Source: the human T2T-CHM13v2.0 reference genome, Homo sapiens
Reading direction: 5' to 3' (one strand)
NCBI RefSeq assembly: GCF_009914755.1
Contig: NC_060935.1
DNA: 64,000 bases
Positions within the stretch are counted from its first letter, which is position 1. Every line of letters starts with the position of its first letter. Made by a program: the position numbers and the translations under genes. Under the pieces are notes generated by a model. The model had not been told where the DNA came from. It did no database searches and saw nothing but the letters and a program-made list of their open reading frames with translations. Below are positions 1-64,000 of the stretch, one piece after another.

Positions 1-326
<326 letters not shown>

Positions 327-1731
327 TCAGACCCCACCTGAGATGCAACCCCTGAGAGAGGCCTTGCGGGCACCCCTGCACCAACCAAGTCTGACAGCAG
401 CTCCTGGAAGCTGTGCTTCGTCTCTGCACAGCACACAGGGCAATGCTGTCCGCTAACTGCCCCTCTGGACACTCAGGGGTGGAGTGGGCTGCAGAACTCT
501 GGCCATGCGCTGGAGTCCAGAGCCAGCAGGGGAACGTGCCGTAGACAGGGTCCCATAGAGGGGCAGATGGAGCCCGTTTGCAGCTGCAGGCGATGGGGCG
601 GGACGAATGACTGAGGTCATTTGTCGAATGACCTCAGGGCCACACAAGTTGGGCTGGAGAGAAGGGTATTGGAAGGTGGAGAAGAATAGAGGAAGAGGCT
701 GGAAATGGAGGCTTGGCAGGGAGCCCTTGACTATCTGGGAAGGAGCTGAAAATGGATCTGAAGTTAGCACAAATGACACAAGAAAAAATAAAAACTCGAA
801 GAGTTCTGTAACCTTGAAAGAGATTGAACCAGAAGTTGCAAATCCTTTCATAAAGAAAACATGAGGCCCAGATGGCTTTCTGAGCAGGGTCAAGCCATCG
901 CAGAAGGAACACATAATTCTAACCCGAACAATGTCTTCTGGAGAAAAAGAGAGAACACTCCCCAGCTTCTTGGGAGACTGGCAAGAGCTTGACTCCGGTT
1001 GGAAAAGAATGGCCTCAGAAAGGAAAATTACAGACAAATCTCACTCATGACCTTGGATGCAAAAATCCTAAACACAATATTAGCAAATGGAACTTGGCAA
1101 CATATTAAAAAGATTACTACATCATGACAAGTCGGGTTTATCTTAGGAAGCTAAGACTGATCTAACAGAAACATCAATTAATACAATTCATTAGCAAAGA
1201 AAAGCCATGTAATTTTTGCAAGTGATACAAAAAAGGACTTGAGGAAATTAATTATCCGCTTGCAATTAAATAAAAATCTCTTGCACACTAGGAAAAGAAT
1301 AAAATACTTTAACCTGATAAGCTGCATGTCAAAAAAAAAAAAAAAAAGACTAGAGTCAACAGAAATTTTGAAAGCTTTTTTTTTTTTAAAGATCAAGAAC
1401 AAAGCAGGTATTCCCACTATTCCCACTTCTATTCAGCATTTTATTGCAGGTCCTAGCTAGTGGAGAAAAAAAGAGAAAGGAAGAAAAAAGATAATCAGTC
1501 GATAAAAGATGAGAATTAATAAGAGAATTCAGCAAAGTGGCTGGATAAAATAAAAATCAATATACCAAAGCCAGCCATATTTCTACATTTCAGCAAGAAT
1601 CAGCAAATGCAATTCTGAAAAATATATCATGAAGTGACATCAGTGAAACTACCTAGGAATAAATCTAAAAAAGGTTTTGCAGAAGCTCTTTGTGGAGATA
1701 CTTAAAAAACCAGTTTGAAAGAGAAATGTAG

Positions 1732-2373
<642 letters not shown>

Positions 2374-2533
2374 TCATGTTCTTGAACAGGAAGACAACAT
2401 TGTGAAGGGGTTAATTTTTCCCAAATTGGTCTATTCTGGGTCAATGCAATTCTAACCAAAATCCCAATAGGGTTTGTTGTTGCTGTTTTGTTTTGGTGTA
2501 ACTTGATAAGCTGATTGGAAAATACATATGGAG

Positions 2534-3049
<516 letters not shown>

Positions 3050-3410
3050 TTATGACGCCTCCAGCACGGAAGATCTTGGAGAAAAGTGTTTTATTCCACC
3101 AATGCTGCTGGAAGGATGGGGTGTCCTCAGGGGAAAAAGTGAAATTAGATCCATGCCTCACATAACACACACACATACACACACAATCTGAATTCTTGGA
3201 TTAAGGACTTACATATGAAAGACAAACTTTAAACTCCTGGAAAATAAGATTGGGAAACAGCTTTACAAACTCTTGGGAGAAGATAATTTCTTAAATAAGA
3301 CAGAAAAATCACAAACTCTGAAGGAAAGTTTGATAAATTCATCTACATTAAATTAGAAATGACTTGTCATAAAAGAATGAAAAGACAAGCTAAAGATTAG
3401 TAAAGAGAAT

Positions 3411-3482
3411 ATATCTATATCTATATCTATATCTATATCTATATCTATATCTATATCTATATCTATATCTATATCTATATCT
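3411..3482. repeat. (ATATCT)n hexanucleotide microsatellite, ~12 copies
   Basis: Direct reading; occupies the tail position of a minus-strand Alu. Confidence 0.95.
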
Positions 3483-4064
<582 letters not shown>

Positions 4065-4351
4065 AGTAAAGAGAATATATAAAGAACACAAATCAATCCG
4101 AAAAGGATGAACAACTCAGTAGAAAACTGGCAGAAGATGAGAATAAGAATTTCCCAGCAAAGGCACCACAAACAGTCCAGAAACATAAAAGATGCTCAAG
4201 TCCATTAGTAATCAGGAAACGCACATTCAAATGGCAATGAAAAATTATTAAGTACCTCCCAGATTGACAAAAGCTGCCAGGTCTGAACCAGAACAGGGGC
4301 AGCTGCAGCATGGAGCCAGGAGACCTGCCACCCAGGTGGCTGGAACGCAGC

Positions 4352-4747
4352 TGATACAGTTTGGATATTTAACCCTGCCCAAATCTCAAGTTGAAATCTA
4401 ATTCCCAATGTTGGAGGTGGGGCCTGGCAGGAGGTGTCTGGGTCTCAGGGCGGGTCCCTCGTGGCTTGGTGCTGTACTTGCAATAGTGAGTGAGTTCTCC
4501 GGAGCTCTGGTTAAGTGCGTGGCAGCTCCCCCTTGCTTGCTTTCGCTCTTGCTTCTGCTGTGTGAACTGCCTACTCCCATTTCACCTTCCACCATGAGTA
4601 AAAGCTCCCTGAGCCCTCCCCAGAAGCAGATACAGGCACCATGCTTCTTGTACAGCCTGCAGAACTGTGAGCCAATTACACCTCTTTTCTTATAAATTAC
4701 CCAGTCATAGATATTTCTTTACAGCAACACAAGAAGGGCCTAATGCA
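4352..4747 (+). mobile_element. MaLR LTR (MST family), solo
   Basis: tgatacagtttggatattt...ggaggtggggcctgg...cagaactgtgagccaattacacctcttttcttataaattacccagtc. Confidence 0.85.
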
Positions 4748-7700
4748 ACTCCCTGCAGAGAGGTCTCGGCCTCCACGTGGTAGAGCTGAACACTTGCCTC
4801 CTAGTGATCTAGCAGCTGCTCTCCTAACACCTACACTCAGACATCAGGAGAATACGCAGGAGTGCTCAGAGTTCCTCTGTTTACAGCCCCCCAAACCAGG
4901 AGGGGGTCACACGTCCCTCAGCAAGAGAACAGACACATCAGTGATGGGACGGGTCACAACACCAGACCCCAGATTCCCACCTCCACGAGGCTCTGGAAAC
5001 AAAAACATTTCATCCTCTTCTTTTCGGTAATTATACTGGTGGCAACGCCTGTATTTACTCTCTGCATTTATCCCACTGAATAGTTGGACATTTTGATGCA
5101 GAAAAATCAGTGTGCTTGATTACATGACATGATTGGACTGGAATTATATATAAAATACATAAAATGTTACATCCTCTGAAATTTATTTTATAGTATAAAT
5201 TGTATAACATTACATTTTACAATATTAAACAAATACATGCATGATGTATGTTTATTCTGAAATGCACGTGGACCCACAGGCTTTGGATAGCGACTAAGAA
5301 GCTGTCTATCATATGATAGAGTCCTACACAGGTGGGAAAATGAATAAACGAGACACACACACCGGGGAGGCAGAACCCCAGAGCATACTGCTGGCCCGTG
5401 GCAGAGGTCGGCAAAGAATGCAGGTGGCAAATGTCCATTTACAGAAAGCTGGAAAACAGGTAAACGTTAGCTTTGTTTAGTGATATCAACACAGGTGGTA
5501 AAACCCCAAGGAAAATCCTGAGGAAGCGGTGGTGGGGGACCCCTCACAGCCCTACTGGCTCTGCACGGTGTCCCTTGGCTCAGGCCAGCACCTCCGTGAT
5601 GCTTCCATGACATGGGGAGAAACCGCCAACCATGGGCCATGTACACCAGATGGGTCCAGGCCCAGATGGCAGTTGAGCCCGAGGCTCAGGCCCCATGAGC
5701 AGTTGTGGGCAGGAAGCTTGGCTGCCGTCCTGAGACCAACACCAAGCCACAGCCATCACCGCTCCTCCTCCAGGCTTCCCTTCCTCCTCTGGGGCAGCAG
5801 CCCATCTTCCCAGCTGCCCGAAGGAGAAAGGCATATCCCCAGTGTCCCTCCACATCCTGACCCTGACCCTGTCCAGCAGCTGGTCCACAGCTGCTGTAAA
5901 CCCAGAGTCCAGCAGAACCTTTGCTCAGTAGGCACACAAATCATTCTTGAGCAGGTGAGCCACTAATAATGTGTCACTGACACCAAGGAACAGAGGGTTG
6001 AGTGACTTGCTTCAGGCCACACAGCTAGTGAGGTACTGAGCTGGGACCTCGGAGAAGGTGCCTCCTCCATGCTAGGCAGCCCTCTCCTGGGCCAGTCCTG
6101 CTCCCCACTCCCAACAGCCTTGGTGCTTTCAGAAAAACTCAAGAGGCGCCAGGAGAATCCCACAGTCCCCCTTCTCAGCCTAATTTGCAGGCAAGGAAAT
6201 GTCTGTGGAGCTCTCCACTCATCAGGATCCATCCCCTGCCCAGGGGACAGGCAGAGACCTGCCCGATGCCCTGGTGGTGGCCGCAGGAATGCTGAGCAGA
6301 TGGTGCTTGGCACCCAGAAGTGGGGTGAGGAGAGCAGAACGACCCGATAAAATTATTTATGCAAATATTTAACCACAGGCACTGCAGCAATGCAAAAGTA
6401 ACATCGAGGGGCCCATGAAATGTTAGCTGCCTGCCGCCCCAAGTGCCTGTGTGCAGAGCCAGCAGCAAGCCAGAGAGGGCGGGAGGGTTTGGGGAGGAGA
6501 CGGTGCCTTGGAGGGAGCAGCCTGGAGGGAGGGACAGCCCCTCTGTCTCTGCGCAGGCCCAGCTGCTCAGGCAGAGTCTCCCTTCTCCTCCCTCCTTTAA
6601 TAAACACCCATGAAGGGCTCTCTCACCCATGGTGGGGCATTTCCATGGTGAGCAAAACTGGGAGACACAAGTGAGCGGTGCAAGAGCACGAGAGTGAAGC
6701 TGGATGCCCGTGGGGGGCTACCCTGCGCTCCCTGCTCCTCCCAGCCTCTCTGGCAGATCTGCACATGGCAGATGGGAACTGTGGGGCACACAGCTACGTG
6801 GAGGACCCTCCAGAACCCTCTGCCCTCTGAATGGTTGGGACAGTGAGTCCAGGAGGGCCAGGGGGTGGCCTGGGAGAGGTGGTGCTGGTGCTCTGGGCTG
6901 CAGTGGGCACTATGATCACGCCAGTTTACAGACATAAACGCTCGGCTTGGGGAGGGCAGGCGCCTGACCCGAGACCTCCTGGTGAGTGGTTGCTGTGTAG
7001 AGACAATGAGGACCGCACTGAAAGCAGTGGCAACAAAGCTTCCCCAATGTCATACATGATGCGTTGATATACTACACATGTATACATACAACATGCATTC
7101 TACATACAGCATAGCGGCATGCCGCAAGCATACGCAGTGCTTTTCATAAACAAAACCACTGAAGTCTCACAATGGCCCCTGAAGGGGGTCAGTCATATGA
7201 TCCTCACCCCATTTCACAGATGACAAACTGAGGCACAGAAGGGCTGAGGGTGGCAATGGGACGGAAGCCCCAGTGGCCTGGCTCTGGCCCCCTCCCAATC
7301 CATCTGCACTGGCCACACAAGGGTGCTGGACACAGGGCAGTGGTGTGTGGGCAGCGTGTGAGTCACAAGGCAGGTTCCGCGGTTTCAGGGCCCATCGGGA
7401 TTCACCAGCAGCAGCACCAGGCTCTACAGTCAGGACCAGATGGGCCTTGGTCAGGCAGCCTGGGGCAGGGCCAGGGGCCTGCAGCAGCCCTCCGAGGATG
7501 GGAGGCTCTGAGAATCCTCAGTGAAGGGCAGGGCTTGAGCCTGGGATGGCGCTTTTTAACAGGGCCACGTGTCTTTCTACATAAAAAAAGCCCCCTGTCA
7601 TGCCAAATCTTAAAGTAAACATGCCTCTTCTGGAAGATGCTCTCCCTGCTAGGCCTGGCCACTCCATCGTTGTGAGCCCCGGGGGTGGGAACACCCAGAG

Positions 7701-8684
7701 TGAGAAGTGAAGCCTCCTGCAGCCCAGCCCGGAGACAGCCTGGCTGGCCACGCCCAGAAGGCAGCAAGCGGGTGAGCCCGCGACAGGCACACCCTCAGTG
7801 GCTAGGAAAGGGCCCTTGGCAGGAAGCCCCCCTGTGACCACTCATGTTTAGGCTGGACACTCCACACTTGCATTTTCCTAATGCAGCTGGTCTCTCACCC
7901 TCCAGCGATTAGCACGCTGGGACCACAGAGCCATGTGAGCTCCTGCAGATTTCTTAATGGCCGGCTGCCTCCGGTGGCCTTATTTTTAGCCATTTCCACT
8001 CTACTGACCGCTCAGTGAAGCTCAGATGTATCAGGCGCACGGGGAGCATGTCCATATCGAACTCTCTCCAAGGAGGCGGAGGGGGACGAGGAACGCAGAG
8101 CTCAACTGCACGTTTCCCTGGGCTCATTGCACAAATTGAGTTACAGATGCAGATTTCCAACCCATTTCTTGATGTTTTCCTCCTGGAACCAGAGCAAAGA
8201 AAACCCGAGGAAACTGCACGGCAACAGGCCCCAGGACGGCAGGTGGGCTGGCAGCAAGACCACTTTCTTATCTAGAGCTGGATTTAGGGGCCTGAAGCCA
8301 GCGAGGAAGGAGGAAGGAGGAAGCACAAATTTAAATGACCCTTCTAGAACAACCTATTATTCCCCCCCCTCCTTGGGGTAAAAAGATGGCATGAAGTACC
8401 CTCAGTTAAGAATCCTGGGGAAAGATAACCATCCGAGGGTCAGGCTCCCCAGACAGACGACAGCAGATCGGGGCTGCTTCATGAGTGCTCTGCTGCCAGG
8501 AAGTGTGCATGGCAGGGGGGCAGCTGGAAGGTCATCCAGAGCCACCCCAATACCAGCAAAGACCCCACTCAAAAATCAGCCCAACCCATGTCTGGAAATC
8601 AGCTCTTCTGGCTCCATTGCCCATCCTTCCCCCACCTTTTCCACTGAAGAGACTCCTACTCACTCTTTAAAGATCCTAGCATGA

Positions 8685-8947
8685 ACAGGCTTGGTGGCTC
8701 CTGCCTTTGATCCCAATGCTATGGGAGGCTGAGGTGGGAGGATCGCTTGAGGCCAGGCGTTTGAGACCAGCCTGGGCAATCCAGCAAGATCCCATCTCTA
8801 CAAAAAATAAAAAATTAGCAGGGTGTGGTGGCACATGCCATCATATGACCCGGGGGTGGGGGGGTGTCACGTGATTGTACCACTGAACTCCAGCATGAAC
8901 CACAGAGTGAAACCTTGACTCAAAAAAAAAAAAAAAAAAAAAAAAAA
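8685..8947 (+). mobile_element. AluJ with internally deleted right arm
   Basis: J-type GGAGGATCGCTTGAGGCCAGG; poly-A tail. Confidence 0.85.
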
Positions 8948-10559
8948 GGCCCTAGCTTGTATCCTCAGCCTTACTGTGCAGACTTCAGAGTTTGAATCAG
9001 CAGGTCCTTTGTGGGGGGCCAAGTCCTGCAGTACAATTACCCCTCAGACTCCCCTCCTGGGCGTCTGTGTCTTTGAGGGCCTGTGGTCATCCTCACCATT
9101 TCTGTAACTTCTAGGTCCTGGCTTGGGGTTAGGAGCTGCCCAGGTGCAAGATGGAATGGACCGTCTGCTCCTTGGGCCTCAGGCGCTTCTGCAGTCCTGA
9201 TTCCTGTTACTGGGTCAAACCGCAGCAGGAAGATACGGAAGGGAGGTGCGCTAGGTGATGTCTCTGAGCAACCCTGTTCTTCGGCTGTTTTCATCCTTCA
9301 GTGCAAAGCCCTTAAATCTCTGCACAGCCCTGGAGAAGGATGAGGCTCGGGACCTGAGTTCCCAGTCATGTCGTCTGTGTCTGCAGCTCCTAGACAGGTG
9401 CCTGGAGGGGCAGGCCAGCAAGGGGTGCCCACCCACTTGGCCCCTCCACATAGCCGGGGTCAGTGGAAGTCCAAAATCCACACTCGGATCTGAGGCCTCA
9501 GCCCTCTTCTGTGGCCCCTCAGACAGGGGCGGCCTTCCTGGAAACATCCGCCTTCCTCCCCGGGCACCAACAGCAATATGTGCCTTTTCAGGTCTGGGAA
9601 GAATGTGGCTCCGGGGTCTGGGTACTGCAGATTGCCCAGGTCACGTACCCTAGGTCCTAGGGGAATTTTAACAGATGAACTGGTTTCCAGGCTGAACTCT
9701 GAGCCCAGCCTCCGTGGAAGGTCAGAGGTGACCAGCTGGCAGATTCTAAGAACCTGGCCACTTTCCGGCTCCTCTCTCCCTATGTGCCTGCCCCACACCC
9801 AGCTCCCCAACCAAGTACATGCTTGGCCAGGTCTTCCCGGAAGTCAGAGGTGACCAACTGGGTCCTGGTCACCATCACACCCCACTCCCTGCCCTCAGGT
9901 GCCCATTCTGTGCCCAGCACCTGCACGCACACACTGGCTCTAGGGCCTGTTTGCCAGCATTTACTCCCTGGGCCCACGGGTCCAGGGACTTCTTGGAAAA
10001 TGCCTGTGGCCGTCAGCAAACAGAGCAGATCAGCTTGGAAGAAGGCATGGCCTCCCTGTATACCCCTGGCTTGTCCAAGGAGAACAAGGGCAACTCCCAA
10101 CTCCCCACACCACAGGGCCCCCAGGACACGCCACCATCCTGTGAGCAGGCAGTGGCCAGCTCTGCTCTGTGTTGAAGCAGCAGCACCGCCTAATGCCAGC
10201 CTGGCTGGCCAGTTCCGAGAGTTGGGGTTAAGCGGGAGAGGCCCCATGTGGTGGCCAGAAAGAGACCACTGAGTATTCTGTCTCTTGGACAACATATAGC
10301 CCCCCTTTCAGAAAGAAGAATCTGGTTCCAGCTCCATCCTTGCGTTCCTGTGGGGCAGCATGAGCAGCTGCTCATTTCCACAGTTGACTCTGACCAGAGA
10401 GGCTGAGTGGCTTGCCCAGAGTCACACAGAAAAGGCAGTGCCAGGGCTCCTGACCACTGCCCGCCATGTCCGATTCCTGCTGCCTTTGCCAGATAAAGGT
10501 AAATGTGCCAGCTGCTCTTGTGGGAAATCGGAATCTGACCCTAATTTGCAAGAGATTTT

Positions 10560-10684
10560 TCTTTTTCTTTGTTTTCTTTTAGAGACAGGGTTTTGCCACG
10601 TAGCCCAGCCTGAGCTCAAGCGATCTCCCTGCCTTGGCCTCCCAAAGTGCTTGGATTGTGGGTGCGAACCACCTCACCCAGCCA
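10560..10684 (-). mobile_element. Alu left monomer/FLAM fragment
   Basis: tagagacagggttttgcc...cctcccaaagtgct. Confidence 0.75.
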
Positions 10685-11829
10685 GAAGGGATATTTCTTT
10701 CCTCTTTGTGAAAAGAGCTACTATTTTCAGCTACTGACTGGGCTACAGGAGGAGCTCCCTAGTTGAACACGTAGGGGGCCTGCAGGCTTCCAAGGCCACC
10801 TGGCGATGGGAACTTTTTCTCTCGAACACCCCAGCTCCTGATGGGGGATCATGGGGTCTGGAGGGTAGGTCTGCACCTCTGAGTTCTGGGACCTGGGCTA
10901 AGTCACCCAGCCTTTCCCTGAGCCTCAGCTTCTTCATCTGTAAAATGGGGTCATGTAAAGGCTCTGCAGGTGGGCAGGACACAGCACTCGGCAGCAGGGA
11001 GCCACTGAGAGCTACTGTCCCTCCTCCTCTTGGCCGAGCCTGGGCCCCATCAGCCGCAGGAGCGCTGCTTCCTCAGGGCCTCTCTCCCTGCTTCACCCAC
11101 CTCGACACGGGGGTGAGGGCCACGGGCTCCCGGAAACCCATTCACAGCCGAAAGCTCGTGCTATTTAGTCTCATCTGTGTGCAGCCGATCAGAGAATTGA
11201 TCTCAAATTACAAACCTCTCAGCTAAACGCGGTCTATTACGCAAAACCTCATTCCAGCGGCTATAAATAACCCTTACAACACAGTCCCCAGGAACTCTCT
11301 GGAAAGATGTGGCACGGTTTTGAATAACGAGATAATGGAAACACAAACCCATGCTAATTAATTTCACTGCTCAGAGAGAGCTCGCTCCTCGCTTAGCCAT
11401 GGTCAGTGGGACTCAATCAAGAAAACCCTGGGATGAAACGGGAGACGTCTCAAGGGAAACCTGTTGGCAGGAGGGCCCAGCCACGTGGAGCTGCAGCAAG
11501 TGGTCGCGTTGTTTGTTCACGGACCTGTGGCACCGGGCGGCCCAGAGAGGGCCTGGCCGGCTCCCACCTCTCAAAGCCCTGCTCGGACAATGCTGCTGAG
11601 GCAAGGCTCCGGGACGGCCCACCCAACAGAGGAATCAGACACAAAGGCAGCCCTGGGCTAGGTCTGACGGCAGATGGTTTCAAAGCGAAAGAGGAAGAAT
11701 CCGAGGACTCCTGTTGCAGGGTCACAGGAGGCCCCAGGAGGTGGCTTTATCTGTTCAAATTAGAGACCCCCAGAAAGATGATGACCTGGCGTGTGAAGAA
11801 ACCAGCATGGGTCACAGGAAGCATTCAGA

Positions 11830-12680
11830 GGTTCCTCAGTAAGTTAAACACCCAACCACCATGTGACCCAGTAATTCCACCACACAGGGAGGCAAAAACA
11901 AGCACGCACAGCCATGCTCGGAGCAGCCCCATCCGTGATGGCCGAGAGGCGGTGGAAACAGCCCCAACGCACATCCACTGGTGAATGAACAAACAAAACG
12001 TGGCACGTACAAATGATGCGGGATATATGATAGAATGGAATAGATACATAATATATCTATATTGTATATTGTATATACTGTATATTGTATCTTGTATATA
12101 CTGTATATTGTATATTCATATACTATATTGTATATTGTATATACATGTACTATATTGCATATTGTATATACATGTACTATATTGTATATTGTATATGTAT
12201 ATAGATATACATAATATATCTATATTGTATATTGTATATGTATATAGATATACATAATATATCTATATTGTATATTCCATAATATACAATATGGAATATG
12301 TATATTATGGAATATAATTCGGGCATGAAAAGGAATGAGACACAGATCCACACTACAACAGGGATAAACCTTGCAAACATGACGCCGAGTGAAAGAAGCC
12401 AGGCGTAAAAGGCCACATTCTGTGATTTTATTTATAGGAAATATACGGAATCAGTGCATCCATAGAGACAGAAAGCTCACTGGGGATGGCCAGGGACCAG
12501 GGAGGGGTGAGGGGAGCGGCTGCCAGGAGGTTCGGGGTTCCTTTTGGGGCGGTTAACTAGGTCTCGGTGGTGGTCACACAGACTTGTGAATGTACTAAAT
12601 GCCACTGAATTATTCCCCCTTTAAATGGTTAAAATGGCACATTTTACATTACATGTATTTGACCACAATGAAAAGAAAAC
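11830..12680 (+). mobile_element. L1M 3' end fragment containing an AT-rich VNTR
   Basis: Typical L1M 3' UTR motifs (atgtgacccagtaattccac, ggataaaccttgcaaacatgacgccgagtgaaagaagccag, gaatgtactaaatgccactgaatt). Confidence 0.8.
12040..12318. repeat. AT-rich compound minisatellite (TATATTG-based, with ~24-bp and ~40-bp units)
   Basis: Direct reading. Confidence 0.9.
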
Positions 12681-15179
12681 AGTTATGGGACCAATGGGAG
12701 CTTTGGTGCCCCTAAAATTCCATCAGCATTGCCTGTTCTTAGGCTTGTTCACCTCTTAATACGAGGCGTGCAAACTCAGCTCCCAGTCCCCTCTTGCTGC
12801 TCAGCTGCAAAAAAATGAATTATTGCCTGGTTTTATGAGTCTAATGTTGTGACCTGCTCCTGCCACTGATGCCAAGGCCAGGAGGTCTGTCAGTCAGGGT
12901 GGCACATGACACGCCTGTGCCCCCGGCCAGTCCCACTGTCCCTGATCTCAGCTTCTCCCATGCAAACTCAGAAGCTAGAAACAGGCTGCTGGCCTTTGTT
13001 CTTCTCTCCCTGAATCCAAGGATGATGGTTTTCCAAGCAGGCTACATTTGTAAAGTAATCCTCGACTCTCCGTTTTATATTAATGAAAGCCAGCCAGAGC
13101 TGCTGATCGGCTCCAGCGGATGGGACAGGCCCGGAGAATTCCGTGGGGCAGCCGGCACAATGCCAGCCCAGAGCACAGAACACGGCATGGGGCTGGCGTG
13201 CAGGAAAACCAGGCACCCCTGCCGGCCCCTCTGGGCTTTCTGCATCTTTTAAGCAGCTCTCAGAGCCCACAGACTCCATTCCAGGGCCTGTGGGGATCCA
13301 CAGGACTCATGCCAAGAATGACGGAAATCTTTCTGAGCTCAAAACTCTCTGAATTTGAAAAACAAATGGTCCTTTGAAGAACACTGCTTCCATATGGAAC
13401 TATGGGGCACGGTGATCAGAAGAGCTCCAGCCTCTTTAAAAACCAGCAAATGATGCACCCTGATCCCTTTGAACGTCCAGAAAAAGGCTGAACCTAGAGC
13501 CATAGTGACTAAGAGGCAAATGCAGCCTTTCAAAATCTCCACAACCCAAGAATTGCCTTTTCACATGTGAAGCCAACGCTTCAGAATGCAAGAAAAGTGG
13601 CAGCTTTCAAAAGGAGTTTGGAGGTTCTCAGATTTAAGCGCAAATGCCACTTCCTGAGGCTGGTGCTAAAACTGCAGGAAAAGGCTGGTTGGCAGAAGCT
13701 CACAAAGGGGAGTTTATCAGTGTTGCAAAGGGCATGTTCACGGACACCTATTGGTGTTGGCCTTGTTCTCTGTGGGGATGGTGAGGCGGGGCCAGCAGCC
13801 TGCAGGGCTGTGGCATTACCCGTTCCTCGACAGTTTTCTCAACTCATCGTCACTCCAGCCAGAGCCCTGGGCTGCTCCCCACCTGCCCTGCTTCCCCATC
13901 TTCCCTGCAATGCCCCATGGCAGCCCTGGGTACTTGGTTACCACCCCACGACCCACGTCCTATCCTTCAGGGACTGCCTCACCTCTGGGCTGTTTGGAAG
14001 GACAGAGTGACATGGGACAGAAACAGAGGGTGTCTGGTTTAAGGGCTACTTCTGCATTTATCATTCCATTCTTTATTTTGGGTCTAATTCAAACCATGAT
14101 TTCAAAAAGGCTAAGAATGTACAAAGGGAAGGGACCCACTGGCCCCAGGGCAAGATGGGAGGGTGTCCTGGTGGAGGTGTCGTCTGAGACTCCTTCACTC
14201 CTCTAGCCATTTAGGAAGAATTTCTAGGTAGTCAAGCACCCAGGATGGGCCTTCCAGGATGAATGGGGGAGTTTAGGAAACTGCCTTCGTTTCTACTGAA
14301 AATGGAGAAAAAAGGCAATTTTCAGTTCTTGCAGCACTCAGCAGTGTGAAACTGGGCTGCTGCTGAAAGGGAACGAGAAGCCTCGTTCCAAATTTACTTG
14401 CCATGGGAGGTGGGGGAGGGGGGGCGGGTGGCGAGGAGCGTGAACACTGGGAAGGCATCACAGAAGGGGAGCGTCCTGAGCGTTCTGCCCAAGATCCAGG
14501 AAGGAGGCGGCGTCCGGGCGTGACACAGGCCCAGGAGGGGAGCTGGATGGGGTGGTGGGGAAGTTGCCTGCGACTCCTGCCTGGGAACCAGGGGTCTGTG
14601 CTGGTGGTGGGGCCCCTGTGGGGATGTGTGTTCTCACAGAGAGGACTTTAATAAGGGTTTTGAAGGCGTCCTGCTGCTGAGTATGGGAACTCACACGTGC
14701 TGGGCGGGAGAGAATCAGGGCTGGGCTGATCAGGGAAACGCAGAGGGGAAAGGAAGCCTACCTGTAGCCCCCATCTCTGACAGAGGCAAGATGAACAAGC
14801 ACCTGCCATTTACCTGATAGCAGCTGCATCTCTCGCCAGGTACAGCTGCAGGCGAAGGCATGAAAGGTTGGGTTTCTCTACATACGTGTGTACACGTATA
14901 CATACACATATGCATGCGTGCATACATATTCTTGGGGGTGTTTTGCCTTCTTTGTACAATTACGAATATCTTTAGATCCATGCATACTTTCTGATGGAAC
15001 TTCATCCCTGAAGTATGCATACTGTACAGGCAAGGTTAAACGAAACTCCACGAAGAAAAATGCAAAACGCTCAACGCTCCAGAAGCCCCCAGCGGCCCCC
15101 GGCAGCCACCTTCCTCCCTGCAGAGGCACCCGGGGTCTGCGCGTGCAATTCCCGCGCTCTATCTAGCACTCACTGTCAC

Positions 15180-15956
<777 letters not shown>

Positions 15957-16027
15957 ATGTTTTTCTTTTTTTAAAAACAAAGTGTAGAAACTCAAAAGGC
16001 TCTGGAAGACCTGGCCATGTGCAGCAG

Positions 16028-17115
<1,088 letters not shown>

Positions 17116-17779
17116 CAGCATTCCAGGCCCTTCCTTCATCCCATCCTCCAGTCTTTGTCTCAGTGACCAAATAGGCCTTGGGTCTGTTGCTGTGAGAGCA
17201 AGGATGACCAAGCCCTTCTGCAGATCTCCAAGAGTCTGTGTGCTCCTCTGAGCCTGGGGTGAGCCTCTGAGCCCTTCTCAACACAGGGCTGCAGGCCTCC
17301 CCTCCCCACTAACTTAACAACACGGGAGTACTGGATGTCCCCATGGCCGTGTTAGAGGTTTCTGGAGAGGGAAGAGGAAGTGGGCAGCTATGCTGCTCCT
17401 GGCTGGGGGGCTGTGGTCCCAGGGCCTTGCTTTAATGGGTTAACTGGAAAGGCAAAAGGAAGGAAAGAAGAGAAGCCTGCTTAGATTGGATTCCCCCCAT
17501 GCACAGAACCCATTCGTGGACATGCCATCTGCAATGCTTCATGGAAGACATCTTCCGATGGCAGAGGGGGATCATGAACTCAACACTCAGCCTCCCTCTG
17601 AACCAAGAGCTGTTGGGGAATGAGTAGGGGGTGGAGAACAGTGGGTGGGCCTAGAAGGAGAAGCTGAACATTGCCTATACACCTCTGCCTAATGCAGCCC
17701 ACACCCCGCTCCTCCTGGTGGACTCTGTGATGAGGGCCTGATACCTGGTGTGGGACTGTCCTCTAGGTGGCCTTGGACG

Positions 17780-18200
17780 AGCCCAGTTCTCCCCTCTCTT
17801 TTGCTTTCAGTTCTTAAGAATAACCATAGAATGTGCTAGAAATGCAACACCCCGAGAGAGGGAGGGCTGACTGGAATAGCCTGAGCTCTGTCCCAGTCTT
17901 CCCCGGAAACATGATGTCCATCAACACTTTAGTCCAAAAGTCATATTGCCCCGGGGTATAAAACCCAGGAGGAGCTGCTTTCCAGGGTCCCTTAGTGGCG
18001 GCGCAAGGGAGCACATGCAGTCAAGACTCCGGTCAGCTTTCCTGAGCCTTATAGGCTGGCTCGGCCGAATCCCAGGCTTCTATTGTCCCTTGCTGCATAT
18101 CTGTAAGCAATGAACCAGTTCATGGAACTCGCTGTGTGGGCGGCTGGCTCACCAGGCTAGGACAAGGTGGTAAGCGGCGCGTGGTGAACCTGCTCCACAC
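17780..18200 (+). mobile_element. ERVL-class solo LTR (MER54/MER74/LTR53-like)
   Basis: aataaccatagaatgtgct..aatgcaaca, TATA-like ggtataaaacccagg at ~17955, tgtcccttgctgc..tctgtaag. Confidence 0.6.
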
Positions 18201-19380
18201 CTTGGGGCAGAGCTGTCAGGCCATTCAGTCCAATCCTGGGGTTTGGTGGTAGAAGGAAGCCCACCCACCCACAGGTCTAAGCCACCTTGGCCGGTATTGG
18301 CTTTGTTGGCAACAAGGGAGGAACTTGCTCTCTGTGGCTCTTACATCCTCGGTCTGTCTCTTTGTTGGTTAGTGGGGAGGTGAGGGTGGGCACCAGCATT
18401 TACTGGGGCCACTCAGACCCCAGCTGTCCCTGAGAGGGCTGCTGAGGAAGGAGTGGCAGACAGCGTGGATGCCGAGACCAGAGCCTGCCTCTGGGAAATG
18501 GACAGAGGCCTTGGAACCCATCCTCCCTTCACTGTCCTTGCCGTTAGGATGCCCTTCCCTGCATTCAGGGCCTCAGCTGCTCATCAGGATGGGGGGCACA
18601 TGAGATTGCCATTCTTGTAGGTTGACAAGAGTTCAATATTTGCTAGTTTGACATGATGCAACTGAACGGACCCCACGGCCGACTGCTCCTTGCTCCGATA
18701 AGTAGCTACTGAGCTGAAGGTCCCCGAGAAGTCTCAATGAGCAGAAGGCCCAGGCCCTGTGTCTGTTGGCGACCCCACACTGGGCTGTCGGAACTGGCTC
18801 CAGGGACCCCAAGAGGAGGCCCTCCCCAGCCTGGGAGGGGCCTGGATGGCACCTCTGAGTTGGGGCCTACAATGAGATCAGAGGGTGAGCTGAGCAGAGG
18901 ATGTGAATTCGAGTGCTAGGACCGCCCGAGGAGGGCGCTGGGTGGTACTGGGGAGGCAGAGACAACTCAGGAGGCTGAAAGTCCAGGGATGAGGGAGGCA
19001 GGGCCAGGCCACGAGGACAGAGGAGGCACTGTTCCCCACGGACCCTGGAACCAGGTCCCTGGTGCCCAGTGCTGGGTCCTGAGCAAGTTCTCCTGAGGGT
19101 TAAAACATTCACACCTGAGAAGGAAGGCAGGGTGGGGTGTGGGGGGATCTGAGGCCTCCGGAGGCTGCTGGGTGAAGGCTGGGAGTGCCAGAAGGGAGTA
19201 CTTCCAGGCTGGGGTGGCCCAGAGCCTCTCCCTGGCCCAGGGGACTCCTGCCAGGCTGGCTCCTGACCAGTCCCCAGGCGAGGGGAGCCTGCGGGGCGTC
19301 CCCCGACAGGGGCCGCTGAGGAAGAGGAGATGACAAATGCCCCGCAAAGGGCCACAGGGTGCAGCAGCCAGGGGCAGAGC

Positions 19381-19812
19381 CGTGTGTGCTCCTGTGTGTG
19401 TCTATGATAGTGTGTGTGTATGTGTGTGAGACAGTGTCTGAGAGTGTGTTGTGTGTCACTGTGTGTCACTGAGTGTGTGCCTATGAGCGTGTGTGTCTAT
19501 GAGTGTGTGTGTAGGTGTGGCAGTGTCTGAGTGTGTGTATATGTGTGTGTCTATGAGAGTGTGTATGTGTGTGAGTGTGACTGAGAGTGTGCTAGTGTAT
19601 GTGTGTCACTGAAAGGGTGTGTGAGCTGTCTGTGTGTGTGTGTCAGTGTCTATGAATGTGTGAGTGTGAGTGTCTGAGTGTGTTGTGTGTGTGTGCATGT
19701 GTGTCACTGAGAGTGCATGTGTGTCAATGTCTATGATGGTGTATGTTTGTCAGTGCCTGAGAGAGTATGTGTGTGTGTGTGTGTGTGAGTGTGTAGTGCA
19801 TGTACATGCATG
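19381..19812. repeat. Degenerate (TG)n-rich low-complexity tract
   Basis: Direct reading. Confidence 0.93.
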
Positions 19813-20254
19813 TTAAAACCCTTTAAAAATGTAAAAATCTTCCTCAGAAACTCAGTCATGGATGGAATGTGGCCCCCAGGCCAGAGTTCACCCAGCCCTG
19901 CCATAAAAGAAAGAAACGCGAGGAACGGAGTGGGGAGGTGGAGCAGATTTGTCAAAACAGGGGCAGTCAGAGCCTCTGCAGAGCTGATCGTGGGCTTCAG
20001 AGCAGAGCTAGGGGGCAGACGCAGCTGTCGCCACGGGAAGCATAGGAACCCTCAGAACCCCACGGGACCTACAAAGCCTAGAGCAAGCTGGAGTTCAGAG
20101 TTAACGGGAGAAGAAGGTGGCCGGAATGAGGGAAAGAGGCTTTCATGATCAAGGTGGAGTTTACCCCACGTGCATATGACCAAAACTCTGAAAAACAGTA
20201 TTTTTCTGAATAAACGTCTACCATGCCAAGCATGTTAGAAATGTTTGATTCAAA

Positions 20255-20468
20255 GAGAACACATGGACACAGGAAGGGGAACATCACACACCGGGGCCTG
20301 TTGTGGGGTCGGGGGAGAGGGGAGGGATAGCATTGGGAGATATACCTAATGCTAAATGACGAGTTAATGGGTGCAGCACACCAACATGGCACATGTATAC
20401 ATATGTAACAAACCTGCACGTTGTGCACATGTACCCTAAAACTTAAAGTATAATAATAATAAAAAAAA
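20255..20468 (+). mobile_element. 5'-truncated young L1PA (PA2/PA3-like) 3' UTR
   Basis: Near-consensus L1 3' end (gggatagcattgggagatatacctaatgctaaatgacgagttaatgg...accctaaaacttaaagtataat) plus poly-A; GAG (non-Ta) diagnostic. Confidence 0.95.
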
Positions 20469-20481
20469 GATGTTTGATTCA

Positions 20482-20782
<301 letters not shown>

Positions 20783-21616
20783 GAAATGTTTGATTCTGAT
20801 GTGATTCGTGCAGGGGTGATTTCAGAAGGTCAGAATGAACCCACTGAGAGGGAAAAGTCTTTGAACAAAAGGACAAAAGTCTCCAGAGTTAACCGCCATT
20901 TATGTCTAGCCTAACCATCTGAGGAAGGAACGTTCTAGAATCCCAGGGCCACCCCGCCCTAGGTTCCAATGAATGGCCCCTGGCTCTGCCCACAGCCAGG
21001 CCTGGCCTCACCTGCAGGTGATGTGCATGGCTCGGATTCAGTAATTAAGTCATAAAACACAAGGCTGGCTACTTAGAGCAGAATTACGAGGCATTGCGGC
21101 TTGTGAATACGGTAATCCAGCTTAATTAACACCGACTGGGAGAGCAAGGCGCAGGCTTCTGGGTTAAATCAGCCCATGCGGAAACCCTGGCCGCCGCTTA
21201 CCCTCATCACGCTATGCTGAGCATTTGTCATTGTGTGGAATAAAAATAAACCTGAGCTTGGAAAACTGGGCAGGTGACCCTGGAAAGGCCCGGAAACCAC
21301 CCAAGGCTGGCTCTCCAGGGCCTTTGTGTTAAAATGGAACAAATCCAGCAACCCTGAGAGGCGTATCCAGGGCAGGCGAGCTTCTCTGGGACAGGGGACA
21401 CACAGGCTGACCCGGCAGATGGCCAGGAGATGGACGGGGTGAATCATTGCAGGTGCCGTGCACAGCCGCCCCAGTCCCTTACCCACACCCTTCGTCCTGC
21501 AGGCTCGATCTCCCTTCAGGACCCCCGCTTTCTGCCCATGGCCCTGCCCAGGGGAGGCGGACCCCAGCCCAGCCTGTGACACTCTAAGGACTTCCTGAGG
21601 GTTCATCATTTCAGCC

Positions 21617-22113
21617 TGACAACCACCCTTGGGTTAGATTCTTATTGCTCGCTGTAATTAATTACTACAAATTTAGTGGCTTAAAACAACAAAAATGTTC
21701 TTACGTGCCAGTTCTGTAGGTCAGAGGGCCAACCCAGGGCTCAGGAGGCTGAGAGAGCGGCGTTGGCAGGGCTGGCTCCTTCCGAAAGCTCTCAGCGAGG
21801 GTCCTTTCCTGTCTCTTCCAGCTCTGGGGACCCCTGGCGTTCCTTAGCTGAGGGTTCATTACTCCAAGTTCTGCCTTGGGGGGTCCCATGGACTTCTCCC
21901 CTGCATGCATCAAATCTACCTCTGCCTCCCCCTTATAAGGACGCCTGTGGTCACACTCAGGCCCCCCTAAGCGATCCGTGATGACCTCCTGATTGCAGCA
22001 AGATCCCTCAGTTCATTGCATCTGCAAAGCCGCCTTTCCCATGGAAGGCAGTCGGTCGACAGGCTCTGGGGATAAGCACGTGGACATCTTGGGGACCCTT
22101 ATTCAGCTGGCCA
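21617..22113 (-). mobile_element. MLT1 (MaLR) LTR
   Basis: caaatttagtggcttaaaacaac...cagttctgtaggtcag...tcttccagctctggg...catctgcaaag. Confidence 0.75.
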
Positions 22114-22499
22114 CTGGCAGGCACAACTGGGCTCTGCGGAGAGGCTGCCCAGGGACCCTTCCAGGCAGTGATAACGCCTCAGGGCCCCTCTCTTCCCCAT
22201 CTCCCTCATTCTCTTTGGGGCTGTCCTGGCTGCCTCCATGAGGCGTGCTAGTCAGTGCCGGCTCACAGGGAGGAGGCCTCCATAACAGCAAGGCCCTTGG
22301 ATGCTGGAGGGTGAGACGCTGCCCAGTGTGAAATCTACCTCTGTTACCATGGGACTTGGAGGAGCACGTTTGGGGCTCAGCTCTGCTAACTGATGCTCAG
22401 GGAGGCAGGAGGGGAGAGTTTTAAAAGAGCCACAAAGTACCCCGGAACTTAGAAGGACACTTGAGGACCTTGTTTAAGACTGGAACAGAATGTCTATCC

Positions 22500-22686
22500 T
22501 GGGAGAGGGTGTGCTGGTCTCCCTCTCTCTTCTCATAAGGACACGGATCCCATCATGAGTCCCCACCCTCTGACCTCATCAAGCCCTAGCCCCCTCCCAA
22601 AGGCCCTGCTCCTGACACCATCCTGGTGGGGGTTAGGGTTCCAACATTTGAGTGTGGGGGTCACACAGACATTCGGTCCACGGCAC
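22500..22686 (-). mobile_element. MLT1 fragment
   Basis: cttctcataaggacac..atcccatcatgag...ggggttagggttccaacat. Confidence 0.7.
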
Positions 22687-23063
22687 CAAGCTGATGCTTC
22701 CTGGTGTCTGAGATGGGGAGAGGCCTCTGCATAGCCCGGCTGGCTCTTCTCTTTCCCAAGGCAGAAGAATCATTACCTTGCCGGGGCCTCATCAGAACAA
22801 AAATGTAATTGTTTTGTGCCTTTTAGAAACCTCCTGAGTTGGGAGAAATGGAGATTTTGGTGGCTGTCCATGAAGTACTTAATTAAGCAGAACAGGTAAT
22901 CCCATCGTTATTACAAGAAACACACAGAGCTCCAATATCTGTGGAAATGCAGTTGCCTGTGGGCCTGGAGGCTGCCTGCCCCGCCTGGTCTCCCCCACCC
23001 CCACCATGGGCGCCTTCCTTCACAACTATCTGGGTTGTTGCATTAAGGCTTGTCTTGCCCCCA

Positions 23064-23439
23064 GACAAAATGTGGAGTCTGTTGTTACCGTCTGAATGTC
23101 TGTATCCCCCCAAGTTCCTATGTTGACACATTTGGAGACAGGGCCTTTATTGGAGGTAACTCGGGTTATACGAGGTCATAAGGGTGGGGCCCTGATCCAA
23201 TGGGATTAGTGTCCTCATAAGAAGAAACTCCAGACAGCTTGGTGGCACTTTCACACACACTCTCTCTCTCTCCTCTCTCTGCCATGTGAGGAAGCCAGCT
23301 GCCTATAAGCAGGAAGCGACCCCTCACCAGGAACCAAATTGCTGGCACCTTGATCTGGGACTTCTAGTCTCCAAATAAATGCTTGTTTAAGCCCCCTGGT
23401 CTGTCGAACCTTATTACAGCAACCCAAACTGAATAAGAC
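23064..23439 (+). mobile_element. MLT1A/MST-type MaLR LTR
   Basis: gggtggggccctgatccaatgggattagtgtcctcataagaaga...aataaatgcttgtttaagcc. Confidence 0.8.
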
Positions 23440-23739
23440 ATGTGGGGTCCGGTATGACGTAATATCTGTGTGACCACAACAGGCCTCAGTTTCTCCATCT
23501 GAAATGGGGATGGATGGTAACAGCACCTGCCTCAAAGGCTGTGGGGGCTGAAATGAAAGCTCAGGCACCAAGGCACCGGGATCGGGCAGGGTGTGATCCC
23601 GACTTCACCTCTACAGGCTCACATCAATGACAGCAGCCCCTGGGCAGCCTGCTCTGACCTCCCAGGAAGACCCAATTTCTGGGGTGTCCAAGGGGCAGTC
23701 CTAGACACTTGAGGAGATTAAGTGTCATAAGACATCAGC

Positions 23740-23860
23740 CCCTCTTGTCCTGATCACTATTTTGCAGATGAGGAAACCGAGGCAGGAGCGGCCAGGGTAC
23801 TCATTTGAGGTCACAGGTGGAACATGCGAAGCAGAACCCAGACCAGCTTGGAGCCCAGCA
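23740..23860 (+). mobile_element. MIR
   Basis: attttgcagatgaggaaaccgaggc...gaggtcacag core. Confidence 0.7.
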
Positions 23861-24892
23861 CTGCATGGCTATTGCTTATGCCCTGCACACCATCTGCCCA
23901 TTTCTTTCTGGCCTGGCTCCTGCCTCTGCCCCACCACACTGCCAGATGCACACCAAAGGCTGTGCCCCTACAGCACCCTTGGCGAGGACGTGGCCCATGG
24001 CAGGTGCTTGGGAAATACGGGTGGACTGGGTGGAAGGAAGGAAGGAGAGAGGGGACTGGAAATTCTTCCCAGCTCCTTCATTTCCCAGATGGAAGGTGAT
24101 TTCATCAGATGGGAGGTCTGATACGGTAGCCCCAGCCATGCGTGGCTGCTTACATTACAAAACAACCCAGGCAAGTGAGTGTAGAAGGGGAGACTCTGCC
24201 TGAGGACGTGGGTATGGGGAAGAATGATGGAGATACATGGGGATGATCCATTGCTGTAACTCTTCTGGAGACACCCATAAATGATCCCAGAAAAGCATGA
24301 TTGAGGGCTTAATGGCAGAGGTGATCAAGTGTGACTGACAGGTGTTGCCGACAGACATCCCAGCCTGCACACCCCCAGGCCTGGCCAGCTCTTCTGTCCA
24401 CACAGGAGGGGTGAGGGCCAACTTCTGAGCTCGTTTCTCTTCCCGGCTCTGTCCACACGGTGCCGGGAGGTTCTGGAGCTGAGCCCAGCGCCATGTGGAG
24501 GGGCCTGGCCCACCTTGCTGGGCTGGCTGCCCCAGGCACATTGGGGCAAAGGGGTGTTTGCCTGTCACTAGTGGGGTGGGTGAGCCTGACAAGAACAGCT
24601 GGTCAACCACTCCTCGGCTCCTTCTAGAACCATCCAAACCCAGCAGGATGTCCAATGGAATGGACGTCTCCAATCCAACACAGCACCGCAACTTCCCCTG
24701 CCTGCCAAAGGCTTCCCCGTCTCAGCAAAGGGCCCCACAGCTGCCCGGCAGTGTATGGAAGAGCCCAGGACTCAACTCATGTCAACCCCCGCCCCCACCT
24801 GTGCTGTGCCCCAAAACCACCCCCAGCCTCAGTCCTCTCCACCCCGGTGTTTGATGTGGAACAGCCGCCAATGGGGCTTCCTGACCCTCTGT

Positions 24893-25235
24893 GCGAGTGT
24901 CCTGGGCTTTTGTTACAAAGCAACACAAACTGGGGGGCTTAAAACAACAGAAATTGATTCACTCACAGTTCAGGCGGCCTCCAGTCCAAGACCAAAGCTT
25001 CTGGGAGGGGCCATCCGTTCCGGGGCCCTCCCTCAGCTCCAGGGGCTGCGGCCACCCTGGTGCCCTCCCCTTGGCTTGTAACTGCACCTGCCAGCCTCTG
25101 CACGTGGCCTTCTGCTCATGATCTCAAGATCTCATCTCAAGATCCTTAACTATAAATGACATCTAAGGACATCTGCGAAGACCGTGTTTCCAAATGAGAT
25201 TCCCAGTGGACACAGTTCTGTGGAACACCATCCAA
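24893..25235 (-). mobile_element. MLT1 (MaLR) LTR
   Basis: cacaaactggggggcttaaaacaacagaaattgattcactcacagttc...catctgcgaagaccgtgtttccaaatgag. Confidence 0.75.
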
Positions 25236-25364
25236 CCCCCTACTGTCTCCAATCCAGTCTCCGAACGGAAGTCAAACAAGCTGAACAACACACACGCGCA
25301 AGCACCACTGCTCCCTGCCACAAACCCTGTCACCTGGGGAGTAGAGTCTAAATTCTTCTCCACA

Positions 25365-25660
<296 letters not shown>

Positions 25661-26105
25661 ATTCCTCTCCACATCCTGTGGGGCCTGTGCCTGCCTCTCC
25701 CACCCTTCCCGCACTTGGGTGCGTGGCCTCTGCCCCTCCAGGTCCCCAGGCGGTTTTTGCCTCTGGGGCTCTGAGCCCACCTCCTCCGAGGCTGTTGCCA
25801 ACCTTCCCTGCCGGCCAGCACTGCACAGCTATTGCTTATGCTCCATGCACCATTTGCCCTTTTGGAGGATCATCGTTATTTATTCATTTCTTTCTGGCCT
25901 GGCTCCTGCCTCTGTCCCATCATGCAGCCAGATGCACCCCGAAGGCTGCGCCCCCACAGCACCCTTGATGAGGACACGGCCCATGGCAGGTGCTTGGGAA
26001 ATATGGGTGGACTGGCTGGAAGGAAGGAAGGAAGGAGAGAGGGGACTGGAAATTCTTCCCAGCTCCTTCATTTCCCAGATGGAAGGTGGTTTTCATCAAA
26101 TGGGA

Positions 26106-26300
26106 GGTCTGATACAGTAGCCCCAGCCACCCGCGGCTGCTTAAGTTTCAATTAATTGATATTAAATACGTAAAACTAAGAATTAGCTCCTCAGCCACAC
26201 TGGCTGCATTTTGAGTGCTCAATAGCTGTGTGTGGCCAGTGGTGCCATATCGAGCACATGGGACATTTCCAGAAAGTTCTACCAGACAGAGTTGCTTTAG
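26106..26300 (-). mobile_element. MER3-like hAT-Charlie MITE
   Basis: gtagccccagccac..ggctg..ttaagtttcaattaatt...ctcctcagccacactggctgcattttgagtgctcaatagc...acatttccagaaagttcta. Confidence 0.75.
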
Positions 26301-27048
26301 ACCAAGGAAGGAGAGAGAATTCAGGGCTGTCAGCATTATGAAGGTCCCAGGGCATCTCTTCCAGCCTATGGCCCCTCCCAGGCCAGGGCAGGGTGTGGAC
26401 AGCAACAGAGACCCCACTGGGGAGCTGGGGTATAGGATGGGTCACAACTCAGGGCTAAGGGTGCGCCCAGAGCTGCCACCAAGAACTGGAGCCATGGGAG
26501 GCAGGGCACCTTCGTCCCTGTGCAGGGAGGGGCAGCCTTGGGTGTGGACTTCTGGGAGCAGAGGCCCTGGTTTCCCTAGGGGAGGGGTGGGCCCGGAGCT
26601 TCCTGGGAGCCTGCAGCCTCAGGAGGGGCTGAGGCCGGGGGAGTGTGCAGGACTAACGGACACCATGCCTGCCACTTCCTGAGCTGAGGGCAGAGCTGAT
26701 GGGGGCGGGCTGTCACCTGCATGGTCTTATTCCCAGGCTTGCATCCTACCCCTCTCCCCCATGGAGGAGGTGGGAATGGAGCAACGCCCCCAGCCAATCC
26801 CCTGGTTCCCTGGTGCTCCCAAGGGATTCCTGCCAGCTCTGCGGCCCTCAGACTTGAGGCCAGGGGGTGTTGGACACACTGCACCCCTCACAGAGAGAGG
26901 AACAACCATCCCCTCCTGCCTGAGCCAGGATTCACCCCCAGACATCCCTCAGAATCCATTTCCATCTTTCCAAAGAGATGCTCCCATGGCCACAACCTGC
27001 TTCAAAAAAAAAAAAAAAGAAAAAGCCTCAAACCGTCTTTCCCTTAAG

Positions 27049-27280
27049 GCAGCAGTCCTCAGCCAGGGGTGATGGTGCCCCCCCCAAACCCCAGGGAACC
27101 AGAGGAGGAACCAGGGAACCACGTGTCAACGTCTGGAGACATTCTTGGTTTTCACAACTGGGGGCTGGTGCTGGCATGGAGTGGGGAGAGGCCAGGCTGC
27201 TGCTGGACACCCCACAGTGTGCAGGAGGGGCCCGCAGCAGAGTGATCCTCCTAGAAACGTCCCCGGTGTCGTCCTGGGGC
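27049..27280 (+). mobile_element. MER20 DNA transposon
   Basis: ctcagccaggggtgat...aacgtctggagacattcttggttttcacaactgggg...gaggccagg..gctgct. Confidence 0.75.
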
Positions 27281-27374
27281 AACACTGTCCCAGTTCCACA
27301 CCTGGCAGGGCGGCTCTGCGAAATGCCCCCACCCAGAGCCTGGTCTCTATCGGCTCCCTCACCTGGTGGCCTGC

Positions 27375-28072
27375 GGGGGGTGTCCCAAGGGTTCTCACCA
27401 GGAGTTTAGCCAATGTACAGTTCGAGAGAACAGCCCCCACAAGACCACCCTTCCTCAATTCAGACACCAGCTGCAAGTTCTGGGGGTCTCCAAGACCACC
27501 CTCAGGTTTGGTGATTTGTGGGAAAGACTCGTAGAACTCACTAAAAGCACCTATGCTCACAGTTATGGTTTATTACAGCAAAGGGATCCAGGCTGAGATC
27601 AGGCAAGGACAGGCAGGCGTGGGGGGCAGAGTCCAGGAGGGTCCAGACATGGGGTGTCTGCCGTCCTCCCTGGGAAAGTGGGGATAAGTCCCTCCCAGAG
27701 ATGACGTGTGACAACACGCATGGGGCATTGCCGCCAGGGATGCTCCCAGACCTTTGGTGTCCCGAGTCTTTGCTGGGGCTCTGTCACACACTGCCTTGGT
27801 GGCAGGGCTTTAGTTTCCAGCTCCTCCTGGAGGTTAGGGCTAATCCTTCTGGTCTCCAGTTTCTTCTGGAGGTCCAAGCTGATGTGGCATGACCCAGAGC
27901 TCCCACCATAAATCACACTGTCAGACTGTCCAGCAGTCAAAGCCCCCAGGCAAACAGAGACACATACATCAGGCAGGATATTCTGGGAGCCCAGAGACCA
28001 CCTCCCAGGAGGTGAAGGCAAAGGTTAGCTCTCTCTTTGGATCAAGTTGGTGCTTCACTACCCAGACCTCCC
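27375..28072. mobile_element. MER21-family ERV LTR
   Basis: caagaccaccctcaggtttggtgatttg..gaaagactcgtagaactcactaaaagc..tatgctcacagttatggtttattacagc. Confidence 0.75.
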
Positions 28073-29611
28073 TCCCTCCATTTTAGATCAGAAAACTGAG
28101 GCCCAGACCTTAGGAAATCTGAGCAGGCTCTGAGCAGTGGAGGATGTGGGCTCTGAGCCAGTCCCTGCACTCTCCTCTTTTACTCAGGCCCCTCCGCTCC
28201 CCAAGTCCCCTGCCTCCCAGAGGTCCACAAGCCCAAGCTGGGGGAAATCTCAGTGCAGCCTCTTGGATCTCTGTGCAAAAATGAAAAAAAAAAAAAAAAA
28301 AAAAAAAAAGACACGTTTGTGCATAAAATACACACTGTAGAGGAAGGAAAAATGCAGGAAGAGAAGTTTCCAGTAATTCACCCCATGGCAACCACCAGGC
28401 CAGCGTGGGACCTGGAGTATTAATCCTCTAAACCTGGGGCCCCTCCCGCTCGGAGGGCTGAGGGCTGCAGGCCTCTGGGGCCTCCCCGCCTCCAGTTCCG
28501 CTGCCTTGTTCTCACTCCCAGGCAGCCTCCGTCCCAGCCTCCCATCCCGGCTGAGCATGGTACCCCGCACACACGGTTGCTAAGAAACCGTTGCCAAGAG
28601 TCACAACTCAGCTGGCAACGGAAAACACCCCCAGCAGCACCGTTTGCTGGGCCCATTTAGGAAGACATGTTTTCTGGTCCACTCAATGCCTCATCCTCTT
28701 TGCAAACATTTCAAACGTTTTCTTTTACATGGCTTCTAGATATCACTTAGCATGCACTCTATATTTAGGAACGGTTATGAAACAAACATATCACCCACAA
28801 TATCTGCACTGACTATGGCATGAAGCCTGGTACTGGGATCAAGAGGCAGGGAGACACCAGGGAAAAATCCTGCCTCATATCACAGCGAAGCCTGGTGCTC
28901 CTGGCTGATTTGGGAGCTTGTCGGTAAGTCTCATCTGGTCAAGTTCGACAACCCCCAGGTGGCAAGCTTTACGCCACAAAGCCCATTGGACTGCAGGAAA
29001 CAGGAAAGATGGACAGCTCTAGTCCTCGGCCAGAGGCAGAGCTCGTCAGTCAGTCTCATCTGGTCTAATCCCACAACCGCCGAGTGGCAAGCTTTATGCC
29101 ACAGAGCCCACTGGACTGCAAGAAACAGGAGAGACCGATGGCTCCAGCCCTGGACCAGAGGCTACTATCCCTGTAGTACCTCTGAAAGGCCAATCCTTGT
29201 AGCAGCCCTGAAAGGTCCAGATGCAGCCCCTTATTCTGCAGAGGAGGAGTCCAAGGTGGCCACCCACAGGAGGCAGAGCTGGCCTCTGTTGCTGTAGTGG
29301 AGAAATACTGCACCCCAAGCCACATCATGACACTCTTCAGCCCAGAGTGGGCAGCCTGAAGAGGAAAGACTCCATCCCAGCAAGGATGAAGGCTGCGGTT
29401 CCCAGGTCCTCCGTCAGCACGTATCTCATTTCCTGGGCACCCAAGACAGGGACCCCGGGAGGCCCTTTGGTTGGCTTTGGCGCAGCCGTGAAGGTCAGAT
29501 GGGAGCCTGGAGGTGGGGGGCGTGGGGGTGGCATGGTGTTGGGGGACTTTGTCCCTGAAGTGTCTCCTCTCACAGCTCGCTCTAGCACTAAAGGTTCCTG
29601 TTTTTGAGGTT

Positions 29612-29997
29612 TGTGATATTAGAGTTGTTCCCCAAAATTCCGATTTTCCTCCTTCTTGGGCACACACAGGGCTGCAGGTCTCCACCCTCCTGAAGTTAGG
29701 TGCGGCCAAGTGAGCCGGCGGCTGCAGGGACGTGTGTCACTCCAGGAAAGATGAAGACCAACTCACCACCCACCACACTGCCCTTGAACCCAGATGTGGC
29801 AACTATAAATGGATGATGGTCCAGCTGGTGGGGGCGTCACCCAACCCGGTTCCTAAGTGAGGAGGGCAAAGGACAGCACCCAGCAGACCTGACAGGGCAG
29901 TGAGAGTGAGCAGGAAATAAGCCTTTGTTTTTTTAAGCCATGGCAACCTGGAGATTATTTGCTACTGCAGCCTAACCCCGCTGTCCTGACTGTTACA
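29612..29997 (+). mobile_element. Old MLT1 LTR
   Basis: gagcaggaaataagcctttgtttttttaagcca...ggagattatttgctactgcagcctaacc..tcctgactg. Confidence 0.65.
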
Positions 29998-30009
29998 GGT
30001 CAGGTGGCT

Positions 30010-30371
30010 ACAGCAGAATAGCCCTTATCCTAAACGCTTGGACTAGAAGTATTCTGGATTGCATATATTTTTGGATTTTGGAATATTTGCATGTACATTT
30101 GGTATATCTGCACATATAATCACATATATCCTGGAGATGGGACCCAAGTCTAAATATGAAATTCACGTATGCCTTATACACATAGCCTGAAGGTAATTTT
30201 ATACAACATTTAAAGAATTTTGTGCATGAAACAGTTTTCATTGTGTTTTGACTGGGACTTACCCCATGAGGTCAGGCTTGGAATTTTATACCTGTGGCAT
30301 CATGTTGATGCTCAAAAAGTTTGGGGTTTTAGAGCATTTTGGATTTTGGATTTTTAGATGAGCTCAACCTG
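30010..30371. mobile_element. Tigger4/MER46-type DNA transposon
   Basis: cccttatcctaaacgcttggactagaagt...ttttggattttggaatatttgca...gctcaacctg terminus. Confidence 0.75.
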
Positions 30372-30431
30372 GATTGGACCTCAAAGGGTGCCCTTATACA
30401 AGGTCAACATGCCTAGCAAGGAAGAGAGTTG

Positions 30432-30702
30432 TTTTTTGTTTTTTTTTGAAACAGAGTCTCGCTCTGTCGCCCAGGCTGGAGTGCAATGGTGTGAGCTTGG
30501 CTCACTGAAATAGCGGCCTTCCAGCTTCAAGCGATTCTCCTGCCTCAGCCTCCTGAGTAGCTGGGATTACAGGCGCATGCCACCATGCCCAGCTAATTTT
30601 TGTATTTTTAGTAGAGACGGGGTTTCACCATGTTGGCCAGGCTGGTCTCGAACTCCTGACCTCAGGTGATCCACCCGCTTCAGCCTCCCACCATGCCTGG
30701 CT
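30432..30702 (-). mobile_element. AluS with a small deletion near its 5' end
   Basis: Alu reverse sequence; TSD gagagtt. Confidence 0.9.
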
Positions 30703-32927
30703 GAGAGTTCTTAAAACTGAAGATCTCCCAGGTAAGCCCATCTTTGTGTGGCAGGATCCACAGGTTAGGCTGGGAGGGTCCGGGAGCAGAACGTGGAAGC
30801 CAAATTCTGACGGGCGCAGCAGGGGTGGAGGCTGATGGCACCAAAGTCGGGGGCGGAGAGGGCAGTAAACACATGTGCCCCCCTCTGTCCTACCCAGGCC
30901 TCGGTTTCCCTGCTCGCAAAGTAAGCATAGTCACTACTAAGCAGTGCCTTAATATATCAAGAGCTCTTTTCCCCGGGGCCTCCTTCAGTCCTTATAGTAG
31001 CTCTGAAATGTCCTGCAACAGCTCCCTATTTTGCAGAGGAGGAGCCTAAGGCGGCCCACCCATGGGAGGCAGAGCTGGCCTCGACGCCAGCCCCATGCTC
31101 ACTCCACACCCAGCATCATGATGCTGCTGTCATCCCCCAACTTCCGGCTTCCCGAGCTCCAGGCAGTGGAGACCCACCATACAGCAGGCTGTTAGCACCG
31201 CCTCTGGGTGGTGAGGGGCTGCCGAAGTTTCGGCCCACCTGCCCTCCCCAGGACAGGCTCAAACTGAGTGTCTAGGAAGAGTCTCTTGACTAGGGGAGTG
31301 AACAGGTCCCAGAGGATCACAGTACTGCTGTGGGCTCTGGCTGGGTAAATCATCCCAGCTCTGGGGCTCTGGGCTGCAGCGCGGCAAGGCAGTGTGTTCT
31401 GCACAAAGACAGGATGTACTTGGGGAGAGGCTGTACCATTGTTGTGAGCGGAAGAGAAATTAATTTTAAGCCTGGAGTTGATTCCAGCCTGGGAGGGAAA
31501 CGCCAACACTTGGAGAGGGATGGTTTCAGGCATGTGCGCGCCACAGCTCACGTGCTCACTGCAGCCTGAATTCAGTGGGGAAACGCGCCCCGGGCACCCT
31601 CCCTCCTCTGTCAGTGTTCCAAGCCACCCCCACATCCCAGCACCGGAAGAGCCTGGCCCCTCCTTCCATCTAGAGAGCCTTGGGTGTGTTCTCCGCTGAG
31701 CCACACCCTGTCCCCTGCCCCACCAACTAAAACACACCACCCAGGCTGCTGCCGAAAAGGCTGGGAGAGGGGCAGCGAGCCAGACTGAAACCGCCTCTTT
31801 CGAACTCTCGGAAGGGTTTGGTCAGTTCTCTGTCATTTAACCTAGTGCTTGGTGATGAGGACACAGAATAGAGTGTGGCTCCGCTGCTGGCCTCCCGGGT
31901 CTCCAGGCCTGATGGAGTGGGACACACGGACGTCCAGCAGGTTCCGGCCTGGCGGGAGAGGGAGGTCTGGATCACAGGCTGCGGGCCACCGTGACCCTGG
32001 GGGCCGCATGTGGTGGGAAGGGCAGCGGGATGAGCTGGCAAACACTGGGGACTCCAGCTCCCCTAAGGGCCTCCGAACTGCTGCCACAGCCGCTACTGCT
32101 AGGTGCACTCTGACATCAGCTCCAAGCCGGGGAGAGGGGGTGCTGCCGTCAGGAAGGTGCCACCTGGGCCAGAGGCACGGGACACCAGGGAGCACCTGCT
32201 GCAGAGCTGGATGATCCTGGTGCCCTCTAATGCCCTGACTCCAATAAGCCTATCTCTGGGCCTCAGTTTCCCCAAGTGTGCAATGAAGGGCCTGGCCATC
32301 CAGACCCCCAGCAGATCCGGCCCCCTGACATCCATTCTAGTCCCCTTCCTCACTATGAGGACCCTAATATTGTCTTGGCAGTTAACAGACCCAGCTACAA
32401 AACCCCTTTTCTCAGTTTCCCCTGGCTGCTAGGAGTGACCAGGAGACCCCAGGGTGCTTATCAATGAGACAGGAGAGGACATCGTCTGTGGGCTTCCAGA
32501 GAGGGGCAGACAGCATGCACACTGCTTTTGCTCCTGGCCCTGGTCCGGGAGATGCACTACCGTGGGCTTTGGCCCCCACTCAGCTTGCCCTATGCTAGAA
32601 GGTTCCCTGATGGCAGTGGGGTGAGGTGGGCTGCAGAGCCCACGCTTAGAGCAAGAGAAAGGTCAGCCATCCTGCTGGGCTGGCACTGACCTTGCAGGTG
32701 CCCTGAGGCCAGACGGCAGGCAGCAGCGATGCCCCAGGTCCCAGGCCCCAGAAGGCTGGTCAGCCCCCAGGACAGGAACCAGGCCACGGCTGAGGACTGT
32801 GAGGGTGGCAGACAGAAGGACAATCAGACCCAGGCTGCCCAGGCAGAGGCGGGGCCAGGAAGAGATCTGCGGACAAAGTGGCATCTCTAGGCCTCTGGAA
32901 ATTGTGTGTGATTTCAAGCAAAGAGAC

Positions 32928-33352
32928 GGTAGTGGTTGAATTTTGTCCCCCTAAAATCCACGTCTATGTAGAACCTCAGAGTGTGACCTTCTTTGGAAGT
33001 AAGGTTGCTGGAGATGCAATCACTTGGGATGAGGTCATCCTGGAATAAGTGGGCCCTAAGTCCACTGGTTGGTGCCCTTATAAGGAGGGAAAATACAGAC
33101 ACACAGAGACATGGCCACGTGCAGATGGAAGCAGAGACTGGGGGATGTGGCCACAAGCCAAAGAACACCTGGACGCCCCAGAAGCTGAAAGAGACAAGGA
33201 AGGGTCCTCCCCTAGAGCACTGGAGGGAGAGGGCCCTGCCGACACCTTGACATTGGTCTCTGCCTCCAGAACTGTGAGGGGAGACACTTCTGTTGTTCAA
33301 GCCCCAGCTGGTGGCTTTGAACCCTTTGTGAGAGCAGCCCCAGGACACCAGC
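32928..33352 (+). mobile_element. MLT1B/C (MaLR) LTR
   Basis: gtagtggttgaattttgtcccc...gtgtgaccttctttggaagtaagg...ggccctgccgacaccttga...tccagaactgtgag. Confidence 0.85.
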
Positions 33353-33843
33353 ACAAAGGGTGAGCATGTAGGAGGCCAGTGTGGTGACCTGCGCATCCTG
33401 TGGTCCCTCCCTCCGGCGCCCAACGCATCCTCAGGACTAGCCGGGGCCTGGGGACCGGACAGGGAGCAACTGGCAGCAGAGGGTGATGACAGAGCCTGCA
33501 TTCCGGAATCTGACCCACAAAGGGCTGTGGCATTCATAGGAGAAGCCACGGAAGACCGGCAGGAATGACAGAAGCAGCAGCGAGAGCCCTTCAGAGGACC
33601 GCGAAACGCGAACTCCCACCCCAGCAAACCACCAAGGGGAAGAGGCGGGCCCCCATCCAGGAGGCCTTAGGAACAGGAGAGCTGACTTTTCTAAAGCAAA
33701 TAAGGTCCAGGTTGCCTAAAACAGGGGAGGGTAGCCTAAGGCTCTCCCAGACTCATGACAACTTAGAATTGTACAAGTGGCACATTTAGCTAGAATCTGG
33801 GAGGAGCCTGCTGGGGGCCGTGCCATTCTGAGGGTTCCCGGAG

Positions 33844-33845
<2 letters not shown>

Positions 33846-33884
<39 letters not shown>
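33846..33884. repeat. (CA)n microsatellite, ~19 units
   Basis: Direct reading. Confidence 0.97.
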
Positions 33885-33887
<3 letters not shown>

Positions 33888-34557
33888 CCACACAACCTCC
33901 CTCCCACCTGCCTTCTCCAAATAAAACCATGTCCCTGGTCCTTTTCTCTTGGTATCCACCTTCTCCATCATGGAGGAGGTCTCAGCTCCTAATCCACTCG
34001 GCAAAGTCCCAGCGGACAGTGAGTCACTGAGTGCTGGGCCAGGCACAAGCTGAGCTCAGGGCCTCCAAGGCAAGGTGACCCAGAGGGCGCTGGGAATAGG
34101 ACAGCGTAGGTGCCCCCGCAGTGGGGGATGTGGCTGGGTGTCTGTGAGGATGCTTCCTGCATGACAAGCTGGGGTTATAAGAACACAAAAGCCTGTAGGA
34201 TGAAGCCTGGCCCAAAGCAGTCGGGGTCCCCTGACCTCCCCGGCCTCTCTCCAGGCAGTGTTCTCCCCAGGGCGCCAGGCTTCCCCAGCTCCAAGTCTGG
34301 GCGTCTGAAATCTGCTGTGTAATTGGATCACGCCCGGCCCGTGCTGAGCGCCCATCTGCGCCCGTCTTGGAAAACACAAGTCTCAGAGAAGGAAAGCAGT
34401 TGCCACAGGTAATTTTCTATCAAATATATTACATTTCTTGGAATCACACGCAGAAATTAACTAATTAGATTCCCCCTTATTTTTGAAATGCTTTCAGAGG
34501 ACAATGGAAAGGTTCACTCTGTTCTGGGAAACGCTTCATTTAGACGCTAAACATTAG

Positions 34558-34865
<308 letters not shown>

Positions 34866-35594
34866 TGGCGGACTTTTAAGGATGCTATCCACGCTCCCTG
34901 CTCCTGGTTCCATCACGGGCCCCGAACAGCCGCAGGTGTGTGAAGGCAGGCTGGGAAACACTTCTGAGTCAGACCCACCTCTCTGGTTCAACCAGAGGCT
35001 CCTTTCTCTCCTTGATAACAATCCAAATTGTGATTGTTTTATAGAACCGCCTTTTACAACAGAATCATCTCCCCACATACCATTTTCCCTGATGCTGCCT
35101 GACAATCCTTGTCTCCCAGGGATGTGGGCACACAGCCACATGCTGCTCTACCTCCCACCCGCCCTGAGCACTCGGTGGATGCTGGGACTCTGCCGGCCAG
35201 CCAACCAGAAAAGGGCGCATGAGGGTACATCCGGGCTGCAGAAGAACATACTAATTGGTTTATTTTTTGAAACAAGGTCATGTTGATCTGGAAGGTAACT
35301 CGGGGGAAGAGTAGACAGGACCAGAGGGAGGACAGAGGACAAGGACATCATTCAGCAAGATGAGGGCCTGGGAAGCTGGGTCTCTGAGAAGCCTGGGCCC
35401 CTTTAATCCCAGTGAGCCCCTTGCATGGAGCGTTGATGGATACGGGGCAGGGGGACAAGGACAGGCGCAGGTGCTCATTGAGGAGAGAGGTCCTGGGATC
35501 CCCAGACCTGGGCATGAGGGGGCTGCCACTGGGCACAGATGGGCAACCTGGGCACCATGCAGAATAGTGTCTGCAGCTGATTTAGACACGTTGA

Positions 35595-35765
35595 ATATAT
35601 AAATACGTTATATATATTATGTATGTTATATATAACATATTTATACATATATTCATATACGTAACATAAATGTTATATTTTTATATATGTATTACATAAA
35701 AATATATTGTATATAATATATATTCTATATAAAACATGTATAAGTATATTTATATATATATAAAT
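35595..35765. repeat. AT-rich low-complexity tract
   Basis: Direct reading. Confidence 0.85.
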
Positions 35766-36799
35766 AACACTGAGTTGAATATACAAAAATCCTGAGTTCA
35801 TAATGACATACTGGTGAGGAAGAGAGAGACAGACCAGGGCAGAGAAGACACAGGGAGAGAGAAAAAGACCCTACTTCATCCCTCAACAACATGATAGAAA
35901 ACCAACTCACTGGACATCAGTAGAGATCACTGAAGCATCAGCTTCCTATAGAGAGACTTGACAATGAAAAAGAAAGAATTAAGCATTTATCTTGCCTTCT
36001 TGTACAAACAGTGTTCAGCTTAACCAAGTCATCTTATTTGATATGTGAAAGTTCTTCGAGATGGAAGAATCTCAGCTCATCACTGCGAAGGCATGCCAGG
36101 ATTAGGAAGTCATCAGATGCAAGCCTGCAAGCCTCAGTGTACTCCTCAATGTCTGCAGGGCCCACCCCAGAGAGAGGCCCCTGGGTGACCAGCCGGTGAG
36201 GAGCTTCAAGAGGAAGGATTCACCATCACCACCTGGATCCTGTGTGCAGCTTTTGTCACAGCGGTGGCGAGCACAGTTTCTGCCTCCTGGGGAGATGGGG
36301 TGTGAAGCTCACAGCACCTGCGTGTGGCTGGGCCCAACATTAACAGCGCTGCAAGAGCTCACCTCCATTTATAGGAAGTGGGAAGGACCCAAGGACTGGC
36401 CGATGACACCACAGGAGGCAGAAGGCACATCGGGGGTTGGGGGTAGCCTATGGCCAACCTACCCTGTCCCTCTAACAACCTACCCTGTCCCTATAACACG
36501 TTGCTGGCAGGAAACACGGGAGATGGCTCAGACTGGAGACCTGGGGACATATCTACCAAGTGCCACGTGGGTCCTGGGTCAAAGTCACCACCGTGAAAAG
36601 ACATTTCTGAGATAATTTGGGACATGTGCTAATGGAGGGGTTTCAGATTCCACCCAGAGACCACTGCTGGGTGCGTGGATGGGACAGTGACACTGGGGCC
36701 CGCAAGAAAGATCCCATGCTGTGAGAGACAGACTGAAGGGGAAGAGGGAGTGACGCGATGCCTGGGATTTGCTGAAGAAAAAAAAAAGAATAAAAAGGT

Positions 36800-38245
<1,446 letters not shown>

Positions 38246-38644
38246 GGGGGGAGGAAGTGAATGGAGCAAATGGCGGCTGTGATCTCTTGGGGGCCAGCTC
38301 TCCACAAGGTCTTCATAAACCCTCGGTCACGCTCATCTGCTGCTCAAGGGCCTCCAGTGGCTCCCCATTGCCCTAGGCCTTGCCACAGCCTGAAAGGCCC
38401 CGTAGGGCATGAGGCCCGCCCCTTTCTCTGCCACATCCACCCCTCCCGAATGTTCCAGAACACGCAGAGTCTTTCCCTGGTCCAGGTGGGGCCTTGCACT
38501 CACCACCCCGGTGCCCGGCCCACCCTCACCTCAGCTCTACCCTCCTCTTCAGGTCTCAGCCTAAATCCTTCCCCTTGGGGAGCCTTCCCTGACCACCCTG
38601 TCGACAAAGGCGTGGTATCTGCCCTGTAGCTGCACAGCATCCTA

Positions 38645-39370
38645 GTGTGTGTGAGAGTATATGCGTGAGCATGTGTGAATGCATGTCAGCACGTGTGTGT
38701 GTGTGAATGTGAGTCTGAGTGTATGAGCATGCGTGTATGTGAGCATGCATGTGTGTGTACATGTATGAGTATGTGTGTGAGCAGGTGTGTGAGCGTGTGA
38801 ATGTTAGCATGTGTGAATGCGTGTTAGTACATGTGCATATGTGTGTATGAATGTGAGTCTGTGTGTATGTGTGTATGCGAGCATGTGTGAGCATGTGTGC
38901 AAGTGTGTGAGCATATGAATATGTGTGAGCACGTGTGAGCATCTGTGTATGTGTAAGCACGTGTGTGAACATATGTACGAGGATGCATGAGAATGTGTGA
39001 ATATGTGTGAGCATGTGTGAATGCGTGTTAGTACATGTGCATGTGTGTGTGTATGAGAGTCTGTGTGAGTGTATGAGTGTGTGTATGCGAGCATGTGTGA
39101 GCATGTGTGCAAATGTGTGAGCATATGAATATATGTGTGAGCACGTGTGAGCATCTGTGTATGTGTAAGCATGAACATATGTGCGAGGATGCATGATGTG
39201 TGAATATGTGCGAGCATGTGTGTGAGCATCTGTGTGAGCATGTGTGAGCGTGTGTGTGAACATGTGTGTGGGCATGTGTGAGAACTTGTGTATTTATAAG
39301 AATGTATGTAAGCATGTGTGAACATGTGTGTGCACATGGTAGCATGTGTGCAAGTGTGTGTGAACATGTG
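38645..39370. repeat. TG/GCATGT-rich degenerate minisatellite with an internal ~204-bp duplication
   Basis: Direct reading; a second TG tract follows at ~39505-39610. Confidence 0.92.
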
Positions 39371-41169
39371 TACCGTTTCCTGGGGTTGTCACGACAAATC
39401 ACCGCAAACCAAGGGGCTTCAACCAACAGGAATTTTTCTCTCAGTTCTGGCGGCGGGAAGTCTAAGATCAAGGGGTAAGCAGGGCCACACTCCTCTGGTG
39501 GGCACGTATGTGGGTGCATTCATGTGTGTACATGTGTATGGGTACCTGTGTGTATGTGCACGTGTGTGGGTGCCTGTGTGTGCATGTGTGTGTGCATTAG
39601 TATGTGTGTGTTTCCATTCACAGCACAGCCACAGCCTCCAGTTATGGAGCCTGTTGACCCACATAGTGCCTGTCAATCTGTGCAGTGCCTGTTTCCCCAG
39701 CACTCAGGCTCTGTGAGGGCAGGGCCTGCTCTTCCTCTCTGCAGGATCCCAAAAAGGCCCAGGCTGGTGCTGAGTACGGACTCAGTGTGTGGCCCGCACA
39801 CAACTGATTAGACCCAGGGTGCCTATAGAGACCCTCCTGCTATTCACAGATGGGGGCAGGTGGGGCTGGGCTGGGTGTTTACTCCCCTCCTGGCCGGGCC
39901 ACGGCCAGCTCTCCTCCTGCAGTGCAGAATCCAGGTGCCCACAGAGACAAATGAGCGGCCGGAGAGCCAGCCCATGATAGGGAGCTCCTCAGACCTCCCC
40001 CCACCAACCCATCGGGAAGCAGCCACTGCAGAGAGGGTGTGACCCGTGGGAGGCCGCTGCCCAGCGCTCAGGAAGGCCGGGGCACAAAGGATGCTAGGCA
40101 CTGGGAGTGAGGCTGGCGCCCTGGCGAGGGGAGACTGGCTGCTCCAGACCCTCGAAAGCCCTGGGGCCCAGATCCTGGCAGTCTTGCAAAACAGACCTAG
40201 GTGTCAGACCCCTTTCCTTCCCGCACCCCACACTCTAGGCTGCCCAGGGGAATCCCAAGGAGCCTTGGTATCCCAGCCAGCCTCAGGCTGACCAGTGAGT
40301 CTACCCAGTGACGGGGCTGGAGCCCTGTTTGGGGTCTGCGAGCTGCCCACAGCTCACGCCAAGCCGGCTTCCGCTCTGTCCATCAATTCAGGCCCACTGA
40401 GCACAGGTTCTCGGGGAATGCTCAAGAGCCCCATGCCAGGTGGGTCCCATTCACAGATGTCTGCTCGCCAACCAGCAGGAAGCTGGAAAGTACCCCCAGG
40501 ACAGCTAGTAGCCCACAGTGAGCTGTGAGGCACACAGCAATTTGGGGCTAATTTTCTCCTGCAAAGAAGTTGATCCCATAATCTGGCAAATACACTAATC
40601 GTCACTGCACTGCTCAGAGCAGGAGCTTAGAGCTACAGAGTCCGGGGGGAACAGGCTCGGCATAGAATGAGACCACGGACTGCCGGCTTGAAGAATGTGC
40701 TGCCAGGATATGAAACCCAAAGCTGGCAATGGACCACAAGCCGCTCCCAGTGACAGAGGACCCAGGCCACAGACCAGCTGCTGTGCTGGGCACAATGCTT
40801 CTATTGTCACGGAACCCTGCATCCACGCCCGGCCCCGCTTGCAGATGGGAAAGCTGAGGGTCTGGGGCTGCAGGATGTGCTCGGCGCCCTGCTGATGACC
40901 TTCCCTGGGCCAGCCTGACCCCCGGCTCCTCTGATCCTCTCTGCTTTAACGGAAGCAAAGAATGAGTTGTAACAGCCGAGGACCAAGGAGCAGCTCTTCT
41001 GTCAACAGATGCACCGGAAAATCCGCGGTGGCCGAGGAAGCCCTATTTTCTTTAGTCTGCTCAGCATTTCTTGTACAATAATAAAAACATCTGAATTTCC
41101 AACAAATATAATAGAAAGATTTCCTAGAAAATGATCTATTCTGGCTTTGGTCAAAAAAGTTGAGAGTCC

Positions 41170-42028
<859 letters not shown>

Positions 42029-42542
42029 ACAGCAAAGAGGGCCTGGTTTTTCTTTTTCTTTTCTTTTTGAGAGTCAATTTCCATCTGATTTTCCCAGCAA
42101 CACATTAATTGGGTAAAGCCAAATCCACATGAGTAGGTGGGGTGGGTGCAGGAAGGAGGGTGGCCTGAGGCTCCCCTGGCTGGCCAGGGACATGAAGGTG
42201 CCCTGCAGGCCCACAGGGTGGGTTCTGGCCTCCAGGGCCTGAGCGGACCCCCCTTGAGCCCCAAGGGGTCTTTACCTGGCTCCTCTCTAAACTCTCGGCC
42301 TCTCAGTGGTGGAGTTCTACGTGGCTGGGATTGGGACATCAGTGGACCCAGGGACGGCCCCAAGGAAGGGGCTAGGTCTCAGACATAAGGAGGAGGGGGC
42401 AGGTCTTCAGGCCCACAGGCCCGTCTGGGGCTCAGAGGGCTTTGCCCAGGCCGTCCAGGGGCCTGGAGGCTGCAGAACGTGCAGGTGCAGCTGGGATGTG
42501 TCGCCAATGGTAAGCAGGCAACCTGGGGCCACGCACAGCTAG

Positions 42543-43012
42543 TGCAGTGGGCTGAGTGGTGTCTCCCAGAAAGATGTGCCCAGGTCCTAATCTCCGGAAC
42601 TGAGAATGGGATCTTATTTGGAAAGAGTCCTCACAGACATAATTAAGTTAAGGACCTTGAGATGAGAAGATTATCCTGGATTACCTGGCTGGGCCCTAAA
42701 CCCAGTGACAAGTGTCTTTATAAGAGAGAGGCAGGGGGAGATTTGAGACACAGAATCGCAGAGAGGAGAAGGCCACGTGAAGATGGAGGCAGAGACGAGC
42801 GACGCAGCCATGAGCCAAGGGACGCCTGGAGACACGGGAAGCCGGAAGAGGCTGGGAAGGATCCTCCCCTAGAGCCACCATGGGGAGCAGGGCCCTGCCA
42901 GGCCCTGGATTTCAAACCTGTGGCCTCCAGCACTGTGAGTGAACGCATCGCTGTTGTCTCAGGCCACTCAGTTTCTGGTCATTTGTGACAGCGGCCTCAG
43001 GACATGAATACA
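42543..43012 (+). mobile_element. MLT1C/D LTR
   Basis: gtcctaatctccggaac..ttatttggaaagag...gattatcctggattacctgg.tgggccctaa...gctgggaaggatcctcccctagagcc. Confidence 0.85.
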
Positions 43013-43493
43013 GCTATGCTTCAGAGAGGACTGCACGAAGCTGAGGCCCGAGCCCTGACCTGGGATCACAGGCATGTGCTGGAGCTGGGGGCCCACTACG
43101 AGCAGGGGAGGGCTGGGGTAGGAGGGGCGCATGCCCAGTCAGGATCCCTCCCTGTCTCCCATTCTCTAGAACAGTCCCTCAAGGCTGGGCTCTGGAATCC
43201 TCTGTAAGTTGCTCCATCTCAGAAAGCCTCAGTTTACTCATCTGTAAAACGGAGAGTCAGGCAAGTCCACCTTGCAGAGCTCCTAGGAAGAATCGAGGCG
43301 ACTGCTGGGTAACCTGCTTAGCACCATGAGTGCAGGCAATGAGCGTCTACACAGAGAGCCTGGGGACTTAGAGGGATGCAAAGAGCCTCTTCGCTTGAGG
43401 CCTGAAGGTTCAGACAGCTAAAACATGGGCTGGCTACTGCCTGGCATCCCTCCCTGATGAAAAATAACAATAGATCGTGTACAGAATTTTTAA

Positions 43494-43836
<343 letters not shown>

Positions 43837-45324
43837 CTATGCTTTTTTCTTAAACGTGCTTTAGCTTGTCTAGGAGGATCCAGTACAAGGCATTGTGAGA
43901 TCAACAGCAGAGAATGGCATGTGCTCTCCTTCCAGAGGCACAGCAAGACCGCCTGCCCCAGCCTCCCCTGCAGGGAGGAATGACCGCCAGTTGAGATTGC
44001 AGTCAACGGAACAGAAGCGGAAGTGATATGCACTTTCTCTTCTGCCAGCCAGAGGCGGCCGAGCCCGGTGACCTGGGCATCTGCGTATTCAGGATGGAGG
44101 AGCTGGGAGCTGGGAGGAGCCTGAAGCTGCTTGGAGGAGAGCTGCCTGCCCGACTTGAGAGGGGCAATAAATATCTTTCCACGGCTCAAATGAACAGCCA
44201 GTTTTCAGTATGTGGCTTGTTACGGTGTCCAGCATTGCGGGCACGGACACACAATGTCTAAAATGGGTGCAGTTCTACAAAGCACACCCGAGATCCCTGG
44301 GCTGTGGGCAGTCCAGCGGGCAGGCAAGCCCCTGCCCCAGCTTGCAGCTGTGCTAGCACAAAAGGGCCAATCTCTCTGGGCAAGGGTTGCACTAGGCAAT
44401 CCCACTGGGGATGACTCTTCTGGGTGACCAAGGTTCAGGCTCTTTCCTGGGAGTTCCTGGGTCTGGAGAGAAGGCTACGGGGGACTGGGTACCAGGATGG
44501 GTAAGGTCAGAAGGACAGGGGCTGGGGTCACTGGCATTCCCCTGAGGGAGGCCGCATTTCACAGGCTTTTCCAGTTGGTGAAGCCTTTGCCCGCAGGGTC
44601 TCTTTAAAAGGAAACCAGACAAAGCCAACCCAATACTTGCTGCGCTGCGCCCTGACCTCAAACCATCCTGCCTAGCTACTGGCAATTAGGCTGCCTTTGA
44701 GATAAATTTTCTCGCCTAAAAATGCCCATGGGTCTTATAACTTTGATTTTCCGTTCGATTCAAATTTAAATCCAGAATCGCAGTGCTGTGGGGGGTGGGG
44801 GGGAAATGCCCAGGATAAAGACAATGTCCTAGCTAACAAACCAACCAGTGAGTGACAGAGGGGCCTCAGCAGGAAGTCTGGGCAGAACGGAGCTTGCTAG
44901 GTCACCCCATGTGAACTGCTTTGGAGAACAGAGTGGTAGCTTTGTTAGATTTATGGGGACGGCGGCTCAGCCTGTCTAATCGCAGTTGAGGCGGGGCCGA
45001 GAGGTGTCTCCCCTGTGTCCACGCTAGCTGGGTGCTTCCCTCCCACGGACACAGAGGCCGGGCTGCCACTTCCATCCTTCCCCTGACACCTCCCGTCATC
45101 TTCTGGGAAACACCAAGTGACACAAACAGGACACTGATTTCCTGGAAATTTATATCTGGCTCAGGAGTTGCACCTGCTGAAGAGGTGAAGATGACAAAGG
45201 CCCTCCATGCGACTGAGAATAACGCAGAGATGGTCCCTCAGGCTTGAGAGCCATAATTTCACCAGCTCGTTTATTTCTAATTAGATAAAGAATACAAGTT
45301 TTTAAAAAAAGTTACTTTACAGAA

Positions 45325-45530
45325 GAGCCAAGGTGACTACAGTTAATAATAATTTATTGCATATTTCAAAATATACAAGAGAAGATTTGGAGTGTTCCCA
45401 GCACAAAGAAATACATGTTGGAGGTGACGACATCGCAGTTATCCTGATTTGATCCTTAGACATCGTGTGCATGTATCAAAACGTCACATGGGCCCGTACA
45501 TATGTACAATTACTAGGTATCAGTTAACAA
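45325..45530 (+). mobile_element. L1MA 3' end fragment
   Basis: ggtgactacagttaataataatttattgcatatttcaaaat...gtatcaaaacgtcacatg. Confidence 0.8.
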
Positions 45531-45726
45531 ATAGCTGAGCCCCCTGTGACTCACCCTCCACCCATCTCTTCCTCCAACGGGTTACCTTGGAGGAAGGCTT
45601 ATCTTGAAGGATTATCACATTGGTGTGGAGCTTTCCAGAACTTTTGCATAACATTTATGTTCCCTTGGAAAATGTGGAGTACAGAGAATACATATAATAT
45701 TTTTGCATGCTTTTTTAAAAAGCAGA

Positions 45727-46032
45727 GGCCGGGTGCGGTGGCTCACACCTGTAATCCCAGCACTTTGGGAGGCCGAGGCGGGCGGATCACGAGGTCAGGA
45801 GATCAAGACCATCCTGGCTAACACAGTGAAAACCCGTCTCTACTAAAAATACAAAAAAATTAGCCGGGCGTGGTGGCAGGTGCCTGTAGTCCCAGCTCCT
45901 CAGGAGGCTGAGGCAGGAGAATGGCGTGAACCCAGGAGGCGGAGCTTGCAGTGAGCTGAGATCACGCGCCACTGCACTCCAGCCTGGGCGACAGAGTGAG
46001 ACTCCGTCTCGGAAAAAAAAAAAAAAAAAAAA
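45727..46032 (+). mobile_element. AluY
   Basis: Y diagnostics; TSD aaaaagcaga. Confidence 0.95.
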
Positions 46033-46599
46033 GCAGAAATATTATTATACTACAGTGGTTGGTCTGTGACCTGTGGTTAGTATTTGGGATGGTGTCTTGG
46101 GAATCACGTCGTGGTTGGTATGCAAATATTCCTCTTTCTTTTATACGTTGGCATTGTTTTTGGTCATTTGAATGAGGGTTGAGCTCCTGCCATGTGCTGG
46201 GTGCTTTCTCTTGTAGGTGAGCAAGAAAGACAGTCTTTGCTCTCATAGAGTTATGGTCCCATGGGGGAAGACTGACCAACAACAAAAGGTGAACAGAAAC
46301 CATACCGTGTGCTGGCCAGAGCTATGAATAAACAGGAAGCCGACTAAGGGACTGCAGGTGGAGGGGGGGGAGGAACACAGAGGGGCAGAGGAGATCTGGG
46401 GTCGGGGGCTGAGCTGGAGCTCTGCCCAGGGTCTCAGCTGACCCAAGGGTTTGTACGTGGCGGCGAGCAGGGGTTATCACTGGTCCTGTTTCAGAGCTAA
46501 GGAAACATGCTGGGACTTGCCCCAGATTTAACAGGAAAGCCCAACTATTCAAAAGTTAAACAACAAAAAGTGAAGAACATTGCTTTTTTAAAAATTCCA

Positions 46600-46876
46600 A
46601 ATTTAAAAAAATGTAGTAGAAGACACAAAGCATAAAATTTGCCATTTTACAGTGGCCAGTTCATGGCATTAACTACATTTACAGTGTGTGCAGCCATCAC
46701 CAGCGTGCATCTCCAGAACTTTCTCATCCTCCCAAACTGAAACTCTGTCCCCATTACACACGAACTCCCCATCCCCTTCCCCAGCCCCCGACACCCACCA
46801 TCCTACTTTCTGTCTCTATGAATGTGACGGATGTGACTACTCTAGGAACCTCACTTGAGCGGAATCATACAGTTCA
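46600..46876 (-). mobile_element. L1MB 3' end fragment
   Basis: catctccagaactttctcatcctcccaaactgaaactctgtcccatta...ctttctgtctctatgaat. Confidence 0.8.
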
Positions 46877-47384
46877 AAGGAAGAGAATGTTGTATTTGGC
46901 CACTCCTGGCATCTGTCCATCTGCTTCCCGATGGGTCCCAGGCTGGATACCTCCATGTGGGGTGGACGCAGCGACAGGAACTGAGGGGGCCCCCGGCCAA
47001 GGGCAGGACCAGCAGCCCTCCCGCATGGCAGCTCCCGCCTGCTGCAAATGCAAGAGGGAGGTTGATCTTGGAAGAACACACCTTTCCAACATGCATTCCC
47101 AGAGACAATGCAGATCTCAGCAAAGTCAGGGGTGAGGACAGTGCTGAAATCCATCTCCAGACCTGCCTGCTAAACCCCACAGTGTCACTGAGTCCCACTT
47201 TGCTGTGCTCATTTCATTGATTCCTTCCTTTATGCATTCAGCAAACAACAGCCCATGCCTTTTGCCAAGACCGACACCTGTGCCTCAGACAAACACGTGG
47301 AGAAGAAGGTGACTGCCTTTAAGATGACCCCAGCCTGGCAGGGACTATGAACAAGCAGGAAATTCATCAAAAGATCTCGTCAAA

Positions 47385-47682
<298 letters not shown>

Positions 47683-49264
47683 CACATCAAGAATGCTTTG
47701 AAGAAGCACACAAGGTACACACAAGCTTCATCCTGCTCAATGCCAGAATCCCGGTGTTGCTGGTCGGAGGCAGGGGCTGTCTAGGGGGGCTATAGGCTGG
47801 GGATAGGGCTGGACATGGGGCTGCTGGGCACACAGCCTGTTCTCCAGGAACAACAACAACAACAAAAACAAAAAACAAAAAACTGAACAACAAATCAGTC
47901 CACTGTAATCAGAAGGCTCATCGAAAAACACTCTGGAAAAATTAACTGACAACAAAAAATGTCTTCCCGGAAAAGATGAGGCTGGGCCCAATACAGGAAT
48001 TAAAACCAATCACTGCTGACCCCACACGGGTGCTGCCGAGGTTCAGCTGCTATATTTACAACAAGAGAATGATGCATATGTCACGAATTGGAGGCAACGC
48101 CACCTGCCACAGGCCCTCAGGGCTGAGTCCCCTCAAATTCAGTGGCCGACACCTCACAGTTTCGCTTCAGTCCAGCAGCAGACTGGGGAGCTGGGGCAAG
48201 GCAGAGTGCCCTGGGCTTTGAGTCCAGCATCGGGGTGGCCAGGACCCCCGAGAACCCTCTGACCCCCTGCCCTGCCACAGCAGGGCATACAGTGTTCAAG
48301 AACTCTGGAGCCGGAGCCAGACTTGGGTTTGAATCCTGCCCTGTCACTCCCTCATCATCACCTGTGATGGGTCATCCTATGTTCACCAAACCTCAGCTGT
48401 TCCATGTGCAAACTGACACTAATGCCATCTCCTTCCTCACACTGCTGAGCGTGGAAGGGGACCCTGGCATACAGTAAGTGCTCAAGAAGTGGCAGAGGTC
48501 ATTATTGAAACAGTCCTTGTTATTGTTCCCAGAGCTGTGTGGACCCCCAGAACTCGCATGCTGGTAGCCTGTGGCGGCAAGGGCAGCGTTTGGATCTCCT
48601 GTGCTTGGTGCCCCCTCAAACCCAGGACATTCAGTGTAAATGACTGTGAGCCTCAGGCTGGAAAGATCGTTTCCCTTCCCAGCTAGAAAGACTCATCCAT
48701 CAGGCTGTGTCAGACGCACCTGAGCCCTCCAGGGTGGTCAAAGGTAACGAAGCTTGTGTCCCAAGTGCAGCATTTAGGGCTTCCCAAGGCAAAGTGCCCA
48801 ATCAGGCTCTCTACTCTCCAAGTTCGTGGTGCATGGTAGCCACAGCTCACCTCTCCCAATACACAGGATCTCCAAGGGCCACCCTGCCATCCCTCAAGTT
48901 CCTCAGCCCATGTTTTCCCTCCTTCCTTCAGTTTGACAATAGGGGTGGAGCAACCACTTTGCAGGATGTCTCTGCTTAGGGGCTATGGAGAAGCATGGGA
49001 CCTGAACTCTGCACTCTTTGGGAAGAAGGATCAGATAGGATTCAAATCTGTTTCACCAACCACTAGGCTCCAGGCTTGAGCCTAACAAGCAGTTGCTCAA
49101 AATAACTTGGTAGATGTGTGTAACCCAGATAGATACCCTAACCCCACATGGTCCAGTCCTTGTTGGAAAGATTTTCAAGGAATCACAGTCCAGATACCAA
49201 ACAGATAGAAAACAGGGTTTCTGATCTTTAATAGTACTTCTCCAGTTATTAAAAGGAATCTAAC

Positions 49265-49624
<360 letters not shown>

Positions 49625-50314
49625 TAACTTAAAGCACAAAGCAATATCTTTTGGTAGCCCCAACTTTTATCATCTGTATGTAGAAGTAAGCCCCCAGTTT
49701 TCCTTCAAGTCTTGCCTGTGCATAACTTTTGTTCCTTCCGGCTTTCTGCCTAAGCTCCCTCTGTTTCTTTGTTTTCCTCTTTCCTCTAGAATCTGCATCA
49801 CAGAAGATATCCAGTTGGGCAAGACCCCGCCTCCCTGACAGGTGGCACAGGAGGGTGGTTGGAGCAGGAGGGTGGGAAGTGATACGTGGATCTTGGAAGA
49901 ACAGCCTGGCTCTACCACTCGCCGTGTGTCTGTGGGTATGTGAGTCCCCACTCTGTGCTGTGGCCTCCTCATGCAGAGAAAGGAGCTGATAAAAGTCACC
50001 GAGTTAAACTTAACACAAAGTGAGTTCATGTGTGTGAACTCTCTCAAAAACGGTGCTGGCACACAGTAGGTGCTCAAGCAGCGCAAGCATTTTACACAGT
50101 CACTGCCGTGGCTGTTCGGAGTCTTATTTGCAGTCTGTATCATGCTGCTCAGCAGTTAAGCTTTTGTTGGATCTGAGCTCTGTCTTAACAAAAGGGGTCA
50201 GGACCCCCTTCCCTCTGCGGTCCTTCTGCCCAGGCATGTGACGAAGGTGGTGAACTCAGCACTCACTGAACACCCGCCCATCCCACCCCGGATGGGGACT
50301 CTGGGGTGTGCATC

Positions 50315-50790
50315 AGCAGTTTCAAGAAACACAGAATGACCACCTGACCCAGCAATTCCACTCCTAGGTATGTACCCTAAGGAACTGAAAACGAAAACTG
50401 GTACAAAAACGTTTATGTCGACATTATTCACAACCATAAGTTAGAAACAGCCCAAGTGTCCCTGAACTAGTGAATGGATAAACTAATTGTGGTCTAACCA
50501 CATGGTGGAACGTTATTCACCCACAAACAGAAGGTAGTACGGACACATGCTACCATACGGATGAACCTAAAGCACACGATGCTGAAAGAAGCCAGACAAA
50601 AGGTTGCCTAGAGCATGATTCTGTGGGTGGAAAATGCCCGGAACAGGCAGACCCAAGACCCAGAGGGGATGAGTATTTGCCTGGGGCTGGGAGGGAGATG
50701 GAGAGTGAGTGCTAATGGGTTTGATGGTAAATTTTATGGTCTGTGTATTTTACCACAATAAAAAAGACATACCCAAGTGAAAAAAAAAGT
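50315..50790 (+). mobile_element. Old L1M 3' fragment
   Basis: gacccagcaattccactcctaggtatgtaccctaaggaactgaaaac. Confidence 0.8.
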
Positions 50791-52887
50791 GTATAAACAC
50801 ATGACAAAATGTATTACTAACAGACACATATAAAGAAGTAAAATTCCACAAAGATAAGCCTTGTTATGCGGACACTGTCTCCTGGTGGCAGCATCCCTGG
50901 TTTTTTCTTTGGCTTCTCTGCATTACCAATTTTATTTGTGTCTGACATGATTTACTCGAAACACAGTGAAATAATGCTAATGTAAAAGCTGGCTATCAGG
51001 CAGATATGGGGGTAAAGTTTACTCAAAATTTCCTAGGACCAGGGGTACAATTCCCCCTGTAAACCCCTCAGGATTCCAGTGGGCCTGGGGAGAGAAGGCT
51101 GGCACCTTCCAGGGAAGGGCTGGCTTCTCACGCTCTCTCTGATGTAAATGAATCCACCCCTCCACCTCCATCAGCTTTTCAAGTTCAGGCCCTGATGGAG
51201 AGGGGGAAGGGGTTTGGGAGGAAGGAGACCCTTGTCCAAGACGGAAGTTCTATCCTGGCTGTGCTCTCCTCAGTGGTGCCTTCCTTTCCTTAAGGAATAT
51301 TTATTGGTGGCCTGCCATGTGCTCGGCTCTGGGTGGTCCCTTATCTGATGGGGCATGTGCAGGAAGTGACTATGGCAGAGGGTTATGAGCGGGCATCACA
51401 GGCAACTTTCAGGGAGCAGATGCAGGAGGTGCCCTGGTAAAGCAGGTGGAGGAGGCAAAACTGTGGGCAAGTGTCTGGGGACAGGAGGGGTGTGGCACAT
51501 TCCGGAGACCAGAGAGAGTGTCCAATGGCGACGTTCATCTCCTCACTGGCCTGGCACACGTGCCATCTCCCCTTCTCACCCATATAACCCACTCCTCCAT
51601 CTGCAACCCCAGCCCTGAGGGTGCTGAAGGAGGTGCACATGCCCAGGACCGTCCCTGTCTATCTCCATGACCCCCTAGGTCCTGCCATGGAGACTGAACA
51701 CAAAGGAGATGCATGGGAAAGTCTGCTCCATGGGACCCATCTGAAGATCCTGGGGAGAGGGAAGTAGAGAACTTGCTGGTGGGTGGTTGATTTCATGAGA
51801 CCACAGCGGGGCTACCATTCTCAGGGCTCCACAGCATCAGCTCTAACTCCCCTTCTCATCCCACTCTGCTTACTGTTGGCGCACACACACCCTAATTCCC
51901 AGGGCTGACAAACTCCATCAATTAAAAGATCCTGTGGGGCACTTAGCACAGGGCCTTCCTCCAGTTCATTTGCCAGTCTAACCACTTGTATCATGAAACT
52001 CCCCACGAAAGGGCACCAAAGGCGAAGAGAAATCAGTACTAACAAGAGCCTGCTGAGAACACTGGGAGGTGGGCAGTGGGTGTATGGGAGGGAGGAGGGG
52101 GGCAGGTGGAGAGGACCCAGAGGCACCAATGGGTGCATCAGAGGACCTGGCGCCAGCAGCTTCCAACATGGAGATGTCAGCCCACTATGCCTCCTGCAGC
52201 CTTCGCTCCATGTAGCCTGGGGCTGGGTGTACAGCATCCACACACAGAAAAAGATGGCTGTTAAGATTACATCCCAATGATCTGGGACTTACCTGGAGCA
52301 TCAGACAGACACAGTGCAAAAGAAACAAGCTTTGGAGTCAGCTTAGATTCAGACCTCCCTGGAGGGCCCTGGGCAGGCTTCTTAATCTCTCTGAACTGTG
52401 CTGCATGCTGGAGATGTAGCAGAGACCTGGTCAGCAAACTCTCTGACCCACAGGGAATGTTCCCTGAGGGAGGTGGATAGTAAGTCAGTCACCTAACACG
52501 GGAGATGTATGATTCCTATGGTCATGGAAGCACACGGTGTGAGTGTGAGAGTCAGGGCAACCTGAGGGTGCCAAGAGGGGCCTCTCTGAGAAGGCATCAT
52601 GTGAGCTGAAACCTCAGTGGTGAGGGGAGTGGGGCTCAAAGCAGATGCAGATGGACATGGCAGGACATAGCAGATGCTCAACCATGTTGGCTCCTTGGCC
52701 CCTCCTTGTGGAAGAGATTTCTCCATCGAGTAGATGAGACTGTCACTAAGTAATGAGCCTCTATGCCCAGAAACTCCAAGGACACAGGGGACAGAAATGA
52801 AAGGTGCAGGGATGGAGGGAGGGGACATGCTGAGGGCTTTCTCCAGACTCCTGAGGAAGGCTGCATCCAATCCTCCCAGCTGTCTAG

Positions 52888-52980
52888 TTCAGCACCCTGC
52901 AGAGAGCCAGTGCCCTGGAGTGGTTCAGCACCCTGGAGAGAGACCATGCCACACAAGGGTTCAGCACCCTGGAGAGATCC
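52888..52980 (+). promoter_or_regulatory. Tandem cluster of three RE1/NRSE (REST-binding) motifs at a 36-bp period
   Basis: TTCAGCACCCTGCAGAG (52888), TTCAGCACCCTGGAGAG (52924), TTCAGCACCCTGGAGAG (52960). The last two match the RE1 consensus NTYAGMRCCNNRGMSAG perfectly; the first has one mismatch. Confidence 0.75.
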
Positions 52981-53964
52981 AGCAATGCTCTTGCTCTGTG
53001 CAGCTGTACAGCCACACACATTTGTACCTACTTCACTAACAACCCAGGCCCCCACTAGACCAGCCGGTCATGCCCAGCTTCATAGCATCTGATCACTCCC
53101 CAAATCCACCTTGAACATTCCTGACCCCCTAAGCTTTTGCTCAAGACCTTCCTCCTCAGTTCTGCCTGCAAAAACCTCACTTACCCATCAAAGCCTGGAG
53201 CCAACACCATCTTTCATGAAGCCCTTTTCCTGATTTACTTTGGGGCCTTCACCACACTCTGCTTTTTGCCTACCCCTTCTAGACTGTGTGTTCCTCAAGG
53301 AACTGTGTCTGATTCACGTCTTTCTTCCAGCCCAGTACCTGGGAGGCAGAATGTATGCTTCAGAAATGAATGAGTGAAGCTTCAGAAGTAATTTTTACAA
53401 TTGCCACCATTTGTTGAGAACTCATGATGCCAGAAACTGCTACATGCTTCACACACACTTTTATTTACAGTTCAAGAAACTGAGGCCAAGAAATGAGCAA
53501 CCTGCCCAAGTTCACACAGTTAGGAAGAGGCAGAGCCTGGATTCAAACCTGGATCATATGGCACAGCCTGTGCCCTTGACCGCGGCTCCTCTCTGCCTCT
53601 CTCCAACCCTGTGTGCTGCCATCTGCCAGTCCCATGGCATCTGAGCACAGCAGCCATGGTCCCCTGAAGTGATTCTGAATCTTTTTATAGCCTGAAATTG
53701 AAATCACTGATGCTTCAAATTAGAACCCCAAAATGAACGAGCCAAGACTTCAGATTTGCAGTTGCCGAGCTGCCCGCATCCACCTTCTCAGCAAGATTCC
53801 TGGGCCACTCCTCAGCCCGAACCACCTGTTCCCAGTCAATATGGAGGACAAAGAGAACGACCTCCCCAGGCCCAGAAGGCCACATGCAGAAAAGGGATCC
53901 AACCTCCCCGCCATCCAGGGCTCCCCACAGAGCAGTGGCCTCTGTCTGGGAGAAGAAAGACCAC

Positions 53965-54072
53965 AGTGCATTAAGCCTCAGAGAGCAGACCCCAATGCTG
54001 TTGGCCTCAGAGACTGAAGATCCCCAGTGCTATTAGCCTTAGAGAGTAAAGGCCCCCAATGCTATTACCCTT
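53965..54072. repeat. Degenerate ~29-32-bp minisatellite, ~3.5 copies
   Basis: Units a(g/a)tgct(a/g)ttagcctcagagag..ag.cccc. Confidence 0.75.
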
Positions 54073-54977
54073 GGTCAATGGATCCTGACGACACGGTGAG
54101 AAGCCACTGAGCTGCCAGGACAGAAACACCCCACACTCAAGAGGGATGCAGGACAGACCCTGTTTGTCTTTGGTGTGAATGCAATGAAATATTGGCCTTG
54201 ATGACCAAAGCACCAATGTGACCCTGGCTGAAGAATTCAGCAGTCACCCTGGGTTCCTGCTAACATCAGCTGGTGTTTGGTCTTTAACTTGGTTATTAAG
54301 TAGCCATTCAAAACCATCTAAATAAGAGTGGAAGAAATTTTGGGGATGGGGTGGAGAGTTCCTAGATTGGTCATCAGGTCCACCAGCAGGACATGTGACA
54401 AAGTCTCTCACAATACCCCAAAAGGAAAGCTAGAGAAATGTGAGCTGTGTGATGTGGCTGAACCACTAAACCCAAGGGATGCTGGCACCAGGCAAACCAC
54501 AACAGGGCTCTGGCCTTGGCCCTGGGATTTGCTGCTAGAGGGCAAAGTGGGCATCAGGAATAGGAATTCCAAGGTGATCTAAAAGCCAGACCCATGCCAA
54601 CAGAGAATTGTACAGGCTGGTAAGTGCTCTGGGAGCAGTGGTTTGAGCCAAAGGAGGAGATATGCCTGCCAGGGACTTTGGAGGCTGGCGGGTGGGGTGG
54701 GACAGGTACCTCTATTAGTGATGTTCCTCACAACAGAGGCACAAGGAAACCATGGCTCATGTACTCTTGGCTGGAAGTGTCCGACGTACTTGGCACATGG
54801 TGGGTGTGCCCTGTGACTGCTACATGCTTCAAATAATAGTGGTAACAAACATCAGTCATTATTATAATATTATTATCCCCGTTTGTTCAACTAATAGCCA
54901 CTGGTTTCCTCTTCTGAGTCAGGCATCATTAATGATGATGAAAGACAAGATGATAATCAATGACAAATACTGACTGA

Positions 54978-55268
54978 GGCCGGGTGGGGTGCATGCATCT
55001 TTAGTCCCAGTACTTCAGGAGGCTGAGGTGGGAGGATCATTTGAGGCCAGGAGTTTGAGACCAGCCCAGGCAACAAAGCAAGACTCTGGCTCTATAAAAA
55101 AGTACAAAAGTTAGCTACGTATGGTGGTGCGTGCCTGTAGTCTGAACTACTTGGAAGGCTGAGGTGGGAGGATCTTTTGAACCCAGGAGCTCAAGGCTAC
55201 AGTGAGCTGTGATTGTGCCATGCACTCCAGCCTGGGCAACAGAGCAAGATCCTGTCTCTAAAAAAGAA
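54978..55268 (+). mobile_element. AluJ
   Basis: J-type GGAGGATCATTTGAGGCCAGG and GGAGCTCAAGGCTACAGTGAGCTG. Confidence 0.9.
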
Positions 55269-55274
55269 AGTTGA

Positions 55275-55722
<448 letters not shown>

Positions 55723-55784
55723 GGACTTCATTTTCTTTCCTCCAAGTAATATTTAACTCTGAAGCTGTGGGGATTGACCCTTGA

Positions 55785-56382
<598 letters not shown>

Positions 56383-57144
56383 TTATGAGATACTCCCAGG
56401 GTCTCCGAGGAAAACACCAGGGCATCCCTCTTAGCATCCTGACTTAAATACAAACCACGAGTATAAAGAAGATCCACGCCCTCTCTCGTGCAAGTATTTA
56501 ATACGAGGAAAATGTAATTAGCAAACTCGAGCACCACTTTTCAAGGATGAAGGATACTGCCACCTGCTTTAACTGCAAGGGAAAACCTATTTGCAGAAAT
56601 TAACACAAAAATGAGATTGGCCACTTCAGGGCCAAGAAAACAATCACAAAAACCATAGGCGTCATCAGAGCCCTGCAGCAGGCGGGTAAGGAATGGCCCC
56701 GGGAAATTAATTAATGCCCAGGAAGGCTTTTTCCTCTGACAGCAAACAGCACTATCTGTGCCAAGGGGGCTGAACATTTGTCTCCTCTGTGAGATAACTT
56801 TCTTCTAAGACACAGTTTCCTATGTATGAAATGGATACTTTTCAAAATATGAATACTTCGATTCTAGGAAATCTGAGACAAACATCTGAAAGAAAGAGAA
56901 AATAACACAATCTCACCACCTAGGGGTTAATATTTCCTTTCCTTTTTGTTTTCTATTCTATGACTATACTGGGGAAAGATGGTATTAGATGATATTGTGC
57001 TGATCATTTTGATTCTGCCTTTCTCACTAAGTAGAATGTAACCTTTTCTGGTTGGTATTAAGAGCTCCTTGTAAACATCATTTTTAATGCTTTCTTATGA
57101 ATTCACAACAGATGTCCATTGCCACTGAACCATTCTCCTATTAG

Positions 57145-57545
<401 letters not shown>

Positions 57546-60500
57546 TAGATGTAAAATTCCTGGTTCAGCTTTATGGCTCTTGTTACATACTACCACATTG
57601 ATTGTGAAAACATTTATGGCAACTTAGGCTTTCCCCCAGCAACACATGAGTGCTGTCACCAGCAAGGAGTATAGTCACAAAAAAGTATTTGCTAATTTGA
57701 AAATAAAACAGTCACCGCACTGCTTTTCTTTTTACCTTTTGCCCATTTATACATAAAGCACATCAAAGTGTTGTTCAGGCATCTTTGAGCCATGACATTA
57801 CAGAGTCAGACAATGTGGGTTGGAATTCCACCTTCTCCACTCACCAGCTACATGGCCATGTAGTTACTGCACCTATGTACCTCAGTTTCCCCATCTGTAA
57901 AATGGGGAGGAACACACATGCTATATGGATGACTGTGAGGGTTAAGCGGAGCACTGCAGGGCTTGTAGGGTTTGGAGATCCAGCTCAGCTGCTATAAACA
58001 AGGACACAGCCTTCTTGGGACATTTGTTGCAAATGTTGTTTGCCCTCTGCCTGCCTGCTGTTGAGTTGAACTGTAAGGATGTCTCAGTTACAGGATATTT
58101 TAGATCACAAAAGTCATTCAAGAAACAACATTTAGGTTGTCAAACAAGGGGTTTGTGGAAGACAGTCCTAGTCTTAAGACTAGGAGATTAACGCAGCACC
58201 TGCTTGTGTTTGGGTCGAGGAGACTTTAGTTGGCAGGCCACATCAAGAGGCTGGAATGTCAACTTGCACTGGGCCAGTGGGTCATCACCTTGCCTGCCTG
58301 TTGGGACCCCCGGCATCACCACTGCAGCTTTCATGGATGCCCAGCTCTCGCCTCATGATTCTGATTCAGGGCGTGTGGGCTGGAGACGAGGTTTCTATAA
58401 CCCTCAGGTGACTGACGCCCAGCCAGGTTTCACTGAGTGAGACCTACAGTGAGCCCTGCATGACATCCAAGTGGCGTCCCCACCTCCACATCTCCTTACA
58501 CACTTGATGCACTACCGTCATCCAGGAACCACCCACATCCTCCTTAGCACATGTCGTGAACTTCAGAAGCAACCTGTGATCTCTCCAGCCCCATGTTGTG
58601 GGAGTGAAGGGGCCTAATAAGGGCCATCTCAAAGAGACAGCAGACAAAGTCTTCAGCAAACTCTTATGGCAGGCTCACTCTCCTTTGAAACTCTCTGGTC
58701 TCAGCTTCCTGACAAGCTCTAATCATTATGAAAACCAGTTTGGACTGGGTTTCCTGTTGTCACCAGAGGGACATGGGCCTCTGTCACTCCTGGCTGGTGG
58801 AGGCCCCATCCTCACCTCTGACCTGCATAGAAAGAAACACCTGCCCTGCTTCTCTCGGGGGCTGTCACTGCTCCAAGCCTCGGCTTCAGCCTCCCTCAGC
58901 AGGTCCCACGGGCATTCTCCGCAGGGGCATTCAACTTCCCGCCGCCCTGCCCCTCCCACGGCCTCTGAAATCTCTTTGGCTCCTTCTCCCCTGGGCTGGC
59001 TGACATTTCACAATCTGGGACGGCTTAGTGTCACTGTCTATCCTGGGAATTCCGGCACACTAGCTGATCTGAAATGGCAAATCGCACCATCCATGGGGCC
59101 ACTGTGATCAAATGTCCCTACCCGTGGGACATTCACTTATCTTTCACGTCCACCTCTGAGGTGAACCTTTTATTACCACACAGCTTGAGTGATAACATCT
59201 ATCTGTCTCATGAGACTCCCGATCTGGAGATAGCTCAAAGCCTTTGATTGTGGTTGGTAGGGTCAGGGGGTGGTCAACCAAGGAACAAAAACAACAGCAA
59301 AAGAACAAACTCTTCCCAAAAGCTTAGGTAGGAGAGAAATAAATTCTACAAGCTAAGTACCCAAGAAAGTCATGCACAGCAGGAAATCATGACAGGCACC
59401 AAGGCCGAGAGCCGGATGGCCACGTCGGGGCATTCTCACAAAGTTAACGAGGGAAAATGAAGTTCTAGAGATACCAAAGACATTAAAAGCCAACATTCAC
59501 TTCAAAGGGTGCCCATTGGTCCAAAAGTTCAAACCGCAGCATGCATTTTTAAAGAGAAAATAAAAATCTGTCACACTTTCGAGGTTCTTTCAAAATAGCA
59601 GAGAGAAAGGAAGGCTTGCCAAGGGCTGCTTGGGGTAAGGAAGACAGAATGCCTGCATTTTGGGCAGCTTTTCACGTGGAGACCTTGCACCTCACCGGGA
59701 GCTCAGAAACCCCACTGACTCCAGGACTGGCTGCTCACCAAAAAGAAAATTCACGTGAGACATGTGAGGCTATTTCACACCATCCCTCCAAGGTCAAAGC
59801 TCTTCACTAAAAATAGAGAAACATGGTCTGTTGGAACAAACACGCACCTATTATGCTATACAAGATTTTAATATTCCGGTGGCAAAATCCAGTCGCTAGG
59901 AACACAACTCAATGGAATTCTCAGTCTTAAGCCCCTAGAGGAGAATTTCTGAGTCCCAGAGGCAGCTGTGGACATGAACTGGGAGGAGCCAGGATCGTGC
60001 AAGGGTCCAGCTGCCTGCACCCCGCACCCTCATTAGTGTATGACTGGTGTGGAGCAGCCTCGTAGGGCTGTGGAGGGCCCAGTGCTCCTTGGGTTATCTG
60101 TGATAATCATAATGCAGGCGCAGCCCTAATGCATCTCAGGACCAGCCATTCCTAGAATACTGGAAGTCAGAGGTTACCCAGAATATAAAACCTGCCCCAA
60201 AATGGCAAATCTATTTGCATACCAGAGGTTAAAAGCAATGTCAGAGGAGGTGCTTAGAAACAGAAGTGTGGAAACTCTCAAAGCTCCAAATTTCCACAAA
60301 GGCTTCAAACCGACAGGACAGGTCCACCTTCTCAGCCCCACCCAGGTGAGCGCTGCAGCCACAGACAGCTACATCTTCTAACCCACTGAGGCTCCGCTCA
60401 CTGGGCAAGTGCAGGGCCCACACACGTGCCTCAGCAGGCCACGTTTCTCTTATTGATGAGGTTATCCAGGAAACAGTCCAATGAGCTGAACAACGGGGGT

Positions 60501-60656
60501 TGTTCTTGCATCTGCAGCCCTCTTTTATTATTGAAAATCAAGAACCAAGAGTGACCTATTTCAACACCCCCCCCACCCTGCCTGTCACACGTGCACACAC
60601 TCTTACACCACCTATAGACTTCAGCCCTGCTGCTAGGCCCAAGGCCACGCCCCCCC

Positions 60657-60658
<2 letters not shown>

Positions 60659-60703
<45 letters not shown>

Positions 60704-60729
60704 ACACACACACACAGACACACACACAC
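60659..60729. repeat. (CA)n microsatellite, ~35 units with 2 GA interruptions; reads (UG)n in SHANK2 pre-mRNA
   Basis: Direct reading. Confidence 0.97.
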
Positions 60730-62236
60730 GAAGGGGACTCACATCCCAACTGCATCCTACAGAGGATGATTCAACCCAGGCCCTCTGCATTTCCATGAAG
60801 GTTACAAATCGAGTTAGCCCACAAAGCCACGGCGGGCTCCAATCTCTGTCATTCTGGTGGTGCACCCGACAGTTTCAACACACAAGAACCCAAATAAGCT
60901 CATTTCTCATTCAAACCAGGTTCTGATTGGTCAATAATAATTTAAATGCATCTTCCAGCAAATCAAAGAGATCAACATGAGGCACTCAGAATAAGTTTAA
61001 GCACCTGCTCCATCTTACCTGGCTCTCCAATAGTCTCTTCCCTTCTGACTTTCCATTGCCCCGTAATAGTCCTGAGGATCTCTAAGGAGATCACTAGCAG
61101 AATCATAGCATGAACAAGAAGCTTGGGAGCTTAGGCCTGATTGGGAGAAATGATCACGGGTAGCCCTCTCACCACGGGTGGAGATGTGGGCTCCTCATTT
61201 ACAGAATGAATGTCTGTCTGTCCAGCCCAATGGCAGGGACCACCAAATGGCTGGCTGGATGCCACGTACCCACCCCTTCCACCTGCATGTGGAGTTCTGA
61301 TGTACACGAGGCTGGGCTCAGGGTGACATGGAAGAGCGCGTGCATCCAAGAAATGCGCACTCCCAACGAGGACCATTCGAGTCTACTGAACCTTTAAAAT
61401 ATCATCTTTTTCAACCTGTAACATTCTTTTCTTCTTCCTACTTCCAAAGAGTCACATGTTCCTTTGCATAACAAGATTAAAACTGAACACCTAAACTCAC
61501 AAAAAGGCGAGGTGATCAGATGTACTGGGGCCTCCGAACCCCTCGCACACACCAACGTGCCAACCGTAGGGACTGTTTGCAGAGCCGGAGCACTCAAACC
61601 TCTATTCTCTAAAGGAAGAGAATGCTCTTTCCTTTTCAGTACCAGCAAAAGTTCATTTTCAAAGCATCTGAATTCCTAAGTTTCCTTTTTGCACCATCGA
61701 CACCAGCCATCCCTCTTGCCCGGGCTCCTTGGTCTTGGAAGGCCATCGTCCATCTGATGGGGTGGTTACCACAACCTGCAAATCTACAAGCTCTTAGCCA
61801 TCAATGTTACAGACCTCACGCCAGCAACTGCCACACAAGAGTGGTTGCCGACTCACCCATAGGACACAAGAAGGGACGATGACTCCTCTTGGTGCCTATT
61901 TAGTCACAACTAAACCACCCACAGGTCTGCACATGTCCCCAACATCATGGTGACCACATGCCTCCTCTTTCTACCTTCTACTTCAAGACCAATGACCAAA
62001 TTCCACAGACTTTTCCTCCTTCCAACGGGTTACGGCCAAGGCCTCCAAGACAAGCCCAACACCAGGTCCACAGGCAGTGGCACCCACGGTGGGAGAAACT
62101 GACCAATGAAAGTTCATGGCAGCCTCCACAAGCACCCCCAGACTGGGCCTCGTGGCTGTGCTGCCAGGACTACGACCCTCTCCCCGAGAGTCGGCGCTCT
62201 CCCCAAGCAGAAAGATACAGACACCTGTGTCCCTAC

Positions 62237-62361
62237 CTCAATCAAGAAGTCCCCGGTCCTTAGTCCGGCTTGCCACGCCACCCCACCTTCATCCACGGAC
62301 TCCAGGTACTGTAGGGCTGGGAAAGCCGGTGTTGGTGTGAATTCTTCAATGGGTGTGTCAG
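62237..62361 (-). CDS. SHANK2: SHANK2 internal coding exon (125 bp), PDZ domain: (A)DTPIEEFTPTPAFPALQYLESVDEGGVAWQAGLRTGDFLIE
   Basis: Peptide is the SHANK-family PDZ segment, with SHANK2-type residues (ADTPIEEF, VAWQAGLR). Acceptor ttgtcttcccAG|CT (AG at 62363-62362), donor GAG|GTAGGG (GT at 62236-62235). Phase 1 in, phase 0 out: 2+41x3=125 nt. Confidence 0.97.
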
Positions 62362-63972
62362 CTGGGAAGACAAGCAGCACCTGGTTACAAGCCTGGGAGA
62401 TGTCTTCCAAGTTCACATTGCCTGACCTCCCCACAGGACCCCGGGAGGAAGTGGGCCCACTCATCTCCCATTGCAGGTGGCTAGTCCAGGCCAACTCTCC
62501 CCCAGGAAGTGCTTGAGATTCATACTCATGGGCTGATGCAACTCAAGCAATGAAGTCAATTGCACCTTGGGGCCGCCATCATATTTCTTGGCCTCTCTGC
62601 TGAAACCACAGGATAATGTGCTCTGTGGTACATGTCTACACGCCTGTCATTTTCTTTAAAAGCATCAGTGACTAAACATTTTCGGTTCTAAAAATGGAAA
62701 AGTTCCTCCCCTGCCACACAGAGCTACAGAAACACCACACTAAACCACTTGCCAAATTTACATCTACGTAGACTCGCAACCAAGGGAATTCAACTTGGAA
62801 CGCGGACGGAACATCACGCTGACCCAGTGGGTGGCTACAGATTTGGAATGTGCTCATGAGTCCTCTCTACAGGGAGTCCAGGCCTCTGTGACCACTCTGT
62901 GTGTGACCAGTGTCCCTGGGCACTGGCATGTGTGTGTGTGGGTGCTGAACCACTACTGCCCAGCACAGTGAGGCTTGGCTTCTGGGGCCCCACACAGCTG
63001 CCAGGTGCAACTCCAGGGCAGGAGATGGACTTTTCTAGGGAGGCATGAGTGGCCAAGGGTGGGTGGGTGTGGAGATAAAGATTCCAGCAGGGGGAGGGGA
63101 GAGCAAATCACACAGACAGGCGTGGATGCTCTCACAGAGACAGATGCATCTGCTCTTTCTCTCTCTGGACAGCTCGCTATGGAGCTGCCTGAGTCTGAGG
63201 CAGGTGGGCATGCCAGCTGGGGAGGAGGCCTCCTGCAGCACAGGTGCGGGACCCCTGGCACAGCGCGTAAGCTCCAAGATGAAACTTCCACATGGCTGAG
63301 CCACACACACAGTGGGCGGATGTCCCCTCTCATGGGGAGGTGATGCCATTTTGTTTTCTTTTGGAGGGGAAGCTGCGCGTGCAGGGTGACTGGCAGGTGC
63401 ACCGCCATGGACTGCATTCCTGAGCCTCCCACGACGGGCCACGTAACGTGTGTGCTGCCGGCTCAGTCCACGGCAGAGGGGACCATCTTGTCACATTTCC
63501 TTTGCAAAGTCACCTTAGAGGTGAGCACACAAATGCCTGCCGCCCTTGGAGCCAAAGCCCACTCCCAGAATGGGGCAGTTTCTAGGTGCCTGAAACTCAG
63601 GCCAGGGCAATCCTGGGGATTTGAGACCCAGAGCTCTGAGGGTAGCCACAGTCTGGCTCAACTAGAACACAAAATACTGACCACCCCATCATTTAAAAAC
63701 AAAAGGTAGGAGGGGCAGGAGGGAGAGAGAACCCATTCAGAACAACATCATCTACAGAAAATTAAAAACATTCCTCAAGGAAGCCCTAACGTTTTCTGAG
63801 TAAGGCACAATGTGAAGGAACATGGTTGTCTAGCAACTGAGTGCCCCCAGGAAAAATGCTTATTTAATGCTTATTCCTGAGCTGGGGAACGTTTTTCATG
63901 CAGGCGTATACACACACACACACACACACACAAACATGGGAACATATTCAGGCTCAGAGCGGCTGCTCTTAC
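62362..63972 (-). other. SHANK2: SHANK2 intron (1611 bp) between the two PDZ exons
   Basis: GT-AG boundaries with matching phase; candidate branch point tgtAAc near 62385. Confidence 0.93.
63910..63932. repeat. (CA)n microsatellite, ~11 units, ~40 nt into the intron after the 63973 donor
   Basis: Direct reading. Confidence 0.95.
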
Positions 63973-64000
63973 CTTTGGCCCCTCGAAGCACGAATCCAAA
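63973..64000 (-). CDS. SHANK2: SHANK2 coding exon, 3' part only (FGFVLRGAK + first base of Ala codon); continues beyond the window
   Basis: Minus strand TTT GGA TTC GTG CTT CGA GGG GCC AAA G|GTAAGA = PDZ carboxylate-binding loop (G)FGF. The trailing G joins CT of the next exon to give GCT (Ala), in frame. Confidence 0.95.

What the first reader, a model, noticed from the sequence alone, without database searches (positions are those of the whole stretch)
52888..52980. Phased triple REST/NRSF (RE1) silencer array inside the long SHANK2 intron
Seen: GTTCAGCACCCTG(G/C)AGAGA occurs three times at an exact 36-bp period (motif starts 52888, 52924, 52960) with diverged spacers. The first spacer (ccagtgccctggagtg) looks like a decayed fourth copy, suggesting origin from an 18-bp tandem unit. 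Established: the canonical RE1 is TTCAGCACC-nn-GGA(C/G)AG (NTYAGMRCCNNRGMSAG); copies 2 and 3 match perfectly and copy 1 has one mismatch. REST represses neuronal and synaptic genes. With 8 fixed and 6 two-fold positions, a single match is expected only ~0.03 times in 128 kb of both strands. Inference: the motifs are conserved while the spacers have diverged, which suggests selection on a multivalent REST landing pad ~9 kb from the PDZ exons. It may control SHANK2 (possibly its short PDZ-starting isoform promoter) in non-neuronal cells or progenitors.
Basis: partly seen in the sequence, partly recalled or inferred. Interest (0 to 1): 0.8.

Follow-up and report, generated by a model that had tools for sequence, protein, structure and literature searches.

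The report
Known REST-bound triple RE1 array, SHANK2
Three head-to-tail binding sites for the neuronal-gene repressor REST sit in a small tandem repeat inside a SHANK2 intron; the site is real, but published REST binding maps and reporter screens already record it.

Summary
Window 52887-52982 is a 36-bp tandem repeat (2.7 copies). It carries three RE1/NRSE motifs with TTCAGC starting at 52888, 52924 and 52960. Copies 2 and 3 match the 17-bp consensus exactly; copy 1 has one mismatch.

The REST reading is supported by published tables:
- An hESC REST ChIP-seq peak at hg19 chr11:70496423-70496774 (window 52767-53118) covers the array. It scores 9160, is assigned to SHANK2 and is classed 'conserved' with mouse ESCs.
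- A genome-wide RE1 reporter screen synthesised three 200-bp oligos whose starts lie 36 bp apart, one centred on each copy. Its FIMO scores are 19.4, 25.3 and 26.9, against a silencing threshold of 20.86.
- RefSeq annotates a 295-bp silencer over the array (hub table).
- The only mouse Shank2 REST peak overlaps a REST-bound sperm DMR reported in aged mice.

Head-to-tail tandem RE1 clusters born by tandem duplication were described in 2006.

Still inferred: selection on the motifs, any function of the 36-bp spacing, and control of the PDZ-starting SHANK2 isoform, whose first exon lies 11.3 kb upstream.

Verdict: a real REST site, already known. The only small open point is when the copy number arose.

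The parts
52887..52982 (+). 36-bp tandem repeat, 2.7 copies, carrying the three RE1 motifs; no CpG
   Evidence: TRF; sequence; 0 CpG in 96 bp
52888..52908 (+). RE1 copy 1, TTCAGCACCCTGCAGAGAGCC: intact left half-site, G to C in the right half-site; published FIMO MA0138.2 score 19.38, below the 20.86 threshold
   Evidence: threshold
52905..52922 (+). Decayed 18-bp unit in spacer 1 (12 of 18 identical to the RE1 18-mer of copies 2 and 3); holds SNPs 52911 T>C (MAF >5%) and 52913 C>T (<1%)
   Evidence: TRF period-18 row; sequence; SNPs
52924..52944 (+). RE1 copy 2, TTCAGCACCCTGGAGAGAGAC: exact consensus match; FIMO 25.27
52960..52980 (+). RE1 copy 3, TTCAGCACCCTGGAGAGATCC: exact consensus match; FIMO 26.95
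52773..53067 (.). RefSeq functional element 'silencer', 295 bp, centred at 52920 inside the array
   Evidence: Hub annotation. The length equals that of Sharpr-MPRA test regions, and RefSeq Functional Elements draws on that data set. The link is inferred
52767..53118 (.). Published hESC REST ChIP-seq peak (hg19 chr11:70496423-70496774), score 9160, 'conserved' with mouse ESC
   Evidence: coordinate mapping
62237..62361 (-). SHANK2 PDZ-domain exon, 9,255 bp from the array
   Evidence: hub annotation
63973..64000 (-). 3' part of the exon whose alternative long form (to window 64218, outside the window) is the first coding exon of the PDZ-starting isoform (MMMNVPGGG...GFGFVLRGAK)
   Evidence: Hub annotation

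Best explanation
This is a genuine REST/NRSF-bound RE1 cluster: three head-to-tail 21-bp RE1 motifs created by tandem duplication of a 36-bp unit, itself perhaps built from an older 18-bp unit.

Shown:
- The motifs and the repeat are in the sequence.
- REST occupies the spot in human ES cells and in at least one ENCODE line.
- A REST peak is called at the syntenic place in mouse ES cells.
- RefSeq annotates the stretch as a silencer.

Inferred:
- Two strong sites (copies 2 and 3) and one sub-threshold site (copy 1) each bind one REST molecule. The sites do not overlap, with 15 bp between the 21-mers.
- Several sites raise occupancy and make each one redundant.
- The bound REST recruits its co-repressors and keeps the brain-restricted SHANK2 transcripts silent in non-neuronal cells and progenitors. 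The nearest such transcript is the PDZ-starting ProSAP1 isoform, whose first exon lies 11.3 kb upstream.
- The exact 36-bp period is a by-product of duplication, not a functional phase. 36 bp is 3.43 helical turns, so neighbouring sites face about 154 degrees apart.

I put REST binding at about 0.95, silencer activity at about 0.8, and SHANK2 short isoforms as the target at about 0.5.
For: Sequence:
- The motif type is strongly over-represented in the genome. TTCAGCACCNNGGASAG occurs 317 times against 1 for the reversed control. The GGAGAG form used here occurs 64 times. The copy-1 form GCAGAG occurs only 13 times.

Binding:
- The hESC peak scores 9160 and is 'conserved'. Only 15.3% of human REST peaks are conserved in mouse ESCs.
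- The site is in the PMC9903721 library, whose rule is a canonical motif under an ENCODE REST peak. One oligo centres on each copy. Oligo 3 is identical to window 52870-53069.

Strength:
- FIMO scores are 19.38, 25.27 and 26.95 against the paper's silencing threshold of 20.86.

Silencer:
- RefSeq feature (hub). REST motifs are among the most repressive in Sharpr-MPRA.

Mouse counterpart:
- The only Shank2 REST peak in the mouse ESC table is mm10 chr7:144294381-144294559.
- It overlaps sperm hypo-DMR M2_Hypo_046 (144294420-144294559, 'Shank2/intron1'). This DMR lies 10,036 bp from the start of a short refGene model and is described as REST-bound.

Target plausibility:
- Shank2 protein is repressed in high-REST PC12 cells.
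- The PDZ- and SH3-starting isoforms are brain-restricted in rat fetus, while SHANK2E is expressed in liver.

Redundancy:
- Scrambling any single motif gave no significant change in GM12878.
Against: - In the only reporter rows I could read (GM12878; the files are cut), no single-motif scramble was significant. The largest effect was copy 2 with enhancer En21: +0.93 log2, Skew_logFDR 0.99, that is FDR about 0.1. This fits redundancy, but it fits weak activity equally well.
- The main result table of that screen (Table S6) was too large to read. I do not know whether the native oligos scored as silencers.
- Copy 1 lies below the published strength threshold.
- The source of the RefSeq silencer is inferred from its 295-bp length. 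The source paper is not held.
- No data seen here link the element to SHANK2 expression in human cells.
- SHANK2E is transcribed through this intron in liver, so the site does not silence the whole gene.
- Pairing the human peak with the mouse peak rests on each table having exactly one 'conserved' SHANK2 row, not on an alignment I saw.
Confidence: 0.8

Rival explanations
1. REST binds here, but the array has little regulatory effect on SHANK2. It is a high-affinity landing site produced by a neutral tandem duplication, and REST occupancy is tolerated rather than used.
For: Single-motif scrambles were not significant in GM12878. Only 31% of canonical-motif REST sites repressed strongly in the screen. 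The array looks like an ordinary small minisatellite. No experiment seen here ties it to SHANK2 expression.
Against: Both strong copies exceed the strength threshold above which motifs silence. REST binding is conserved with mouse ESCs. RefSeq annotates a silencer (hub). Shank2 responds to REST levels in rodent models.
Confidence: 0.13
2. The REST-bound array acts on something other than the nearby short-isoform promoter: another SHANK2 promoter, SHANK2-AS1 (15 kb away), or a distal gene through looping.
For: The target was not tested. The element is intronic and more than 11 kb from the nearest annotated start. SHANK2-AS1 lies at 29035-37968 (hub).
Against: The mouse counterpart also lies about 10 kb downstream of the start of a short Shank2 model. 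The position relative to that start is therefore kept. The hub lists no other gene within 100 kb.
Confidence: 0.06
3. A chance minisatellite that merely resembles RE1 and is not bound by REST.
For: The three copies are not independent events. Copy 1 is degenerate.
Against: Published REST ChIP-seq peaks cover the array. Copies 2 and 3 have FIMO p-values of 2.7e-9 and 7.3e-10.
Confidence: 0.01

Closest known systems
Tandem (head-to-tail) RE1 clusters described in PMC1557810 (2006), for example SNAP25 and L1CAM
   Same: Two or more RE1s lie within 100 bp, all in the same orientation, in groups of up to five. That paper attributes the arrangement to tandem duplication. It suggests the clusters recruit REST at low concentration or recruit several complexes at once. 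The array here is three copies, head to tail, inside a TRF-detected repeat.
   Different: I could not read that paper's list of tandem RE1s. I cannot say whether SHANK2 is on it. Here the duplication unit is still visible as a 36-bp repeat with an older 18-bp sub-period.
Another tandem-repeat RE1 array in the same genome, chr11:66,418,142-66,418,233 (-) (locus L005)
   Same: A 38-bp period with 2.8 copies and 85% matches. Each unit carries a consensus RE1 in head-to-tail order. The architecture is the same.
   Different: It uses the TTCAGAACC...GGACAG form and is CpG-rich. Two further RE1-like motifs follow it, giving five within about 170 bp. I did not identify its gene.
Canonical single RE1/NRSE silencers (21-bp motif; 17-bp consensus NTYAGMRCCNNRGMSAG)
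   Same: Left and right half-sites separated by 2 bp. Copies 2 and 3 match fully. REST is bound and the stretch is annotated as a silencer.
   Different: There are three copies instead of one. All use GGAGAG rather than the commoner GGACAG in the right half-site (64 of 317 genome-wide sites). From recall only, not from any call: the prototype SCG10 NRSE also uses GGAGAG.
Transposon-borne RE1 families (PMC1557810; PMC4499139)
   Same: RE1 sites multiplied by sequence duplication.
   Different: The 295-bp stretch has no other copy in the genome (1 of 1 match is itself). It is not among the masked repeats listed by the hub. The duplication is local, not transposon-mediated.

Membership tests
RE1/NRSE (REST-binding silencer element) | Match to the RE1 consensus: two half-sites with a 2-bp spacer | tested here: met
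   Copies 2 and 3 are exact matches to TYAGMRCCNNRGMSAG. Copy 1 has 1 mismatch. Published FIMO MA0138.2 scores are 19.38, 25.27 and 26.95. The consensus was confirmed in PMC4430910.
RE1/NRSE (REST-binding silencer element) | REST occupancy in cells (ChIP) | tested here: met
   Looked up in published tables, not computed. An hESC peak covers the array with score 9160. Inclusion in the PMC9903721 library requires an ENCODE REST peak in at least 1 of 4 lines. I did not see which line.
RE1/NRSE (REST-binding silencer element) | Motif-dependent repression of a reporter | tested here: inconclusive
   RefSeq calls the 295-bp stretch a silencer (hub). Single-motif scrambles in GM12878 were not significant. 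Rows for K562, HepG2 and SK-N-SH, and Table S6, could not be read.
RE1/NRSE (REST-binding silencer element) | REST-dependent repression of the endogenous target gene through this element | not testable with these tools
   Only indirect evidence: Shank2 is lower in high-REST PC12 cells and is listed among genes activated on REST inhibition in mouse.
Tandem RE1 cluster (PMC1557810) | Two or more RE1s within 100 bp, head to tail | tested here: met
   Three motifs on the + strand with starts 36 bp apart.
Tandem RE1 cluster (PMC1557810) | Origin by local tandem duplication | tested here: met
   TRF finds period 36, 2.7 copies and 82% matches. The first half of the spacers still aligns.
Transposon-derived RE1 | Flanks belong to a dispersed repeat family | tested here: not met
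   The 295-bp query finds only itself in the 3.1-Gb assembly. The tool skips very common words, so an old, highly diverged element is not excluded.

The most novel reading that the evidence does not exclude
The human array may be a lineage-specific expansion of a single ancestral RE1 that is already REST-bound in mouse. Local tandem duplication (18 bp, then 36 bp, then 2.7 copies) would have turned one site into a redundant, very high-occupancy REST pad in an autism-risk gene.

Copy number, or the common T>C variant at 52911, might then tune how tightly the brain-restricted SHANK2 isoforms are silenced. That variant creates a CpG and moves the decayed fourth unit closer to the RE1 consensus.

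The lead is thin. [quoted passage not shown]
Probability: 0.3. Interest if true: 0.45.

Novelty: already known. Interest (0 to 1): 0.22.

Why it matters
SHANK2 is a well-established autism gene, and REST is the main repressor of neuronal genes outside neurons. A strong, conserved REST site next to the start of its brain-restricted isoforms is a sensible candidate for how that restriction is set.

The site is already in RefSeq, in REST ChIP-seq tables and in a genome-wide RE1 reporter screen. Its mouse counterpart has been studied as an age-sensitive sperm DMR. The value of this check is therefore confirmation.

What remains open is modest: when the three copies arose, whether copy number varies among people, and which SHANK2 promoter responds.

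Tried and rejected
- Transposon origin: rejected. The 295-bp stretch matches only itself in the genome. The exact 19-mer occurs at one other place, chr11:72605198 (-), with unrelated GC-rich flanks. That is an independent single RE1.
- Relaxed motif scan (up to 2 mismatches): uninformative, 28 found against 19.1 expected.
- The Sharpr-MPRA source paper (PMC5125825, doi 10.1038/nbt.3678) is not held. The origin of the RefSeq silencer therefore stays inferred. A search for 'RefSeq Functional Elements' + 'Sharpr-MPRA' + 'silencer' found 0 papers.
- Searching Table S8 of PMC9903721 for the 21-mer gave nothing, because that table holds names and scores, not sequences.
Numeric prefixes worked.
- The supplement of PMC1557810 (list of human tandem RE1s) cannot be read here.
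- Cross-species alignment was not possible. The assembly 'has no relatives here' and no mammalian genomes are held. Motif-versus-spacer conservation across species and copy number in other species were not tested.
- Functional phasing: considered and not adopted. Among the 7 loci with two consensus RE1s 5-35 bp apart, start-to-start spacings differ, from about 29 to 50 bp. PMC1557810 also reports variable spacing.
- PMC9903721 does not mention SHANK2, 'homotypic' or 'two motifs' in its main text. PMC4499139 has no 'tandem', 'multiple RE1' or 'SHANK' in its main text.

Full report
**1. What is in the sequence**

One search shows GTTCAGCACCCTG(C/G)AGAGA at 52887, 52923 and 52959. TTCAGC therefore starts at 52888, 52924 and 52960, an exact 36-bp period on the + strand.

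Tandem Repeats Finder calls 52887-52982 a period-36 repeat with 2.7 copies, 82% matches and score 125. It also gives a weaker period-18 row for 52887-52940 (63% matches). Read directly, 52905-52922 matches the 18-mer of copies 2 and 3 at 12 of 18 positions.

The 17-bp RE1 consensus NTYAGMRCCNNRGMSAG is quoted in PMC4430910, where it was built from 32 bona fide targets. It has 2 exact matches in the window, both in the array. The expected number is 0.06, and 0 of 100 shuffles give 2. Copy 1 has one mismatch, G to C in the right half-site. Relaxed matches elsewhere in the window are at background level: 28 against 19.1 expected.

The array has no CpG.

**2. Is it a dispersed repeat?**

No. The 295-bp stretch 52773-53067 finds only itself in the 3.1-Gb assembly. 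The exact 19-mer occurs at one other place, chr11:72605198 (-), as a lone RE1 in unrelated GC-rich sequence.

**3. How good are the motifs?**

Genome-wide counts:

| Pattern | Matches | Reversed control |
|---|---|---|
| TTCAGCACCNNGGASAG | 317 | 1 |
| TTCAGCACCNNGGAGAG (form of copies 2 and 3) | 64 | 1 |
| TTCAGCACCNNGCAGAG (form of copy 1) | 13 | 0 |

So copies 2 and 3 belong to a strongly over-represented class, and copy 1 is close to background.

This agrees with the published FIMO scores (MA0138.2) for the three sites: 19.38, 25.27 and 26.95. The same paper found that RE1 motifs contribute to silencing above a score of 20.86.

**4. Published evidence that maps onto the array**

(a) PMC9903721, a genome-wide RE1 reporter screen. 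I read the abstract, sections 10, 11, 40 and 49, and parts of Tables S2, S8, S9 and S14.
[quoted passage not shown] Each motif sits at positions 91-111 of a 200-bp oligo.
- The library holds REST_chr11:70496453-, 70496489- and 70496525- (hg19), with starts 36 bp apart.
- The printed sequence of the third oligo is identical to window 52870-53069.
- With hg19 = window + 70443656, positions 91-111 of the three oligos are exactly the three 21-mers.
- Three reference alleles (52911 T, 52913 C, 52985 A) confirm the mapping.

(b) PMC4499139, REST in human and mouse ES cells. I read passages and rows of Table S2.
- There is an hESC REST peak at chr11:70496423-70496774, which is window 52767-53118. It scores 9160, is assigned to SHANK2 and is classed 'conserved'.
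- 'Conserved' means a peak was also called at the syntenic position in mouse ES cells. Only 15.3% of human peaks are conserved.
- The other three SHANK2 peaks score 61, 85 and 807, and none is conserved.

(c) The hub lists a RefSeq silencer at 52773-53067.
- Its 295-bp length equals that of Sharpr-MPRA test regions, which are centred on DNase peaks. In that assay REST motifs are among the most repressive.
- RefSeq Functional Elements names that data set among its sources.
- The source paper itself is not held, so this link is an inference.

(d) Mouse.
- The one Shank2 row in the mouse ESC table is mm10 chr7:144294381-144294559, 'conserved'.
- It overlaps hypo-DMR M2_Hypo_046 of PMC7857438: 144294420-144294559, 'Shank2/intron1', 10,036 bp from the start of a short refGene model. 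Methylation is 66% in young sperm and 25% in aged sperm.
- That paper describes the DMR as REST-bound, with a REST motif flanked by CpGs.
- That the human and mouse peaks are the syntenic pair is inferred. Each table has one conserved SHANK2 row.

**5. Gene context**

SHANK2 is on the minus strand (hub).
- Exon 62237-62361 translates to DTPIEEFTPTPAFPALQYLESVDEGGVAWQAGLRTGDFLIE. It hits Pfam PDZ_6 at E = 9.4e-6 (25.7 bits against a cut-off of 27; it is a fragment). It lies 9,255 bp from the array.
- The alternative long form of exon 63973-64218 carries an ATG. It reads MMMNVPGGG...VVLQKKDNEGFGFVLRGAK up to the splice donor. This makes it the first coding exon of a PDZ-starting isoform, with its 5' end 11.3 kb upstream of the array in the gene's sense.
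- PMC3276563 (passages) states that SHANK2E, ProSAP1A and ProSAP1 arise from three promoters. In rat fetus the PDZ-starting and SH3-starting isoforms are brain-restricted, while SHANK2E is seen in liver.
- Shank2 protein is repressed in high-REST PC12 cells. Shank2 is also listed among genes activated when REST is inhibited in mouse.

**6. Evidence that cuts the other way, or is missing**

- Table S9 is cut, and I saw only the GM12878 rows. In those, scrambling one motif at a time gave no significant change. With the RE1-responsive enhancers En09, En19 and En21 the log2 skews were:

| Scrambled copy | En09 | En19 | En21 |
|---|---|---|---|
| Copy 1 | +0.37 | +0.37 | -0.24 |
| Copy 2 | +0.55 | +0.80 | +0.93 |
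| Copy 3 | +0.42 | -0.22 | -0.18 |

- The best Skew_logFDR is 0.99. This fits redundancy among three sites. It would also fit weak activity.
- Table S6, with the activity of the native oligos, is too large to read.
- The three variants tested in the array (52911 T>C, MAF >5%; 52913 C>T, <1%; 52985 A>G, >5%) all lie outside the 21-mers and leave the motif scores unchanged. The numbers are too small to argue for constraint.
- The motif-versus-spacer contrast within the repeat is 19/20 against 7/16 identical (Fisher p = 0.0017). It rests on one spacer pair. A gapped alignment shows that the first half of the spacers still aligns.
- No other mammal could be aligned with these tools.

**7. Comparison with what is known**

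PMC1557810 (2006; abstract and passages) already describes this kind of element:
- It found 27 pairs of RE1s within 100 bp, in groups of up to five motifs, all head to tail.
- It proposes that they recruit REST at low concentration or recruit several complexes at once.
- It notes that the spacing varies, and concludes that the arrangement reflects tandem duplication rather than REST-REST contact.

My own scan of the assembly found 8 matches at 7 loci with two consensus RE1s 5-35 bp apart on one strand, against 0 for the control. One of them, chr11:66,418,142-66,418,233, is another tandem-repeat array. It has a 38-bp period, 2.8 copies and 85% matches, and is followed by two more RE1-like motifs.

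The SHANK2 array is therefore a member of a described class. As an individual site it is already in RefSeq, in ChIP-seq tables and in a reporter library.

What I did not find in print is any remark that this particular site is a triple array. SHANK2 is absent from the main text of PMC9903721. SHANK is absent from the main text of PMC4499139. The search 'SHANK2' + 'REST' + 'RE1' returned 41 papers; of the 15 listed, none is about this element by its title or abstract start. The tandem list of PMC1557810 could not be read.

**8. Verdict**

The element is already known.

The most likely mechanism is REST binding at two strong sites and one weak site made by local duplication. This would give high and redundant occupancy that helps keep brain-restricted SHANK2 transcripts off outside neurons. 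Binding is shown. Silencing is annotated, but I did not see its source. The target and any role for the copy number are inferred.

The 36-bp 'phase' is best read as a mark of the duplication.

Noticed in passing
L005 1560-1760 (G000 chr11:66,418,059-66,418,259, minus strand): A second tandem-repeat RE1 array in the genome: 38-bp period, 2.8 copies, 85% matches, three TTCAGAACC..GGACAG motifs. Two more RE1-like motifs follow (GTCAGCACCATGGGCAG and TTCAGCACCGCGGACAG), giving five within about 170 bp of CpG-rich sequence. The gene was not identified.
   Followed up: partly
window 52911: The common variant T>C (MAF >5% in Table S14 of PMC9903721) lies in the decayed 18-bp unit. The C allele would create the array's only CpG. 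It would also turn CAGTGCC into CAGCGCC, which is closer to the RE1 left half-site. The paper scored only the central motif, where the change is 0.
   Followed up: partly
G000 chr20:33,693,186-33,693,237 (+): Another pair of consensus RE1s whose starts are also 36 bp apart. Oligo names chr20:30556266 and chr20:30556302 in Table S8 of PMC9903721 are likewise 36 apart. This is probably coincidence; spacings at the other loci differ.
   Followed up: no
L003 about 1500-1520 (G000 chr11:72,605,198-72,605,216, minus strand): The only other exact copy of the 19-mer GTTCAGCACCCTGGAGAGA in the genome. It is a single RE1 in a GC-rich, CpG-island-like stretch with unrelated flanks.
   Followed up: partly
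window 63909-63935 (minus-strand reading): A (GT)n microsatellite in the intron about 40 bp downstream of the splice donor of exon 63973-64055.
   Followed up: no
L006 500-560 (window about 64400-64460, outside the window): A GCC/GCT-rich trinucleotide-like run just upstream of the alternative first exon of the PDZ-starting isoform. This is consistent with a GC-rich promoter region.
   Followed up: no
window 52834-52889: Table S8 of PMC9903721 lists a weak extra REST-motif hit (FIMO 6.90) present in oligos 1 and 2 but not in oligo 3, so it starts left of 52870. A 4.46 hit is present in all three oligos. Neither was located exactly.
   Followed up: no
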